From Bacteroidia bacterium (GTDB lineage: Bacteria > Bacteroidota > Bacteroidia > Bacteroidales > VadinHA17): a stretch of DNA of 64,000 nt. Under the pieces are notes generated by a model. The model made no database searches. It was not told the origin of the DNA and saw only the letters and a program-made list of their open reading frames with translations. Location: the NCBI GenBank assembly GCA_026391555.1, contig JAPLEB010000057.1, positions 17,934 to 81,933 of the forward strand. Direction: 5' to 3'. The translations under genes were made by a program, and so were the position numbers. Of this stretch, positions 1 through 64,000 are shown one piece after another (positions within the stretch are counted from its first letter, which is position 1; every line of letters begins with the position of its first letter).

Positions 1-447
1 AGTTCCATAAAAAAATCACCTGACTCGCGTCGTCATATAGTAAGTGCCTGGAATGTAGGTGAATTGGACAAAATGGCTCTCCCTCCATGTCACATACTTT
101 TTCAGTTTTATGTTGCCGGAGGGAAATTATCATGTCAGCTTTACCAGAGAAGTGCAGATATTTTTCTGGGAGTACCTTTTAATATTGCATCCTACTCCCT
201 TCTTACACTTTTGGTTGCACAGGTAACAGGACTGAAACCCGGGGATTTTGTACATACACTGGGCGATGCACACATTTATCTTAACCATCTGGAACAGGTT
301 AATCTGCAGCTTAAAAGAAAGCCTTATCAGTTACCAAAAATGGTCATTAACCCGAATGTGACTGATATTCAGAAGTTCAGGTTTGATGATTTTACTTTGA
401 AAGATTATATTGCCCATCCTCATATTAAAGGCGATATTTCAGTATAA
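1..447 (+). CDS. thyA: Thymidylate synthase, C-terminal part (5' end lies upstream of the window)
   Basis: Frame 1 is open from base 1. The translation ..[48 protein letters not shown] matches the conserved ThyA core and C-terminus. Confidence 0.9.
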
Positions 448-457
448 TATTTAAGGT

Positions 458-955
458 ATGATCTCAATTATTGTTGCTGTTTCCGAAGATATGGGAATTG
501 GGAAGGATAATGAGCTTTTATGGCACATTTCTGAAGATCTGAAGAGATTTAAAAAACTAACATTCGGAAATACTATTGTCATGGGGAAAAAAACCTGGGA
601 ATCATTACCTCGCAAACCGCTTCCCGGGCGCAAAAATATTGTTCTTACCGATATATCCGGTGAGTGCATAGATTATTCTATTACAGCATACTCAATTGAA
701 GATGCACTTAGCAAATGTGAAAAGGGAGAAGAAATATTTGTTATAGGAGGAGGGAGCGTGTACCGGCAGTTTCTGTCCATTGCAGACCGTCTATATATTA
801 CACATGTACATAGAAAAGCCCCGGCCGATGTCTTTTTCCCTGAGATTGACTCTGGCATATGGGAGGTTAATAAAAAGGAGGATTTTAATGCCGGTGGAAA
901 CGATAGTATTCCCTATACCTATATAATATACGAAAGAAGGGATAAAATCAGATAA
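458..955 (+). CDS. folA: Dihydrofolate reductase
   Basis: 165-aa ORF 10 nt after thyA. MISIIVAVSEDMGIGKDNELLW, GKKTWESLP and VIGGGSVY are DHFR hallmarks, and thyA-folA is a classic pairing. Confidence 0.9.
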   Translation: MISIIVAVSEDMGIGKDNELLWHISEDLKRFKKLTFGNTIVMGKKTWESLPRKPLPGRKNIVLTDISGECIDYSITAYSIEDALSKCEKGEEIFVIGGGSVYRQFLSIADRLYITHVHRKAPADVFFPEIDSGIWEVNKKEDFNAGGNDSIPYTYIIYERRDKIR

Positions 956-961
956 TTATTT

Positions 962-991
962 GAGGTTGCAACTGGCAGCCTCTCTTTTTTT
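962..991. terminator. Hairpin plus T-run between convergent folA and clpX (possible bidirectional terminator)
   Basis: gaggttgc (962-969) pairs with gcagcctc (975-982) with one G-U, followed by tcttttttt. An A-rich run precedes the stem on the other strand. Confidence 0.5.
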
Positions 992-2204
992 ATGATGCTT
1001 TCAGAACTTTCAGGTTTATTCTTTCAAGCTTGAGGGTTGCATAGTCGATTGATATTTCAAGCTCATTTGTGTCGATTGATGGCATCTCGAACATTGCATC
1101 AAGCATGATAGTCTCGCAAATCGATCTCAGTCCGCGCGCTCCGAGTTTGAATTCAATTGCCTTTTCAACAATATAGTCAAGAACGCCTTCAGCAAATGTA
1201 AGATCAATGTTGTCCATTTTAAACAGTTTGATATACTGTTTAACTAAAGCGTTTTTTGGTTCCGTAAGGATTGCTCTAAGTGCAGTTCTGTCAAGAGGAT
1301 TGAGATGAGTAAGTACCGGTAATCTGCCGATTATTTCAGGTATGAGCCCGTAAGATCTGAGATCCTGTGGGGCGATATATTGAAGCAGGTTATCTTTGTC
1401 AACTTTATCCCTGATTTTTGAAGCTCCGAATCCAACAATCTGAGTGTTAAGACGTTGTGCAATTTTCTTATCGATCCCCTCAAAAGCGCCTCCACAGATA
1501 AACAGGATATTTTTTGTATCGACAGGGATCATTTTCTGTTCAGGATGTTTACGTCCGCCCTGAGGTGGAACATTAACTATTGAGCCTTCTAACAATTTCA
1601 GAAGTCCTTGCTGTACACCCTCCCCTGATACATCGCGGGTAATGGAAGGATTGTCACCTTTCCTTGCAATTTTGTCGATCTCATCAATAAAAACGATACC
1701 TTTTTCAGCTGCTTTAACATCATAATCTGCATTTTGAAGCAGTCTGGTCAATAGACTTTCAATGTCTTCACCGACATATCCTGCTTCAGTAAGAACAGTG
1801 GCATCGACAATTGTGAAAGGGACATGTAGCATTTTTGCGACAGTTCTCGCGAGGAGTGTCTTTCCGGTACCTGTCTCACCAACAAGAATAATGTTGGATT
1901 TTTCTATCTCGATATCCTCAGCATCAGGCTTCTGCATCAGCCTTTTGTAGTGGTTATATACCGCTACTGATATTATCTTTTTTGCCATTTCCTGACCAAT
2001 AACATACTGGTCGAGGAAATTCTTGATTTCGGTTGGTTTAAGAAGATTGATATTATCAAATGAAACATTTTTTTTACTGCTAAGTTCTTCGTTCATTATG
2101 CTGTGAGCCTGCTCAATACAGTGGTCACAGATATGGCCCTCGATGCCGGCAATAAGCATGTTGGCCTCTTTCTTTGTTCTGCCGCAGAATGAACATTTAT
2201 CCAT
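990..2204 (-). CDS. clpX: ATP-dependent Clp protease ATP-binding subunit ClpX
   Basis: N-terminal zinc-binding CSFCGR..CDHC, Walker A GETGTGKT, and [10 protein letters not shown]. 404 aa, located downstream of clpP. Confidence 0.95.
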
Positions 2205-2210
2205 TAGGCA

Positions 2211-2888
2211 CTATTTTTGTGTTTTCTGGAGAATCTCATCAATCATCCCGTAGTCTTTAGCCTCCTGGGATGTCATCCAATAATCCCTGTCAGAGTCTTT
2301 TTCAACTTTTTCAACTGTATTTCCGGAATGGAGTGCAATTATTTCGTAAAGTTCTTTCTTAAGTTTTACGATTTCACGTACTGTAATTTCCATATCAGAA
2401 GCATGTCCTTCTGCACCACCCATGGGCTGGTGGATCATTATCCTGGAATGTTTGAGAGCAGATCGTTTCCCCTTTTTGCCGGCGGTAAGGAGAATAGCGC
2501 CCATTGAAGCTGCCATCCCGGTACAGATTGTGGCAATATCGGCTGAGATATACTGCATTGTATCGTAAATCCCCAGCCCGGCATTTACTGATCCCCCCGG
2601 AGTATTGAAATATATCTGGATATCTTTTCCCGGATCAGATGAATCGAGATAAAGCAACTGGGCCTGGATAATATTCGCTACATAATCATCTATTGGCAAG
2701 CCCAGGAAAATAATCCTGTCCATCATCAGACGTGAAAAGACATCCATTGATGCCACGTTTAGTTGTCTCTCTTCAATAATTGTAGGTGATATATAGCTCC
2801 CATATATGGAAGTGTACCTTTGCAGAGTCAGACTGCTGATTCCACGGTTGCTTTTTGCATATTTCCCAAAATCGTCAAGAATACTCAT
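2211..2888 (-). CDS. clpP: ATP-dependent Clp protease proteolytic subunit ClpP
   Basis: IFLGLPIDDYVANIIQAQLLYLDS, active-site context GMAASMGA, and MIHQP. The ORF track starts at a TTG (2912); the ATG at 2888 (MSILDD..) is preferred. Confidence 0.9.
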   Translation of the reverse strand: MSILDDFGKYAKSNRGISSLTLQRYTSIYGSYISPTIIEERQLNVASMDVFSRLMMDRIIFLGLPIDDYVANIIQAQLLYLDSSDPGKDIQIYFNTPGGSVNAGLGIYDTMQYISADIATICTGMAASMGAILLTAGKKGKRSALKHSRIMIHQPMGGAEGHASDMEITVREIVKLKKELYEIIALHSGNTVEKVEKDSDRDYWMTSQEAKDYGMIDEILQKTQK

Positions 2889-2957
2889 ATTTTCAGGATT
2901 AAAAATTAACAAACAAAGATAATGAAATAAAAATGTATTATCGCAATGCGTTGATTA

Positions 2958-4307
2958 CTATTCAAAAAGCTTATTGAATTCCTCAATTGTGACACTCTTG
3001 TTTTCAAGTTTCACAAGTTCTTTCATAAGTATAAAAACCTTTTCTTCAATTATCTTATCCGCGATTCTCTTTCCATCATCCTCCCGTTTGAGGGTCTCTT
3101 TTGCATAATTGTTTATCTGTTCCTCGGTGGCATAGAATAGGCCATACTGCTGGAATTGATACCTGGTTATGTTTTCGGCTTCTTTTAGCAACTCTTCCTC
3201 ACTGATCTTCACTTCGTTGTTTCTTGCGACCTTGTTCCTTATGAGTTGCCATTTAAGGTCTTTTCTGAAGCTGTCGAATTCTTTTTCGATCTGCTCCCGG
3301 TTGGGTTTTTCATTAACCTTCAGAAGCCATTTTTTCAGAAACTCTTCAGGAAGCTGAAAATCGGTTTTTTCAATGGCGAGGTTTTTAATATCCGTCATCA
3401 GTTTAAAATCGCTTTCACGTTTTAAGTTGAGTGCGATCTCATCCTCGATCTTCTTCATGAATTCCTCTTCCGAATTCACAACTCCTTCACCATAGATCTT
3501 GTCGAAAAGGTCTTTCCCTAATTCAGCAGGATGGAAACGGCTTATTTCATTAATTGTAAACCTGTAGTTCCCTTCAAGTTCTGCAACTTCTTCCTTCTGC
3601 TTATGTAATATCCCGGCTATTTCAGTATCATTCGGGTACGCTTTTTTCAGGTCAAAATCTATAGTATCGTTTGGGTTCTTACCAATAAACTGTTTTTTAA
3701 TTTTTTTATCTTTAATGATGTCAATGCCAAGTGAGGTATCTTCTACGGAAGTACCTTCCGGTATCACATTGCCATTATTATCAATTGCTTCAATTTTTCC
3801 CTTAATAACATCCTTCTCTTCGGTGAGGTCAGCTTTTCTTAATTCACCGTAACGATGTGTGTAGTTATCAAGATAATCACTCTTCATCTTTTCATCGATG
3901 ATGATCTCATATTGGATGACTTTATTTTTTTTGGATAGTTTTAGGTCAATTACCGGGGCCAGTCCAAGCTCAAATGAGAAAGTAAATTCCTCCCGGGTAT
4001 CGAAATCAATTTTTTCCTGTTCATCTGCTATTGGAAGCGGATCACCAAGGATATCAATCTTTTCTTCAGAAAGGTATTTCTTAATATTTTCTGTTACTAC
4101 TTTGTTGATCTCGTCAATCTGGGCAGCTCTTCCGTACATTTTCTTTATAAGGCCTATTGGAACCATTCCGGGGCGAAATCCTTTGATATTTGCCTTTTTC
4201 CTGTAATCCTTCAAAACGTTTTCAACCTTATCTTCATAATCGGTTTTCTCGATCTTAACTCTTAAAACAGCATTCAGATCGTCGATGTTTTCTCTGGTGA
4301 TATTCAT
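2958..4307 (-). CDS. tig: Trigger factor
   Basis: 449-aa acidic protein with GFRPGMVP (ribosome-binding signature GFRxGxxP). Canonical tig-clpP-clpX order. Confidence 0.9.
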   Translation of the reverse strand: MNITRENIDDLNAVLRVKIEKTDYEDKVENVLKDYRKKANIKGFRPGMVPIGLIKKMYGRAAQIDEINKVVTENIKKYLSEEKIDILGDPLPIADEQEKIDFDTREEFTFSFELGLAPVIDLKLSKKNKVIQYEIIIDEKMKSDYLDNYTHRYGELRKADLTEEKDVIKGKIEAIDNNGNVIPEGTSVEDTSLGIDIIKDKKIKKQFIGKNPNDTIDFDLKKAYPNDTEIAGILHKQKEEVAELEGNYRFTINEISRFHPAELGKDLFDKIYGEGVVNSEEEFMKKIEDEIALNLKRESDFKLMTDIKNLAIEKTDFQLPEEFLKKWLLKVNEKPNREQIEKEFDSFRKDLKWQLIRNKVARNNEVKISEEELLKEAENITRYQFQQYGLFYATEEQINNYAKETLKREDDGKRIADKIIEEKVFILMKELVKLENKSVTIEEFNKLFE

Positions 4308-4336
4308 ATTAGTTCTTGTTTATTGCATAGTTAAAA

Positions 4337-4378
4337 AAACCGCCAAAACGCACTATTAAAGATCGTTACGGGCGGTTT
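4337..4378 (-). terminator. Hairpin downstream of tRNA-Leu (possible terminator)
   Basis: aaaccgcc (4337-4344) pairs with ggcggttt (4371-4378). On the minus strand the stem is followed by a T-run. The loop is long (26 nt), so the call is weak. Confidence 0.3.
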
Positions 4379-4388
4379 GTCTTTTTTG

Positions 4389-4471
4389 TGCGGATGAAGG
4401 GACTCGAACCCCCACGTCACGAAGACACAAGATCCTAAGTCTTGCTCGGCTACCAATTACGACACATCCGC
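4389..4471 (-). tRNA. tRNA-Leu (anticodon TAG), class II with long variable arm
   Basis: The reverse complement reads GCGGATG...CAAGA-CTTAGGA-TCTTG...GTC-TTCGT-GAC...GGGGG-TTCGAGT-CCCTT-CATCCGC-A. This gives a perfect 7-bp acceptor stem, anticodon loop CTTAGGA (TAG), a T-loop TTCGAGT and a long variable arm. CCA is not encoded. Confidence 0.8.
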
Positions 4472-4525
4472 GGTAAAATTCCCCGCAAAAGTATAATAAA
4501 TTATTATCAAAACAAATTGATTGTG

Positions 4526-5251
4526 TTACCTGCGCAGTTCAAAGTTCTTTCCAAGATAGACTTTTCTTACATGCTCATCTTCTGCCAGTTGCGCAGATGT
4601 GCCCGATTTAAGAATGCGCCCCTCGAAGAGAAGGTAGGCGCGATCGGTAATGGAAAGGGTCTCATGAACATTATGGTCGGTTATCAGTATCCCTATCTGT
4701 TTCTCTCTTAGTTTCGACACAATTTCCTGGATATCTTCTACAGCGATAGGATCAACGCCTGCGAAGGGTTCGTCAAGTAAAATGAATTTCGGTTTAAGGG
4801 CAAGAGCTCTTGCAATTTCGGTACGTCTTCTTTCCCCGCCGGAAAGCTGATTTCCTTTGCTTTGCCTTATTTTCTGCAGTCCAAATTCATTCAGAAGAGT
4901 CTCAAGTCTTTCTCTTTGTTCCTCTTTGAGGAAGTCCGACATCTCAAGTACTGCACGGATATTGTCTTCAACAGACATGTTCCTGAATACAGAAGCTTCC
5001 TGTGCAAGATATCCGATGCCTTTCCTTGCGCGTTTATAAACAGGAAGTGACGTTATTTCCTCATTTTCCAGAAAAATTTTGCCCTCTCTTGGTCTGATCA
5101 AACCAACGATCATGTAAAATGTTGTTGTTTTACCTGCACCGTTAGGACCAAGTAATCCAACAATCTCCCCTTGTTCAACCTCAACAGAAACATGGTCAAC
5201 AACTGTTCTGCTGCGGTACTTTTTTACAAGATTTTCGGTGTATAGTTTCAT
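4526..5251 (-). CDS. lptB: LPS export ABC transporter ATP-binding protein LptB
   Basis: 241 aa. Walker [10 protein letters not shown], signature LSGGERRR, Walker B ILLDEP, and an LptB-like N-terminus LxxxxLxKxYxxRxVV. Confidence 0.8.
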
Positions 5252-5259
5252 TTAAAATA

Positions 5260-6090
5260 CTATGTAGTTGCAGTTTCAGTTTTTTCATCCTCATCAAAGA
5301 ATTCTTTGCGATCTTTTTCTTTTTGCTTCATTACCCTGGAAGATATAAAAATGCTGACTTCATAAAGGATTAGGAGGGGAATAGCGACAAGCGTCTGAGA
5401 AAAGACATCAGGAGGAGTGATTATTGCTGAAACAATAAAGATAACCACAATAGCATGTTTCCTGTATTTTCTCATGAAGGCAGGTGTGATCACGCCGATC
5501 TTGGTCAGGAAGAATGCTATTATCGGCAGTTCGAAAACTAATCCAGTGGCCAGGCATATTGATGTCAGGGTCCCAATATAGGACCTTATATTAATCTGGT
5601 TTACAACATCAGAACTAATTTCATATGTACTTAGAAAGTGTATTGAAAGTGGAGCCAGCATATAAAATCCGAAGAGAACCCCGGTAAAAAAGAGCATTGA
5701 AGCGGCAAAAACAGCTCCTTTTGCATACTTTGCCTCATTGGCCTTAAGCGCTGGTTTGAAGAATTGCCAAAATTCCCAGAGTATAACGGGAAAGGCAAGG
5801 ATCAGGCCGGCAACCATCGCTACAGCAAAATGAGTCGTAAGCTGTCCCGACATATTTATGTTAATAAGATTCAGGGGCTTTGAGTTAATACATAATGAGG
5901 TAGTTTTAAGCAGTTCACCAAGATGACACAGCATTCGGTTTGTAAAGAAAGCAGGATTTTTGGGAGCAAGAATAATATGATCGAAAATAAAACTTTTAAA
6001 AATAAATGCTACTATCATAAAGAATACAATAGCTAATACTGAACGGATAATGTGCCACCTTAATTCCTCGAGATGTTCAAGAAATGACAT
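5260..6090 (-). CDS. tatC: Twin-arginine translocase subunit TatC
   Basis: MSFLEHLEELRWHIIRS is the typical TatC N-terminus, followed by six predicted TM segments. The ORF track extends to 6138; the ATG at 6090 is preferred. Confidence 0.85.
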   Translation of the reverse strand: MSFLEHLEELRWHIIRSVLAIVFFMIVAFIFKSFIFDHIILAPKNPAFFTNRMLCHLGELLKTTSLCINSKPLNLININMSGQLTTHFAVAMVAGLILAFPVILWEFWQFFKPALKANEAKYAKGAVFAASMLFFTGVLFGFYMLAPLSIHFLSTYEISSDVVNQINIRSYIGTLTSICLATGLVFELPIIAFFLTKIGVITPAFMRKYRKHAIVVIFIVSAIITPPDVFSQTLVAIPLLILYEVSIFISSRVMKQKEKDRKEFFDEDEKTETATT

Positions 6091-6363
6091 TTCTTTTTCG
6101 CCCTTCTTCCCTTTTTTCCAAAACATTACCATGGACACCTGTTAAAATTGGTTTAAAACCAGCCTGTAAAGATGATAAATCTTCTTTTGCAAAACAATAT
6201 CAAATTCTATCCCTGAAAAAATTCTTTGATTAATATTTATAACATCATTTTTGTTAAAAATAAAATAAAATTAATATTTGATCAGGAAATTTATTAACTT
6301 TATATAAACTGTAAAATCAATTATCTTTTATGATTATTCGTTTTTACCTTTTGGGAAATAACT

Positions 6364-8544
6364 ATGTTGAATGATTCTACGATACACGATTACTTAAAAA
6401 AGTATTTTGGATTTGATACTTTTAAGGGCAATCAGGAGCATATAATAAGTAATGTTCTGGCTGGCAGAGATACTTTTGTGTTAATGCCGACCGGAGGCGG
6501 CAAATCGCTTTGCTACCAGTTACCTGCTGTTATGAAGAAGGGAATTGCGATAGTGATATCACCCCTAATAGCACTTATGAAAAACCAGGTTGATGCAATG
6601 AGGAACTTCAGCACTGATGATGATGTTGCGCACTTCCTTAACTCATCACTTACAAAGACGGAAATAACAAGAGTAAAAAAAGATGTATTATCGGGGAAGG
6701 CAAAACTTCTTTACGTTGCCCCCGAATCTCTTACAAAAGAGGAGAATGTAGAGTTTCTTAAAAATATTGAGATATCATTTTATGCCATCGATGAAGCTCA
6801 TTGCATCTCAGAGTGGGGCCACGACTTCAGGCCTGAATACAGACGTATACGACCAATAATAGATATAATTGGCAGGTCGCCTATTATAGCTCTTACTGCC
6901 ACAGCCACACCAAAAGTTCAACACGATATTCAGAAAAACCTGGGTATCCCGGATGCAGAAGTATTTAAATCGTCGTTTAACAGGCCAAACCTCTATTATG
7001 AGGTAAAGTCGAAACAGGATGTCACGAAGGAGATCATAAAGTACATTAAAAACAATTCCGGAAAGTCAGGTATAATTTATTGTCTGAGCCGGAAAAAGGT
7101 TGAAGAGATGGCCGAAGTACTTAAAGTTAATGGCATTAAGGCGCTTCCGTACCATGCCGGCATGGATTCCGCAACCCGTACAACGAACCAGGACAAGTTT
7201 CTTATGGAGGAGGCTGATATCATTGTAGCAACAATAGCTTTTGGGATGGGAATTGATAAGCCTGATGTGAGGTTTGTGATCCATTATGATATACCGAAAA
7301 GCCTTGAAGGGTATTACCAGGAAACCGGGCGGGCAGGCCGTGACGGGGGAGAAGGGAATTGTATTGCTTATTACAGCTATAATGATATTCTGAAACTCGA
7401 GAAATTCATGCATGGTAAACCGATTGCCGAACAGGAGATTGGAAAACAACTTCTTCTCGAAACCGTTTCTTACGCTGAATCCTCTGTTTGCAGAAGGAAA
7501 TTGTTACTCCACTATTTTGGTGAAGAATATCTCAAGGAAAACTGTGAAGCCTGCGATAACTGTCTCCATCCTAAAGCACAGTTTGAAGGTAACGAGTCTG
7601 TTGTAAGTGTTCTGGAGGCTATCCTTGCTGTAAAGGAAAAATTTAAGGCTGATCATATTGCAAATATCCTTTCGGGGAAGGTTACTTCGGCAATCAAATC
7701 ATATAAGCACCATAAACTTGAATTTTTCGGAATAGGGGAAGACCGCGATGATAAATTCTGGAATATGATTATCAGGCAGGCTCTTATCGCCAGGTTTCTT
7801 ACAAAGGATATAGAGAATTATGGTCTTTTGAAACTGACACAGAATGGTATGGAGTTTCTTGAAAATCCTACCTCTTTCATGGTTGCCGAAGATCACGACT
7901 ATGCAGATACATCTGATGAAGAGAATGCTTTTGGTGCAAGAACATCTGCAGTTGATGAGGAGTTGTTCAGCATCCTGAAGGATCTTCGGAAAAAAATATC
8001 AAAGCAAAAGGATGTTCCCCCGTTTGTAATCTTCCAGGATCCTTCCCTCGAAGACATGGCTATCCAATACCCGATAACCATTGACGAACTTCAGAATATT
8101 TCAGGCGTGGGCGCAGGAAAAGCTCAACGATACGGTGAGGAGTTTGTTGAGCTCATCAAGATTTATGTTGAGGAGAAGGAGATAATAAGGCCTCTCGATA
8201 TGGTAGTTAAATCGGTTGTCAATAAATCGGGGATAAAAGTTTATATTATCCAGAGTATTGATATTAAGAGGCCTCTTGAGGATATTGCTGATGCAAAAGG
8301 TTTGGAGATGGGAGAGCTGATATCGGAGATTGAGGCAATTGTTAATTCAGGAACCCGGATTAACCTGGATTATTATATCAACAATACGATTGATGAGGAA
8401 CGTCAGAATGATATATATTCATATTTCAGGGAAGAAGCTGAATCTGACTCACTTGAAGAGGCAATAAAGGAATTGGGAAATGAATTCGAAGAGGAGGAGA
8501 TCAGGTTGATAAGGATCAAGTTTCTGTCGGAAATGGGAAATTAA
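6364..8544 (+). CDS. recQ: ATP-dependent DNA helicase RecQ
   Basis: FGFDTFKGNQEHII, MPTGGGKSLCYQLPA, DEAHCISEWGHDFRPEY, a Zn-binding Cys cluster CRRKLLLHYFGE..CEACDNC, and an HRDC-like region. 726 aa. Confidence 0.92.
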   Translation: MLNDSTIHDYLKKYFGFDTFKGNQEHIISNVLAGRDTFVLMPTGGGKSLCYQLPAVMKKGIAIVISPLIALMKNQVDAMRNFSTDDDVAHFLNSSLTKTEITRVKKDVLSGKAKLLYVAPESLTKEENVEFLKNIEISFYAIDEAHCISEWGHDFRPEYRRIRPIIDIIGRSPIIALTATATPKVQHDIQKNLGIPDAEVFKSSFNRPNLYYEVKSKQDVTKEIIKYIKNNSGKSGIIYCLSRKKVEEMAEVLKVNGIKALPYHAGMDSATRTTNQDKFLMEEADIIVATIAFGMGIDKPDVRFVIHYDIPKSLEGYYQETGRAGRDGGEGNCIAYYSYNDILKLEKFMHGKPIAEQEIGKQLLLETVSYAESSVCRRKLLLHYFGEEYLKENCEACDNCLHPKAQFEGNESVVSVLEAILAVKEKFKADHIANILSGKVTSAIKSYKHHKLEFFGIGEDRDDKFWNMIIRQALIARFLTKDIENYGLLKLTQNGMEFLENPTSFMVAEDHDYADTSDEENAFGARTSAVDEELFSILKDLRKKISKQKDVPPFVIFQDPSLEDMAIQYPITIDELQNISGVGAGKAQRYGEEFVELIKIYVEEKEIIRPLDMVVKSVVNKSGIKVYIIQSIDIKRPLEDIADAKGLEMGELISEIEAIVNSGTRINLDYYINNTIDEERQNDIYSYFREEAESDSLEEAIKELGNEFEEEEIRLIRIKFLSEMGN

Positions 8545-9632
8545 TATTCCGGCTTTTTAAGGGATATTAATGAATAGAAAACCACACTTAGAACGTAAAA
8601 AGGATAAACAATCTGTGCCGGTAAAAACCAGGTAATAAGTTCTCTTTTCCCATATCTCCCCGAAGTATTCAGAAGGATCAAAAAATCGGGAATCGATTTC
8701 AGGAGGAAAATGGTTATGAACACCGCGATAAATGTAAGATTAATGAACCCTGCAGCCAGAACAGCTACCTGCAGCATGATTGTAATAAATGTTACAATTC
8801 CCAGCATGATTGAAAACCGATCGTTGTAGGCGCTGGCTTTTGAAATCCACCTGCTTCTCTGTTTAAAGAACGACTTTGTGTTTGGAGAAGCCGGTGTTAT
8901 TACCATCACATCTTCCGATTCGAGCCAAAGGATAACCGATCCTGGATTTTTTTTCAGGCTGTGCAAGAGAAAGATATCATCACCTGAAGCAATTTCGTCA
9001 TGGAGATTATCAGAATTGGCAAGGTAGACTTCCCTGGTAAAGGCTAGATTGGCTCCGTTGCATATTGCAGGATTCCCGGCATGTGCCGACCCCGCTGTTA
9101 CTCCCTGTAAACTAAGAAACTCCAGCTCCTGAAACCTTCCGAAAAATCCTCCTCCCGATTCAATCTTCACAGGGCAAATAATCATATCTGGCCCTTTCTC
9201 TTCGTAAAATGCTGCTATTGTTCTTATCCAGTTACTCCCCATAAGGCAATCGGCATCGGTTGTAATTATAAGGCTGCCGGATGATGCGTTTATTCCTGTT
9301 CTAATTGCTTGTTTCTTCCCTTTACCTTTATTATGTATAGCAAAAATATTCCCTGACTCTGCAAATCCTGATGGTATTTCGAAGGTGCTGTCTGTAGAAT
9401 TATCATCAACAATAATTACTTCTAATATATTTTTGGGATATTCCTGATCTGAAATACATTTAAGAAGATGAGGGAGATTTTTCTCCTCGTTCCGGCATGC
9501 AACAATAACCGACACAAATGTTACCGGATCAGTTGAAGAACCGAAAGGTTTAATTATCAGCACCCCCCTGTAAATACAGAGAAGCAACAATAGATAAGGA
9601 AAAATCAGTATAACAGGAAGCCAAAGCATCAC
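8541..9632 (-). CDS. Membrane-bound family 2 glycosyltransferase (processive-type QxxRW motif)
   Basis: VSVIVACRNEE, VDDNSTD, TDADC and QRSRW motifs, with an N-terminal and several C-terminal TM helices. Confidence 0.75.
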   Translation of the reverse strand: MMLWLPVILIFPYLLLLLCIYRGVLIIKPFGSSTDPVTFVSVIVACRNEEKNLPHLLKCISDQEYPKNILEVIIVDDNSTDSTFEIPSGFAESGNIFAIHNKGKGKKQAIRTGINASSGSLIITTDADCLMGSNWIRTIAAFYEEKGPDMIICPVKIESGGGFFGRFQELEFLSLQGVTAGSAHAGNPAICNGANLAFTREVYLANSDNLHDEIASGDDIFLLHSLKKNPGSVILWLESEDVMVITPASPNTKSFFKQRSRWISKASAYNDRFSIMLGIVTFITIMLQVAVLAAGFINLTFIAVFITIFLLKSIPDFLILLNTSGRYGKRELITWFLPAQIVYPFYVLSVVFYSLISLKKPEY

Positions 9633-9661
9633 TTATATATTTTGCCTTTTACCTTTATCCT

Positions 9662-12600
9662 TTATTTATATTCATCCCAACTCTTAATTTCCAGGTCGTC
9701 TATGCTCATACGGCAGAAAGCCAGTATAAACGCACTTGCCAGCCGTGCATTGGTAATTAGAGGAACGTTATAGTCAACAGCACTTCTTCTTATGGTATAG
9801 TCGTTATTAAGTTCTTTATCGGAAAGATCTTTAGGGATGTTCACGACCATATCTACCTCGCGCGATTTGATAAGCTCTATTGTGTTTGGTGATTTGTTCT
9901 CGTCAGGCCAGTATGCTACATGTGCTTCAACGCCTGCATTTTTAAGGAACTGCCAAGTGCCTCGTGTTGCATAAAGTTTATGTCCTTTTTCCCGAAGCGC
10001 CTTAGCACTGTTTAGCAGTTCTACTTTTGAACGGGCCGGCCCGGTTGAAAGCAGAATACTCTTTATAGGAACCCTGTAACCAACAGAAAACATGGCTTTA
10101 AGTATTGCTTCATAAAAACCTTCTCCGATGCATCCGACTTCTCCTGTTGATGACATGTCAACTCCAAGAACAGGGTCGGCTTTTGCAAGACGCGAAAAGC
10201 TGAACTGAGGTGCTTTAACTCCGACATAATCGAGTTCGAATACCGTTTTACCCGGCTTTTCAGCCGGAACGCCAAGCATCACTTTTGTAGCAAGTTCAAT
10301 GAGGTTGATTTTAAGGACTTTTGAAACAAAGGGCATGCTGCGGCTTGCACGCAGGTTACATTCGATAACCTTAATGTCATTGTCTTTTGCAAGAAATTGG
10401 ATATTAAATGGACCTGAAATATTCAATTCTTTTGCTATATGGCGTGAAATTCGTTTAATACGTCTGGCTGTTTCAAAATATATTTTCTGGGCAGGGAATA
10501 CTATAGTTGCATCTCCTGAGTGAACACCTGCAAATTCTACATGCTCACTGATGGCATAAGCTATCATTTCCCCGTTCCTGGCCACCGCATCCATTTCGAT
10601 CTCCTTGGCATTCTCAATAAATTCAGAAACAACAACAGGATATTGTTTTGAAACCTGTGCTGCAAGCTCAAGGTAATGTGAAAGTTCATTTCTGTTTGAG
10701 ACTACATTCATGGCAGCTCCTGATAAAACATAAGAAGGTCTTATAAGAACTGGGAACCCGATACGGTCGACAAATTCAAAAATGTCATCAATCGAGGAGA
10801 GTTCTTTCCAACGAGGCTGGTCAACAAAAAGGTTATCAAGCATTTTTGAAAATTTATGCCTGTTTTCTGCCCTGTCGATAGAAACCGGTGAGGTGCCAAG
10901 CACCGGCACATTCTCTTTGTAAAGCCTCATTGCCAGATTATTGGGGATCTGACCGCCAACAGACACGATAACACCACCAGGGTTCTCCAGCTCAATAATA
11001 TCCAGCACTCTTTCGAAAGTCAGTTCATCGAAGTAAAGCCTGTCGCATATATCATAATCAGTACTTACAGTTTCGGGATTGTAGTTTATCATTACAGATC
11101 TGAATCCTTCTTTTTTTATTGTATCAATTGCATTCACAGAACACCAGTCGAATTCAACACTCGAGCCTATCCTGTATGCACCGGATCCCAGAACAATTAC
11201 CGATTTTTTATCTGTCTCACAAATTATGTCATGTTCAGAACCACTGTATGTAAGGTAGAGATAATTGGTAATAGCTGGATATTCAGCAGCAAGAGTATCA
11301 ATTTGTTTAATATATGGGAAAATACCTAACGATTTCCGATAGTTTCTCACTTTCATAAGATCGTCGTTGATGTCGGCCGTCCCGGATTTGAGTACAAGCC
11401 GGGCAATCTGAAAATCGCTGAATCCATTTATCTTGGAGTGGGAGAGCAGATCTGTCGGAATGGATTCGAGGGTTTGAAATTTACAAAGCTCATCTTTAAT
11501 ATTGATAATATTTTTCAGCTTAAAGAGGAACCATTTATCAATTTTTGTCAGTTCATAAATTTTTTCAACAGGTATCCCTGTTTCGAGGGCTTTGGCAATT
11601 GAAAAGATCCGCATATCTGTCGGTTCGGCAAGTTCCCTCTCAATATCTTCAAAGCCAAGGTCACGGTTACCGGTAAAGCCGTGCATTCCCTGCCCGATCA
11701 TTCTTAATCCTTTTTGAATAACCTCTTCAAAGGTTCTTCCGATAGCCATAACCTCCCCGACACTTTTCATGCTGCTGCCGATGAGGTGCGACACTCCTTC
11801 GAATTTATTCAGGTCCCACCGCGGGATCTTACATACAATATAATCAAGTGCCGGCTCAAAGCAGGCAGTTGTATTTTTGGTAACAGAGTTTTTCAGTTCA
11901 TGAAGTCCGTATCCCATTCCAAGCTTTGCAGCTATAAATGCGAGTGGATAACCTGTTGCTTTTGAGGCAAGCGCACTAGACCGCGATAAACGGGCATTCA
12001 CTTCGATGACCCTGTAGTCTTCAGAATCGGGAGCGAGAGCATATTGGACATTACATTCACCTACTATTCCGATATGCCTGATTATCCTTATGGAAAGTTC
12101 CCGGAGTTTATGGTATTCACTGTTTGTCAGAGTCTGGGAAGGAGCAACCACTATGCTTTCACCGGTATGAATGCCAAGCGGATCAAAATTCTCCATGTTA
12201 CATACAGTTATGCAATTATCATATTTATCCCTTACAACCTCATATTCAACCTCTTTCCAACCCTTTAGCGATTCTTCAACTAGGATCTGGTTTGTAAATG
12301 AAAATGCCTTTGAAGCAAGTGTCCTGAGTTCTTCAACATTCGAAGCAAAACCACTTCCCTGGCCACCCATAGTATATGCTGCCCTGATTATAATGGGGAA
12401 TCCGAGTCTTCCGGCGGCTTCTATTGCTTCATCAACTCCCCGTACTGCAATACTGTTTGGTGTTTTTATTTCTATCTCACCCAGTTTCTTTATGAAAAGC
12501 TCACGATCCTCGGTATCCATTATAGCCGAAACCGGGGTCCCCAGAACTTTCACATTATATTTTTCAAATACTCCTGATTTATAAAGTTCGGTTCCACAAT

Positions 12601-12883
12601 TTAGCGCTGTCTGTCCGCCAAATGATAATAGAATTCCATCAGGCTTCTCTTTAGCAATCACCTTCTCGACAAAATATGGAGTAACCGGTAGGAAATAGAT
12701 CTTGTCAGCAAGCTCTTCAGAGGTCTGAACTGTTGCAATATTCGGATTTATTAAAACTGTTATAACATCTTCCTCTTTTAATGCTTTAAGAGCCTGGGAG
12801 CCGGAGTAATCAAATTCACCTGCTTCACCGATTTTCAGTGCTCCCGATCCCAGGATGATCACCTTTTTTACTACATCTTTCAT
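9662..12883 (-). CDS. carB: Carbamoyl-phosphate synthase large subunit
   Basis: 1073 aa with duplicated ATP-grasp halves (..VLIRPSYVLSGAAM.., ..IIRAAYTMGGQG..) and a C-terminal MGS-like domain. Confidence 0.95.
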   Translation of the reverse strand: MKDVVKKVIILGSGALKIGEAGEFDYSGSQALKALKEEDVITVLINPNIATVQTSEELADKIYFLPVTPYFVEKVIAKEKPDGILLSFGGQTALNCGTELYKSGVFEKYNVKVLGTPVSAIMDTEDRELFIKKLGEIEIKTPNSIAVRGVDEAIEAAGRLGFPIIIRAAYTMGGQGSGFASNVEELRTLASKAFSFTNQILVEESLKGWKEVEYEVVRDKYDNCITVCNMENFDPLGIHTGESIVVAPSQTLTNSEYHKLRELSIRIIRHIGIVGECNVQYALAPDSEDYRVIEVNARLSRSSALASKATGYPLAFIAAKLGMGYGLHELKNSVTKNTTACFEPALDYIVCKIPRWDLNKFEGVSHLIGSSMKSVGEVMAIGRTFEEVIQKGLRMIGQGMHGFTGNRDLGFEDIERELAEPTDMRIFSIAKALETGIPVEKIYELTKIDKWFLFKLKNIINIKDELCKFQTLESIPTDLLSHSKINGFSDFQIARLVLKSGTADINDDLMKVRNYRKSLGIFPYIKQIDTLAAEYPAITNYLYLTYSGSEHDIICETDKKSVIVLGSGAYRIGSSVEFDWCSVNAIDTIKKEGFRSVMINYNPETVSTDYDICDRLYFDELTFERVLDIIELENPGGVIVSVGGQIPNNLAMRLYKENVPVLGTSPVSIDRAENRHKFSKMLDNLFVDQPRWKELSSIDDIFEFVDRIGFPVLIRPSYVLSGAAMNVVSNRNELSHYLELAAQVSKQYPVVVSEFIENAKEIEMDAVARNGEMIAYAISEHVEFAGVHSGDATIVFPAQKIYFETARRIKRISRHIAKELNISGPFNIQFLAKDNDIKVIECNLRASRSMPFVSKVLKINLIELATKVMLGVPAEKPGKTVFELDYVGVKAPQFSFSRLAKADPVLGVDMSSTGEVGCIGEGFYEAILKAMFSVGYRVPIKSILLSTGPARSKVELLNSAKALREKGHKLYATRGTWQFLKNAGVEAHVAYWPDENKSPNTIELIKSREVDMVVNIPKDLSDKELNNDYTIRRSAVDYNVPLITNARLASAFILAFCRMSIDDLEIKSWDEYK

Positions 12884-12900
12884 CGTCAGGATTTGAGGAT

Positions 12901-12908
12901 CAAAAATA
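12901..12908 (-). promoter_or_regulatory. Candidate Bacteroidota -7 box (TAnnTTTG) for carB
   Basis: The plus strand reads CAAAAATA, which is TATTTTTG on the minus strand, 17 nt upstream of the carB ATG. Confidence 0.3.
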
Positions 12909-12946
12909 GCAAAAATATTTTAATTTTGGTTTGAAATAATAAAAAA

Positions 12947-12985
12947 ATGAATATATTTGCAAAATTAATGAATAAATATGCAAAA
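12947..12985 (+). promoter_or_regulatory. Two tandem ARG-box-like 18-mers (putative ArgR operator)
   Basis: ATGAATATATTTGCAAAA (12947-12964) and ATGAATAAATATGCAAAA (12968-12985) are 16/18 identical with a 3-bp spacer. They overlap the argR -7 box and ATG. Confidence 0.45.
12952..12959 (+). promoter_or_regulatory. Candidate -7 box (TATATTTG) for argR
   Basis: Exact TAnnTTTG match 18 nt upstream of the ATG. TTTG motifs at 12925-12928 and 12930-12933 could serve as the -33 element. Confidence 0.35.
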
Positions 12986-13454
12986 AACAAAAAGACTTCT
13001 GGCAATTGAAAAAATAATTACGGAGGCCCATATTGCAACACAGGAAGAGTTACTTAAAAAACTGAAAGGGAAAGGGATAAGCTGTACTCAGGCTACACTA
13101 TCCCGAAATTTAAGGCAGCTAGGGGTTGGGCGTGTTCCCGATGGAACCGGAGCATATAAATATTCTTTGTCAGAAAATATCAGAAGTTCGGCCAATTCGC
13201 CGTTAAAGTTAAATATAGTTCCTGTAATTCAGGATATTGTTGAGGCGAAGGGACTGATAGTAATAAAGACAATACCGGGAAATGCAAGTAATACGGCATT
13301 TTTTATCGATGGCGCCGGGAGATATGAAATAGCCGGTACCATTGCCGGTGATGATACTATCCTTCTTATCCCCAGAGATGGAATAACCCTTCAGCAGGTA
13401 CACACCTGTCTGGAAATTATTCTTCCGGGGATACATGAACAGATTAAGAAGTAG
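12978..13454 (+). CDS. argR: Arginine repressor ArgR
   Basis: 158 aa. An N-terminal wHTH (..TQEELLKKLKGKGISCTQATLSRNLRQLG) and a C-terminal oligomerisation/arginine-binding domain (GTIAGDDTILLI). Confidence 0.85.
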   Translation: MQKTKRLLAIEKIITEAHIATQEELLKKLKGKGISCTQATLSRNLRQLGVGRVPDGTGAYKYSLSENIRSSANSPLKLNIVPVIQDIVEAKGLIVIKTIPGNASNTAFFIDGAGRYEIAGTIAGDDTILLIPRDGITLQQVHTCLEIILPGIHEQIKK

Positions 13455-13488
13455 TAAGAAAGACAAAAGACAAAAGTCACAAGTTGAG

Positions 13489-13600
13489 GAACGAAGTGAC
13501 GAACCGAAGCGAAGCTGAGCTCGGCGAAGCCAAATCCCGCTTCGGCGGAGACAAAAGGAATATCACTTAGTTCCCCTCCTTGGAGGGGCCAGGGGTGGGT
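13489..13600. repeat. GC-rich structured intergenic element between argR and argG
   Basis: ccgaagcg (13504-13511) pairs with cgcttcgg (13538-13545), and cccctcc (13573-13579) pairs with ggagggg (13582-13588). The gacaaaag motif occurs 3x nearby. The element is sharply GC-richer than its surroundings. Confidence 0.35.
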
Positions 13601-13650
13601 TAAAACAAGGTAAAAGTTAAAAATCAAATGGCAAATAAATTAATAGAATT

Positions 13651-14883
13651 ATGAAAGAAAAAGTTGTTCTCGCGTACAGTGGCGGCTTGGATACTTCGGT
13701 AATACTTAAATGGTTAATAGAAAAGAATTATGAGGTTATTGCTTTTGTGGCAGATGTAGGGCAAGCCGATAATTTTGAAGAGTGCAGGGCAAAAGCCTTA
13801 TTACTTGGGGCATCCAAAGTAATTATTTCTGACCTGAAGAGGGAATTTATTGATAACTATGTTCTTAAAGCTATAATGGCAAATGCCATTTATGAAGACA
13901 GGTATCTGCTCGGCACAGCGCTTGCCAGGCCTTTGATAGCAAAAAAGCAGATTGAAGTGGCTAAACAGGAGGGGGCTAATGCAGTGGCTCATGGTGCAAC
14001 GGGAAAAGGCAATGACCAGGTAAGGTTTGAACTCTGCTACTATGCCCTGATGCCCGGTGTTAAAGTTATTTCACCCTGGAAAGACAAAGAGTTCCTTGCG
14101 ACTTTTAAAGGAAGGACTGATCTTCTTAAATATGCTGCTGAGAAAAAGATTCCTGTCAAGGCTAGTATAGATAAGCCTTACAGTGAAGATGATAACCTGA
14201 TGCATATTAGTCATGAGGCCGGAGTTTTGGAAGATCCTATGTACACACTGCATAAGAACATGCTTGAAAAGATGGTAATGCCACAGGATGCTCCCGACAA
14301 GGAGACACGGATAGTTGTTCATTTCAAAAACGGTATACCGGTAAAAGTTATCAATAAAGATGATGGAACAGTAAAAGATGATTCGTTCGATCTTTTCGTT
14401 TATCTGAATAAGATTGCAGGTAAAAACGGCATTGGTCTGCTCGATATGGTTGAGAACAGGTTTGTAGGGATCAAATCCAGAGGGGTATATGAAACTCCGG
14501 GTGCCACTATCCTTCATATTGCCCACAGGGATATTGAAGGGATTGCTATGGACAGAGAGGTTATGCGATTGAGGAATATGCTTACCCCAAAGTTTGCCGA
14601 GCTTATTTACAATGGATTTTGGTTCAGCCCTGAGATGGATTTTCTTATGGCCGCTATTGAAAAGAGCCAGGAGCTTATTGATGGCAGCGTTCATCTCTGC
14701 CTTTATAAAGGCAATGTTATTATTGAAGGTCGTGAATCACCATCTTCTCTGTACAATAAAAAACTGTCGAGCATGGATATTGAAGGCGGTTTTGATCAGA
14801 CTGACAGCAAGGGCTTTATAAGGATAAATGCAATAAGGCTGATGGCTCACAGGGCTATCGTTGAAGCAAGTCAGAAAAAATAA
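13651..14883 (+). CDS. argG: Argininosuccinate synthase
   Basis: AYSGGLDTS (ATP-PPase motif) and [14 protein letters not shown]. 410 aa. Confidence 0.95.
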
Positions 14884-14927
14884 TTATAATAATAAAGTGT
14901 TTATCAAATAATTAACCATTCTATTAT

Positions 14928-16289
14928 ATGAAACTATGGGAAAAAGGGATTAATCCCGAGCCGGCAATTATCGAATTCACGGCAGGTAAAGACAGAAAAA
15001 CCGATCTGGCCCTCACAAAATGGGATATAATTGGTTCAATGGCTCATGTAATAATGCTTAATGATGTAGGATTAATTTCAGTAGATGAGAAAAATGACTT
15101 ATTAAAAGCTCTTCATTCTCTTTTTGTATGGGACGAGGAGGGAAGCCTGGTAATTGAAAAAGATGTTGAGGACATCCATTCACAGATTGAAAAAGAGATG
15201 TCCTCAATTCTTGGAACAACCGGCAAGAAAATTCATACCGGACGGTCAAGAAACGACCAGGTGCTTGTTGATATACGGCTCTATACAAGAGAGGAGATCG
15301 ATAAGCTCTCGGTTCTGATCCACAGGCTTTTTACCAAACTACAGTCCTTAAGTGAGCAGTATAAGGACGTTCTGTTACCGGGCTATACCCATATGCAGCC
15401 AGCTATGGTCTCGTCATTTGGATTATGGTTTGGAGCATATGCAGAGTGTCTGGCAGATGATGTCTTTCTGCTTTCCGGGGCAAGGGCCCTCAATAATCAG
15501 AATCCTCTGGGAACAGCAGCAGGCTACGGAACTACATTACCCATAAACAGGAAACTGACATCAGAACTCCTCGAATTTGATGATCTTCTCTACAACTCAG
15601 CCTATGCAAGCCTGAGCAGAGGTAAGATAGAAATGGCGATTGCCTCCGCTTTGGCGTCAGTTGCCCAGACTCTTTCACGTTTCTCAATGGATATCTGTCT
15701 TTACATGACTTCTGAATTCAGGTTTATAGATTTTCCTGATGAATATGTGACCGGATCAAGTATTATGCCCCAGAAAAGAAACCCTGACGTTTTCGAATTG
15801 ATAAGAGCCCGTTCAAATGTAATTCAAACCCTGCCAAACCAGATTGCAATCCTTACCAGCAACCTGCCGTCAGGATATAACAGAGATCTCCAACTGCTTA
15901 AACAGCTGGTATTTGATGCATTCAGCGAATTGAGGGAGTGCATCGAGATTATGATTTTGATGCTGAATAATATTAAGATCAAGAAAAACATTACTGAGAA
16001 CCCCTTATATAATACTCTTTTCAGTACAGAAGAGGTGAACCGGCTGGTGAAGCAGGGCATTCCTTTCAGAGATGCATATAAGGCAGTATCTGAAATGGTT
16101 AAGAATGCTTCTTTTTCAAAAACATCAATATCCGATTATGTTCATGAAGGAAGTATAGGCAACCTGTGTAACAAAGAGATAGCTGATCTTTTTGAAGAGA
16201 GAATGAAGTCTTTTAAAAACACTACAGCAACTGAACTTGCAGATAAGATGATGCATCATGTAACAAATGGAAATACCCCGGCCCAATAA
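14928..16289 (+). CDS. argH: Argininosuccinate lyase
   Basis: Fumarate-lyase signature GSSIMPQKRNPD, TGRSRNDQV and LPGYTHMQPA. 453 aa. Confidence 0.95.
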   Translation: MKLWEKGINPEPAIIEFTAGKDRKTDLALTKWDIIGSMAHVIMLNDVGLISVDEKNDLLKALHSLFVWDEEGSLVIEKDVEDIHSQIEKEMSSILGTTGKKIHTGRSRNDQVLVDIRLYTREEIDKLSVLIHRLFTKLQSLSEQYKDVLLPGYTHMQPAMVSSFGLWFGAYAECLADDVFLLSGARALNNQNPLGTAAGYGTTLPINRKLTSELLEFDDLLYNSAYASLSRGKIEMAIASALASVAQTLSRFSMDICLYMTSEFRFIDFPDEYVTGSSIMPQKRNPDVFELIRARSNVIQTLPNQIAILTSNLPSGYNRDLQLLKQLVFDAFSELRECIEIMILMLNNIKIKKNITENPLYNTLFSTEEVNRLVKQGIPFRDAYKAVSEMVKNASFSKTSISDYVHEGSIGNLCNKEIADLFEERMKSFKNTTATELADKMMHHVTNGNTPAQ

Positions 16290-16299
16290 CCCCCCCCCC
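16290..16299 (+). repeat. C10 homopolymer immediately after the argH stop codon
   Basis: Ten consecutive C (16290-16299). It is followed by a C6 run (16319-16324) that can pair with G5 (16337-16341). Confidence 0.9.
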
Positions 16300-16428
16300 A
16301 TCATTCCTGACCTTTTTACCCCCCTACCTTCCAAATGGGGGCTTTGTTAATTACATAAAATCGACCTGTTCAGCTGATTTCTATCTATAATTAATCTCTT
16401 ACGGGATTAATAAAATGATTTCCTTTTT

Positions 16429-16468
16429 AAATTATTGGCAGCATTTCTTGTTTTGCTGCCAATAATTT
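16429..16468 (+). repeat. Perfect 15-bp inverted repeat (hairpin) abutting the first start codon of the defence operon
   Basis: aaattattggcagca (16429-16443) and tgctgccaataattt (16454-16468) with a 10-nt loop. The right arm covers the first two bases of the TTG start at 16467. Confidence 0.7.
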
Positions 16469-17246
16469 GTTTACCTTTAGCAAAAAATTTAATACCTTCG
16501 AAAAGAAACTTTACATACCACAGTTTAAAATAAGGTTCGAAAACAAGTTAGTTTTCAGCACTATAGATATCCTTTCCTTTTACAGAGAGATAGAACCAGA
16601 CATTCCATCTACTACAGTAAACTGGAGGGTCTACAAATTGGTTGACAATGGAATAATAGTACGCATCGGAAGAGGAAAATTTAAACTTGGTAAAGGATCT
16701 TTTTATTTTCCTGAAGTTGATAATCGGATTATCAGGATCAATAAATTCATTAAAGAAAAGTTTCCTTATATTCAATATTGTATCTGGGGATCGTATTCCA
16801 TGATCGAATTTGGTCATCACATTCCAAAAACTAATATCATATTTGTTGATGCTGACAGGGATTCAACAGAGTCTGTTTATCACTCCTTAAAAGAAGAATA
16901 TAGGGATGTATTTTATAAACCGGGTAAAGATCTCCTGAGTAACTATATCAATGATCTAAAAAGTGTAATAATTGCACGTCCTTTAGTTTCTGAAGCACCT
17001 TTACAAATTATAAAAAACGTACCTACCATAACTATTGAAAAGCTTCTTGTTGATGCTTTAGTTGATGAGGAATTTGGATTCCTGAAAGGGAATGAAATTA
17101 TTCATGTTTTTGAGAATGCCTTTGAACGTTATATTTTAAATATCAGTAAAATGATCAGATACTCAGACAGAAAAAGAAAGAAGCCGGAATTGCTTCAAAT
17201 ACTTAATAACTATAATTTGGCAGCATACCAGGATTTACTGCCATAA
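16467..17246 (+). CDS. AbiEi-like antitoxin/transcription regulator (N-terminal winged-helix; possibly the DUF6577-type partner of AbiEii)
   Basis: 259 aa. N-terminal ..FSTIDILSFYREIEPDIPSTTVNWRVYKLVDNGIIVRIGRGKFKLG resembles the AbiEi wHTH (..G.l.rv.rG.Y). It ends 9 nt upstream of an AbiEii gene. The only in-frame start ahead of the wHTH is TTG. Confidence 0.55.
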   Translation: MFTFSKKFNTFEKKLYIPQFKIRFENKLVFSTIDILSFYREIEPDIPSTTVNWRVYKLVDNGIIVRIGRGKFKLGKGSFYFPEVDNRIIRINKFIKEKFPYIQYCIWGSYSMIEFGHHIPKTNIIFVDADRDSTESVYHSLKEEYRDVFYKPGKDLLSNYINDLKSVIIARPLVSEAPLQIIKNVPTITIEKLLVDALVDEEFGFLKGNEIIHVFENAFERYILNISKMIRYSDRKRKKPELLQILNNYNLAAYQDLLP

Positions 17247-17255
17247 ATTTGAAAT

Positions 17256-18314
17256 ATGATATCAAATAAATCATTAAGTTTAGAATGGATCAATGAAGTC
17301 TCAGCAAAGAACAATAAAGCTGATAAAATCCTGATAGAAAAAGTCATTCGGGCATTGCTATTACTTGAGGGACTTGCAGAATCCGAATTTTCATTTGTAT
17401 TCAAAGGAGGTACTGCATTAATGTTGATGTTTGGTAGTGCAAGGAGGTTATCAATTGACATCGATATAATTGTACCTGAAAATATTGATTTCAAAAGTAT
17501 TTTTGAGAACATGGTAAAAACAAAATGGTTTACCCGTTACTCTGAGCAGAAAAGGAAGATAAAATCAAAAATACCAAAATCACACTTTAAATTTTTTTAT
17601 AAACCGGTTTATCGAACCTCAGAAGCTGAAGATTATGTCCTGTTAGATATTCTATTTGATAAAACTCATTATCAAAAACTTGTGAGTATATCTGTTGATT
17701 CTGCTTTTGTGGAACAGGAAGGGCCCCCTGCTAATGTTTCAGTCCCATGTTTTGATGACATACTTGGCGATAAGCTAACTGCTTATGCTCCAAATACAAC
17801 TGGAATCCCCTATCAAAAAAATGGGAATAGTCAGGCTATGGAAATAATTAAACAGTTATACGATATAGGATATTTGTTTAACAGATTCGAAGATCTTTCA
17901 GTCGTCGCAAAAACTTTTAATGAATATGTTAATGTAGAATCTGGTTACAGAGGTATAAATGTGAATCCGGAGGATGTTGTGGATGATATTTTTCAAACCT
18001 CATTGCTTCTGGGAACAAGGGGGATGGAAGGTAAAGGAGATTTTACGGCACTTCTTGCAGGAATAACTCAAATCAGGCAGTTTATCTTCTCAGAATTATA
18101 TCATATTGACAAAGCAATTACACATTCAGCTAAAGCTTCATATCTGGCTATAGCCATTAGGAAAAAGATACCTTCATTGGAGAAATATAAAGAACCTGGT
18201 CAGATTAAGAATTGGATTATCGAACAGCCATTCCACACCAGATTAAATAAACTCAAAAAGTCAAATCCGGAAGCATTTTTTTACTGGTATAAAATATATG
18301 AACTAACTAAGTAA
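17256..18314 (+). CDS. AbiEii/AbiGii-family nucleotidyltransferase toxin (type IV TA / abortive infection)
   Basis: FVFKGGTALMLMFGSARRLSIDIDIIV carries the pol-beta-type NTase motif (hGG..., DxD). 352 aa, a typical length for the family. Confidence 0.8.
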   Translation: MISNKSLSLEWINEVSAKNNKADKILIEKVIRALLLLEGLAESEFSFVFKGGTALMLMFGSARRLSIDIDIIVPENIDFKSIFENMVKTKWFTRYSEQKRKIKSKIPKSHFKFFYKPVYRTSEAEDYVLLDILFDKTHYQKLVSISVDSAFVEQEGPPANVSVPCFDDILGDKLTAYAPNTTGIPYQKNGNSQAMEIIKQLYDIGYLFNRFEDLSVVAKTFNEYVNVESGYRGINVNPEDVVDDIFQTSLLLGTRGMEGKGDFTALLAGITQIRQFIFSELYHIDKAITHSAKASYLAIAIRKKIPSLEKYKEPGQIKNWIIEQPFHTRLNKLKKSNPEAFFYWYKIYELTK

Positions 18315-18327
18315 CAATAATATACTA

Positions 18328-21300
18328 ATGGCCCGATCAACAGTACATTACGCAGACAATAAAACAAACAACGCTTTAAAGAAGCTTCATAATAAACTCC
18401 GGCCGGCAGGAACCCCTGTGCAGAGGGTTGAATATATTATTGAGTTACTTCTGCTTCGCATTTTTGAGACCAAGATAAAACAGGATGAGGAATTCAAACC
18501 TCTAAGAAAACTTTTTACATCAGATTACCGGTGGAAAAATCCTAAAACAGGGCAGGAAGAATCAAATGAAAACAGGTTGTTTTCTTACTTGCCAACCGTT
18601 ACGAATGAACAGATAAGCGCTGAATTGAATGATAATTTCTTTCCATTTTATTCTTCAATCCTGCAAAGCGCCCGGCAGGTATTTGAAGGCAATCTTCCTC
18701 AGAAAGTTCAGGACCAGCTGGTTCTGATTGAAGAAGTATTCAGCAATTCAAATTTTACAAATAATGTAAATAGCGGTAATCTTGGAGAGGTTATCGGAAT
18801 TGTCGCTAATGATATTGAGGAATCCAGATTACTGAAAACAGACTTGCTTGGTGATGCCATCGAATCAGCCTTAAGTGAAACAGGTGGAACGAAGGACATT
18901 GGTTTGTTCCGCACACCTGATCATGTGAGGCAGTTCATGACAGCTTTAGCAGAACCAACTTTTGATGACCTTGTTTTCGACCCTGCATGCGGAACCGGCG
19001 GATTTTTGTTTGACGCTTTCGAATTTGTAATGCGGCGTGTTGATCCTGCACGTGACTGGCCGGGAGAAAAAGCTCATTCTGAACTGCGCTCATGGTTTGA
19101 TAACTATTTCAAAAATCATCCTCTTGATTTCCCAAGTGTGGAACAGACTACACAATTCTATCGATCCGGTGTTGCCGGGATAGAGTATTTAGGTATGATC
19201 CGCAAAATGGCAGCTATCAACTTTTATATACGTGGATTGAACCCGGCCAACATTCAACAGGGTGATTCCCTCGCAAAGTATAATCCTGTTACAGATGCCG
19301 GAAGTAAAACAGTTGTTATAGCTAATCCCCCCTTTGGTGCAGAATGCGACCAGGAAGCTTACCCTGAGGTATGGGGAGAATTTCCAAAGGAATCAGAGAC
19401 TACAATCCTTTTTGTAAAGTTGATGTTTGAGCTCCTTAAAGATACCGGAAGATGCGCTGTGATCGTTTCTGAAGGATTTCATACCTGGGATCAGAATAGC
19501 GCCAAAGCGCTTCGTAAAATGCTGCTGGATGAGGCGCAACTGAAAGCAATCATTTCTTTGCCGCAGGGTTTGTTTGTGAGCAAAGGAGGTCAGGGGCCGA
19601 AAACTTCTATACTACTTTATGAAAAAGGGGGCAAAACAGATTGGGTATGGTTCTATAAAGTAACAAACGATGGTTATACTATGGGAACCAACCGAAGGGA
19701 ACAAAAAGGAAATCAGTTAGTCGAATGTTTGAATCTTTTTAATAAATATGTTAAACAAGGTAAACAACCTCCGGAATCTAAGCATCAGTTTTGCATACCT
19801 GCAGATTGGATAAAAACACTCGATCCACGGATAAAAGAAAAGATCCGGAACGATACCAGGGCAGATATGGAAACCAAAGGGAAACTCGACAGGGTAAAGA
19901 AAACCGAAGATCTGGATAAAAAGATTGCATCTAATAAACTTACAGAAGCCGGAAAGCAGATGGAACTGAAAATCTTTGACCAGATGCTTGAAAACCGGAT
20001 ACAGAACGAGATTGCAAAGAGAATAGATAAGGCTCATAATTATTCTTTCAATCTTTCAAATTACAAAAGCACATTGAGTGAAAGCCAGATATCTGAGTTG
20101 AAAGATGCAATCAAAAATATAACACCCAATGGTTCAACAACATTAGATGAGGTTTATAAAAATCTGTCTCTTGCAAATCCGGAAGCATCATTACCATACC
20201 TCGCAAAACTAAACCCTGTAAGCGCTCTGGAAGCTGATATTGCAAGAGGTTTTGTCAGTAACCTGGCAGAAGATTTAATAAAAGGGCAGAAAGAATTTTA
20301 TAAAATAAAGGAAATATTAAAGAGCGGAGCCAAATATCCTATTGTAAAATTGAAAGAGTATTTGATTCTGAATGAGAATAAAATCAAACCTGCTAAAAAT
20401 CCGGATGTAAATTATAAGGTTCTCGGGGTTTCAAATGAGATTGGGGTTTTTGTAAATGAAAAGCTAAATCCGGAAGAGACTAACCAATCCTATTATCTGG
20501 TCAAAAAGGATCAATTTTGTTATAATCCGTACAGAATAAATGTTGGTAGCATTGGACTTAACGAGTACGATTATGATAATCAGATAATAAGTGGGGCTTA
20601 CATTGTATTTGGCTGTCAGGAAGAACTAAATCCAAAGTATCTGGGTGCATTATTTAAAAGTAAAGGATTCTTGGAATACGTAAATGATAAAGCAAATGGT
20701 GGAGTAAGGATGAACTTTAAATTTGAAGATTTGGAGTTTTGGGAAATTCCACTCCCTCCAGTTGATGAACAAGCTGATATTGTCAAACAGATTGAAAAAC
20801 AGAAGATTATTATTGAAGGAGCAAGGAATATATCGAAAGTGTATGAAGTAGATGAAACAATATTTGCCAATTTTGAGAAGTTAAAATTGAGTGATGTTGC
20901 TTATTTAATAATGGGACAAAGCCCTCCAGGTAACACCTATAATGAAAATGGGGATGGTTTTATACTTATCAATGGCCCGACTGAATTTGAGAAAGGAGCT
21001 TTTGATGCTCCAAAAAGAATTAAATGGACAACGAAACCTACTAAATTCTGTAAGGAAAAAGATCTGTTAATTTGTGTTCGGGGTGCAACAACTGGGAGAA
21101 CTAACATAGCTTCATTTGAAGCATGTATTGGAAGAGGTGTAGCCGCAATAAGAGCTAAGGATGACAAAAGCCAAAAATACATTAATTTCTACATTAATTG
21201 TTTTAAAAATAGGATTCTTGGAATGGCATTTGGAGCTATGTTTCCAAATTTAACTTCAGACCAGTTAAATAATTTTGAGATTTCTTTCCCATCAATAGAT

Positions 21301-21438
21301 GAACAGGAAATTATAATCTCTCATATAAATTTACAATTACAGGTAATTGAGGGATTAAGTAAAATGGAAATTGAAGCAGAAAAGAAAATTGAAAATATCT
21401 TAGCAGATGTGTGGGGTATGGAAATATCAAAACCTTAA
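18328..21438 (+). CDS. Type I restriction-modification HsdM-HsdS fusion protein (N6-adenine methylase + two-TRD specificity subunit)
   Basis: Motif I DPACGTGGF (aa 218-226) and motif IV NPPF (aa 333-336). A K/E-rich linker spans aa ~480-665. Two HsdS TRDs follow, each ending in a PxxDEQ..I conserved helix (PLPPVDEQADIV at ~aa 808, FPSIDEQEIII at ~aa 987). Confidence 0.8.
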   Translation: MARSTVHYADNKTNNALKKLHNKLRPAGTPVQRVEYIIELLLLRIFETKIKQDEEFKPLRKLFTSDYRWKNPKTGQEESNENRLFSYLPTVTNEQISAELNDNFFPFYSSILQSARQVFEGNLPQKVQDQLVLIEEVFSNSNFTNNVNSGNLGEVIGIVANDIEESRLLKTDLLGDAIESALSETGGTKDIGLFRTPDHVRQFMTALAEPTFDDLVFDPACGTGGFLFDAFEFVMRRVDPARDWPGEKAHSELRSWFDNYFKNHPLDFPSVEQTTQFYRSGVAGIEYLGMIRKMAAINFYIRGLNPANIQQGDSLAKYNPVTDAGSKTVVIANPPFGAECDQEAYPEVWGEFPKESETTILFVKLMFELLKDTGRCAVIVSEGFHTWDQNSAKALRKMLLDEAQLKAIISLPQGLFVSKGGQGPKTSILLYEKGGKTDWVWFYKVTNDGYTMGTNRREQKGNQLVECLNLFNKYVKQGKQPPESKHQFCIPADWIKTLDPRIKEKIRNDTRADMETKGKLDRVKKTEDLDKKIASNKLTEAGKQMELKIFDQMLENRIQNEIAKRIDKAHNYSFNLSNYKSTLSESQISELKDAIKNITPNGSTTLDEVYKNLSLANPEASLPYLAKLNPVSALEADIARGFVSNLAEDLIKGQKEFYKIKEILKSGAKYPIVKLKEYLILNENKIKPAKNPDVNYKVLGVSNEIGVFVNEKLNPEETNQSYYLVKKDQFCYNPYRINVGSIGLNEYDYDNQIISGAYIVFGCQEELNPKYLGALFKSKGFLEYVNDKANGGVRMNFKFEDLEFWEIPLPPVDEQADIVKQIEKQKIIIEGARNISKVYEVDETIFANFEKLKLSDVAYLIMGQSPPGNTYNENGDGFILINGPTEFEKGAFDAPKRIKWTTKPTKFCKEKDLLICVRGATTGRTNIASFEACIGRGVAAIRAKDDKSQKYINFYINCFKNRILGMAFGAMFPNLTSDQLNNFEISFPSIDEQEIIISHINLQLQVIEGLSKMEIEAEKKIENILADVWGMEISKP

Positions 21439-21452
21439 ACTAATTAAGTTAT

Positions 21453-23831
21453 ATGACCCGAAAAATTAACGAGGCAACATCTACCGATCTGAGAGTCATT
21501 AAACTACTTGAATCGGTTGGATGGAAACCGGAAGATACTTTACTTTATCAGCAGGAATATACTCTTCATCCTGAACAACAGGTTCAATTCCAGGGTTTCA
21601 AATCAATTAAGCCGGATATTGTACTCCAGGATATGAATGGAGAAATTATAGCTGTTTTAGAAAACAAACTCGAAGATGAGCGAAAAGCGTTACAGAAGCT
21701 ACGGATACTATATTCTGCAGTTCTGAAACCAAGATTTTTATATGCCTGTAGTTCAGAAAGGATCTTATTTTATGATAATTCATGGAAGGGTTTAGATGCA
21801 GGGGAATTCAGGCAGGTAACCTCTTTCATGAGCCTCGAAGAGATGAAACTGAAAGTCGAACAGCATCGAAAGATCTCTTCCAAACGCGAAGTAAAGATTG
21901 ATACAACAATTGCCGGAGGATTTGATACAACAGTAGGAAAAGAAAGGTATTACCAGCTTCAATGTATAAGGACCCTTATTGACAACTATAAAGCAGGGAA
22001 ACAGAAGATGCTTGTCCACATGGCAACAGGTCTGGGAAAAACCAGGACAGCAGTTGCATTAGTTAAAGCATTGCTTAGTCATGGCCTTGCAAAACGCATT
22101 TTGTTTGTTGTTGACAGAAGGATGCTTGCGAAACAGGCTATTGAAAAGGGATTCGCACTTATAAGCAAAGAGTATCCTTCAAGCTGGATAACTTCCTCGA
22201 GTTTCAGGAGCAGGAAACATGCAAGCATTCATGTGGTTGTTATTGACACATTAGAGCTTATTTACAGTGACTTATCTTCTAATTTTTACGACCTGATAAT
22301 TGTCGATGAATGTCATCGGAGCATAAATGTTAACCGGAAACTTATTTTTGATCATTTTCTGTGTCCGAGGATCGGTCTGACAGCAACACCCAGAATTGCT
22401 GTCTCCAAAGAAGGAACAGAGGTGCCTGAAGAGGACCTGGCAATAATGGATACTTACCGGATGTTTGGCTGTGAAGCCGGAGAACCGGATTTTAAATTTG
22501 ACATTAAGAGAGGAATTGATGAGGGGTTTCTGGCACCGTACAAGCCTATTGAATTACTTTCAAATCTTATAAAGGAGGCTGAAGAAAATGGAATTGAATT
22601 TGATCATGTACTTGAACCGCAGGAGAAATATACAATTCAACTTGACTATAAAAAGAAACTAAAGCTGGAACAGTTAAACCGGAAATTTATTTCAGAAGAA
22701 AACTGTCTGCGTATTGCTGAAGAATTGAAAAAGAACACACAATGGGGAGAGAAAATAATTTTATTTGGTGTAAGTCAGGCTCATTGTATCGAGCTTGCCA
22801 AGGCAGTCAATTCAGTTTTTGAAATAGATTTTTCAGATAAGCCATACTATGCTGAAGCTATTATTTCTGAAAACAGTGAATTAAATGAAACACTGAAGGC
22901 CTGGTTTGATAAACCCTATAAGAAACCTTATGTTGCTGTTTCCGTAGACATTATGACGACAGGGGTTGATATACCATGTGTCCGTTATATATCTTTTGCA
23001 GCTTTGACAAAATCGGTAGGCAAATATGTTCAGATGCTTGGCAGGGGTACCAGACTCGATCCGAAAACAGGTAAAAACAGTTTTATAATTCTTGATTTTG
23101 TCGGATTATGCCGGAGAATGGAGGATAATGGATATGGCACCCTGAAAGAGAATAAGAAGATAATCAGCGGAGCCAAAGGAAGAACAGTTATTGAAAAGCC
23201 ACTTCCCCGTGGCGATTATTATCTTATTGACAATCCTGATCCTGCCCACTTAATACAAAGAGTTGATATCCATGGAGATTCTATAAAGATTGTGGACAAT
23301 ATCCCAATTGAGGAAGCAAAAAGGATTTTTGAAGAGGAATTAAAGAAATCTCAGAATCCGGTAATGACTGATCTGAAAGAAAAGGCAATGACTAAAGAAT
23401 ATGAACCGACTGAAGTTGAAGTACAGAAATTTACAGACTGGCTAAGCAAACCAAATGTCTTTCTCGACGAGGGGCATCTTCAAAAAATGTATGATTTTCC
23501 GGAAGGTTCAGCCTGGGATTTTATGCTTCATGCTTTAGGCAAAAAGAAGATACCTTCTCCAAAAGAACGTATTGAAAAGAATTATTTATCTTACCTTCAT
23601 ACATATAACTTTACCGATGGACAGATAAAAGTGCTTAAGAAAATTAAGGATGTTTTTTCCTCGAACATTTCTTCAAAGAGGGATATTGATGTCAATGAAA
23701 TATTCGGCAATCCTATATACGAGAGACTAATAGGTTCTAAGGATGAGATAAATAAGATATTTGATAACAAACTAGATCTGGTTATTGCTGATTTGAAACA
23801 AACATTTGGGTTAATGAGGCCGAGTGCATAA
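21453..23831 (+). CDS. hsdR: Type I restriction enzyme R subunit, short EcoEI-like form (PD-(D/E)xK nuclease + SF2 helicase)
   Basis: The N-terminal KPDIVL..AVLENK gives D55/E70/K72. Helicase motifs are MATGLGKT (aa 190-197), DECH (285-288), TATP and QMLGRGTR. The C-terminal helical tail resembles the EcoEI R C-terminal domain. Confidence 0.8.
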   Translation: MTRKINEATSTDLRVIKLLESVGWKPEDTLLYQQEYTLHPEQQVQFQGFKSIKPDIVLQDMNGEIIAVLENKLEDERKALQKLRILYSAVLKPRFLYACSSERILFYDNSWKGLDAGEFRQVTSFMSLEEMKLKVEQHRKISSKREVKIDTTIAGGFDTTVGKERYYQLQCIRTLIDNYKAGKQKMLVHMATGLGKTRTAVALVKALLSHGLAKRILFVVDRRMLAKQAIEKGFALISKEYPSSWITSSSFRSRKHASIHVVVIDTLELIYSDLSSNFYDLIIVDECHRSINVNRKLIFDHFLCPRIGLTATPRIAVSKEGTEVPEEDLAIMDTYRMFGCEAGEPDFKFDIKRGIDEGFLAPYKPIELLSNLIKEAEENGIEFDHVLEPQEKYTIQLDYKKKLKLEQLNRKFISEENCLRIAEELKKNTQWGEKIILFGVSQAHCIELAKAVNSVFEIDFSDKPYYAEAIISENSELNETLKAWFDKPYKKPYVAVSVDIMTTGVDIPCVRYISFAALTKSVGKYVQMLGRGTRLDPKTGKNSFIILDFVGLCRRMEDNGYGTLKENKKIISGAKGRTVIEKPLPRGDYYLIDNPDPAHLIQRVDIHGDSIKIVDNIPIEEAKRIFEEELKKSQNPVMTDLKEKAMTKEYEPTEVEVQKFTDWLSKPNVFLDEGHLQKMYDFPEGSAWDFMLHALGKKKIPSPKERIEKNYLSYLHTYNFTDGQIKVLKKIKDVFSSNISSKRDIDVNEIFGNPIYERLIGSKDEINKIFDNKLDLVIADLKQTFGLMRPSA

Positions 23832-24929
23832 ATTCAGATTCAGGTTATTAGTTATTGATTTCTCAATATTCTCTATAAAAATATCGAATAGATAGTCAGT
23901 ATCTGTTGGTCCGCCGGACGCTTCCGGATGAAATTGAGTTGAGAAAAACGGCATGGTCTTATGTTTCATTCCCTCGTTTGTCTGGTCGTTAATATTGATG
24001 AAAAGCGGTTCCCAATCCTTCCCTAAGGTTTTGTTATCGACTGTAAATCCATGATTCTGTGATGTGATATAGGCTTTATCCGTACCTACCTGAATAACCG
24101 GTTGATTGTGGCTCCTGTGACCATATTTCAGTTTATAAGTATCTGCCCCTGAAGCCAGCGCCATTAACTGATTGCCCAGACAAATCCCGAATATGGGTTT
24201 TGTACCGGAAAATGATTTTTTAATATTTTCGATTGTAATGCCGCACATTTTTGGATCGCCGGGGCCATTGGAAAGAAATAGTCCGTCAAATTCTTCCTTG
24301 TGAAAATCATAATCCCATGGGACTCTTATAATTGTAGTATCCCTTTTCAGGAGGTTTCTGATTATATTATACTTTACTCCGCAGTCAACTAATAGTATTT
24401 TATATTTTCCTGAGCCGTAAATCTTTTTTTCATGTGTGCTCACCTCTGCAACAAGGTTCACTTTGTTTGGGTCATAAAATCCGATTTCGGTTCCTTCGGG
24501 TTCAACCTTGCCAGGCATGGCTCCTTTCTCACGGATCCTTTTTGTCAAAGCTCTTGTATCTATACCGTAAATCCCCGGCACATTATTTCTTTTCAGCCAC
24601 TCATCGAGGCTTTCTGTGGCATTCCAGTGGCTGTACTCAAAGGAATAATCAGATACAATGAGCCCTGAGATATGAATAGAGGAAGATTCATAAAAACGAT
24701 AAAGATCATTTTCTTCGCTTTTCCCGGGTGCACCATAGTTACCGACAAGTGGATAGGTAAGGCATAGGATTTGTCCGCGATAAGATGGATCGGTTAAACT
24801 CTCCGGGTATCCCGTCATGGCAGTATTAAAAACCACCTCTCCAGCAGCGGGGACAGGCGATCCGAAGGACCGGCCATGATAGATCGTTCCATCTTCAAGG
24901 GTTAACCGGACCTTTACGCTGTTTTTCAT
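23811..24929 (-). CDS. carA: Carbamoyl-phosphate synthase small (glutaminase) subunit
   Basis: TGYPESLTDPSY, the GATase triad context GICLGNQL, and ..QFHPE. 372 aa. Its last 7 codons overlap the 3' end of hsdR. Confidence 0.95.
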   Translation of the reverse strand: MKNSVKVRLTLEDGTIYHGRSFGSPVPAAGEVVFNTAMTGYPESLTDPSYRGQILCLTYPLVGNYGAPGKSEENDLYRFYESSSIHISGLIVSDYSFEYSHWNATESLDEWLKRNNVPGIYGIDTRALTKRIREKGAMPGKVEPEGTEIGFYDPNKVNLVAEVSTHEKKIYGSGKYKILLVDCGVKYNIIRNLLKRDTTIIRVPWDYDFHKEEFDGLFLSNGPGDPKMCGITIENIKKSFSGTKPIFGICLGNQLMALASGADTYKLKYGHRSHNQPVIQVGTDKAYITSQNHGFTVDNKTLGKDWEPLFININDQTNEGMKHKTMPFFSTQFHPEASGGPTDTDYLFDIFIENIEKSITNNLNLNLCTRPH

Positions 24930-24950
24930 TCGCTTGTATATAATATCTGT

Positions 24951-26129
24951 TTATCTGAGCGATGAAACAGCTTTTTCAATCTGTTCCATAGCCCTTATGA
25001 CTGTCTGGTGTGTGGTGGCAATATTCATTCTCATGAACCCTTCTCCTCCGCGACCAAAAGTCGAGCCCTCGTTCATTCCTATACCTGCTTTATTTACAAA
25101 AAAATTCTGAAGCTCTTTTCCTGTCATCCCAAATTTACGGCAATCGAGCCATATCATATAGGTTGCTTCAGGTTGAACAGGAACAATTTCAGGAATCATC
25201 TTCCTGCAATAATTTTCCACGAAATCAATATTGTGGTCAATATAGTCAAGTAATGCATCGAGCCATTGATGTCCATGGGAATATGCTGCTATTGAGGCTA
25301 CTGTGCCAAATATATTTCCACCTCCTACATGAAGATTTTCGACTATCCTGTTAAAAGACTTTCTTAAAACAGGATTTGAAATTATGATAGATGATGTTGA
25401 GAGACCTGCCAGGTTGAATGTCTTGCTTGGAGCTATGCAGGTAATAGTAATTTCAGCAATTTTTTCTGATAGTTTTGCAAAGGGAGTATGACTAAACCCG
25501 GGCAGAACAAGATCACAATGTATTTCATCGGAGATGATCAGAATATTGTTTTTCAGACAGATATCTGCAAGTTTATTAAGTTCGTCCGGGGTCCATACCC
25601 GTCCAACCGGATTGTGCGGATTGGAAATAATTATCATTTTCGTATCCCCGTCGATTGCATCAATGAGCGATTTATAATCCATAACCCATTTGCCGTCTTG
25701 CTCTGTCAATCGGTTATGAATCAGTTTACGGTCGTGAGATTCGGCTGCTGAAAAGAAAGGAAAATATACCGGTGGCTGAACAATAATTTTATCACCAGGA
25801 TGGGTAAATGCCATGGTGCATAAATTAAGCGCCGGAACAATGCCGGGACTAAAGCATATCCATTCTTTTTCAACTTTCCAGTTATGTCTGCGTTCAAGCC
25901 AATCTATTATTGACAAAAAATATTCCGGAGGGCGAAAAGAATAGCCATAAATCTCATGGTTAAGGCGGCTCTGAAGAGACTTTATTACAAAATCCGGGGT
26001 GTTAAAATCCATATCTGCGACCCACATCGGTATAACATCTTTTACACCGAATGTCTCTTCCCTGAGGTCATACTTGATACAGTTTGTACCCTCTCTTTTG
26101 GCAGGTTCATCGAAATTCCACATCGTCAA
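24951..26129 (-). CDS. PLP-dependent C-S lyase / aminotransferase, MalY/PatB family
   Basis: R.GT.C.KYD..., VIPMWVADMDF.TP, SNPHNPVGRVW, and the PLP-lysine context SKTFN. 392 aa. Confidence 0.75.
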   Translation of the reverse strand: MTMWNFDEPAKREGTNCIKYDLREETFGVKDVIPMWVADMDFNTPDFVIKSLQSRLNHEIYGYSFRPPEYFLSIIDWLERRHNWKVEKEWICFSPGIVPALNLCTMAFTHPGDKIIVQPPVYFPFFSAAESHDRKLIHNRLTEQDGKWVMDYKSLIDAIDGDTKMIIISNPHNPVGRVWTPDELNKLADICLKNNILIISDEIHCDLVLPGFSHTPFAKLSEKIAEITITCIAPSKTFNLAGLSTSSIIISNPVLRKSFNRIVENLHVGGGNIFGTVASIAAYSHGHQWLDALLDYIDHNIDFVENYCRKMIPEIVPVQPEATYMIWLDCRKFGMTGKELQNFFVNKAGIGMNEGSTFGRGGEGFMRMNIATTHQTVIRAMEQIEKAVSSLR

Positions 26130-26283
26130 AAAATGATATAAACTCAGGGGCTTAAAGATAATTAAAAAATGGAGAAGATAAATGAAGAATGTTAATGATT
26201 CCAGATGCTTATTTTATTTAATAATATTTATTACTTTTATGGACGCTATTTGAATGGAATATTAAAATTAAAACTGACTCAAA

Positions 26284-27105
26284 ATGAAAAAAATTATTGC
26301 AGGTACTATACTTCCAATCCTGATAATAGGTTTCACTGGTTTGACTTCATGCAAAGATAAGGCAACCGGCAAACAACAAAAAAAGGTTGAGATGGAACAG
26401 ATTAAGGCTATTGAAAATCAGATTGAAGCAAATGTATATCCTTTGCCCACTTCAGCAAATGTAATCAAGATGTTAACCCAACTGGAAGTCGGATATATAA
26501 TAGGTATATCAAACCCGGTTGAAAACACAAAAAAATATTTTAGCAGTACGAAAAGGGCGATCAATCTTGGTGTGTATGGAGCCGATCTGAGTTATGCAAC
26601 ACTCTATAATATGCAGCAGGAAGTTATAAATCAGCTGAATGCTATCAGATCCCTTTCCAACGAACTCAGTATGTCTAAAATATACAATGAGGAGTTATAT
26701 GAGAAAATAAAACAGAATTTTGACAACAGGGATGAACTGGTGAAAATACTGACAATCGCATTCAATGATACCTATTCATATTTGAGTGAAAACGAGCAAC
26801 AACCACTAGCTCTGCTTGTTGTTGGCGGCGCCTGGGTTGAAGGCATGTATCTGACAACACACGTTTCGGAGGCAGCATATCAGGTTGCAGGTATCTCAGG
26901 GGTATTGCTTGAGCAGAAGAAATCATTCGGGCTTTTCCTCGAAATAACCAAGCCTTATATCACTGATCCAAGCGTTAGTGATTTCGTAAAGTTATTGGAT
27001 CCTGTCAAGAAAGTATATGAAGGACTCGGCTCCAGTCTTACTGAACAGAATATTAAGGACATAACCCAGGTCATAAATGGGGTAAGAAGTCAAATTGTGC
27101 AATAA
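26284..27105 (+). CDS. Hypothetical lipoprotein (helical)
   Basis: Signal peptide with a lipobox-like LTSC at aa ~19-22. I do not recognise a family. Confidence 0.5.
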   Translation: MKKIIAGTILPILIIGFTGLTSCKDKATGKQQKKVEMEQIKAIENQIEANVYPLPTSANVIKMLTQLEVGYIIGISNPVENTKKYFSSTKRAINLGVYGADLSYATLYNMQQEVINQLNAIRSLSNELSMSKIYNEELYEKIKQNFDNRDELVKILTIAFNDTYSYLSENEQQPLALLVVGGAWVEGMYLTTHVSEAAYQVAGISGVLLEQKKSFGLFLEITKPYITDPSVSDFVKLLDPVKKVYEGLGSSLTEQNIKDITQVINGVRSQIVQ

Positions 27106-27124
27106 TGATTTCATAAATATATGG

Positions 27125-27158
27125 CCGCAAAGCATCTGACTTTGCGGTCTTTTTTTTA
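27125..27158 (+). terminator. Rho-independent terminator after the lipoprotein gene
   Basis: ccgcaaag (27125-27132) pairs perfectly with ctttgcgg (27140-27147) across a 7-nt loop, followed by tcttttttttt. Confidence 0.65.
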
Positions 27159-27170
27159 CTTAATGTTTTT

Positions 27171-30100
27171 ATGAGGGAATCTGTTTTACTTGCCTTAATT
27201 CACATTTTTGCAATCGTTTCGACAATCAATCCTTCCGGAATTTCATCGAGAGGTAAAAAGATACTGCGCAGCTACCTCAGAAGATATCTTAACAGGGAGC
27301 TTGAGGAAGAATACTATACGCTATTCGAAAATAATCTTGAGTTTTATTCCAATGAACTTAAAAGTGTTGACAAAGCAGAGCTGTCAGATGACGGTTCTCT
27401 TATATCATTCCAGATAACAAATATCTGCCGGCAAATCAAAAAAGGGTTATTCCTCGAAGAGAGGATGATCGTTTTTCTTCAGCTTATAGAGTTTGCGTTT
27501 GAAGATGGAATGATTTCCGAACAGGAAAAGACAATTATAGACATTGTTTCGAGGACATTTAATATTTCTAAAAAGGAATATGATAATGCCACAGCCTTCA
27601 TGATAGGCAGAGCATACGATGATGTATCACCCGAGTGTATTCTCATAATTGAAAGTGATAATCCTAAATTTTCCGGAGCCGATATTTATAAAAATTATGA
27701 CAAGTGGCGGCATATCAGGATAAAAGGTTTCAAAGGCCACCTGGTTGTATTGCATATTGAAAGTACAGGAACACTTCTTTTTACTTACGACGGATCACAG
27801 GTTTTGTATTTTAAAGGAAGAGATATTATAGCGTGCAGGCCTTATCTCCTTGACCGTGGTGTTAATATAAAGGGGCCGGGAATTGATCCTGTTTACTATT
27901 CGAAAATTTTCAAAAAATTCGTTTCAAGAAAATTTCCTGAAAAGATATTATTTGAGGGACATGAAATTGAATTCCAGTTCAAGAACTCTGAAAACGGACT
28001 TAAGAAAATGAATTTCAGGGTCGAATCGGGCAACCTGATCGGTATAATGGGAGGCAGCGGCGTGGGGAAAACCACAATGCTTAATTTACTTCATGGCAAG
28101 ATTAAACCTACATCGGGGAACCTCTACATAAATGGTTATGACATAAATTCTGATTCAGAAGAATTGAAAGGGCTGATAGGATTTGTCCCGCAGGATGATA
28201 TGCTTATAGAGGAACTTACCGTATATCAGAATCTCTATTTTAATGCCCGGTTATGTTTTGGCGATTATAATGAAGTGCTGTTAAAAAACACTGTTGATAA
28301 GGTTCTCCAGGATCTTGACCTCTTTGAAATAAAGGAACTTCAGGTTGGAGATATAATGAATAAGAAGGTGAGTGGAGGTCAGCGGAAGCGGCTTAACATT
28401 GGTCTTGAACTTATGCGCGAACCTGTAGTATTATTTATAGATGAGCCAACGTCAGGATTATCCTCTTTCGATTCAGAAAAGGTAATGATTTTGTTAAGGA
28501 ATCAAGCTTTACAAGGGAAGCTGGTTTTTGCAATAATTCACCAGCCCTCCTCAGATATTATCAAGATGTTCGACAGGCTATGGCTGCTTGATAAAGGTGG
28601 TTATATGATCTACGATGGAGATCCTGTTGAAGCTTTGGTTTATTTCAAAACAGAAACCTCGCAGGCAAATGCTGCTGAAAGTGAATGCCCGAATTGCGGA
28701 AATGTTGAAACGGATAACATCCTGCATATTATTGAGGTTAAGGTTATTGATAATTCAGGTTACCCTGGTAAAGAGAGGCAGATCAGCCCGAAGGAGTGGA
28801 ACGAAAAATATAAAAAAATGATGATGCCTGTTCTTGGGGACATGCCCTCAAAAACAGTAATACCTCCAAGTAACTTCAGAGTTCCGAACAAGACCGATCA
28901 GATCAGAACATTTATTAAACGAAACCTTACCCGAAAGCTGGCCGACCGGCAATATATGATAATTAATCTTCTTGAAGCCCCTCTGCTGGCATTCATACTC
29001 GGGTATATTTCAAAATTCAGCGAGAACGGAGTATACAGCTTTGCAAATAACAAGAATTACCCGGTATTTCTCTTCATGGCAGTTATCGTTGCCCTTTTTA
29101 TAGGACTGACTGTGAGTGCAGAAGAGATTTTCAGGGACAGAAAAATCCTTGAAAGAGAGAAATTCCTGAATTTAAGCAGATTAAGTTATCTTCTATCAAA
29201 GATAAACTTCCTGTTTGCTTTATCAGCAATCCAATCCTTATCATTTGTCCTGGTCGCAAACTCGATTCTCGAAGTACGGGGCATGCTCTTCCAACAATGG
29301 CTGATCCTCTTCTCGACTGCCTGTTTCGGTAACCTGCTGGGATTGAATATTTCTGCCGGCATGCGAACAGCTGTCAGCATATATATCCTTATTCCACTGA
29401 TCCTTGTGCCTCAGCTTCTGCTTGGAGGCGCCATGATAAAATTTGATGACCTTCACAAATCAATCAGCAAAAAGATTTATGTACCGGTTGCAGGAGATAT
29501 AATGGTTACCCGCTGGGCATACGAAGCAATGACCGTAGAAGAATTTAAAAGCAATAAGTTTGAAAAGCCTTTTTTTAAATATGATATGGAAATAAGTCAG
29601 AATGACTGGTACGCTTCATTTCTCCTGCCTACTTTGAAAGTTAAAGTCGACGAGTGCATGACTGCAGGGAAAAACCCTGAATACCGGGCATACTATGAAA
29701 ATAACTTTGAAAAAATTAATTATCATATAAATGACCTTTCATCTTTATCAGGTATTAAACCCGGTAAATGGATAAGTAGTATGAATTACCGGGGATTCAA
29801 TGAAATTGTTGCTGATGATGCAAAAATGTTTCTTGATAGCGTAAAGTCCTCATTCAGAATGAAAAACAGAATAGTCTCATATAAGCGTGATTCGATATAC
29901 AAACAGATTGCCGGCAGTATGGGAGAGGATCAGTTCATTAAGATGAGGGGGAAAGATTATAATGAAAACCTTGCAAATTATCTACTTAACAGGCTAACTA
30001 TCAGTAAAATATATGATGCTGAAGATAGGCTTATTCAAAAAGCTGATCCGGTTTTCATGCGCCCCGGATCAAAATTCGGACGGGCTCATTTTTTTGCTCC

Positions 30101-30284
30101 TTATAAACAAATTGGTGATCTGAAGGTTGGGACTCTGATGTTTAATATTATCACGATCTGGTTAATGATCTTCTTCCTGTTTGTTACATTATACTATAAC
30201 ATCCTCAGGCGTTTTATTGCATTTCTTGAATCGCTGAAATTGCCTATATTGAGAAAGTTCGGAAGGGAACTTCTGCAATTTTAG
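27171..30284 (+). CDS. Multidomain ABC transporter: TerB-like N-domain + unknown beta domain + ABC ATPase + ABC-2 (ABCG-like) membrane domain + long C-terminal extension
   Basis: The TerB-like segment ..FAFEDGMISEQEKTIIDIVSRTFNISKKEYDNA lies at aa ~100-140. ABC motifs are Walker A GGSGVGKTT (aa 294-302), signature VSGGQRKR (aa 400-407) and Walker B VLFIDEPTSGL. TM helices span aa ~590-790, with a final one near aa 985-1010. Confidence 0.75.
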   Translation: MRESVLLALIHIFAIVSTINPSGISSRGKKILRSYLRRYLNRELEEEYYTLFENNLEFYSNELKSVDKAELSDDGSLISFQITNICRQIKKGLFLEERMIVFLQLIEFAFEDGMISEQEKTIIDIVSRTFNISKKEYDNATAFMIGRAYDDVSPECILIIESDNPKFSGADIYKNYDKWRHIRIKGFKGHLVVLHIESTGTLLFTYDGSQVLYFKGRDIIACRPYLLDRGVNIKGPGIDPVYYSKIFKKFVSRKFPEKILFEGHEIEFQFKNSENGLKKMNFRVESGNLIGIMGGSGVGKTTMLNLLHGKIKPTSGNLYINGYDINSDSEELKGLIGFVPQDDMLIEELTVYQNLYFNARLCFGDYNEVLLKNTVDKVLQDLDLFEIKELQVGDIMNKKVSGGQRKRLNIGLELMREPVVLFIDEPTSGLSSFDSEKVMILLRNQALQGKLVFAIIHQPSSDIIKMFDRLWLLDKGGYMIYDGDPVEALVYFKTETSQANAAESECPNCGNVETDNILHIIEVKVIDNSGYPGKERQISPKEWNEKYKKMMMPVLGDMPSKTVIPPSNFRVPNKTDQIRTFIKRNLTRKLADRQYMIINLLEAPLLAFILGYISKFSENGVYSFANNKNYPVFLFMAVIVALFIGLTVSAEEIFRDRKILEREKFLNLSRLSYLLSKINFLFALSAIQSLSFVLVANSILEVRGMLFQQWLILFSTACFGNLLGLNISAGMRTAVSIYILIPLILVPQLLLGGAMIKFDDLHKSISKKIYVPVAGDIMVTRWAYEAMTVEEFKSNKFEKPFFKYDMEISQNDWYASFLLPTLKVKVDECMTAGKNPEYRAYYENNFEKINYHINDLSSLSGIKPGKWISSMNYRGFNEIVADDAKMFLDSVKSSFRMKNRIVSYKRDSIYKQIAGSMGEDQFIKMRGKDYNENLANYLLNRLTISKIYDAEDRLIQKADPVFMRPGSKFGRAHFFAPYKQIGDLKVGTLMFNIITIWLMIFFLFVTLYYNILRRFIAFLESLKLPILRKFGRELLQF

Positions 30285-30312
30285 GTTTAGCTATTAATTA
30301 TTCTCCCGGAAT

Positions 30313-31095
30313 ATGGGTAAGGTACATCCAAAAAAAAACCTTGGGCAACATTTTCTTAATGATACAGGTATTGCCTGCAAAATTGCCTCTTCCCTCACGG
30401 GTGAAGGATACGGTACAGTTCTTGAGATTGGACCAGGAATGGGAATACTTACAGGGTACCTGATGGAGAGAGGATTTCATGATTTCAGAGTTATTGAAAT
30501 AGATAACGAGTCGGTACATTATCTTCATACGCACTTTCCGGAACTGAAGAGCATAATTACAGGTGATTTCCTCTCAATGGATATTGATTTCTTCTTTCCT
30601 GAACAGATGGCTATTATCGGAAATTTCCCCTATAACATTTCAACACAGATATTTTTTAAGGTTTTGAAACATCGTGAAAAGGTGGTTGAGATAACCGGAA
30701 TGTTACAGAAGGAAGTTGCTGAAAGGATTTGTGCCGGGCCCGGTTCAAAGACTTACGGTATTCTGAGTGTTCTTCTCCAGGCATTTTACAAAACGGAATA
30801 TCTCTTTACAGTATCGGAATCTGTTTTTTTACCTCCTCCGAAAGTAAAATCAGGAGTAATCAGGTTAATAAGAAATGATGTTAAGAGCCTTGACTGTGAC
30901 GAGATACTGTTTTTCAGGGTTGTAAAAGCCTGCTTTAATCAGCGCAGGAAAATATTAAGAAACTCAGTGAGAGCAGCATTTGCTCTGAACCGTGACGATT
31001 ATCATGACTTCGGTCTGAGGCCCGAGCAATTATCCGTTGATCAGTTTGTTCAACTGACAAGATGGATAGAAGAGAACAGAGTAATATCAGAATGA
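30313..31095 (+). CDS. rsmA: 16S rRNA (adenine1518/1519-N6)-dimethyltransferase
   Basis: KKNLGQHFL, the SAM motif VLEIGPGMG, and NFPYNIS. 260 aa. Confidence 0.9.
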
Positions 31096-32334
31096 AAAGC
31101 CTATTGCTTCAACCGGATTCATTTTAGCTGCAGCATAAGCCGGAGCATAACCGGCTACCACACCTATAATTCCAGAAATGAATATTGCAAGAAACACATT
31201 AGCCATAGTCAGATAAATATTCAGATCGTATAGGTAATTTATAACAATAGTGGCAATAAATATCATTAATACTCCCAGAATTCCGCCAATTACTGAAAGG
31301 AGAACTGACTCAACCAGGAACTGTTGAAGAATGAAAAATCTTTTTGCACCAAGAGCTTTCTGAATACCAATAATATTTGTTCTTTCCCTGACGGAAACAA
31401 ACATGATATTCGCGATTCCGAAACCACCTACAAGTATAGAAAATCCACCTATAACCCAGCCGCCAACATTAATTCCGGCAAAAACAGCATCAAAACTCTG
31501 CGAAATAAGACTTGCCCTGTTTATTGAAAAATTATTTATCTCATCAGGTTGAAGTCTTCTTGCAGCTCTTAAAATCATTGTTGTCTCATCACTTAGTTCC
31601 TGCACCGGGACTCCCTCTTTTGCCTTGATAATAAGGTTTGCATCAAGAAAATTATTCTTCATATTTATGAAAGTTTTCGCATAATTTAGTGGAACAAGTG
31701 TCATCTCATCCATCCCGCTGTCGCTTATTCCACCTTTGCCTTCCTTTTTAAATAAACCAATAACAAAGGCTTTTTTCCCATCAATAGTTATCTGTTTGCC
31801 AACAGGATCGGCCTTTTCAAATAACCTTTCCGCAATTACAGCCCCGACTATCGCGACATTTTTACCTGAAGCCGATTCTTCGGGAGAGAAGTAGCGGCCA
31901 TTCTCGATTTCAAATGATCTTATATTCTCAAATTCGTGTGTAACTGCCCATATCGTAGCATCATTCGCGAGATTCTTTTTGTATTTTATCTGTTTTGACT
32001 GCATAACAGAAAAACAGGTTGATTCTGTTTTTGTAGATCTGTTCAGAATAGCCTGATAATCATTTTTCGAAATTGCCGGCCATTTAATGATATCCCACCA
32101 GGGTAGATCAGGAACGTAAGCCCATGGCCATTTATCAACATAAATCACATTGTCTCCGAGAGTGGAAATGCTATCTCTTATTGATTTTTCCATCCAATCA
32201 AGTACTGTGAATACTGAAATGATCGAAAAAATGCCGATAGTAATTCCGAAAAGTGAAAGGAAAGTTCTTAACTTGTTAACAATAATAGAGTTAAAAGCGA
32301 AAATGAAACCCTCTTTAAGAAGCCTGAAAAACAT
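31087..32334 (-). CDS. ABC transporter permease, FtsX/MacB-like
   Basis: 415 aa. An N-terminal TM helix, a large periplasmic domain, and a C-terminal FtsX domain of three TM helices (..[15 protein letters not shown]..). Confidence 0.8.
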
Positions 32335-32353
32335 ATTATTATTTATTGAGGGT

Positions 32354-32361
32354 CAAATATA
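32354..32361 (-). promoter_or_regulatory. Candidate -7 box for the FtsX-like permease gene
   Basis: The plus strand reads CAAATATA, which is TATATTTG on the minus strand, 19 nt upstream of the ATG at 32334. Confidence 0.3.
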
Positions 32362-32475
32362 CGAAAATCATTAATTGCTGATATTCATTTTTATAATATG
32401 TTGAGGTTATTAAAAAAATATCTATTTTTAAACGCCTTAACAGGGATATCCAAAGACGATCGTAATTATCATATA

Positions 32476-33999
32476 ATGAGTGACAAAAGAATCCATAGTG
32501 CTCTGATTTCAGTTTTTTATAAGGAGGGATTAGCCGATATTGTCAGAAAGCTCCACAAATTGAACGTGAAAATTTATTCTACAGGAGGCACTTTCAGCTT
32601 TATAAATGATCTTGGCATACCAGCAGAAAAAGTTGAAGATCTTACTACTTACCCTTCAATTCTGGGTGGCAGGGTTAAAACATTTCATCCTTCCGTTTTT
32701 GGAGGAATACTGGCCAGAAGGGAAAACAAGGAGGATATTGAGCAGCTTTCAAAATATAAAATTCCTGAAATAGATCTCGTGATTGTAGATCTTTATCCTT
32801 TTGAAGAAACTTTGAATTCGGTTGATATTGAGGAGGAGATTATTGAAAAAATAGATATCGGAGGTATCTCACTTATAAGAGCTGCAGCAAAAAACTACAA
32901 TGATGTTCTTATTGTTTCCGGAAGAGAACAATACCCCGATCTTCTTGTACTGTTAAATGAAAAAAAAGGATTTACATCTGTTGCTGAAAGACGGCATTAT
33001 GCCGCCAAAGCATTTCAGACATCATCTCATTACGATACTGCAATCTTCAATTATTTCAACAGGGTCTCAGCCATTCCTGTTTTCAGAGAGAGTATCAATT
33101 CATCTTATCCTTTGCGTTATGGAGAAAATCCGCATCAGCAAGGGATATTCTATGGTGCCCCTGAACAGATTTTCGACAAGCTTCATGGTAAGGAGTTATC
33201 ATATAATAACCTGCTTGACCTTGATGCAGCTCTGAACCTAATTGATGAGTTTAAGGAAACAACTTTTGTAATAATCAAACATAACAATGCGTGTGGTGTT
33301 GCTTCGCGAAAAAACCCTCCGGATGCCTGGAAAGATGCTCTGGCGTGCGATCCGGTATCAGCATTCGGCGGTGTTATTGTTACCAACACTCCGGTTGATG
33401 AAGTGACTGCTTCAGAAATTGATAAGTTATTTTTTGAAATCATTATAGCTCCGGGGTTTTCAGAATCAGCTCTGTCTGTTCTTAAGAAAAAAAAGAACAG
33501 GATAATTCTCCTGAGAAAAGAATCAGACAAGAAAAATTATGGATTCAGATCATTGCTCAACGGGGTCCTCTGGCAGCAGCGAGATACCAGCACAGAGTCT
33601 GCAAATGACATGAAACCTGTAACGAAAAAAACTCCTCTTCCGCAAGAATTCAACGACCTGGTGTTTGCCAATATTATTGTAAAACACAGCAAATCGAATG
33701 CTATTGTACTGGTAAAAAATAACCAGTTGTGCGCCAGCGGTATTGGGCAAACATCGAGGGTGGATGCATTAAAACAGGCTATTGAAAAAGCACGAACATT
33801 CGGATTTGATCTGAATGGTTCTGTTCTGGCATCCGATGCTTTTTTCCCTTTTGCCGACAGTGTTGAGATAGCTTGTAATGCGGGTATAACTGCTATTGTG
33901 CAACCCGGGGGATCAGTAAGAGATCAGGAATCGATTGATTACTGTTCAGCACACGGAATCGCGATGGTATTTACAGGAATAAGACATTTTAAACATTAA
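32476..33999 (+). CDS. purH: Bifunctional AICAR transformylase / IMP cyclohydrolase
   Basis: ALISVFYKEG.., GGTFSFI, YGENPHQ and VQPGGSVRD. The ORF track starts at 32398; the ATG at 32476 (MSDKRIHSALISV) fits the usual PurH N-terminus. Confidence 0.9.
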   Translation: MSDKRIHSALISVFYKEGLADIVRKLHKLNVKIYSTGGTFSFINDLGIPAEKVEDLTTYPSILGGRVKTFHPSVFGGILARRENKEDIEQLSKYKIPEIDLVIVDLYPFEETLNSVDIEEEIIEKIDIGGISLIRAAAKNYNDVLIVSGREQYPDLLVLLNEKKGFTSVAERRHYAAKAFQTSSHYDTAIFNYFNRVSAIPVFRESINSSYPLRYGENPHQQGIFYGAPEQIFDKLHGKELSYNNLLDLDAALNLIDEFKETTFVIIKHNNACGVASRKNPPDAWKDALACDPVSAFGGVIVTNTPVDEVTASEIDKLFFEIIIAPGFSESALSVLKKKKNRIILLRKESDKKNYGFRSLLNGVLWQQRDTSTESANDMKPVTKKTPLPQEFNDLVFANIIVKHSKSNAIVLVKNNQLCASGIGQTSRVDALKQAIEKARTFGFDLNGSVLASDAFFPFADSVEIACNAGITAIVQPGGSVRDQESIDYCSAHGIAMVFTGIRHFKH

Positions 34000-34026
34000 A
34001 ATACTAACAAATTAATCATCTCATTA

Positions 34027-35049
34027 ATGGGACTATTTTCATTCTTAACACAGGAGATTGCAATGGATCTGGGAACAGCAAACACCGTCATCATTCATAA
34101 TGATAAAGTTGTTGTTGATGAACCTTCGATAGTGGCAATTGATAAAAATACAGGGAAGTTGATTGCAATAGGTGAAAAGGCAAGGCTGATGCATGGCAAG
34201 ACACATGAAAATATTACGACAATACGGCCTTTACGCGATGGGGTAATAGCCGATTTCAATGCTGCCGAACTTATGATAAGGGGAATGATAAAGATGATTG
34301 ATAAGGGCCCGCGCCTTTTCTCCCCATCTCTGAAGATGGTAGTTTGCATACCATCGGGCAGCACCGAGGTAGAAATACGTGCAGTACGCGATTCATCGGA
34401 ACATGCAGGCGGACGTGATGTATATATGATTTATGAACCTATGGCTGCTGCGATAGGAATTGGCCTTGATGTTGAAGCTCCCGAAGGTTGTATGGTGATT
34501 GATATCGGAGGAGGCACTTCCGAAATAGCAGTGATTGCTCTCGGGGGTATCGTTTGCAATAAATCAATCAGAATTGCCGGAGATGGATTTACAGCAGATA
34601 TTCAGGCATATATGCGTCACCAACATAATATAAAAATTGGAGAACGGACAGCAGAAGACATTAAGATCATGGTAGGCGCCGCTCTTCCCGATATAGAAAA
34701 TCCTCCGGCTGATTTTGTCGTAAGAGGACCAAATATTATGACAGCCCTCCCGATAGAAATACCAATTTCTTACCAGGAAATTGCTTACTGTCTTGATAAA
34801 TCGCTATCCAAAGTAGAAGCAGCACTGTTAAGTGTTCTCGAGCAAACGCCACCTGAACTCTATGCTGATATTGTTAACAAGGGAATCTTTATGGCCGGTG
34901 GAGGAGCTTTACTCAGAGGTCTTGACAAAAGACTGACCGATAAGATCAACATAAAATTCAATGTTGTTGAAGATCCTTTGCATGCAGTTGTACGTGGTAC
35001 CGGGGTTGCCCTGAAAAATGTTGATAAGTTTCAATTTCTGATGAGATAA
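34027..35049 (+). CDS. mreB: Rod shape-determining protein MreB
   Basis: IAMDLGTANTVI, EPMAAAIG and DIGGGTSEIAVI. 340 aa. Confidence 0.95.
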   Translation: MGLFSFLTQEIAMDLGTANTVIIHNDKVVVDEPSIVAIDKNTGKLIAIGEKARLMHGKTHENITTIRPLRDGVIADFNAAELMIRGMIKMIDKGPRLFSPSLKMVVCIPSGSTEVEIRAVRDSSEHAGGRDVYMIYEPMAAAIGIGLDVEAPEGCMVIDIGGGTSEIAVIALGGIVCNKSIRIAGDGFTADIQAYMRHQHNIKIGERTAEDIKIMVGAALPDIENPPADFVVRGPNIMTALPIEIPISYQEIAYCLDKSLSKVEAALLSVLEQTPPELYADIVNKGIFMAGGGALLRGLDKRLTDKINIKFNVVEDPLHAVVRGTGVALKNVDKFQFLMR

Positions 35050-35062
35050 TTCAAATGGGTGA

Positions 35063-35884
35063 ATGAGGAGTCTGCTGAATTTTTTAGCGAGATACGATAA
35101 TCTGATCATATTTCTTATTCTCGAAGGAATAACAATTTATTTACTGGCTTCGGGCAATAATTATCAAAACACACGTGTTGTGAATGGAATCAGAAGCCTG
35201 ACACATGGAATTGAAGAGAAAATTAACAATACCCGTACATATCTTAATCTTCGTGAAATCAATGAAAATCTTGCAGCGGAAAATATTGCTCTGAGGAACA
35301 GTATAGGGCGATTGGTCAAAAGGGAGAATTCGCTTTTTTTTTCTGTTTCTGACTCCATCTACCGGCAACAATACCTTCATACACCTGCTGAAGTCATTGA
35401 TAATTCAATAAACCGGCAAAAGAATTTTTTTACGCTTAATAAGGGTCGAAGTCAGGGTGTGGAAGTTGAGATGGCTGTTACTTCTGGCGAATCTGTTGCA
35501 GGAGTGATTGTAGGATGCTCCGAAAACTTCTCCGTTGCTATGTCTCTGCTTAACATTGATTTCAGATTAAGCGCCAGGATTAAATCTAATGGGTATTTCG
35601 GATCACTAAGCTGGGACGGGAGGGATTACCGTAATGCAGTCCTTTCGGAAATTCCACAGCATGTTACAGTAAATGTGGGCGATACCATTGAAACTACGGG
35701 ATATTCAGCAATTTTTCCTGAAGGTATTATGATCGGTACGGTAAGTGATTATGAAAAAAAAGGTGGAGATTTTTATATAATAGCGGTTACAATGCAAACC
35801 GATTTTAAAAAAATACATTTTGTGGATATAATCGGCAATATGAAGAAGACCGAGCAACTTGACCTTGAAAAATTATTTCAATGA
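35063..35884 (+). CDS. mreC: Rod shape-determining protein MreC
   Basis: An N-terminal TM helix, a coiled coil (LREINENLAAENIALRN) and beta-barrel domains. Positioned between mreB and mreD. Confidence 0.85.
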   Translation: MRSLLNFLARYDNLIIFLILEGITIYLLASGNNYQNTRVVNGIRSLTHGIEEKINNTRTYLNLREINENLAAENIALRNSIGRLVKRENSLFFSVSDSIYRQQYLHTPAEVIDNSINRQKNFFTLNKGRSQGVEVEMAVTSGESVAGVIVGCSENFSVAMSLLNIDFRLSARIKSNGYFGSLSWDGRDYRNAVLSEIPQHVTVNVGDTIETTGYSAIFPEGIMIGTVSDYEKKGGDFYIIAVTMQTDFKKIHFVDIIGNMKKTEQLDLEKLFQ

Positions 35885-36387
35885 TCAACTCAATTTTACG
35901 ATTTGTTCTTATTTTTATTCTTCTGATCCTGCTTCAGATTCTGTTATTTAACAATATTCAGTTCAGCGGGTATGTTAATCCGTATGTCTATCTGATGTTC
36001 ATTCTTCTTTTACCTGTTGAAATACCATCATGGGTATTACTTCTCCTTTCATTCGCTACCGGTCTGGTGATGGATATCTTTTCAGGTTCTGCGGGTATGC
36101 ATACTTCTGCAACTGTACTTGCCGGATTTGTCAGACCTTATGTTCTCAGGTTAATATCACCCAGGGATGGCTATGAAACAGGGTCGGATCCGTCGATGGT
36201 TACTTATGGGTTCAGATGGTTCTTTACATACGTATTATTAATAGTGTTAGTTCATCATACAACTCTTTTTTACCTTGAAGTATTCCGGTTTGCTGATTTC
36301 TTCAGAACAATGCTTAGAGTACTGTTAAGTTCACTGTTTACAGTAACTTTTATTCTTCTCATTGAATATTACAGGAGAGGCAAATAA
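35881..36387 (+). CDS. mreD: Rod shape-determining protein MreD
   Basis: 168-aa polytopic membrane protein. ATGA overlap with the mreC stop, in the canonical position. Confidence 0.7.
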   Translation: MINSILRFVLIFILLILLQILLFNNIQFSGYVNPYVYLMFILLLPVEIPSWVLLLLSFATGLVMDIFSGSAGMHTSATVLAGFVRPYVLRLISPRDGYETGSDPSMVTYGFRWFFTYVLLIVLVHHTTLFYLEVFRFADFFRTMLRVLLSSLFTVTFILLIEYYRRGK

Positions 36388-36398
36388 TTGAATCAATT

Positions 36399-38201
36399 AT
36401 GAAAGATGCATTTATTAACAGGAAATACGTGATTATTGCGCTTATTGTACTGGCATCTCTGGGTTTGATAATCAGATTGTTCATAATACAGGTTGTAAAA
36501 GATTCATACAGGCTCTCCGCAGATAACAATGTTCTCAGGTATGTAACTCAGTATCCCGCCCGTGGTCTTATCTATGACAGGAACGGGAAGCTGATAGTAT
36601 TTAACCAGGCGGCTTATGATCTGATGGTCGTACCTGCTCAGACCTCTAAACTTGACACAACGGAGTTTTGTAACCTCCTTGAGATAAGCCGTGATTTTTT
36701 GATGGAACGCATGAAATCGGCAATAAACTACTCAAGGCGTGCCCCATCAGTGTTTCTGAAGCAGATTTCAGATGCTACTTATGCAAGGTTTCAGGAAAAG
36801 ATGTTCACATACCCTGGTTTTTATGTCCAGCCCAGAACATTGCGGAAGTATTCAAAACCGGTGGCATCACATGTTCTTGGATATGTCAGTGAGGTTGATG
36901 ATGGTATTGTCAGGAAAAACATATATTATAAACCCGGTGATTACATCGGGAAGAGCGGAATAGAAGAGGCTTACGAAAAAGAACTGCGCGGGGAAAGGGG
37001 AGTGAAAATATTTATGGTTGATGTATTCAGCCGTGTAAAAGGTTCTTATGCAGACGGAGACAAGGATACACTTGCTGTTCAGGGGTTGGATATTTTTTCC
37101 GCGATTGATCTGGATCTTCAGGCGTATGGTGAGCTCCTTATGAATAATAAAAGGGGCAGCATTGTTGCCATTGAGCCGAAAACAGGAGAAGTACTGACAC
37201 TTGTCTCTTCACCTGATTATGATCCGGGATTGCTTGTAGGAAGGGTAAGATCTGATAATTTTGCAAAGCTTCTGGCTGATACATTAGAGCCTTTGTATAA
37301 CAGGGCACTGATGGCCTCGTATCCTCCAGGTTCAACTTTTAAGCCTATAAATGGACTAATAGCGCTCCAGGAGCAGGTAATTTCACCTTCCACAATGTTT
37401 GGCTGCAACAATGGTTATCTTTTTGTGAGTTGCCATTCACATCAATCGCCTCTTAATCTGGAAGGTGCAATAATGAACTCATGCAATTCATATTTCTGCC
37501 AGGCGTACAGAAGAGTACTTGAAAATCCAAAGTATCTTTCTGTTTCATCAGCTTATGAAAAGTGGAAAGGGTATCTCAATGAGTTTGGTTTCGGGAATAA
37601 ACTGGGAACTGATTTTGTAAATGAACTCTCTGGCTTTATACCGGCCGGAAGTTATTACGACAAATACTACGGAAAAAGCAAATGGAAAGCGCTTACGATA
37701 ATTTCAATGGCAATCGGACAGGGTGAGGTTGGAACGACACCTCTGCAGATGGCAAATATGACTGCTGCTATAGCAAACAGAGGTTATTTTTATACACCTC
37801 ATATTGTAAAATCGATTGGGGCAGATCACACAATAGATAAACGATTCACGGTAAAGCACCTGATCAATATTGACTCTGCCAATTTTGAAGAAATTATTCT
37901 TGGGATGGAGGCAGCTGTAAATGGGGGAACTGCAACAGTTGCAGCTCTGAAAGATATTATTGTTTGTGGAAAGACCGGTACTGCTCAAAACCCCCATGGT
38001 AAAGATCACTCTGTATTCATCGCCTTTGCTCCAAAAGATGATCCTAAAATTGCTATTATGGTTGTTGTTGAGAATGCCGGTTTTGGAGCAACTTATGCTG
38101 CTCCCATTGCCAGCCTTATGATTGAAAAATATCTTAAAGGTGAAACAACAAACAAGGATCAGGAACAAAGCATGCTTAATCTTAACCTCATACAACAGTG
38201 A
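36399..38201 (+). CDS. mrdA: Penicillin-binding protein 2 (elongasome transpeptidase)
   Basis: PARGLIYDRNG, active site STFKP, SCN (the SxN motif) and KTGTA. 600 aa. Confidence 0.9.
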   Translation: MKDAFINRKYVIIALIVLASLGLIIRLFIIQVVKDSYRLSADNNVLRYVTQYPARGLIYDRNGKLIVFNQAAYDLMVVPAQTSKLDTTEFCNLLEISRDFLMERMKSAINYSRRAPSVFLKQISDATYARFQEKMFTYPGFYVQPRTLRKYSKPVASHVLGYVSEVDDGIVRKNIYYKPGDYIGKSGIEEAYEKELRGERGVKIFMVDVFSRVKGSYADGDKDTLAVQGLDIFSAIDLDLQAYGELLMNNKRGSIVAIEPKTGEVLTLVSSPDYDPGLLVGRVRSDNFAKLLADTLEPLYNRALMASYPPGSTFKPINGLIALQEQVISPSTMFGCNNGYLFVSCHSHQSPLNLEGAIMNSCNSYFCQAYRRVLENPKYLSVSSAYEKWKGYLNEFGFGNKLGTDFVNELSGFIPAGSYYDKYYGKSKWKALTIISMAIGQGEVGTTPLQMANMTAAIANRGYFYTPHIVKSIGADHTIDKRFTVKHLINIDSANFEEIILGMEAAVNGGTATVAALKDIIVCGKTGTAQNPHGKDHSVFIAFAPKDDPKIAIMVVVENAGFGATYAAPIASLMIEKYLKGETTNKDQEQSMLNLNLIQQ

Positions 38202-39622
38202 AACGCAGCATTAATATATGGACCGGTATCGATAAAATCTCAATTGTCCTGTTTCTGCTAATGATTGTAATGGGATGGTTTAATATTTATGCTGCAGTTT
38301 ATAATGAAGAACGCTCTGGGTTACTGGATCTTTCACAACGATACGGAAAACAGTTTATCTGGATTATTGCATCCCTCATTCTGGCAGTTTTTGTGGTAAT
38401 TATCGATAACAGATTTTATTTCTTTTTTTCATGGTTCATATACGGCGCTCTCATGCTGCTTCTTATTCTTGTTCTTATTTTTGGGAATGAGATAAACGGG
38501 GCAAAATCATGGTTTGAATTTGGAGGGTTAACTCTGCAACCATCTGAATTTGCGAAGTTTGGAACTGCACTGGCTCTTGCCGGTTATTTAAATACAAAGA
38601 GACAGAATATGACAAGATTAAAAGTGATAATTCCTGCATCGGCGATAATAATTTTACCGGCACTTCTTACAGCCCTCCAGCCGGATATGGGCTCCTCAAT
38701 TGTCTATTTTGCATTATTTATGGTTCTTTTCAGAGAAGGTATGAGCCCCTATATTTTCGTATCGGGATTACTTATGGTAATACTTTTCTTTCTCACTCTT
38801 CTTATTAACAATCTCTACCTTACATTTGCATTAATTGCTATCGCATTTCTTCTGGTGTGGTTTGCAATACGAAAATGGAAATTGTGGTTTATAGGAGCAG
38901 GAATTTTCATTTTTATTGCCGTAACGATGTATATGCTTGATCGTTATGCATTTAAATCAATTGGAAATGAGCTGGTTATATTTATTTCTCTCATACTTTC
39001 AGGAGTAGCTTATGCATATTATATTTATAGCAAGAAAGCAGCAGCGGTTCTGATAATTTACTTGTTCCTTATTGGAAGCATCTTATTCGTTAATTCAGTC
39101 GATTATACCTTTAATAATATACTTAAACCTCATCAGAGGGAGAGAGTGAACATTATGCTTGGATTTAAATCAGATCCACATGGAACAGGGTATAATGTCA
39201 ACCAGTCAATAATCTCAATAGGTTCCGGAGGCTTAACAGGGAAAGGTTATTTGCAAGGTACTCAGACTAAGTTCAAATTTGTCCCGGCCCAGAGCACCGA
39301 CTTTATTTTCTGTACAGTTGGTGAGGAATGGGGTTTTACAGGGTCATTAGTAGTAATCAGTATGTATCTGTTTCTCCTTTTGAGGTTGATCTTTCTGGCT
39401 GAACGACAACGGTCTGTCTTTTCAAGAGTCTATGGATACAGCGTTGTCTCAATACTGTTTACCCATTTTTTTATAAATATAGGTATGGTCATTGGTATAG
39501 TACCGGTGATTGGGATCCCGTTACCGTTTTTTAGCTATGGTGGCAGCTCATTATGGGGATTTACTATTCTATTGTTTATATTTCTGAGACTTGATGCAAG
39601 CCGTACGGAGTATCTTGTATGA
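38198..39622 (+). CDS. rodA: Peptidoglycan glycosyltransferase RodA (SEDS family)
   Basis: LQPSEFAK, QPDMGS and SYGGSS SEDS motifs, with ~10 TM helices. The GTG start overlaps the mrdA stop. Confidence 0.85.
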   Translation: MKRSINIWTGIDKISIVLFLLMIVMGWFNIYAAVYNEERSGLLDLSQRYGKQFIWIIASLILAVFVVIIDNRFYFFFSWFIYGALMLLLILVLIFGNEINGAKSWFEFGGLTLQPSEFAKFGTALALAGYLNTKRQNMTRLKVIIPASAIIILPALLTALQPDMGSSIVYFALFMVLFREGMSPYIFVSGLLMVILFFLTLLINNLYLTFALIAIAFLLVWFAIRKWKLWFIGAGIFIFIAVTMYMLDRYAFKSIGNELVIFISLILSGVAYAYYIYSKKAAAVLIIYLFLIGSILFVNSVDYTFNNILKPHQRERVNIMLGFKSDPHGTGYNVNQSIISIGSGGLTGKGYLQGTQTKFKFVPAQSTDFIFCTVGEEWGFTGSLVVISMYLFLLLRLIFLAERQRSVFSRVYGYSVVSILFTHFFINIGMVIGIVPVIGIPLPFFSYGGSSLWGFTILLFIFLRLDASRTEYLV

Positions 39623-40234
39623 TCAGAAAGGTATCGTGATGCCGTGAGATATCTTTATTCCAAAATCCTTTTCTACATAATCAATAAGTTGGGGAAAAAA
39701 CTCCATAAAATCATCCTGTAGAGAGTAATAATTTTTTTTAAGAGCCCGCATGGCAAATCTTGTTTCGTTTGGAAGAGTTGAACGTTTACTTAACGTATTC
39801 AAAACATGACGGATCCCATTCTTTGTCTGATATGATTCAATCCAGTTGTTAATTATGAAAAAGGGCATCATCTCCCTGACATTTTCCGGCATTATTTCGT
39901 AATTGTTTACAAGTGCCCTGTAAAAATTATAAGTAACACTTTCAAGTGGTCTCCTGGAAAAAAAATCCCATTCCTTCGTCAAAAAATGGTCATAGATTAT
40001 GTCAGTTATAACCCCGGAATATTTATGATATTTCCTTGTGAAAAATATCTTGCTGCGGTGAACAACAGGATGACTATCGGTAAACCCATCAATATGGCGA
40101 TGAAGGATAATACCTTTTCTTATTAAATCAGGGTATTTAAGGTAATCGCGTCCTTTTACATAATCACCTATGTAATTACCAATGATTATTTTATCAGAAT
40201 CACCTGAAAGATATATGTGAGCAAGTACATTCAT
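39623..40234 (-). CDS. acpH: Acyl carrier protein phosphodiesterase-like protein
   Basis: The N-terminus MNVLAHIYLSGDSDKIIIGNYIGDYVKG matches the ACP phosphodiesterase family pattern (MN.LAH..LS....G....D..KG). 203 aa. Confidence 0.7.
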   Translation of the reverse strand: MNVLAHIYLSGDSDKIIIGNYIGDYVKGRDYLKYPDLIRKGIILHRHIDGFTDSHPVVHRSKIFFTRKYHKYSGVITDIIYDHFLTKEWDFFSRRPLESVTYNFYRALVNNYEIMPENVREMMPFFIINNWIESYQTKNGIRHVLNTLSKRSTLPNETRFAMRALKKNYYSLQDDFMEFFPQLIDYVEKDFGIKISHGITIPF

Positions 40235-40415
40235 AACATGACATAATAGTACAAAGAATTTGCCATATACCTTATCTTATTGAAAACATTTTCTTTAACA
40301 TGTTTTCAGCTAATACAAAAAACAATATTAACAGGTTATTATTCAAGAAATTAAAGCATAAAAACGGCATTTTAAAAAATACTATAAAATGCTCGGAATT
40401 CCGGTATGCAAATTA

Positions 40416-40423
40416 TACATTTG
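40416..40423 (+). promoter_or_regulatory. Candidate -7 box (TACATTTG)
   Basis: Exact TAnnTTTG match 65 nt upstream of the ATG at 40489. An AGGAGG lies 6 nt before the ATG. Confidence 0.3.
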
Positions 40424-40427
40424 TTGG

Positions 40428-40443
40428 TCCATTTTAAAATGGA
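40428..40443. promoter_or_regulatory. Perfect 16-bp palindrome TCCATTTTAAAATGGA (candidate operator)
   Basis: Self-complementary 16-mer 4 nt downstream of the candidate -7 box. Confidence 0.4.
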
Positions 40444-40488
40444 AATTCTTTCACAACAAATAAATTTCAAAAAAAACCAGGAGGATTT

Positions 40489-41826
40489 ATGACGAAGAAA
40501 AATGTCATCATAATTGGTGCAGCAGGTCGCGATTTCCATAATTTCAATACCTGTTACAGAGATAATGATTTTTATAATGTTGTTGCATTTACAGCGGCTC
40601 AGATACCAGATATTGACGGGAGAAAGTATCCAGAAGAGCTTGCCGGTAAATTATACCCAAACGGTATACCAATTTTTGCGGAAGAAAACCTTCCTGAGCT
40701 GATCAAAAAATATAAAGTTGTTGATTGTGTCTTCTCATATAGTGATGTAACTTACCAGAAAGTAATGGCTGTAAGCGCGATAGTGAATGCAGCCGGCGCT
40801 AACTTCGTATTGCTTGGACCTTCGGGTACCATGGTAAAAAGTACAAAGCCGTTGATAGCTGTTGGCGCGATAAGAACAGGTTGTGGTAAGAGCCAGACAT
40901 CGAGAAGGGTTATTGAGATTCTTATGAAAAAGGGTTTAAAAGTGGTTGCGGTCCGTCACCCGATGCCTTATGGTGACCTCAATGCACAGAAAGTACAGCG
41001 TTTTGCTAAGGTTAAAGACTTTGAAACGCATAAATGCACTATCGAAGAGATGGAAGAATATGAACCACACGTAGTTAGAGGAAATGTCATTTACGCGGGT
41101 GTCGATTATGAGGCTATTCTTCGTGCTGCTGAAAAAGATCCTGCCGGATGTGATGTAATTCTCTGGGATGGAGGCAATAATGATTTTCCATTCTATAAGC
41201 CCGATCTTATGATAACAGTTACCGACCCGCATCGGGCAGGCCATGAACTCAGGTACTATCCTGGTGAAGTCACTCTCCGACTTGCCGACGTGGTTGTGAT
41301 AAACAAGATGGATAGCGCTGCACCTGAAGCAATTCAGATCGTAAGAGAGAGCATTGATAAAGTTAATCCGAAAGCAATTGTTATTGATGGCGCCTCACCA
41401 ATCAAAGTTGACGATTCTTCTTTAATCAGAGGAAAGAGAGTCCTTGTAGTTGAGGATGGTCCGACGCTGACACATGGCGAAATGAAACTGGGTGCAGGAG
41501 TGGTTGCTGCCCGTAAATTCGGAGCTGCAGAAATTGTTGACCCACGTCCGTTTACAGTTGGCAGGCTAAGTGAAACATTCAGATTATATCCGAATATCGG
41601 AACCCTGTTGCCTGCAATGGGTTATGGTAAACAGCAGTTAAAGGACCTTGAAACTACAATCAACAACACCGATTGCGACAGTGTTATAATTGCAACACCT
41701 ATTGACCTGAACAGGATTATCAAAATTAATAAACCCAATACCAGGGTTTATTATGATCTTCAGGAAATTGGCGATCCGAATCTTACGCAGGTTATTGATG
41801 ATTTTGTGAAGAAATATAAGCTTTAA
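40489..41826 (+). CDS. P-loop protein of the predicted-GTPase / cyclic 2,3-diphosphoglycerate synthetase-like family (COG2403-like)
   Basis: 445 aa. A Rossmann-like N-terminus NVIIIGAAGRDFHNFN and a P-loop GAIRTGCGKSQTS. The family assignment is from memory. Confidence 0.55.
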   Translation: MTKKNVIIIGAAGRDFHNFNTCYRDNDFYNVVAFTAAQIPDIDGRKYPEELAGKLYPNGIPIFAEENLPELIKKYKVVDCVFSYSDVTYQKVMAVSAIVNAAGANFVLLGPSGTMVKSTKPLIAVGAIRTGCGKSQTSRRVIEILMKKGLKVVAVRHPMPYGDLNAQKVQRFAKVKDFETHKCTIEEMEEYEPHVVRGNVIYAGVDYEAILRAAEKDPAGCDVILWDGGNNDFPFYKPDLMITVTDPHRAGHELRYYPGEVTLRLADVVVINKMDSAAPEAIQIVRESIDKVNPKAIVIDGASPIKVDDSSLIRGKRVLVVEDGPTLTHGEMKLGAGVVAARKFGAAEIVDPRPFTVGRLSETFRLYPNIGTLLPAMGYGKQQLKDLETTINNTDCDSVIIATPIDLNRIIKINKPNTRVYYDLQEIGDPNLTQVIDDFVKKYKL

Positions 41827-43150
41827 TCTTTTTACCGGCTTCTTCAAAACCTGGCTTATTAAGCAGAGCGAACATATTCCCTTTATAAGCTTCAACACCC
41901 GGCTGATCGAAAGGATTTACATCAAGGATATATCCGCTTATTGCACAGGCCATTTCAAAGAAGTATATCATCTGCCCGGTATAATACTCATCCAAAGAAG
42001 GAATTGTAATGGTGACTATCGGAACATTACCATCGTTATGGGCAAGAGTTGTGCCTGTTTCAGCATTATGATTAACCTCCGAGAGTCTTTTTCCGGCAAG
42101 GTAATTAAGCTGGTCGGAGTCATCTTTTTCTGCCGGAATAGTAAGTTTTTTAGCAGGGTTTTTTACTGAGATCATTGTTTCAAAGAGAATTCTCTGACCA
42201 TCCTGAATATATTGACCTAATGAATGAAGGTCGGTTGTCATGTCAACTGAAGCTGGGAAAATTCCTTTTCCATCTTTTCCCTCACTCTCACCATATAATT
42301 GTTTCCACCATTCAGCCAGGAAATGAAACTTCGGTGTGAACCCAACCATTATCTCTATTGATTTACCACTCTGAAGGATAAGGTTTCTTGCAGCTGCATA
42401 AAGAAGGGATGGATTGGAAACAGCGTTTTTATTATTTCTTGTCAGCTCCTCCATTGCTTTTGCGCCTTTCACCAGCATTCTGATATCCAGTCCGCTGATA
42501 GCTATTGGAAGCAGGCCAACAGGAGTAAGTACAGAATATCGTCCGCCAATATTATCTGGAATAATAAAGGTTTCATAGCCGTTTGTTTCAGCCAGTGACC
42601 TGAGAGCTCCTTTTTTGGAATCTGTTATCGCAATGATCCTGTCGGCAGCGACAGCTTTCCCTACCTTTCTCTCGAGGTGATCTTTCAGTATTCTGAAGGC
42701 AATGGCAGGCTCGGTGGTAGTTCCCGATTTTGAGATTACAACAATCGAATAGCTTCTTCCATCAAGTATTTCAAGAAGATCCGACAAATAATCTTCGCAA
42801 ATATTCTGACCTGCATAAATCACATCGTGGTGTTTTGTCTTCAGAAGAGGCGAAAAGGAATGAGAAAGGGCTTCGATAACTGCTCTGGCCCCCAGGTATG
42901 ATCCGCCAATTCCGATTACAATTGTTGTATCAGAAATTGATCTTAGATGTCTGGCAGTTTTTTCTATTTTGTCCAGTTGGGGAAGGATATCATCGGGAAG
43001 GGAAAGCCACCCAAGAAAATCATTTCCCGGACCCGTGCCGGCATTAAGAGTATCGAGATGTCTTACCGATTGTTGTGCAAGAGCAATAACCTCTTCGGTA
43101 GAGATGAAGCCGCTGGCGTTTTTCAGATTGACACTTAAATTTTCCTTCAT
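41792..43150 (-). CDS. pgi: Glucose-6-phosphate isomerase
   Basis: IGIGGSYLGARA, GGRYSV and KQLYGESEGKD, typical of the short bacterial PGI. 452 aa. Confidence 0.9.
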   Translation of the reverse strand: MKENLSVNLKNASGFISTEEVIALAQQSVRHLDTLNAGTGPGNDFLGWLSLPDDILPQLDKIEKTARHLRSISDTTIVIGIGGSYLGARAVIEALSHSFSPLLKTKHHDVIYAGQNICEDYLSDLLEILDGRSYSIVVISKSGTTTEPAIAFRILKDHLERKVGKAVAADRIIAITDSKKGALRSLAETNGYETFIIPDNIGGRYSVLTPVGLLPIAISGLDIRMLVKGAKAMEELTRNNKNAVSNPSLLYAAARNLILQSGKSIEIMVGFTPKFHFLAEWWKQLYGESEGKDGKGIFPASVDMTTDLHSLGQYIQDGQRILFETMISVKNPAKKLTIPAEKDDSDQLNYLAGKRLSEVNHNAETGTTLAHNDGNVPIVTITIPSLDEYYTGQMIYFFEMACAISGYILDVNPFDQPGVEAYKGNMFALLNKPGFEEAGKKIKAYISSQNHQ

Positions 43151-43208
43151 TTTCCTTAAATATTATATTGAAATTATTTATTTCTTTTCAGCTTTAATAA
43201 CCTGATCA

Positions 43209-43216
43209 CAAAGGTA
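43209..43216 (-). promoter_or_regulatory. Candidate -7 box for pgi
   Basis: The plus strand reads CAAAGGTA, which is TACCTTTG on the minus strand. It sits directly after the upstream terminator, 58 nt from the pgi ATG. Confidence 0.3.
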
Positions 43217-43247
43217 ATAAAAAAGCCGTCGGAAGTAATCCGGCGGC
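43217..43247 (-). terminator. Rho-independent terminator of the DUF2807-like gene
   Basis: gccgtcgg (43225-43232) pairs with ccggcggc (43240-43247) with one G-U across a 7-nt loop. On the minus strand it is followed by TTTTTTAT. Confidence 0.6.
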
Positions 43248-43282
43248 ATGTAATAATGTTGGGAATATATAGTAATTAGAAA

Positions 43283-44002
43283 CTACCTGTTATGAACTCC
43301 ACCGGCACTTGAGGAATGTGCATCTACATATTTGGGATTACCCTGGTAGTTGATATCTCCGGCGCTTGAGGCTCTTGCAGTTATTTTTTCCGACACATTA
43401 ATGTCGGCATCTCCTGCACTTGACACTGAAACATCTGCTTCCCTGACCTTCAGATTATAAGCATTAAGATCGCCAGCACTGCTTAGATCAGCTTCAAGCC
43501 TGTCCGTCTCACCTGAAAGTGTTATATCACCTGAACTGCTGATATCTATTTCAATCTCTTTTGCATATACTTCCAGATTGATATCACCTGCACTGCTTGC
43601 TGATAATTTGAGTTTGTCACTTTTAACCGGTGTTTCACCAATAACATCGCCTGCACTGCTTGTCCTTACAGAGTTTACCTCTTTCATTGTAACATAAACC
43701 CTTTTTCTCTCTGCCTGACGGATGTTGACTTCGGTATAAACATGAAGCACCCCATCTCTTACTTCGGTAAGGATAAATTCATGAAGATTCTCATCTGCTT
43801 CAACTGAAATAGCCTCCTTATCACCCTGTTTCAGATAAACATCAATTCCGGCGCTAACCCTTATTCCGGCAAAATATTCAACTTTTCTTTCTTTTGTGAT
43901 AATATTGCCGTCTCCGTGAACGGTTTTCCTTATTTGTCCATGTGTAAAAGCCGAAATACTCAGGATAGCGATGGTGATTGTTAAAATTCTCAGGTTTTTC
44001 AT
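43283..44002 (-). CDS. Secreted repeat protein, DUF2807 / head-GIN-domain-like (beta-helix with SSAGD repeats)
   Basis: A signal peptide, then seven SSAGD/SSSGD/SSAGG repeats roughly 20 aa apart. Confidence 0.6.
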   Translation of the reverse strand: MKNLRILTITIAILSISAFTHGQIRKTVHGDGNIITKERKVEYFAGIRVSAGIDVYLKQGDKEAISVEADENLHEFILTEVRDGVLHVYTEVNIRQAERKRVYVTMKEVNSVRTSSAGDVIGETPVKSDKLKLSASSAGDINLEVYAKEIEIDISSSGDITLSGETDRLEADLSSAGDLNAYNLKVREADVSVSSAGDADINVSEKITARASSAGDINYQGNPKYVDAHSSSAGGVHNR

Positions 44003-44084
44003 ATCTCTTCATTTTATTTTTTTATCTCAAATCCGAAATAAAGACATGAAGAAAAATGGAATGTTGCATGAGAATCAAATTTTT

Positions 44085-45227
44085 TTAATGCCATTTGAAT
44101 ATTTTCAGTCCGGCAGAAAAAAACAAAACCCCGGTTGCCGTCAGGATTAAAATCGGCATTGCTAATTCATTATAACCTGCCCCTTCATTAAAAATACTTC
44201 TTATCCCGTCAGTCAGCATAGTTAACGGGAGATTTTTAATTACAGGAAGGCTCCATTCCGGGAAATTCTGGTAACTGAAGAATATTCCGGATAGCACCAT
44301 CATTGGCATCACCACTACATTAATTAGTCCGTTGCCAACTTCAGTATTGGATGTATGTGATGAGACTAACACTGCTAATCCGGCAAATGCGATATTCCCT
44401 GCCAGGAACATTAAAATAAGGGCGGAGATATCACCCTGTATTGTCATCTTAAATGCAAAAAGGGCGAATAGAAAAAGAACCAGCGATTCAATGAAATTCA
44501 TTGTAATCCTGACTGTTATAAGTGCAATAAGAAAATGTGATTTTTTCATCGGGGTAGCAACCAGTCTACGTAAAAGCTTTTTTGACCTCTTCTCAATTAT
44601 CCCATAGCTGATTCCCCACATGCTCGACATCATTACACCCATTGCTATCAGGCCGGGTACAAGAAAATCGATATATCTCGTTCCTGTAACAGTAAGTGGT
44701 ATTATTTCTGTATTGTTTTTAACTGTTAGTACTTCTCCTTCCCCTATGATATTACTGAGCTTAAGGTAAGTAAGTTGAGCATCGGGATTCACCGGATCGA
44801 AATGGTACTCAACCGAGTCGTTTAATCCAACAAGAAGTACATTAATTGTTCCTCTTTTAAGAAGTTTCATTGCCTCATCCCATTCCATATCGTAAAACAA
44901 AAAAATGGAGTTTCCAAGTTTTTCATCTTTTATAACATATTTCCATTGCCAGGGTTCCTTTTCTTCAGAGAGGTTCTTTTCACAATTCTTCTGAAGAAAG
45001 GCATCTATAACTGTATTATCTGATCCGGCCCCTGATCTCTCAGTGTTACTAATGATGGCAACTTTCCGTACTACAGCAGCTTTTTTTGTAAAAGCAAGTC
45101 CCAGCCCGAGTGACATCAGAATTGGGAATAGGATTCCCCAGAATAGGACTCCCGGTTCACGGATGATTTCCCGGAAAAGAGCAGACGTCAGCTGCCATAA
45201 CTGGTTAAATCTAAACAATCTATTCAT
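44085..45227 (-). CDS. ABC-2 type transporter permease
   Basis: 380 aa. An N-terminal TM helix, an extracytoplasmic domain, and five C-terminal TM helices. 8-nt overlap with the upstream ATPase gene. Confidence 0.75.
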   Translation of the reverse strand: MNRLFRFNQLWQLTSALFREIIREPGVLFWGILFPILMSLGLGLAFTKKAAVVRKVAIISNTERSGAGSDNTVIDAFLQKNCEKNLSEEKEPWQWKYVIKDEKLGNSIFLFYDMEWDEAMKLLKRGTINVLLVGLNDSVEYHFDPVNPDAQLTYLKLSNIIGEGEVLTVKNNTEIIPLTVTGTRYIDFLVPGLIAMGVMMSSMWGISYGIIEKRSKKLLRRLVATPMKKSHFLIALITVRITMNFIESLVLFLFALFAFKMTIQGDISALILMFLAGNIAFAGLAVLVSSHTSNTEVGNGLINVVVMPMMVLSGIFFSYQNFPEWSLPVIKNLPLTMLTDGIRSIFNEGAGYNELAMPILILTATGVLFFSAGLKIFKWH

Positions 45228-45972
45228 TTATCTTCCTTCCGGTTAGTGAGACAAACAGATCATCAAGTGTTTTATACCGGTGTTCTACTCTGTAAGGCAC
45301 ATCTTCAAGAAGTTGTTCAAGTGTTCCCTCTTTTAGAATTACTCCGTTATCCATTATTATTATATAGTCGCAAAGGTTTTCTGCTTCTTCCATGTAATGT
45401 GTTGTAAGGATCATTGAAGTCTCAGATTTTTCCTTCAGGCCACCTAAAATTTCCCAGATTTCCCGCCTGGCATTCGGATCGAGTCCTGTTGTTGGTTCGT
45501 CAAGAAGAAGTATTGCAGGATTATTAATCAGGGCAATTCCTATTGCCAGCCGCTGTCTTTGTCCGCCTGAAAGATTTACAACATACGATTTTCTCTTTTC
45601 TTCAAGTCCGACAATATCAATTATCTCGTTAACCCTTTCTTTTCCGAGATTAAAAAATGCGGCAAATAAAAGTAAGGTCTCAGACACTCTGAGTTTATCG
45701 ATAAATCTTGTTTCCTGTAGTGAAAGGCCTGTAATCTGGTGAAGTTCATCTTCATTTCCCTTCCACTTTTTACCCATGATGGTAATTTCGCCTTTATCGG
45801 GTTTCTGAATTCCTTCAATCATCTCGACGAGAGTGGTCTTCCCGGCTCCGTTTGGCCCAAGAAGAGCAACAAACCGGCCTTTGGGGATATAAAGATCAAT
45901 CCCTTTTACAGCCTGAACTGTTTTGAAGGATTTCCAGACGTTTTTTACCTCTATTACAAAATTTTCTGTCAT
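45220..45972 (-). CDS. ABC transporter ATP-binding protein
   Basis: Walker [10 protein letters not shown], signature LSGGQRQR and Walker B LLLDEPTTGLD. Confidence 0.9.
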   Translation of the reverse strand: MTENFVIEVKNVWKSFKTVQAVKGIDLYIPKGRFVALLGPNGAGKTTLVEMIEGIQKPDKGEITIMGKKWKGNEDELHQITGLSLQETRFIDKLRVSETLLLFAAFFNLGKERVNEIIDIVGLEEKRKSYVVNLSGGQRQRLAIGIALINNPAILLLDEPTTGLDPNARREIWEILGGLKEKSETSMILTTHYMEEAENLCDYIIIMDNGVILKEGTLEQLLEDVPYRVEHRYKTLDDLFVSLTGRKINE

Positions 45973-46121
45973 TTTTGTTTGATCAGTTTACTTCTTTAAC
46001 AGAATAAGTCCTGATTTGTTTAGATGGTCTTTCAGAATCCGGATAGCGGCAGTTGCGCTGCCTCCTGTAGCAAGCAGTGGATTTTTTAGCAGGTTTAACA
46101 TATTATTCTATTTTGTGGCTA

Positions 46122-46973
46122 TCAGGTATCCGACACAGGTTTATATCCGACATAGATTAAATATTGCTGTCTTTTATGTAGGAAATGGATATTCAGTCTG
46201 GCATTAATAACATAGAATATTCTGAAAGCTACATTAGTTAAAAACGATTTCCTTTTTATTTTTGGAATCCAGTTACGATAAATGCTCCATCCTTTTCTCA
46301 CCTGCTGAGATATATCTTCACTGTAATTAATTACAAGTTCAGATTTTAGGAATTCTTCTTCGTAGCGTTTTCTGTTCCAGAAATGATGAACCATTGGTTT
46401 GCCCCAAATTTTCATAATTCCTTCCCTTTTCTCACGGGTAGATAATATATCGGCTATCAGGAATTGTCCCCCGGGTTTTAGAACGCGGTGTACTTCTTTA
46501 AGAAATGCCGGTTTATCAGGATAATGAAAAGCGCTCTCAATGTTTAGCAGAGTATCTACAGAATCAGAAGGGATTTGCGTAAGGTTCTGGGCGTCATCTA
46601 CAATGAATTTTACATTATCTGCCCCGAGACGTTCTTTTTCACTGTTGGCAATTTCTATGTTGGCTATACTTAAATCTATTCCGGTTATGCTTAACGGATT
46701 AAAAACGGTATTTATGTACAGAGACTGAACGCCATTTCCACTTCCGATTTCCAGAATTTCTTTATTTTTCAGTGGTTCAAGTAATGAAACACAATAATCA
46801 GTAAGGTTTTTCTGTGCCTGGATGAAACTATCGGATTCCTTAACATAAAATGGATAATGAAGCATGGTGTAATTGGTATTTAACCGCTTGAGAGCCATGT
46901 TCATAGATTCATAATACTGGTCATTGGTAAAACCTGTCCCTGACAGCTTAAGTATTTTTTTCAGAAAGTTCAT
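46122..46973 (-). CDS. Class I SAM-dependent methyltransferase
   Basis: Motif I ILEIGSGNG, an acidic post-I residue (GIDLS), and VLKPGGQFLIAD. Confidence 0.75.
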   Translation of the reverse strand: MNFLKKILKLSGTGFTNDQYYESMNMALKRLNTNYTMLHYPFYVKESDSFIQAQKNLTDYCVSLLEPLKNKEILEIGSGNGVQSLYINTVFNPLSITGIDLSIANIEIANSEKERLGADNVKFIVDDAQNLTQIPSDSVDTLLNIESAFHYPDKPAFLKEVHRVLKPGGQFLIADILSTREKREGIMKIWGKPMVHHFWNRKRYEEEFLKSELVINYSEDISQQVRKGWSIYRNWIPKIKRKSFLTNVAFRIFYVINARLNIHFLHKRQQYLIYVGYKPVSDT

Positions 46974-47030
46974 TATAACTCGCTATTAATTTGTAAGTAA
47001 GATTAAGATTAAACGATTTGTAAATTGAAT

Positions 47031-48767
47031 TTAATTAAGGTTAAGCCATGCTTTCACATCGTTCTGAGTGGGATTTTTCAGCCCGAGTTTGTTCTTTTTG
47101 TTATATCCGCAAATATCCTGATGGAGTTTTGTATGTTTTTCAACTTCCTTAAGTTTTGTGACAGTTGTAAAACCCAGATTTTTTAATGGTTCAATCCATT
47201 CTTCAGGTACTCCGATTTCCAGATAATCTTCCTTTTTACTTTCGACTTTTGCTTTTTGACTTTCCGGTTTCATCTGTGGGAATAAAAGTACATCCTGAAT
47301 AGATGGCTGATTGGTGAGAATCATCGTCAGTCTGTCAATACCGATCCCCATGCCTGATGTAGGAGGCATGCCATATTCGAGGGCCCTTACAAAATCGAGA
47401 TCGATGAACATAGCCTCATCATCCCCCTTCTCTGATAGCCTGAGCTGATCCTGAAACCTTTCCATCTGGTCGATCGGATCATTCAATTCAGAATAAGCAT
47501 TAGCTATCTCCCTGCCATTTATCATCAGCTCAAACCTTTCTGTGACGCCGGGCTTGCTCCGGTGCATCTTCGTAAGAGGGGATGTTTCTGTGGGGTAATC
47601 AATTATGAAGGTGGGCTGGATATAATTATGTTCACATTTTTCTCCAAAAAGCTGATCTATCAGTTTACCTTTTCCCATCTCAGGTGCATGAGGCACCGAG
47701 AGCCTGTCGCAGACTTTTCTCAGGTCATCTTCATCCAAATCAGAAATATCAACGCCGGTATTTTCTTTTATTGCATCAGTCATGCTGATCCTTTTGAAAG
47801 GGGGATTAAGATTGATGACCTTATCACCATAAGTAATTTCAGTCTTACCATGCAGGTCGAGTGCAGTTTTTTTAACAATCTCTTCGGTAAAGCTCATCAT
47901 CCAGTTATAATCCTTGTAAGCTATGTAAATCTCCAAAACCGTAAATTCGGGATTATGGTTGCGGTCCATTCCTTCGTTGCGGAAATCCTTCGCGAATTCA
48001 TATACACCTTCAAAGCCTCCAACGATGAGTCGCTTCAGGTAAAGCTCATTTGCAACCCTCAGATAAAGAGGCATATCGAGTGTGTTATGATGAGTAATAA
48101 ACGGCCGGGCAGCTGCTCCTCCCGGTATAGGTTGAAGAATAGGTGTCTCAACTTCAAGATAGCCCCTTGAATTAAAAAGTTCGCGCATCGACTGGATTAT
48201 CTGTGTCCTTTTTCTGAACACATCGCGTACATGTGGATTAACTATAAGATCGACATAACGCTGGCGATAGCGCATCTCAGGATCTGTAACCGCATCATAC
48301 AAGATGCCGTCTTTTTCTTTCACAACAGGAAGCGGACGGACTGACTTACTCAGAACAGTAAACTCATCAACATGAACAGTTGTCTCGCCCATCTGTGTTT
48401 TAAAAACATGTCCTTTTACTCCTAAAATATCACCGATGTCGAGAAGCCGTTTAAACACAGTGTTATACATCGTTTTATCCTCGCCTGGGCAAACATCATC
48501 GCGACGGGCATAGATCTGTATTCTGCCTGATGAGTCCATTAATTCTGCAAATGAGGCATTTCCCATTATGCGTCTGCTCATTATGCGACCTGCCAGGCAA
48601 ACATCCTGGAAATTATTTTTTTCAGGAGCGTAATTATCGAGTATATCCTGTGCAAAAGCGTTAGTTTTATATTCAGCAGCAGGGTAGGGATTTATACCAA
48701 GTTTTCTTAATTCATCGAGAGATTCCCTTCTTATCTGCTCCTGTTCACTTAAATTCATGTTGCTCAT
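47031..48767 (-). CDS. lysS: Lysine--tRNA ligase (class II) with Bacteroidota-type C-terminal extension
   Basis: An OB-fold N-domain and class II motifs (..FRNEG.., GGFEGVYEF, GMGIGIDRL). 578 aa. Confidence 0.95.
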   Translation of the reverse strand: MSNMNLSEQEQIRRESLDELRKLGINPYPAAEYKTNAFAQDILDNYAPEKNNFQDVCLAGRIMSRRIMGNASFAELMDSSGRIQIYARRDDVCPGEDKTMYNTVFKRLLDIGDILGVKGHVFKTQMGETTVHVDEFTVLSKSVRPLPVVKEKDGILYDAVTDPEMRYRQRYVDLIVNPHVRDVFRKRTQIIQSMRELFNSRGYLEVETPILQPIPGGAAARPFITHHNTLDMPLYLRVANELYLKRLIVGGFEGVYEFAKDFRNEGMDRNHNPEFTVLEIYIAYKDYNWMMSFTEEIVKKTALDLHGKTEITYGDKVINLNPPFKRISMTDAIKENTGVDISDLDEDDLRKVCDRLSVPHAPEMGKGKLIDQLFGEKCEHNYIQPTFIIDYPTETSPLTKMHRSKPGVTERFELMINGREIANAYSELNDPIDQMERFQDQLRLSEKGDDEAMFIDLDFVRALEYGMPPTSGMGIGIDRLTMILTNQPSIQDVLLFPQMKPESQKAKVESKKEDYLEIGVPEEWIEPLKNLGFTTVTKLKEVEKHTKLHQDICGYNKKNKLGLKNPTQNDVKAWLNLN

Positions 48768-48785
48768 GTGATATTAAAATTTGTG

Positions 48786-48793
48786 CAAATATA
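48786..48793 (-). promoter_or_regulatory. Candidate -7 box for lysS
   Basis: The plus strand reads CAAATATA, which is TATATTTG on the minus strand, 18 nt upstream of the ATG. Confidence 0.3.
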
Positions 48794-48834
48794 GAAAAAT
48801 TCAGACTTTTGCGAATGAAGGATTATTAGCCTTA

Positions 48835-50253
48835 TCACTTCACCCCGGGCTCAATTATTTCTGTTTTGTAATTAATTTCTGAGCGTGCATCTTCTGGCGA
48901 TGAGGCATTGCCGCAGGCTGCCTGGACGAATAATGAAGCGCCGAGGACAGTTGTTTCTTTATGATCAATGATCTTAAGAGGAACTCCGGTACAGTCAGCT
49001 CTTAATCGGTTCCACAACCTGTTTTTTGACCCCCCTCCTACACAAAGGATACTTTCGGTTTTAAATCCGCCGGCATTTTCGAGCGCTCTCTTCCCCTCCA
49101 GAAGTCTTTCAGAAAGCGCTTCAAGCATTGCCCGGTATATTTCATCGCGGGTCGATTCCATCGTCAGACCGAGTATCTGACCTCCTGGTTTGCCCTTAAG
49201 TTCTTCATAGAATTTTGGAATGATTTTCACTCCATTGCAACCCGATGGTACTTTTTCTGCTCCTGAAATCATAACTTCATAAACATCATCTTTAATATCG
49301 CTATATAGATTCCTCCGGACCCATTCAAGCATTCCGGAGGCAATCCACTGGTTACCAATGTTATATAATCCGGGTCTCGAATCCAGCTCGGTTGTGATAC
49401 CCATATTGAGCTGCTCTTTGCCTGACCCGAAACCTTCTGCCCTGACCATCAGTATCTCCCAGGTTCCTGAACTGAGTACTGGTTGATTTTTTTCAGCACC
49501 TGATCCGAAAATTGCAAATTGTGTATCGTGACCGGTTGCAATAACCGGAATCCCCACAGGAATAGCGGTTTCTGCAGAGGCCTTTGAATTAATCTTACCG
49601 GTTATCGTTCCGGCTTCAACGGGTGTTCCAAGTTTTTCAAAGGGGAAGGCGATTTTATTGATAATATTTTTTGAAAACCCCCTTGTAGAAAGGTTTGTTA
49701 ACATCGATGTTCCCGACATGGTTGTATCATTTACCATCTCCCCGGTAAGAAGAAATGAGAATATCGAAGGCATGAAAAGGAACCTGTAGCCTTTTTCGAC
49801 TATTTCCGGCTTTTGTTCGACAAACCAGATTAGTTTATTAATTGTATTGAAAGTGAAAGGGAGAACACCACATTCGCTGTATAAATCGTTGAGGGGTAGG
49901 TATTTATCGATATTGGTCATTATAGGATTTGTCCTTTCGCATTGCCATGATATGACCGGGTAAAGCATTTTCCCTGACTGGTCGAACAGGGTTCCATCAA
50001 CCCCGAAAGTTGTAATTGTAACACCTGCAATTCTGTCTACACTGATCTGGCTGATAACTTTTTGTGATGCCCGGCACATTTTAGCCCATATCTCATTTAC
50101 ATCCCATATCCTGTAAGCAGGGTAGAATGGATCCGGTCGTGTATTATTGGGGAAGGATTCAGATGCGAGTATTTCGCCTTTGCTGTTAATTGCTATGGCT
50201 CTGACATTTGTTGCACCACAGTCGAAAACGATTACAATATCATTTTTTTGCAT
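48835..50253 (-). CDS. fucK: FGGY-family carbohydrate kinase, closest in my memory to L-fuculokinase
   Basis: 472 aa. DCGATNVRAIA, TTFGVDG and TGHDTQFAIFGSGAEKNQPVLSSGTWEILMVR closely parallel E. coli FucK. Confidence 0.65.
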   Translation of the reverse strand: MQKNDIVIVFDCGATNVRAIAINSKGEILASESFPNNTRPDPFYPAYRIWDVNEIWAKMCRASQKVISQISVDRIAGVTITTFGVDGTLFDQSGKMLYPVISWQCERTNPIMTNIDKYLPLNDLYSECGVLPFTFNTINKLIWFVEQKPEIVEKGYRFLFMPSIFSFLLTGEMVNDTTMSGTSMLTNLSTRGFSKNIINKIAFPFEKLGTPVEAGTITGKINSKASAETAIPVGIPVIATGHDTQFAIFGSGAEKNQPVLSSGTWEILMVRAEGFGSGKEQLNMGITTELDSRPGLYNIGNQWIASGMLEWVRRNLYSDIKDDVYEVMISGAEKVPSGCNGVKIIPKFYEELKGKPGGQILGLTMESTRDEIYRAMLEALSERLLEGKRALENAGGFKTESILCVGGGSKNRLWNRLRADCTGVPLKIIDHKETTVLGASLFVQAACGNASSPEDARSEINYKTEIIEPGVK

Positions 50254-50286
50254 AATTTTATAAATTGTTAATTACCAAGTCGGGAG

Positions 50287-50294
50287 CAAATATA
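50287..50294 (-). promoter_or_regulatory. Candidate -7 box for the fucK-like gene
   Basis: The plus strand reads CAAATATA, 33 nt upstream of the ATG at 50253. Confidence 0.25.
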
Positions 50295-50318
50295 ATAAAT
50301 TGGATTATTAATTGTTTA

Positions 50319-50326
50319 TAACTTTG
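50319..50326 (+). promoter_or_regulatory. Candidate -7 box (TAACTTTG) for lipA
   Basis: Exact TAnnTTTG match 27 nt upstream of the ATG at 50354. Confidence 0.3.
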
Positions 50327-50353
50327 CCTGTTCAAATTCAAAGAGAATCCTGA

Positions 50354-51208
50354 ATGCAAAAGAGCAGACGATTACCCGCCTGGTTGAAGATGCAGAGGGC
50401 CAGCGGAGAAAATTATTCGATGGTGAAGCATGTGGTTGTTGAGAATCACCTTCATACAATATGCACCAGCGGAAATTGCCCGAATATTGGTGAATGTTGG
50501 AATTCGGGCACTGCCACCTTTATGATAATGGGTGATATATGTACCAGGGCATGTAAATTCTGTGCCACAAAAACAGGGAAACCACTTCCTCCTGATCCTC
50601 AGGAACCATACAGGCTGGCTGAATCAATAAAAAAAATGCGGCTTAAGCATTGTGTTATCACTTCTGTCGACCGCGACGATCTACCCGATGGAGGAGCCTC
50701 TTTCTGGGCGGATACAATAGAGTGTGTAAAAAAGGCGAACCCTGATACAACAATGGAGACCTTAATTCCCGATTTTGACGGGAAGGGTGAAAGTATTCAA
50801 AAGATAATTGATGCCGGACCAGATGTGATATCTCATAACATCGAGACCGTAAAACGTCTCACACCAGTAATCCGTACAAAGGCAAAATATGAAAGAAGCC
50901 TCGAGGTAATAAAATATATCTCAAAAAAAGGAAAAATAGCCAAATCGGGTCTAATGCTTGGGCTGGGTGAAAGTGAGGATGAAATAATTCAAACTATTCA
51001 TGATCTTTATGCTGCGGGGTGCAAAATACTTACTATTGGTCAATATCTTCAACCCGGATCAGGTTACATGGAAGTAGTGGAATATATTTCCCCGGGAAAG
51101 TTTGAAGAGTACAGGGTTAAGTCACTGGAAATAGGTTTTTCTTTCGTAGAAAGCAGTCCATTGGTGCGGTCATCTTTTCATGCAGAAAATCATGTAAAGG
51201 CTCGATAA
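50354..51208 (+). CDS. lipA: Lipoyl synthase
   Basis: Radical-SAM CTRACKFC plus the auxiliary cluster CTSGNCPNIGEC. 284 aa. Confidence 0.95.
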   Translation: MQKSRRLPAWLKMQRASGENYSMVKHVVVENHLHTICTSGNCPNIGECWNSGTATFMIMGDICTRACKFCATKTGKPLPPDPQEPYRLAESIKKMRLKHCVITSVDRDDLPDGGASFWADTIECVKKANPDTTMETLIPDFDGKGESIQKIIDAGPDVISHNIETVKRLTPVIRTKAKYERSLEVIKYISKKGKIAKSGLMLGLGESEDEIIQTIHDLYAAGCKILTIGQYLQPGSGYMEVVEYISPGKFEEYRVKSLEIGFSFVESSPLVRSSFHAENHVKAR

Positions 51209-51247
51209 AATACATTATATTAGCATCACTTAATCAGAAATCTTCAG

Positions 51248-51958
51248 TTGAGCTATAGCGTTATATATAAGGATATTGGACAAAAGGGTTATAAAGAGAC
51301 CTGGGACTATCAGGCAGATATCTTTAAAAGACTTGTTGACAATAAAAAGGCAGGAATGGGAGTTACCGACACCGGTAGAAATGTTCTTCCCGGGACTCTG
51401 ATCTTTGTTGAGCATGCTCATGTTTACACTCTTGGTAAAAGCGGGTCGGAAAATAATCTTCTTCTTGATCATATACAACTTCAGGCAAAGGATGCTGCTT
51501 TCTACAGGATCGACAGGGGAGGAGATATAACCTATCATGGTCCCGGACAAATTGTAGGCTACCCGATTTTTGATCTGGATGTCATTAAAATAGGCTTGAA
51601 GGAGTACATTTACAGACTCGAAGATGCTATTATCAGAACTGTAGGTGAATTTGGTCTTAATGCTTCAAGATTTGAGGGAGGAACCGGCGTGTGGCTCGAT
51701 CCGGAAATCAATGGAAAAGCAAGGAAGATTTGTGCCATCGGTGTAAAGGCCAGCAGGTACGTAACAATGCATGGTTTTGCTTTCAATGTTAATACCGACC
51801 TGGCCTACTTTAATAATATAAACCCATGCGGCTTTACCGACAAAGGGGTTACTTCACTTGAAAAGGAGCTGGGCAGCAGGCAGGATTTTGATTTTGTAAA
51901 AAACAAAGTGAAAAAGAACCTGCAGGATGTTTTTGATTTGGAATGGACTAATCAGTAA
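51248..51958 (+). CDS. lipB: Octanoyltransferase (lipoate-protein ligase B)
   Basis: RGGDITYHGPGQ and the KICAIGV catalytic region. TTG start, located downstream of lipA. Confidence 0.88.
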   Translation: MSYSVIYKDIGQKGYKETWDYQADIFKRLVDNKKAGMGVTDTGRNVLPGTLIFVEHAHVYTLGKSGSENNLLLDHIQLQAKDAAFYRIDRGGDITYHGPGQIVGYPIFDLDVIKIGLKEYIYRLEDAIIRTVGEFGLNASRFEGGTGVWLDPEINGKARKICAIGVKASRYVTMHGFAFNVNTDLAYFNNINPCGFTDKGVTSLEKELGSRQDFDFVKNKVKKNLQDVFDLEWTNQ

Positions 51959-51962
51959 AGAG

Positions 51963-53681
51963 ATGAAAAAAAGATGGGTTGTGAAGGATAAAGGAGATAC
52001 GGCAGTTGTTAAACAACTTGCAGGAGCTCTTTGTGTGTCGGAATCACTGGCTAATCTGATGGTACAGCGAAATATTAACTCAGCTTATGAAGCACAGGCT
52101 TTTTTTAATCCCAGCCTCGATTACCTTCATGATCCATTTCTCATGAAGGATATGAATATAGCTGTAGACAGGATATCAACCGCAGTAAAGAAAAACGAAA
52201 GGATTCTTGTTTATGGTGATTATGATGTAGATGGTACCACGGCCGTGGCCCTGATGTATTCATTTCTCAAAGATCAGTATTCAAATGTTGAATTTTACAT
52301 ACCCGACAGGTATAAAGAGGGCTACGGAGTTTCATTCCAGGGTTTGGATAATGCATATCAGAATAACTGTAAGGTTGTGATCACACTCGACTGTGGTATT
52401 AAGGCAGTTGAAAAAGTCAAATATGCACGTTCAAAAGGGCTGGATGTAATAATTTGCGATCACCATTACCCGGGTGATGAGATACCCAAAGCACTTGCTG
52501 TCCTTGATCCCAAGCAACCATCCTGCAATTACCCATACAAAGAACTATCCGGATGCGGAGTAGGTTTCAAGCTAATTCATGCCTATTCAAGGGTGCACGG
52601 CATTCCTTTCAGTGCAATATACCATTATCTTGATCTTGTTGCTGTCAGTATTGCTTCGGATATTGTCCCTATTACCGGAGAAAACAGGGTAATGGCCTAT
52701 TTCGGCCTGAAGCAGCTTAATGAATCTCCACGTACCGGTCTGAAGGAGCTAATCCGTGAATCGGAAGTTACTAAAGCTCTTACAATCGAGGATGTCGTTT
52801 TCAAGATAGGTCCGAGAATCAATGCTGCCGGTAGAATGGAGACAGGCAGCAAGGCTGTTGATCTGCTTGTTTCCAGCGATACTCTTCTTGCCACAGGGAT
52901 AAGTAAGGAGATCAATAATTTCAATATTGAAAGGCGAAGTGTTGATCGCGTTATCACGACAGAAGCAATGCGGATGATTTCTGAAGATCAGAGAACTGTA
53001 AACTCCAAAACCACAGTGCTATATAATCCCACATGGAAAAAGGGGGTGATTGGAATTGTTGCCTCCAGACTTATTGAAACATATTACCGTCCGACGGTCA
53101 TTCTTACCGAATCTAATGGTTTTGCCACAGGCTCGGCACGATCTGTCCAGGGTTATGATCTTTACCAGGCAATAGAGGCATGCAGCGATCTTCTCGAAAG
53201 TTTCGGAGGGCATATGTTTGCAGCAGGATTAACACTAAAAAAGGAGAATATCCAGCCATTCATGGAGAGATTTGAACAGTATGTTAACAGCACAATCACT
53301 GAAGAACAACTCGTTCCACGCATGTTTATTGATACTGAGCTCTCATTTTCAGAGATAAATGAAGATTTTTTCAAAACGATGAGCCAGTTTCAGCCATTTG
53401 GACCAGGAAACATGTCACCCATATTCGTTTCGCGAAACGTTTTTGATACCGGATCGGGACGTATGGTCGGCTCAATCGGTGAACATCTTAAACTGGATCT
53501 TTGCCAGGAGTCAACGGGCCAAAAAAGCTTCTCTGCCATAGCATTCAGCCAGGCAAACCATTTTGAATATATTAAGGGTGGAAATCCTTTCGATATCTGT
53601 TATTCTTTGGAAATGAACGAGTTCAGGGGGAATAAAAATCTCCAGCTCAATATCAGGGATATAAAAACACCGGGTTCATGA
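51963..53681 (+). CDS. recJ: Single-stranded-DNA-specific exonuclease RecJ
   Basis: DHH motifs (YGDYDVDGTT, LDCGI, ICDHH) and DHHA1 (GGHMFAAG). The ATG at 51963 is preferred over the ORF-track start at 51927. Confidence 0.9.
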   Translation: MKKRWVVKDKGDTAVVKQLAGALCVSESLANLMVQRNINSAYEAQAFFNPSLDYLHDPFLMKDMNIAVDRISTAVKKNERILVYGDYDVDGTTAVALMYSFLKDQYSNVEFYIPDRYKEGYGVSFQGLDNAYQNNCKVVITLDCGIKAVEKVKYARSKGLDVIICDHHYPGDEIPKALAVLDPKQPSCNYPYKELSGCGVGFKLIHAYSRVHGIPFSAIYHYLDLVAVSIASDIVPITGENRVMAYFGLKQLNESPRTGLKELIRESEVTKALTIEDVVFKIGPRINAAGRMETGSKAVDLLVSSDTLLATGISKEINNFNIERRSVDRVITTEAMRMISEDQRTVNSKTTVLYNPTWKKGVIGIVASRLIETYYRPTVILTESNGFATGSARSVQGYDLYQAIEACSDLLESFGGHMFAAGLTLKKENIQPFMERFEQYVNSTITEEQLVPRMFIDTELSFSEINEDFFKTMSQFQPFGPGNMSPIFVSRNVFDTGSGRMVGSIGEHLKLDLCQESTGQKSFSAIAFSQANHFEYIKGGNPFDICYSLEMNEFRGNKNLQLNIRDIKTPGS

Positions 53682-53695
53682 GGGTAAAGAGTGAT

Positions 53696-55714
53696 TTAAA
53701 ACATTACCTTGAACTGGATTTTTAATTCTTTATTATTTTTAGTACTCATTCCACTTTCATCCAACGATGTAAGACCGTATTTGGCTCTCAATTCCATAAT
53801 ATCGCTGATTTCCCATTTTACCATAATATAACTCCGGCTCCCTTCTCCCGACAGCGCAGGAATACTGAAACTATATAACAGGTCATTTTCATACGAATAA
53901 ATCCTTGAATCCCAGTCATCGGTATTATACAAACAATACCTGAGCCATAATGTGACCGGGAGTTGAGTGAATCTGTAGTTAATATCCTGTAATAAAAGCA
54001 TTCCCCTGCTTCCTGATGGATCAACTATCTTATAATCGATTCGTGTTCCCAGAGTCAGATTATCGTAAAGAGAATATCGTACAGAACCCTTTAAACTTTT
54101 AGTGATAATCTCCTTCTGTTCGGGTATTCCGTTGGTTTCAGGATTATCGGCCATCGAAAGCCTGTAATTATATGAACCTTCAATTGCAAGTTTTTCTGTC
54201 GGCAGAAATCTGACTCTAATTTCCTGCCTCATTCCCCATGAGGGAGCACTGCAACGGTATTTCAACCATGGGGAATGTTGAATATCACAACCGCCGCTTA
54301 TAAAGAGGTGCTTTGCTGCTTCAAAGGTGAAATTCCCGAGAATCCCCTGTTCATTACCGGTTGCTGAACCGCTTCCCGGTCCTTTACCATGAAAACTGAC
54401 ATAGCCGGCATTATAGTTCCTGATTAAGAAATTAATAGTTAACCGGTCAGATGGTCTGAATGACAACCCTTGTACGAATGCATGCTTTTTATACTCATTA
54501 GTAGAAAATTCGCCATAAAGCAAAATTCTTTTAATGAGGCTGTTATAATAGATAGTGTAAAGATTGTTTCTATCTCCTTCAAAATCAAAAATGTTTTCAG
54601 GATCATTGCCTGTTGGGTATACAGGAAGTGAGAACCTGTCTTCTGACCAGGCCAGGCCAATCCTTACATTATTAAAATTGTATGAAAGATTTACTCCATA
54701 GGCTTGCTCAGAAATTGCATCTTTTTTAAGCAAAAGTGAAGATGTATTATGTGTCCCTGCCAAATAGAAATTTTCAATATAGTCTTTTGAAGTACCTGCT
54801 GATGAGCCAAGGGTGGCATCTGAATAATTTTTCGAATAATAGAGAACCAAACCAAGATTTTTAACAGAAAATTCAGCGGCCACTCCTCTGAAAAAATTGT
54901 TTTCATCGGTTGATGTATAAGGTCTTATCTCATCACTGGCCGACATATAACCCGGTGCGGTAAGGGAAAGACCTGTACGGATACCGGTATTTATATTTGT
55001 ACCCTGACCAAAACGTGCTGAATAATCGCCCACTATGAGCCTTCGAATCAGACCACTCCCGTTGTAGGTAAGGTTGGCTGACATAAAATCAGGCAGTGAA
55101 GTGTTGCCGCTGAAAAACTTCTCTCAGGGATCTTTTTCAACAGTAAATCCTCCGGAAAAACCGCCTGCTGTAAACTTGTATTTTGTGAGCATTTTCCAGG
55201 GGGAACCTAAGGATGATGTATCGTTATTCCCCGGTTTGATAGAAAGATTTGTTATTGATGTGTTCCTCCATCTTACTGGATATGAATTCATGTTAACTTT
55301 ATTATCAAGGGTAATGAATGGGATTATCATCTCTACTGTTTCTTTATCAAACCCGGGGATGTTTACTAATTCATATACGGAGATGACCCTTCCTGATGAA
55401 TGGGCATAATCTGCCAATGCTTTTACCTGGAAATCAGATAGAAAGAATAGTTTTGAAATCTCATCTTCACGAGATGAATTAAGCTTTATCGGATTCTCTG
55501 CAAGTTCATAAAGCCTGTCAATATAAGAGGCAGCTGCCTCAGGGTCAGAGTCATCAGCTGCCAGCTCCTCGGCTACTGTAATGATAATTTCCGATAATTT
55601 TTCTGACTGACCGTATACAATAGCAGGAGTTATCGCGAGTAACACTATTAACACATTAACCGCAGATGGCGCAAAGCTCTCAAAGGATACTCTATATGGT
55701 TTTTGACTCTTCAT
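53696..55714 (-). pseudogene. HhH-domain + outer-membrane beta-barrel gene interrupted by one in-frame TGA (55124-55126)
   Basis: ORFs 55124..55759 and 53696..55084 are in the same frame. The only stop between them is the TGA, and the 13 codons after it (EKFFSGNTSLPDF) are open. The upstream part has a signal peptide and a ComEA-like HhH (VYELVNIPGFDKETVEMI). The downstream part is beta-barrel-like and ends in F. Confidence 0.55.
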
Positions 55715-55745
55715 CCCGATAAAGGATTTCTTTTTATCTTTGCGG

Positions 55746-56573
55746 TTAATGTATTTCAAATACTATTGATACAGAGGAAGTTACTCCCAGTTTTTCGTGA
55801 GTTGTAAAACCAAAATCAATCTGCGCAATTTTTGCAAGGTATCCCGACCCGAAACTGAATGAGTTGTTATTTGTACTGAATCCGCCCCTTAGCCAAAGTT
55901 TTTTTGCTGCTTCGTATTCAAAGCCTGTTCTGAATATCAATTTACTCCCCGAACTCATTTCAGTTTCAACGCCTGCAAAAAGTACCTTACTAAGGTATGT
56001 TTCGGCTCCAATCCTGAGTGTTGTTGGCAGGTACGTCTTTCTAATTGAATTGGGTACAGGATTGAACAGATGAATCCCGATCCCGATATTTTCAGAAGGT
56101 GTAATAAGCAGGCCAGTTTCACATGTAATAGATTGATTATTAATATACTCTCTTGATGTTCTTTCTGAAAAATAATCGATTTGTACTCCGGCGGATATCT
56201 TATCTGAAAGTTTCATACCGCAAGCCAACCCTGTCATTTCCCGTTTAAAATCTGTATACCCGAAATGAGTATATACAGCCCCTAATGAAGCTTTTCCGGC
56301 AGGTATTGTCATACCAACAGATCGGGTTCCCAGTTCCTTGATACTGAACCTGTTTTCGTAGTTGAATCCGAATGAAGATGAATTATTAAAAGCTAGTGAT
56401 GCCTGGTTATGGAACGAAGACCAGAATCCGTTCTTCATAATGCAAACATATCCCATTCCTGCTTCACCGGCTCCTGCGGAAGGGCGATATGGATCGCCAC
56501 CGGAAGCGGTTAAAGAGAAAAATGAAATAAATACAGAAACAGATATTTTCAGCAGCGAGCTCAACTGTTTCAA
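55746..56573 (-). CDS. Outer-membrane beta-barrel protein (PorV/PorQ-like; family tentative)
   Basis: A signal peptide and alternating beta-strand pattern, with ..AGEAGMGYVCI..FHNQASLA resembling PorV/PorQ-type N-termini. 275 aa. Confidence 0.4.
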   Translation of the reverse strand: MKQLSSLLKISVSVFISFFSLTASGGDPYRPSAGAGEAGMGYVCIMKNGFWSSFHNQASLAFNNSSSFGFNYENRFSIKELGTRSVGMTIPAGKASLGAVYTHFGYTDFKREMTGLACGMKLSDKISAGVQIDYFSERTSREYINNQSITCETGLLITPSENIGIGIHLFNPVPNSIRKTYLPTTLRIGAETYLSKVLFAGVETEMSSGSKLIFRTGFEYEAAKKLWLRGGFSTNNNSFSFGSGYLAKIAQIDFGFTTHEKLGVTSSVSIVFEIH

Positions 56574-56726
56574 AATAAAACTCCAAGGTACAAAAAAAAA
56601 TAACCCGGATAACAGGATTGGATTAATTTATTTTACCTCTGTGACCCTGATATAACAAAACAACTGCTTGAATTGGTTAAAAATAGTTTTTAGAGGCGCT
56701 CTATTGTTATTAGAAAGTTTTAACAA

Positions 56727-56734
56727 TATATTTG
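56727..56734 (+). promoter_or_regulatory. Candidate -7 box (TATATTTG) for the sulfatase gene
   Basis: Exact TAnnTTTG match. An ATTG lies 20 nt upstream as a possible -33 element. The ATG is 64 nt downstream. Confidence 0.3.
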
Positions 56735-56798
56735 TTTCAAGAATAATATAAAGGTAATTTCTAAAGATTCCCGTGAAGATTATAAGGTTATATAGATT

Positions 56799-58157
56799 AT
56801 GAAACACATACAATTCAATAAATCTCTGATAGCAGTGAGTGTTTTTTCCGCGTTAAGTGGATTAAATAGCCATGGGTCAGAAGCTCATTCCGGAAAACCG
56901 AACATACTGTTTTTCTTTCCTGATCAGTTTCGATATGATTGGACAAGTATGAATCCAGTCATGCCAAACATAACGCCAAACCTTAAAGATCTGGCGCACA
57001 ACGGTGTATATTTTTCATCTGCAATTTGCCCTTCGCCTCTATGCGCCCCATCCAGAGCTTGTCTTGCATCCGGCAAACAATATGAAAGGTGTAGAGTACC
57101 GTCAAACGGAACTGCTTTTCCACTTGATGAAACAACTTTTTATAAATTATTGCGCGATTCTGCCGGGTATCATGTCCTGGGTTGTGGAAAGTTTGATCTT
57201 GATAAACCCGGGAATAATTGGGGAATTGATGGTAAACATCACAGGGAAGGGTTCCCATCTTTGCTTAATGTTTGGGGGTTTACCGATGGCATTGATAATG
57301 CAGGGAAAAGTGATGGGATTAATTCCAATAAAAATAATATTCCTGAACCTTATTACGCATATCTGAAAGACCATGGACTTACATTACAATCAATGACCGA
57401 TGAGGCTTATGCAGATAACTGGATAGCAAGAAATGGTCTTGAACTGCTCAGGGCGGTACCGGTCGGAGAACCCTGGTTCCTCCAGATAAATTTTAATGGA
57501 CCTCATTCTCCTTATGATCCCACACCGGCAATGTTGAAAGGCTGGGATACTGTTCATTTCCCTTCTGCCGTAGATAACACCAGGGATGTTAACGAACTCA
57601 GGCAGATGTATAGCGCTGAAATTTTTAATATTGATCGCTGGATAAAAGTATATCTTGACGAACTTCAAAGACGTGGTGAGCTCGATAATACAATCATTGT
57701 TTTCTGTTCCGATCATGGCGATATGCTTGGAGATCATGGGCTGGAAGGCAAGAGTAAACCATATCACCCTTCAGTTGGTGTTCCTTTAGTCATTTCAGGT
57801 CACGGTATTAAAAAAAACCTGATTAATACCAAACCAGTAACCACTCTTGATCTGACTGCTACATTTCTTGATTTTGCCAAGATAAAAGAGCCATCTGGCA
57901 TGGATTCAAAATCATTGAGATCTTACCTCGAAACCGGGAAAGGTTATAACCGTAAATATGTAACCTCTGCCCTGGGTGCCTGGAGAATGGTTTTTGACGG
58001 GAGATATAAACTTATTGATACTAAAAACGCACCAATAATTATTTATGATTTGGAAAAAGATCCTTCAGAAACAATAAACGTTGCTGCCGGCAACAGGGTC
58101 AACGCACGAAGAAATAAAAAACTGACAGACTATTTACAAATTAGTAAGGGTTATTAA
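56799..58157 (+). CDS. Sulfatase (formylglycine-dependent)
   Basis: A signal peptide, PNILFFFPDQ, the sulfatase signature C-A-P-S-R in SPLCAPSRACLASG, and FCSDHGDMLGDHG. Confidence 0.85.
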   Translation: MKHIQFNKSLIAVSVFSALSGLNSHGSEAHSGKPNILFFFPDQFRYDWTSMNPVMPNITPNLKDLAHNGVYFSSAICPSPLCAPSRACLASGKQYERCRVPSNGTAFPLDETTFYKLLRDSAGYHVLGCGKFDLDKPGNNWGIDGKHHREGFPSLLNVWGFTDGIDNAGKSDGINSNKNNIPEPYYAYLKDHGLTLQSMTDEAYADNWIARNGLELLRAVPVGEPWFLQINFNGPHSPYDPTPAMLKGWDTVHFPSAVDNTRDVNELRQMYSAEIFNIDRWIKVYLDELQRRGELDNTIIVFCSDHGDMLGDHGLEGKSKPYHPSVGVPLVISGHGIKKNLINTKPVTTLDLTATFLDFAKIKEPSGMDSKSLRSYLETGKGYNRKYVTSALGAWRMVFDGRYKLIDTKNAPIIIYDLEKDPSETINVAAGNRVNARRNKKLTDYLQISKGY

Positions 58158-58327
58158 CAGCTTTTTTATTATTTTTATTGCCTGGTGCTGCAATGTGGGT
58201 TAACTACAGGCGCTTAACTCCGGTCAGGGATTATCAATTTATCGGGCCGGAAGTGGATAAGGGCGCTGGTTTTTCCATCAAACCAGCATTTACATCTACC
58301 CGATTATTGCTTTATAAAACTAATTCC

Positions 58328-58335
58328 TAAATTTG
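58328..58335 (+). promoter_or_regulatory. Candidate -7 box (TAAATTTG) for the HD-domain gene
   Basis: Exact TAnnTTTG match 17 nt upstream of the GTG start at 58353. Confidence 0.3.
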
Positions 58336-58352
58336 TAGCTAAAAATCTTCAG

Positions 58353-59606
58353 GTGGTTTATCTGACAAATAAGCGAAAAATAATTAACGATCCTGTTCAT
58401 GGGTTTATCAGCATCCCCGGGGATTTCGTTTTTGACCTCATTGAACACCCCTGGTTCCAGAGATTAAGAAATATCAAACAATTGGGATTGACAAGTTTTG
58501 TTTATCCCGGAGCAAATCACAGCAGGTTTCAGCATGGTCTGGGAGCTTTGCATCTGATGGATATGGCCATAAGTACCCTCAGAAGCAAGGGTGTCGTGAT
58601 TTCACCGATGGAGGAAGAAGCCACCTTTATTGCAATCCTGCTTCATGATATCGGGCATGGTCCCTTTTCTCATGCTCTTGAAAACTCTATAATTAACGGG
58701 ATCACTCATGAAGATATTTCTCTTCTCCTCCTGAGAAAGCTTAATGAGACCTATTGCGGAAAACTTGATCTTGCAATTGAAATATTCAGAGGAGCCTATC
58801 CGAGAAAATTTTTACATGAACTGATTTCCGGCCAGATGGATATGGACAGACTGGATTACCTGCGCAGGGATAGCTTTTTTACTGGTGTTATTGAGGGATC
58901 AGTCGGGTCTGAAAGGATTATCAGGATGCTTAATGTTGTGGATGACAGTCTTGTTATTGATGAAAAAGGGATTTATTCACTTGAGAAATTCCTGATAGCA
59001 CGGCGGCTGATGTACTGGCAGGTTTATATGCATAAGACGGTACTTTCATCCGAAAGTCTGCTTGTTAAAATACTTAAAAGAGCGAAAGTCCTTGCCATTG
59101 AAGGCAGTGACCTGTATGCAACTCCTGCTCTCAGATTCTTTCTTTACAATAAGATATGTCATGCCGATCTTACCAACGACGGTAACTTTACCCCTGGCCT
59201 GATTGCTGCAAATTTTACAAGACTCGACGATACTGATATCCTGGTTTCTGCCAAATACTGGGCCGATCATTCCGATAAAGTTCTTTCAGATTTGTCTGGC
59301 AGGTTATTACGCAGGGATCTTCTTGCTATTGAGTTGCAGAATGACCCGTTTCTTGAAAAAAGGTTAAAGGAACTCAGAACTTTGGCAGGAGATTTGATGA
59401 AGATTAGCCCGGAATTTGAAGAGTATTATGTTTTTACCAATAGTATCTCAAATCTGCCATATACACCAGATGCTCCTGAAGTGAAAATATTGCTCAAGAA
59501 TGGAAAAACAGCTGATATTTCAACTGTTTCAGATATGTTTAACCACAGATTCCTTTCAGAGAGAATAACAAAATACTTCCTTTGCTATCCAAAAGAATGT
59601 CGATAA
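58353..59606 (+). CDS. HD-domain phosphohydrolase (dNTP triphosphohydrolase/SAMHD1-like, COG1078-type)
   Basis: NDPVHGFI, RLRNIKQLG, RFQHGLG, LLHDIGHGPFSH and DRLDYLRRD. Confidence 0.8.
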   Translation: MVYLTNKRKIINDPVHGFISIPGDFVFDLIEHPWFQRLRNIKQLGLTSFVYPGANHSRFQHGLGALHLMDMAISTLRSKGVVISPMEEEATFIAILLHDIGHGPFSHALENSIINGITHEDISLLLLRKLNETYCGKLDLAIEIFRGAYPRKFLHELISGQMDMDRLDYLRRDSFFTGVIEGSVGSERIIRMLNVVDDSLVIDEKGIYSLEKFLIARRLMYWQVYMHKTVLSSESLLVKILKRAKVLAIEGSDLYATPALRFFLYNKICHADLTNDGNFTPGLIAANFTRLDDTDILVSAKYWADHSDKVLSDLSGRLLRRDLLAIELQNDPFLEKRLKELRTLAGDLMKISPEFEEYYVFTNSISNLPYTPDAPEVKILLKNGKTADISTVSDMFNHRFLSERITKYFLCYPKECR

Positions 59607-59622
59607 CTAACAAATAATTATC

Positions 59623-60660
59623 ATGGAATTTACTGCCGCAACAATAGCCGGATTTTTAAAAGGCGAAATAGAAGGCAACCCCGATATTAAAGTCAATACA
59701 GTTGCCAAAATTGAGGAGGGTCAGGAAGGAGCGCTTTCATTCCTTGCAAATCCAAAATACGAGCATTACATCTATTCAACCGCTTCTTCCATAGTATTGG
59801 TGGATAAGAGTTTTGTGCCTTCAGGAAAGATAAGAGCAACACTGATCAGAGTTGAAAATGCTTATGAGGCATTTGCTTCCCTTCTTCGTCTCGTCGATCA
59901 GTCACGGGCAAGGAAAAAAGGAATTCATTCCACCGCAATTATTGAAACTACGGCAAAAATTGGTTCTGATGTCTACATCGGGCCATATTCCTATATCGGT
60001 GAGAATTGCATTATCGGAGATGGCTGCTCTGTTTATCCGCATGTTTATATTGGAGATAACACCAAACTGGGAAAAAATTGTACTATTAACCCGGGTGTAA
60101 AGATCTATCATGATTGTCTTGTTGGCCAAGGTTGTATTATACATGCCGGAACAGTAATCGGGAGCGATGGATTCGGGTTTGCTCCCCAATCGGAAAGCGA
60201 ATACACGAAGATACCCCAGTTAGGGAATGTTATCCTCGAGGACCATGTTGAGATTGGAGCTAATGTTACAATCGACAGGGCAACAATGGGTTCGACAATA
60301 ATCCGTAAAGGTGTTAAACTGGATAATCTCATTCAGATCGGACATAATGTTGAGGTGGGAGAGAACACTGTTATGGCTGCACAGACAGGTATTGCAGGAT
60401 CAACAAAGATCGGGAAGAACTGTATGTTTGGCGGACAGGTTGGTGTCGCAGGCCATGTTAAAATTGCAAATGGAACAAAAGTTGGAGCACAGGCTGGTAT
60501 TATTGGAGAAGTCAAAGCAGAAAACACTATTATTATCGGTTCCCCGGCAATCGATTATAAACAATTTCTAAAATCTTCAGTGATTTTTAAAATTTTGCCA
60601 GACATGAAGATAAAAATTGACACACTGGAAAAAGAGGTAGATTCCCTGAAAAGGAAGTAG
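59623..60660 (+). CDS. lpxD: UDP-3-O-acylglucosamine N-acyltransferase
   Basis: Left-handed beta-helix hexapeptide repeats, with LpxD-type N- and C-terminal domains. 345 aa. Confidence 0.93.
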
Positions 60661-60780
60661 TTTTACGTAACGTTCGGGGCTGAATATGTTGTATTGAATT
60701 TAGTTATAAGATAATTTTCCGGATTATTCGAAATATTTTTCTTTTTTTTGTACCCGGATCTAATTTAATTTTTGATTCTG

Positions 60781-62175
60781 ATGAGTGAAAAACAAAGGAC
60801 ACTTGCAAAGGAAATAAGCCTTACCGGAAAAGGGTTGCATACGGGAATCATTGTAACAATTACATTTAAACCGGCTCCGGTAAATCATGGATATAAATTT
60901 TGCAGAGTGGACCTTCCGGGGAAACCTGTTATTGATGCACTGGCTGAACATGTTACGGACACATCAAGAGGAACAACCCTGGCGCAAAACAATGCTTCTG
61001 TATCAACTATCGAACATGTTTTGGCTGCATTCCATGGTTTACGTGTCGATAATGCCCTGATTGAATTAAATGGACCCGAAGCTCCGATCATGGGTGGATC
61101 TTCATGGAAATTTGTTGAAGCAATTAAAGAAGCAGGTATCGTTGATCAGAAGGAAGATAGAAATTATTTTGTTGTTAAACAGAAGATCACTTTCTCTGAT
61201 GAAGAACATGGTGTCGATTTGATGGTATATCCCGACGATCATTTTAGCGCTAATGTTCTTATTGATTATAACTCCAAAATATTAGGGAACCAATATTCTA
61301 TTCTTGATAATATTAATGACTTTGAAGAGAAGATATGTAAAAGCCGGACATTTGTATTCTTTCATGAACTGGAACCTCTTTTTAATCAGGGATTAATTAA
61401 GGGAGGTGACCTTGATAATGCAATTGTAATACTCGAAAAAGAAGTTGAACAGTCTGAAATAGATCGTATTGCAAAGCTCTTTAACCGGCCCGGGATAAGC
61501 ACACATACGGCAGGGATCCTTAATAATACCGAATTACGCTATCCAAATGAGCCGGCCCGTCATAAACTGCTCGATATTATGGGCGACCTGGCACTGGTTG
61601 GTCACCCCATAAAAGGCAAGGTTGTGGCTACACGTCCCGGCCATTATGCAAATACCCGATTGGCTAAGCTCATGAGGCAAGAGATGAAAAAATCTCTTTC
61701 AAAACGTGATATTCCGGTTTATGATGCTTCACAACCTCCGGTCTTTACGGTTGAAGAGATTAAGAAGCGTCTGCCACACAGGTTTCCTTTTTTGCTTGTT
61801 GATAAAATAATTTCTCTCGATGAATCCTCAATTGTAGGTATCAAAAATGTCACATTTAATGAATCATTTTTCCAGGGTCATTTCCCGGATGAGCCTATCA
61901 TGCCGGGAGTCCTGCTGGTTGAAGCCCTGGCACAGACAGGCGGCTTGCTTGTTCTTAGTACCGTTGAAGAACCTGAAAAATATTCGACCTATTTTCTTAA
62001 AATTGACAAACTTAAATTCAAACATAAAGTTGTTCCGGGAGATACTGTGATTCTTAAAATGGAGTTAACTGATGTAATCCGCAGAGGAATTGTTACAATG
62101 TTTGGCCAGGCATTTGTCGGAAACAAACTTGCTTTAGAAGGAGAAATGACCGCTCAAATAATAAAAAATAAATAA
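60781..62175 (+). CDS. lpxC/fabZ: Bifunctional UDP-3-O-acyl-GlcNAc deacetylase / 3-hydroxyacyl-ACP dehydratase
   Basis: The LpxC N-half carries GKGLHTG, TIEHVLAA and HKLLDIMGDL. The FabZ C-half carries LPHRFPFLLVD and FFQGHFP..PIMPGVL. This fusion is typical of Bacteroidota. Confidence 0.95.
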   Translation: MSEKQRTLAKEISLTGKGLHTGIIVTITFKPAPVNHGYKFCRVDLPGKPVIDALAEHVTDTSRGTTLAQNNASVSTIEHVLAAFHGLRVDNALIELNGPEAPIMGGSSWKFVEAIKEAGIVDQKEDRNYFVVKQKITFSDEEHGVDLMVYPDDHFSANVLIDYNSKILGNQYSILDNINDFEEKICKSRTFVFFHELEPLFNQGLIKGGDLDNAIVILEKEVEQSEIDRIAKLFNRPGISTHTAGILNNTELRYPNEPARHKLLDIMGDLALVGHPIKGKVVATRPGHYANTRLAKLMRQEMKKSLSKRDIPVYDASQPPVFTVEEIKKRLPHRFPFLLVDKIISLDESSIVGIKNVTFNESFFQGHFPDEPIMPGVLLVEALAQTGGLLVLSTVEEPEKYSTYFLKIDKLKFKHKVVPGDTVILKMELTDVIRRGIVTMFGQAFVGNKLALEGEMTAQIIKNK

Positions 62176-62182
62176 ATGATTT

Positions 62183-62956
62183 ATGATCTCAAATTTAGCC
62201 TTTATCCATCCCGATGCCAGAATAGGTAAAGATGTTATTATTGAGCCTTTTGCCTATATTGCAGGGAATGTTGTAATTGGTGACGGAACATGGGTTGGCC
62301 CCAATTCAACAATCATGGATGGCTCCAGAATCGGGAATAAATGCAGAATATTCCCTTCTGCAGTCGTTTCAGGTATCCCTCAGGATCTTAAGTTCAGAGG
62401 GGAGGAAACAACCGTTGAAATCGGGGATAACACAACCATTAGAGAAGGCGTTACGGTTAACAGGGGTACTTCTGCTGTTGGTAAGACAGTTGTAGGAAAC
62501 GGTTGTCTTTTAATGGCTTATTCGCATATTGGTCACGATTGCACTATTGGTCACAATTGTATTATCGGGAATACCACCGGCCTGGCCGGTGAAGTGAAAG
62601 TTGACGATTGGGCTATTCTCAGTGGAGGTACCATGGTTCACCAGTTCACGCATATCGGAGCTCATGTAATGATAGGTGGCGGCGCAAAAGTGAGAATAGA
62701 CGTTCCTCCATTTATCAAAGCGGACCGCGACCCACTATCTTACCTGGGATTAAATTCAGTCGGTCTTACAAGGCGTGGGTTCGAAAAGGAACGGATTGAC
62801 GAGATTCACAATATATACAGAGTTATTTATCAAAACGGTTTGAATATTTCACAGGCTCTTGATAATGTGGAAAAGAAGTTTAAACAATCACCTGACAGGG
62901 ATTATATTCTTGAATTCATAAGAAAATCAGAAAGGGGAATCATAAGGGCCAGGTAA
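62183..62956 (+). CDS. lpxA: Acyl-ACP--UDP-GlcNAc O-acyltransferase
   Basis: Hexapeptide repeats plus a C-terminal helical domain (GLNSVGLTRRGF). 257 aa. Confidence 0.95.
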   Translation: MISNLAFIHPDARIGKDVIIEPFAYIAGNVVIGDGTWVGPNSTIMDGSRIGNKCRIFPSAVVSGIPQDLKFRGEETTVEIGDNTTIREGVTVNRGTSAVGKTVVGNGCLLMAYSHIGHDCTIGHNCIIGNTTGLAGEVKVDDWAILSGGTMVHQFTHIGAHVMIGGGAKVRIDVPPFIKADRDPLSYLGLNSVGLTRRGFEKERIDEIHNIYRVIYQNGLNISQALDNVEKKFKQSPDRDYILEFIRKSERGIIRAR

Positions 62957-63000
62957 GTCCTTTTTTTGATCTTTCAATGGTATTAATTTCTTATTAGTTT

Positions 63001-63717
63001 TTAAAACCTACCGAAAATAGAATATTTTTCTGTATTACAGAAAATAGATGAATAGAGAAAAAATCCTGGAATATTAGTCTCCATTTTTCTTTCAAGGTGA
63101 AGCACCGGCTGATCTTTCTTCAGATTCAGAAACCGGCTGATCTTCGTGGAAGCCCTGATAGCTTTGATCCTTTGATCACCTCCTTTGATCTCGATACGGT
63201 AATGCTCTCTCAATATCCGGAAAAGAGATCTGTTTTCAAACTGCCTTGCTGTGATCCGTGGAAGGTTAATATTAGCTATATAACTGATATCGTAGAAGAT
63301 GGGGACATCCTCGAGAAGCCTGACCCTTTCCATGTAAATACACCCCGACTCCTTTTCCAACTCCGAAAGTTGAAACATAAAATCGCGTGGCCATGGCATC
63401 AGTACAGGTTTCACAATGATCTTTGTTTTCAGGTTACGGTCCCCTACTGCCGATGTTGTCCCCGAAACCGACAGGATTCCTATCTCCCTTGGTAAGTGAT
63501 GAACAATACTGCCTTTCCCCTGGTGCTTCCTGATATATCCGTCATTAGCCAGAGTGCTGAGCGATTGCCGTACAGTTGGACGTGTCATGCCAAATAACTG
63601 GCACAACTCATTTTCAGACGGCAGAAGATCACCCTCCTTATAAACACCATCTGAAATGTGTTTTCTGAGAACCTCATAAAGCCTCCGGTGCTGAGGTATG
63701 GATTTCTGGGGAGACAT
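63001..63717 (-). CDS. GntR-family transcriptional regulator, HutC subfamily (UTRA effector domain)
   Basis: An N-terminal wHTH (LPSENELCQLFGMTRPTVRQSLSTLANDGYIRKHQGKG) and a C-terminal UTRA-like domain. Confidence 0.85.
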   Translation of the reverse strand: MSPQKSIPQHRRLYEVLRKHISDGVYKEGDLLPSENELCQLFGMTRPTVRQSLSTLANDGYIRKHQGKGSIVHHLPREIGILSVSGTTSAVGDRNLKTKIIVKPVLMPWPRDFMFQLSELEKESGCIYMERVRLLEDVPIFYDISYIANINLPRITARQFENRSLFRILREHYRIEIKGGDQRIKAIRASTKISRFLNLKKDQPVLHLERKMETNIPGFFLYSSIFCNTEKYSIFGRF

Positions 63718-63780
63718 AATTAAGAAAGTAAGTAGTAAGTAGTAAAAGTTTTAAATTAATTGTAAAAATAATATATTTTA

Positions 63781-63794
63781 CTTGTAAATACAAG
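63781..63794. promoter_or_regulatory. 14-bp palindrome CTTGTAAATACAAG (candidate GntR/HutC operator)
   Basis: Perfect 6-bp arms with a 2-bp spacer and a GT..AC core, in the divergent intergenic region. It overlaps the putative -33 element of the downstream + strand gene. Confidence 0.4.
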
Positions 63795-63804
63795 TTAAAT
63801 GATA

Positions 63805-63812
63805 TATTTTTG
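63805..63812 (+). promoter_or_regulatory. Candidate -7 box (TATTTTTG)
   Basis: Exact TAnnTTTG match. A CTTG lies 20 nt upstream. It would give a ~140-nt leader for the gene starting at 63960. Confidence 0.3.
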
Positions 63813-63881
63813 TATCCGTCATATTTACTATGCCAGATGAAAAAATTAAAATGATTTGATACTACTTATTTTAACAAGTTG

Positions 63882-63927
63882 GAAGTCAGAAGCTGAAAGC
63901 CTGTAGAAGAATCATTCTTCTGACTTC
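63882..63927 (+). other. Leader hairpin: perfect 11-bp inverted repeat
   Basis: gaagtcagaag (63882-63892) and cttctgacttc (63917-63927). A nested palindrome agaagaat-c-attcttct lies at 63905-63921. Confidence 0.6.
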
Positions 63928-63959
63928 AGACGATATATAATAACTAACAATATTTAAAA

Positions 63960-64000
63960 ATGGCAACAGCAGTAATAATGCCAAAACAGGGTCAGTCGGT
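63960..64000 (+). CDS. 5' end of a probable 2-oxoacid dehydrogenase E2 (lipoyl-domain) gene, truncated by the window
   Basis: MATAVIMPKQGQSV resembles lipoyl-domain N-termini (..I.MPK.G....EG). Only 13 codons are visible. Confidence 0.35.
   Translation, partial: MATAVIMPKQGQS

Follow-up and report, generated by a model that had tools for sequence, protein, structure and literature searches.

An AbiE pair and a Type IMS-like restriction-modification module in a probable horizontally acquired cassette between argH and carA of a Bacteroidales bacterium

The window analyzed here, 64,000 nucleotides of a Bacteroidia bacterium contig (JAPLEB010000057.1), carries between argH and carA a four-gene region that we regard, with a probability of roughly 70%, as a horizontally acquired defence cassette composed of two separable, long-associated modules: AbiE and a Type IMS-like R-M system. 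The first module is an AbiEi/AbiEii type IV toxin-antitoxin (TA) or abortive-infection pair with its own putative promoter, and the second is a type I R-M system with HsdM and a complete two-TRD HsdS in one polypeptide and a separate EcoAI/EcoEI-like HsdR. The features are compiled in Table 1. According to the original prediction, four co-oriented ORFs with gaps of 9, 13, and 14 nt were the only genes between argH and carA. Coordinates, strands, lengths, and gaps all proved exact, and the four defence genes are the sole ORFs of at least 150 aa in the island. Their proposed identities (AbiEi-like, AbiEii, HsdM-HsdS fusion, and HsdR) were upheld by Pfam, PADLOC, NCBIfam, and PDB matches, and the products of the named flanking genes, carB, argR, argG, argH, and carA, each clear the curated NCBIfam cutoff. 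Inspection of the motifs revealed intact catalytic sites in AbiEii, HsdM, and HsdR. The 3′ end of hsdR overlaps the carA ORF (23811-24929, − strand) by 21 nt.

Table 1. Features of the argH-carA region, in window coordinates
Feature	Coordinates	Strand	Basis or remark
Ancestral argH-carA intergenic DNA, retained	16290-16346		Poly-C(10) tract and C/G-rich terminator-like hairpin
Inserted defence island, ~7.5 kb	16347-23850	+	Edges approximate, within ~5 nt; read from junction sequences
Inverted repeat 1, putative AbiEi operator	16430-16467	+	GGCAGCA 16437-16443, 10-nt spacer, TGCTGCC 16454-16460
abiEi, wHTH antitoxin/repressor-like (259 aa)	16467-17246	+	Start codon uncertain; Pfam DUF6577 9e-63; PADLOC AbiEi 1e-76
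-7-like promoter element TACCTTTA	16472-16479	+	Alignment of upstream regions
Inverted repeat 2, second copy of the box	17219-17242	+	GGCAGCA, 10 nt, TACTGCC; last abiEi codons, just before abiEii
Perfect Bacteroidetes-type -7 motif TAAATTTG	17244-17251	+	4 nt before the abiEii ATG
abiEii, DUF1814-family nucleotidyltransferase toxin (352 aa)	17256-18314	+	Pfam PF08843 1.2e-20; PADLOC PDLC02299 2e-133
hsdMS, HsdM-HsdS fusion with two TRDs (1036 aa)	18328-21438	+	N6_Mtase 3e-37; Methylase_S
hsdR, PD-(D/E)xK nuclease, SF2 motor, and EcoEI_R_C tail (792 aa)	21453-23831	+	Pfam ResIII, Helicase_C, EcoEI_R_C
Extra C-terminal carA codons	23811-23852	−	Made by the insertion; overlap the hsdR stop

Judged by its junctions and composition, the four-gene region is an insertion of horizontally acquired, foreign DNA. 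Among 80 related Bacteroidales species, 72 have carA directly after argH, 71 of these with a spacing of at most ~0.5 kb, and a match to any of the four island proteins was found at argH|carA in none of the 80. The proposal that the cassette is wedged into the arg/car neighbourhood is therefore borne out, and the refuting condition named with it, relatives that carry these four genes at this position, clearly fails. The left edge lies at ~16346/16347. The intergenic DNA retained upstream of it contains a terminator-like site (16327-16341), and similar C-run/G-run hairpins were seen between argH and carA in relatives when the junctions were compared. At the right edge, the island has lengthened carA by ~13 codons. 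The product ends with ...EKSIG in relatives, whereas that of the window continues to ...EKSITNNLNLNLCTRPH before the stop, and the TIGR01368 match to it ceases at residue 357 of 372. The composition check suggested along with the prediction gave a GC content of 0.362 for the island versus 0.396 ± 0.009 for the rest of the window (z = -3.9) and a tetranucleotide distance from that remainder of z = 8.5. Thus, the direct adjacency in relatives, the junction sequences, the extended carA tail, and the foreign composition jointly argue for insertion. The opposite history, namely that argH|carA originally contained the four genes and the relatives lost them, gains some room from the fact that the nearest ArgH in the comparison is 93% identical, in a set without a genome of the same species. 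It is nonetheless scarcely credible: the direct adjacency spans 63-93% ArgH identity, the closest relatives examined possess the short argH-carA hairpin, the composition of the island is foreign, the tail extension is unique to the window carA, and copies of the cassette are found at other, unrelated sites.

The island had also been described as free of an integrase or transposase, a tRNA junction, and direct repeats, and this description holds. No integrase or transposase is encoded by the four ORFs, and a search of the island borders for a recombinase gene, a tRNA target, and terminal direct or inverted repeats returned none of these; the closest tRNA gene (4388-4471) is ~12 kb away. Elsewhere in the HsdMS family, one locus (L168) is flanked by DDE transposases, and another (L169) adjoins mobilisation genes.

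The assignment of the first two genes to AbiE is based on several matches. Four PADLOC AbiEi models match the AbiEi protein, the best of them over residues 18-250. AbiEii scores 74.9 bits against PF08843 (cutoff 22.5), is matched by PADLOC over its full length (residues 1-350), and has an intact NTase motif, GGTAL...SIDIDI, at residues 51-71. In keeping with an AbiE bicistron, the antitoxin gene comes first, 9 nt separate the two genes, and putative inverted-repeat operators precede each of them. The box consensus before both abiEi and abiEii is GGCAGCA-N9/10-TGCTGCC. Repeat 1 overlaps a -33-like TTTG, and its core, defined by a strict pattern, occurs in the 110 nt before abiEi at 28 of 60 loci compared to 0.9% of background windows; many further loci deviate from the pattern by one base. 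Repeat 2, identified as direct repeat D3 with 77% identity to repeat 1, is conserved immediately before the ATG of abiEii at no fewer than 49 of 77 loci, and within a locus, the arms of one repeat vary together with those of the other (permutation p = 0.0002). The -7 consensus of Bacteroides promoters is TAnnTTTG. More distant relatives have a perfect version of it at the position of TACCTTTA, and the TAAATTTG motif, which may represent an internal promoter, recurs in the close AbiE clade of the window (L085-L093).

The translation start of abiEi is less clear. At its likely position, ATC occurs in 44 of 63 relatives, ATG in one, and ACC in the window. The only canonical start of the window's abiEi is TTG 16467, which is made usable by a window-specific, frame-opening indel; it lies inside box 1 and upstream of the -7-like element and may thus be located upstream of the transcription start. 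Because ACC replaces the conserved ATC and TTG 16467 is possibly not transcribed, the expression of the antitoxin in the window is uncertain. One could therefore suspect partial inactivation or decay of the cassette in this genome, with a lost antitoxin start codon and a locus that is perhaps silent or non-functional. The frequent decay of the R-M part in relatives would agree with this. We consider such decay improbable, however, as the four ORFs are full-length with intact catalytic motifs, the indel renders TTG 16467 usable, and selection would act against a toxin expressed without its antitoxin, whereas abiEii has stayed intact. If our inferences hold, abiEi is probably truncated or mis-started by gene callers in the DUF6577-type clade.

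AbiE of Lactococcus and Streptococcus agalactiae is autoregulated, acts as a type IV TA system, stabilises plasmids, and confers phage resistance (PMC3985639), and inverted-repeat operators have been described for AbiE (PMC7319586). The window pair resembles these systems (PMC3985639) in its antitoxin-first bicistron with a short gap, its DUF1814 nucleotidyltransferase toxin with GG...DxD, an antitoxin classified as AbiEi by PADLOC, the inverted repeats in promoter regions, and the occurrence in defence islands and mobile DNA. It differs in that the antitoxin belongs to Pfam DUF6577 instead of AbiEi_1/3/4, the repeats are ~780 bp apart with one per gene instead of adjacent in one promoter, a conserved ATC is the likely start in its clade, and the pair is not solitary but the head of a longer operon.

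The third gene encodes both HsdM and HsdS. An N6-adenine methyltransferase occupies approximately residues 1-500, with the motifs DPACGTGGF (residue 218) and NPPF (residue 333) as in the gamma class, and is followed by helical linkers (~500-670), TRD1 (20344-20835), and TRD2 (20869-21327). The PDB matches of the HsdM part include 3ufb, 2okc, and 5ybb_A. The entire S part aligns with 5ybb_D and 3okg, both structures of two-TRD HsdS proteins, residues 673-1023 corresponding to residues 15-384 of the 398-aa 5ybb_D (8e-31). Long helices at 812-838 and 990-1029 come from secondary-structure prediction only. At E ≤ 1e-20, HsdMS has 989 homologues, and the best 120 of these, all fused, have lengths of 933-1079 aa (1000-1100 aa in 118 cases) and are 68-81% identical. 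The TRDs are swapped among the homologues, and this shuffling indicates that specificity is actively diversifying.

HsdR has PD55...E70xK72, GLGKT at 193, and DECH at 285, all intact, and its best PDB match is 3h1t (4e-38). The best NCBIfam match is the R subunit of EcoAI/FtnUII (NF046051), over the full length but with 255.2 bits, far below the cutoff of 550; the protein is thus related to this family and not an equivalog. By sequence, HsdR is EcoAI/EcoEI (type IB)-like. It shares its architecture, including the EcoEI_R_C tail, with type IB enzymes, whose M and S subunits are separate in contrast to the fused ones of the window.

A classical R2M2S1 type I enzyme with three separate subunits (types IA-IE) was rejected because M and S form one 1036-aa polypeptide, and a single-chain type ISP or type IIG/IIB enzyme because the nuclease-motor is a separate 792-aa protein. 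Roberts et al. (2012) defined Type IMS as an HsdM-HsdS fusion with one or two TRDs and a separate HsdR (PMC3510504). Here, M and S are fused in frame, a separate hsdR is adjacent, and the window contains no other hsdM or hsdS; the locus thus fits Type IMS and not IA-IE. HsdMS plus HsdR is a large conserved family and a natural form of the engineered Type IMS. Engineered M-S fusions both restrict and modify (PMC3510504, PMC6158711). The EcoKI fusion (PMC3510504) and the MSfus of S. aureus CC398-1 (PMC6158711) likewise combine M followed in frame by a two-TRD S with a separate HsdR. HsdMS of the window, however, is natural and a member of a large conserved family, has a ~170-residue helical linker between methyltransferase core and TRD1, and is accompanied by an EcoAI/EcoEI-like HsdR, not one of type IA/IC, and by no free hsdM. 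The engineered EcoKI fusion required free HsdM in vitro (PMC3510504), which, given the lack of a separate hsdM in the window, weighs against our explanation of the region.

The two modules recur together and apart. HsdR was paired with HsdMS in ten out of ten sampled contexts, two of which had AbiE in front and eight did not. The loci with hsdMS/hsdR remnants beside AbiE were found by searching with AbiEii. The complete four-gene order occurs in L102 and in L167, where a Bro-N gene additionally separates hsdMS from hsdR, and is interrupted by contig ends in L106, L128, and L134. In L089/L092, L108, L112, L130, and L147, just the first 27-122 codons of hsdMS are kept, and the hsdR tail is the sole R-M remnant in L122. 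Such remnants beside an intact abiE fit addiction, a support that is biased since the loci were retrieved through AbiEii. More than half of the AbiE loci are followed by housekeeping genes. The AbiE clade of the window is repeatedly found 2-16 nt upstream of differing defence operons that target DNA, namely type I R-M, Wadjet, McrBC-like, or PLD-helicase genes. From these distributions, we conclude that AbiE and HsdMS/HsdR are two separable modules that are separately mobile and have long travelled together. This separate mobility, the large family behind the fusion, the leading position of AbiE before other defence systems, and the paired boxes had not been part of the original prediction.

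Co-transcription of all four genes is plausible from the sequence. It is favoured by three observations: no terminator-like site was found between the four genes, the abiEii-hsdMS junction is conserved and short (5-16 nt in 12 independent loci including the window and L167, despite 52-82% AbiEii identity and across at least five AbiEii clades), and the region upstream of hsdMS is long (180-630 nt) in seven of eight contexts lacking AbiE. A terminator comparison (0/19 versus 9/58) was not significant. Run-on transcription could be unnecessary if the downstream genes were driven independently, either by a promoter within abiEii or from the -7 motifs located at 17244 and 21270. AbiE and R-M might be mere neighbours in a defence island, independently transcribed and acting, with short gaps reflecting the compaction of mobile DNA. 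The occurrence of each module without the other, the many unrelated systems preceded by this AbiE clade, the -7-type motifs 183 nt upstream of hsdR and 4 nt upstream of abiEii, and the non-significant terminator comparison are compatible with that idea. We rate it as rather unlikely in view of the conserved abiEii-hsdMS spacer, the long upstream regions of hsdMS without AbiE, the absence of TAnnTTTG within 250 nt upstream of hsdMS, and the near-zero same-strand gaps (2-15 nt) that also precede Wadjet, PLD-helicase, and other type I genes.

For a cassette of two associated modules, we propose the following mode of action. AbiEi would act as a wHTH autorepressor and bind both boxes, and transcription from the abiE promoter(s) would continue through hsdMS and hsdR. 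HsdMS would methylate a bipartite site defined by its two TRDs and, together with HsdR, cut unmodified incoming DNA following ATP-driven translocation. AbiEii, probably a tRNA-directed nucleotidyltransferase similar to MenT toxins, which modify tRNA (PMC7450476), would arrest growth once infection or cassette loss abolishes control by AbiEi. The arrest would provide a backup layer and make the cassette hard to lose. The two functional options of the original prediction, two-layer defence and an addiction-stabilised unit, are both plausible hypotheses. PrrC reportedly sits within the EcoprrI type I R-M locus; it is embedded between hsd genes and held in check by the R-M complex. At EcoprrI and in the window alike, a type I R-M operon is physically linked with a toxin or abortive-infection function, suggesting a second defence layer. 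AbiE, however, is located at the 5′ end, not between hsd genes, has its own antitoxin, and its clade also heads Wadjet, McrBC-like, and helicase-nuclease systems. The term "guilt by embedding" (bioRxiv 10.1101/2024.01.29.577857) covers further genes located inside type I R-M, BREX, and DISARM loci.

A more far-reaching interpretation, which we put forward tentatively and with more doubt than confidence, is that the DUF6577-type AbiE pair is portable, regulates itself, and serves DNA-targeting immune operons as "driver and anchor", and that HsdMS is, separately, a natural Type IMS intermediate. AbiEi bound to both boxes would gate transcription into downstream type I/IMS R-M, Wadjet, McrBC-like, or PLD-helicase genes, and the conserved non-canonical AUC start would hold the antitoxin-repressor at a low level. 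AbiEii would make the cassette addictive, so that the cargo could be swapped or lost while AbiE stays. The HsdMS family would correspond to the intermediate postulated between type IA/IC and type IB, an M-S fusion having been proposed by Roberts et al. as an evolutionary bridge toward type IB (PMC3510504).

Overall, this is an ordinary accessory island for defence, built from known parts, and it has slightly altered the carA 3′ end. Leader regulators of defence operons include BrxR/CapW, which are WYL-type repressors, and the C-proteins of type II R-M. Like these, the defence operon of the window begins with a small gene for a putative DNA-binding repressor and a palindromic putative operator; unlike them, it has a TA antitoxin as its putative regulator, which would control the downstream genes. 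If these inferences hold, a TA pair would promote the transcription of interchangeable immune cargo, regulate it, and secure its retention, which would help to account for the assembly, retention, and exchange of defence islands and add an antitoxin-based class to the BrxR/CapW-type controllers. Under the same condition, the HsdMS/HsdR family would provide a natural, widespread test case for type I enzymes with M and S in one chain. It would bear on their stoichiometry, on the methylation of one versus both half-sites, and on the proposed fusion route linking type I families.

The ORF listing reproduced exactly the tight same-strand array predicted between argH and carA, namely, an AbiEi/AbiEii toxin–antitoxin pair, an HsdM–HsdS fusion (HsdMS), and a separate HsdR, with gaps of 9, 13, and 14 nt between successive ORFs. 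The four product identities held as well in Pfam and PADLOC, and AbiEii (GGTAL...DIDI), HsdM (DPACGTGGF and NPPF), and HsdR (PD...ExK, GLGKT, and DECH) have intact catalytic motifs. In the search against solved structures, residues 673–1023 of ORF3 aligned with a whole HsdS carrying two target recognition domains (TRDs; 5ybb_D, 3okg), its M part aligned with HsdM chains, and ORF4 resembled the type I R subunit 3h1t (4e-38). The top NCBIfam model for ORF4 was EcoAI/FtnUII, matched over the full length with a score below the equivalog cutoff. No separate hsdM is present in the window. The flanking genes carB, argR, argG, argH, and carA all scored above the NCBIfam curated cutoffs, which confirms the proposed arginine/carbamoyl-phosphate neighbourhood. 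An Rfam search of the window returned a tRNA as the sole match. The AlphaFold2 model of HsdMS (mean pLDDT 57, pTM 0.34) was too poor to show how the M domain is positioned with respect to the TRDs. It contained two long helices before the S moiety (residues 500–534 and 540–572; block-mean pLDDT 67–83) and two conserved helices within the S moiety itself (812–838 and 990–1029), a weak hint that an intramolecular four-helix bundle may form.

Features of the island, its borders, and related loci (positions in the window unless a locus is named)
Feature	Position	Strand	Remarks
10-C run	16290-16299		directly 3′ of argH stop
Retained hairpin-type sequence	16290-16346		comparable to argH–carA intergenic DNA of relatives
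Terminator-like hairpin	16327-16341
Box 1 (inverted repeat)	16437-16460		upstream of abiEi; extended arms 16430-16467
abiEi (ORF1)	16467-17246	+	259 aa; Pfam DUF6577 9e-63; PADLOC AbiEi 1e-76
-7-like element	16472-16479		TACCTTTA
Codon equivalent to the likely abiEi start of relatives	16494-16496		ACC
Box 2 (inverted repeat)	17219-17242		last abiEi codons; second copy of box 1; repeat search (D3)
abiEii (ORF2)	17256-18314	+	352 aa; Pfam AbiEii above cutoff; PADLOC AbiEii 2e-133, full length
hsdMS (ORF3)	18328-21438	+	1036 aa; N6_Mtase and Methylase_S; PADLOC type I M and S models
Helices before S moiety	19825-20040		HsdMS residues ~500-572
hsdR (ORF4)	21453-23831	+	792 aa; ResIII, Helicase_C, EcoEI_R_C
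carA	23811-24929	-
Codons added to carA	23811-23852		~13 codons
hsdMS remnant, L089	2832-3230		after intact abiEi-abiEii
hsdR remnant, L122	10093-10218		last 42 codons; after intact abiEi-abiEii

The junction was compared across 80 argH loci, one genome per species, from uncultured Bacteroidales of fens, peat, lakes, and digesters (63–93% ArgH identity), each queried with 13 window proteins by tblastn. The order carB(-) argR argG argH(+) carA(-) aminotransferase(-) was conserved nearly everywhere. In 72 of the 80 loci carA directly followed argH, at a distance of up to ~0.5 kb in 71 and of 1.7 kb in L059; two loci ended at a contig edge, five lacked carA and had the aminotransferase directly 3′ of argH, and one (L013) carried other cargo. 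None of the four island proteins matched at any of these loci. The island is thus an insertion at the argH–carA junction. In the carA-less species (L043, L063, L070, L076, and L079) the aminotransferase adjoining argH is of the PatB type; three of them (L043, L076, and L079) also lack carB at its usual site. Exact-sequence look-ups with the ArgH and CarA of the window gave no match. We also considered that the junction might be a recurrent defence hotspot. This idea was rejected because the only two other insertions there, in L013 and L059, carry T9SS-related, DNA alkylation repair, and EamA transporter genes and no defence genes.

Composition and borders fit the insertion. The island has a GC content of 0.362 compared with 0.396 ± 0.009 in other 7.5-kb windows (z = -3.9), and its tetranucleotide distance has a z of 8.5, both values being indicative only since the windows overlap. 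The two abiE genes and the TRD region have the lowest GC; that of the M core is host-like. On the left, the argH–carA intergenic DNA of the closest relatives examined is a short C-run/G-run hairpin, and a comparable sequence, comprising a run of ten C residues and a hairpin resembling a terminator, is retained in the window before the sequences diverge. The C homopolymer could easily vary in length or be misassembled. On the right, homology returns at ~23852, within the final carA codons. CarA ends in ...EKSIG* in the relatives and in ...EKSITNNLNLNLCTRPH* in the window, and the match to the carA model reaches only residue 357 of 372, in agreement with an extended tail. The insertion thus gave carA a new stop codon and eliminated the terminator between hsdR and carA, which are now convergent. 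With a 21-nt overlap and no intervening terminator, transcription of either gene could continue antisense into the other. A search of the island and its borders revealed neither an integrase or transposase gene nor a tRNA close by or a terminal repeat, just as none had been visible initially.

The restriction–modification (R-M) part belongs to a widespread family. A search with HsdMS yielded 989 proteins at E ≤ 1e-20, with Bacteroidales, Ignavibacteria, Algoriphagus, and Pedobacter among the named sources. The best 120 of these comprise 933–1079 aa (118 of them 1000–1100 aa) and are 68–81% identical to the query over 83–100% of its length (~100% except in three), and almost every one contains both Pfam domains. 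An EcoEI_R_C-type HsdR of ~790–860 aa is encoded 3′ of HsdMS in each of ten independent contexts, one of them that of the window; it is split into two ORFs in the P0004 context. Five of the ten (P0004, P0018 [L167], P0024 [L168], P0058 [L170], and P0090 [L084]) carry one or two additional genes (KilA-N, Bro-N, or DUF6932) between hsdMS and hsdR. An AbiGi-like gene occurs 3′ of hsdR in L170 and a second M-S fusion gene downstream in L172. Possible vehicles for the R-M module are the surroundings of L168 (ena:ERZ21878146 contig_5), where two DDE transposase genes (DUF772/DDE_Tnp_1) flank HsdMS-KilA-N-HsdR in a composite-transposon-like arrangement, and those of L169 (GCA_965283715.1), where HTH_17, Toprim, and NikA-like mobilisation genes adjoin the HsdMS/HsdR unit. 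The HsdMS family was absent from PLSDB, which contained only distant HsdM proteins, and the IMG/VR scan was negative. L081 has both TRDs in common with the window, L084 only TRD1, and L102 neither. Such TRD exchange between members typically marks a type I specificity that works and is diversifying. A constant TRD1 beside a variable TRD2, seen among the top 120 homologues, proved to be an artefact of similarity ranking, and the idea of a degenerate TRD1 was dropped because L102 differs in both TRDs and L081 in none.

In the literature found, the M-S fusion architecture is described only for engineered proteins. The name "Type IMS" was proposed for the engineered EcoKI MSFusion, which was active in both restriction and modification in vivo and depended on free HsdM in vitro (PMC3510504), and an engineered S. 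aureus MSfus was likewise active (PMC6158711). The HsdMS of the window, in contrast, is a natural fusion. M-S fusion has been postulated as a route from type IA/IC to type IB systems (PMC3510504), a scenario that the type IB-like HsdR of the window fits.

A metagenome scan with AbiEii yielded 80 loci (51–82% identity), and AbiEi was encoded upstream of AbiEii in every locus with enough sequence. The abiEii-hsdMS arrangement was complete in L102 and L167, the latter with a Bro-N gene between hsdMS and hsdR, and truncated at a contig end in L106, L128, and L134. Further loci (L089/L092, L108, L112, L130, and L147) retain only the first 27–122 codons of hsdMS after an intact abiEi-abiEii pair, and L122 retains an hsdR end. 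Three breakpoints cluster at hsdMS codons 27–32. These remnants show that the R-M part was deleted independently on repeated occasions. From the abiEii stop to the hsdMS ATG, the spacer measures 5–16 nt in all abiEii-hsdMS loci; AbiE-less hsdMS genes have 180–630 nt upstream in seven of eight contexts. The hsdMS-linked pairs are spread over at least five clades of the AbiEii tree and intermingle there with others. The linkage is thus old, and the R-M part was repeatedly lost or replaced.

In 47 loci the sequence extends at least 900 nt past abiEii; a same-strand ORF follows that gene within 70 nt in 18 of them, and 13 of these 18 neighbours are nucleic-acid-targeting defence genes or hsdMS remnants. 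Besides HsdMS and its remnants, they encode classical HsdM and HsdS (L090), a frameshifted HsdM (L104), HsdM with GmrSD (L152), Wadjet JetABCD (L115, L159), McrB/McrC-like proteins (L131, L135), PLD-SNF2 (L118), NUDIX with PLD-helicase-DUF3427 (L129), and a 1606-aa DEAD and UvrD protein (L103). At gaps larger than ~140 nt, housekeeping genes predominate among the neighbours. Because the loci are short metagenome contigs found via AbiEii, these frequencies and the pattern of AbiE outliving R-M carry ascertainment bias. In family-level counts from a PADLOC scan of AbiE neighbours, type I genes were located downstream only; a few type II R-M genes upstream show that ordinary defence-island clustering occurs too. 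Intrinsic terminators followed abiEii in 0/19 tight loci and in 9/58 others, a difference that is not significant. The AbiE/DUF6577 pair was also found on four Bacteroidota plasmids and was solitary on both of the two inspected.

The block upstream of abiEi that is conserved in relatives begins with the palindrome GGCAGCA-N9/10-TGCTGCC, which overlaps a -33-like TTTG; a -7 motif of the Bacteroidetes type (TAnnTTTG) comes next, ~20 nt ahead of the conserved AbiEi N-terminus. The strict pattern was present in 28/60 loci versus 0.9% of background windows, and many other loci were one base off. At least 49 of 77 loci have box 2 directly ahead of the abiEii ATG, and in the clade of the window a perfect TAAATTTG comes after it, 4 nt short of that ATG. 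Within loci, the arms of one box co-vary with those of the other (permutation p = 0.0002). Since known AbiEi proteins autoregulate via inverted repeats (PMC3985639, PMC7319586), we infer that both boxes are putative AbiEi operators; box 2 may alternatively act as an RNA hairpin. If both are operators, transcription into abiEii and the downstream genes would be under AbiEi control. A sigma-70 promoter scan performed at chance level (35 found, 32.2 expected), and a scan for the Bacteroidetes -7 motif gave nothing decisive before hsdMS. The likely abiEi start codon is non-canonical in the clade (L085–L164), being ATC in 44 of 63 loci, ATT in three, ATA in three, and ATG in one; in 34 of 53 loci, the stretch from the upstream in-frame stop to the conserved N-terminus is devoid of ATG, GTG, and TTG. 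The window has ACC at the equivalent codon, and an indel specific to it opens the frame to TTG 16467. The AbiEi homologue of L167 was cut to 199 aa by the gene caller.

We propose that one AbiEi-controlled transcription unit would span all four genes. HsdMS would methylate a bipartite site and, with HsdR, unmodified DNA would be cleaved. If AbiEi control failed, AbiEii would act as a growth-arresting nucleotidyltransferase, by analogy to the MenT toxins, which are nucleotidyltransferases acting on tRNA (PMC7450476). AbiE stabilizes plasmids (PMC3985639) and may stabilize the cassette in the same manner.

The occurrence of AbiE in defence islands (PMC3632139, PMC3985639), the embedding of genes in type I R-M systems (bioRxiv 10.1101/2024.01.29.577857), and the high frequency of AbiEii in peat Bacteroidales (PMC10924106) are already known. 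In our literature search, which covered part of the field, no paper named DUF6577, and we found no description of a natural Type IMS family or of twin boxes and no explicit one of AbiE as the 5′ leader of diverse systems. The locus is thus a variant built from known kinds of system, and its natural Type IMS family, its AbiE-leader clade, and its twin boxes are apparently undescribed.
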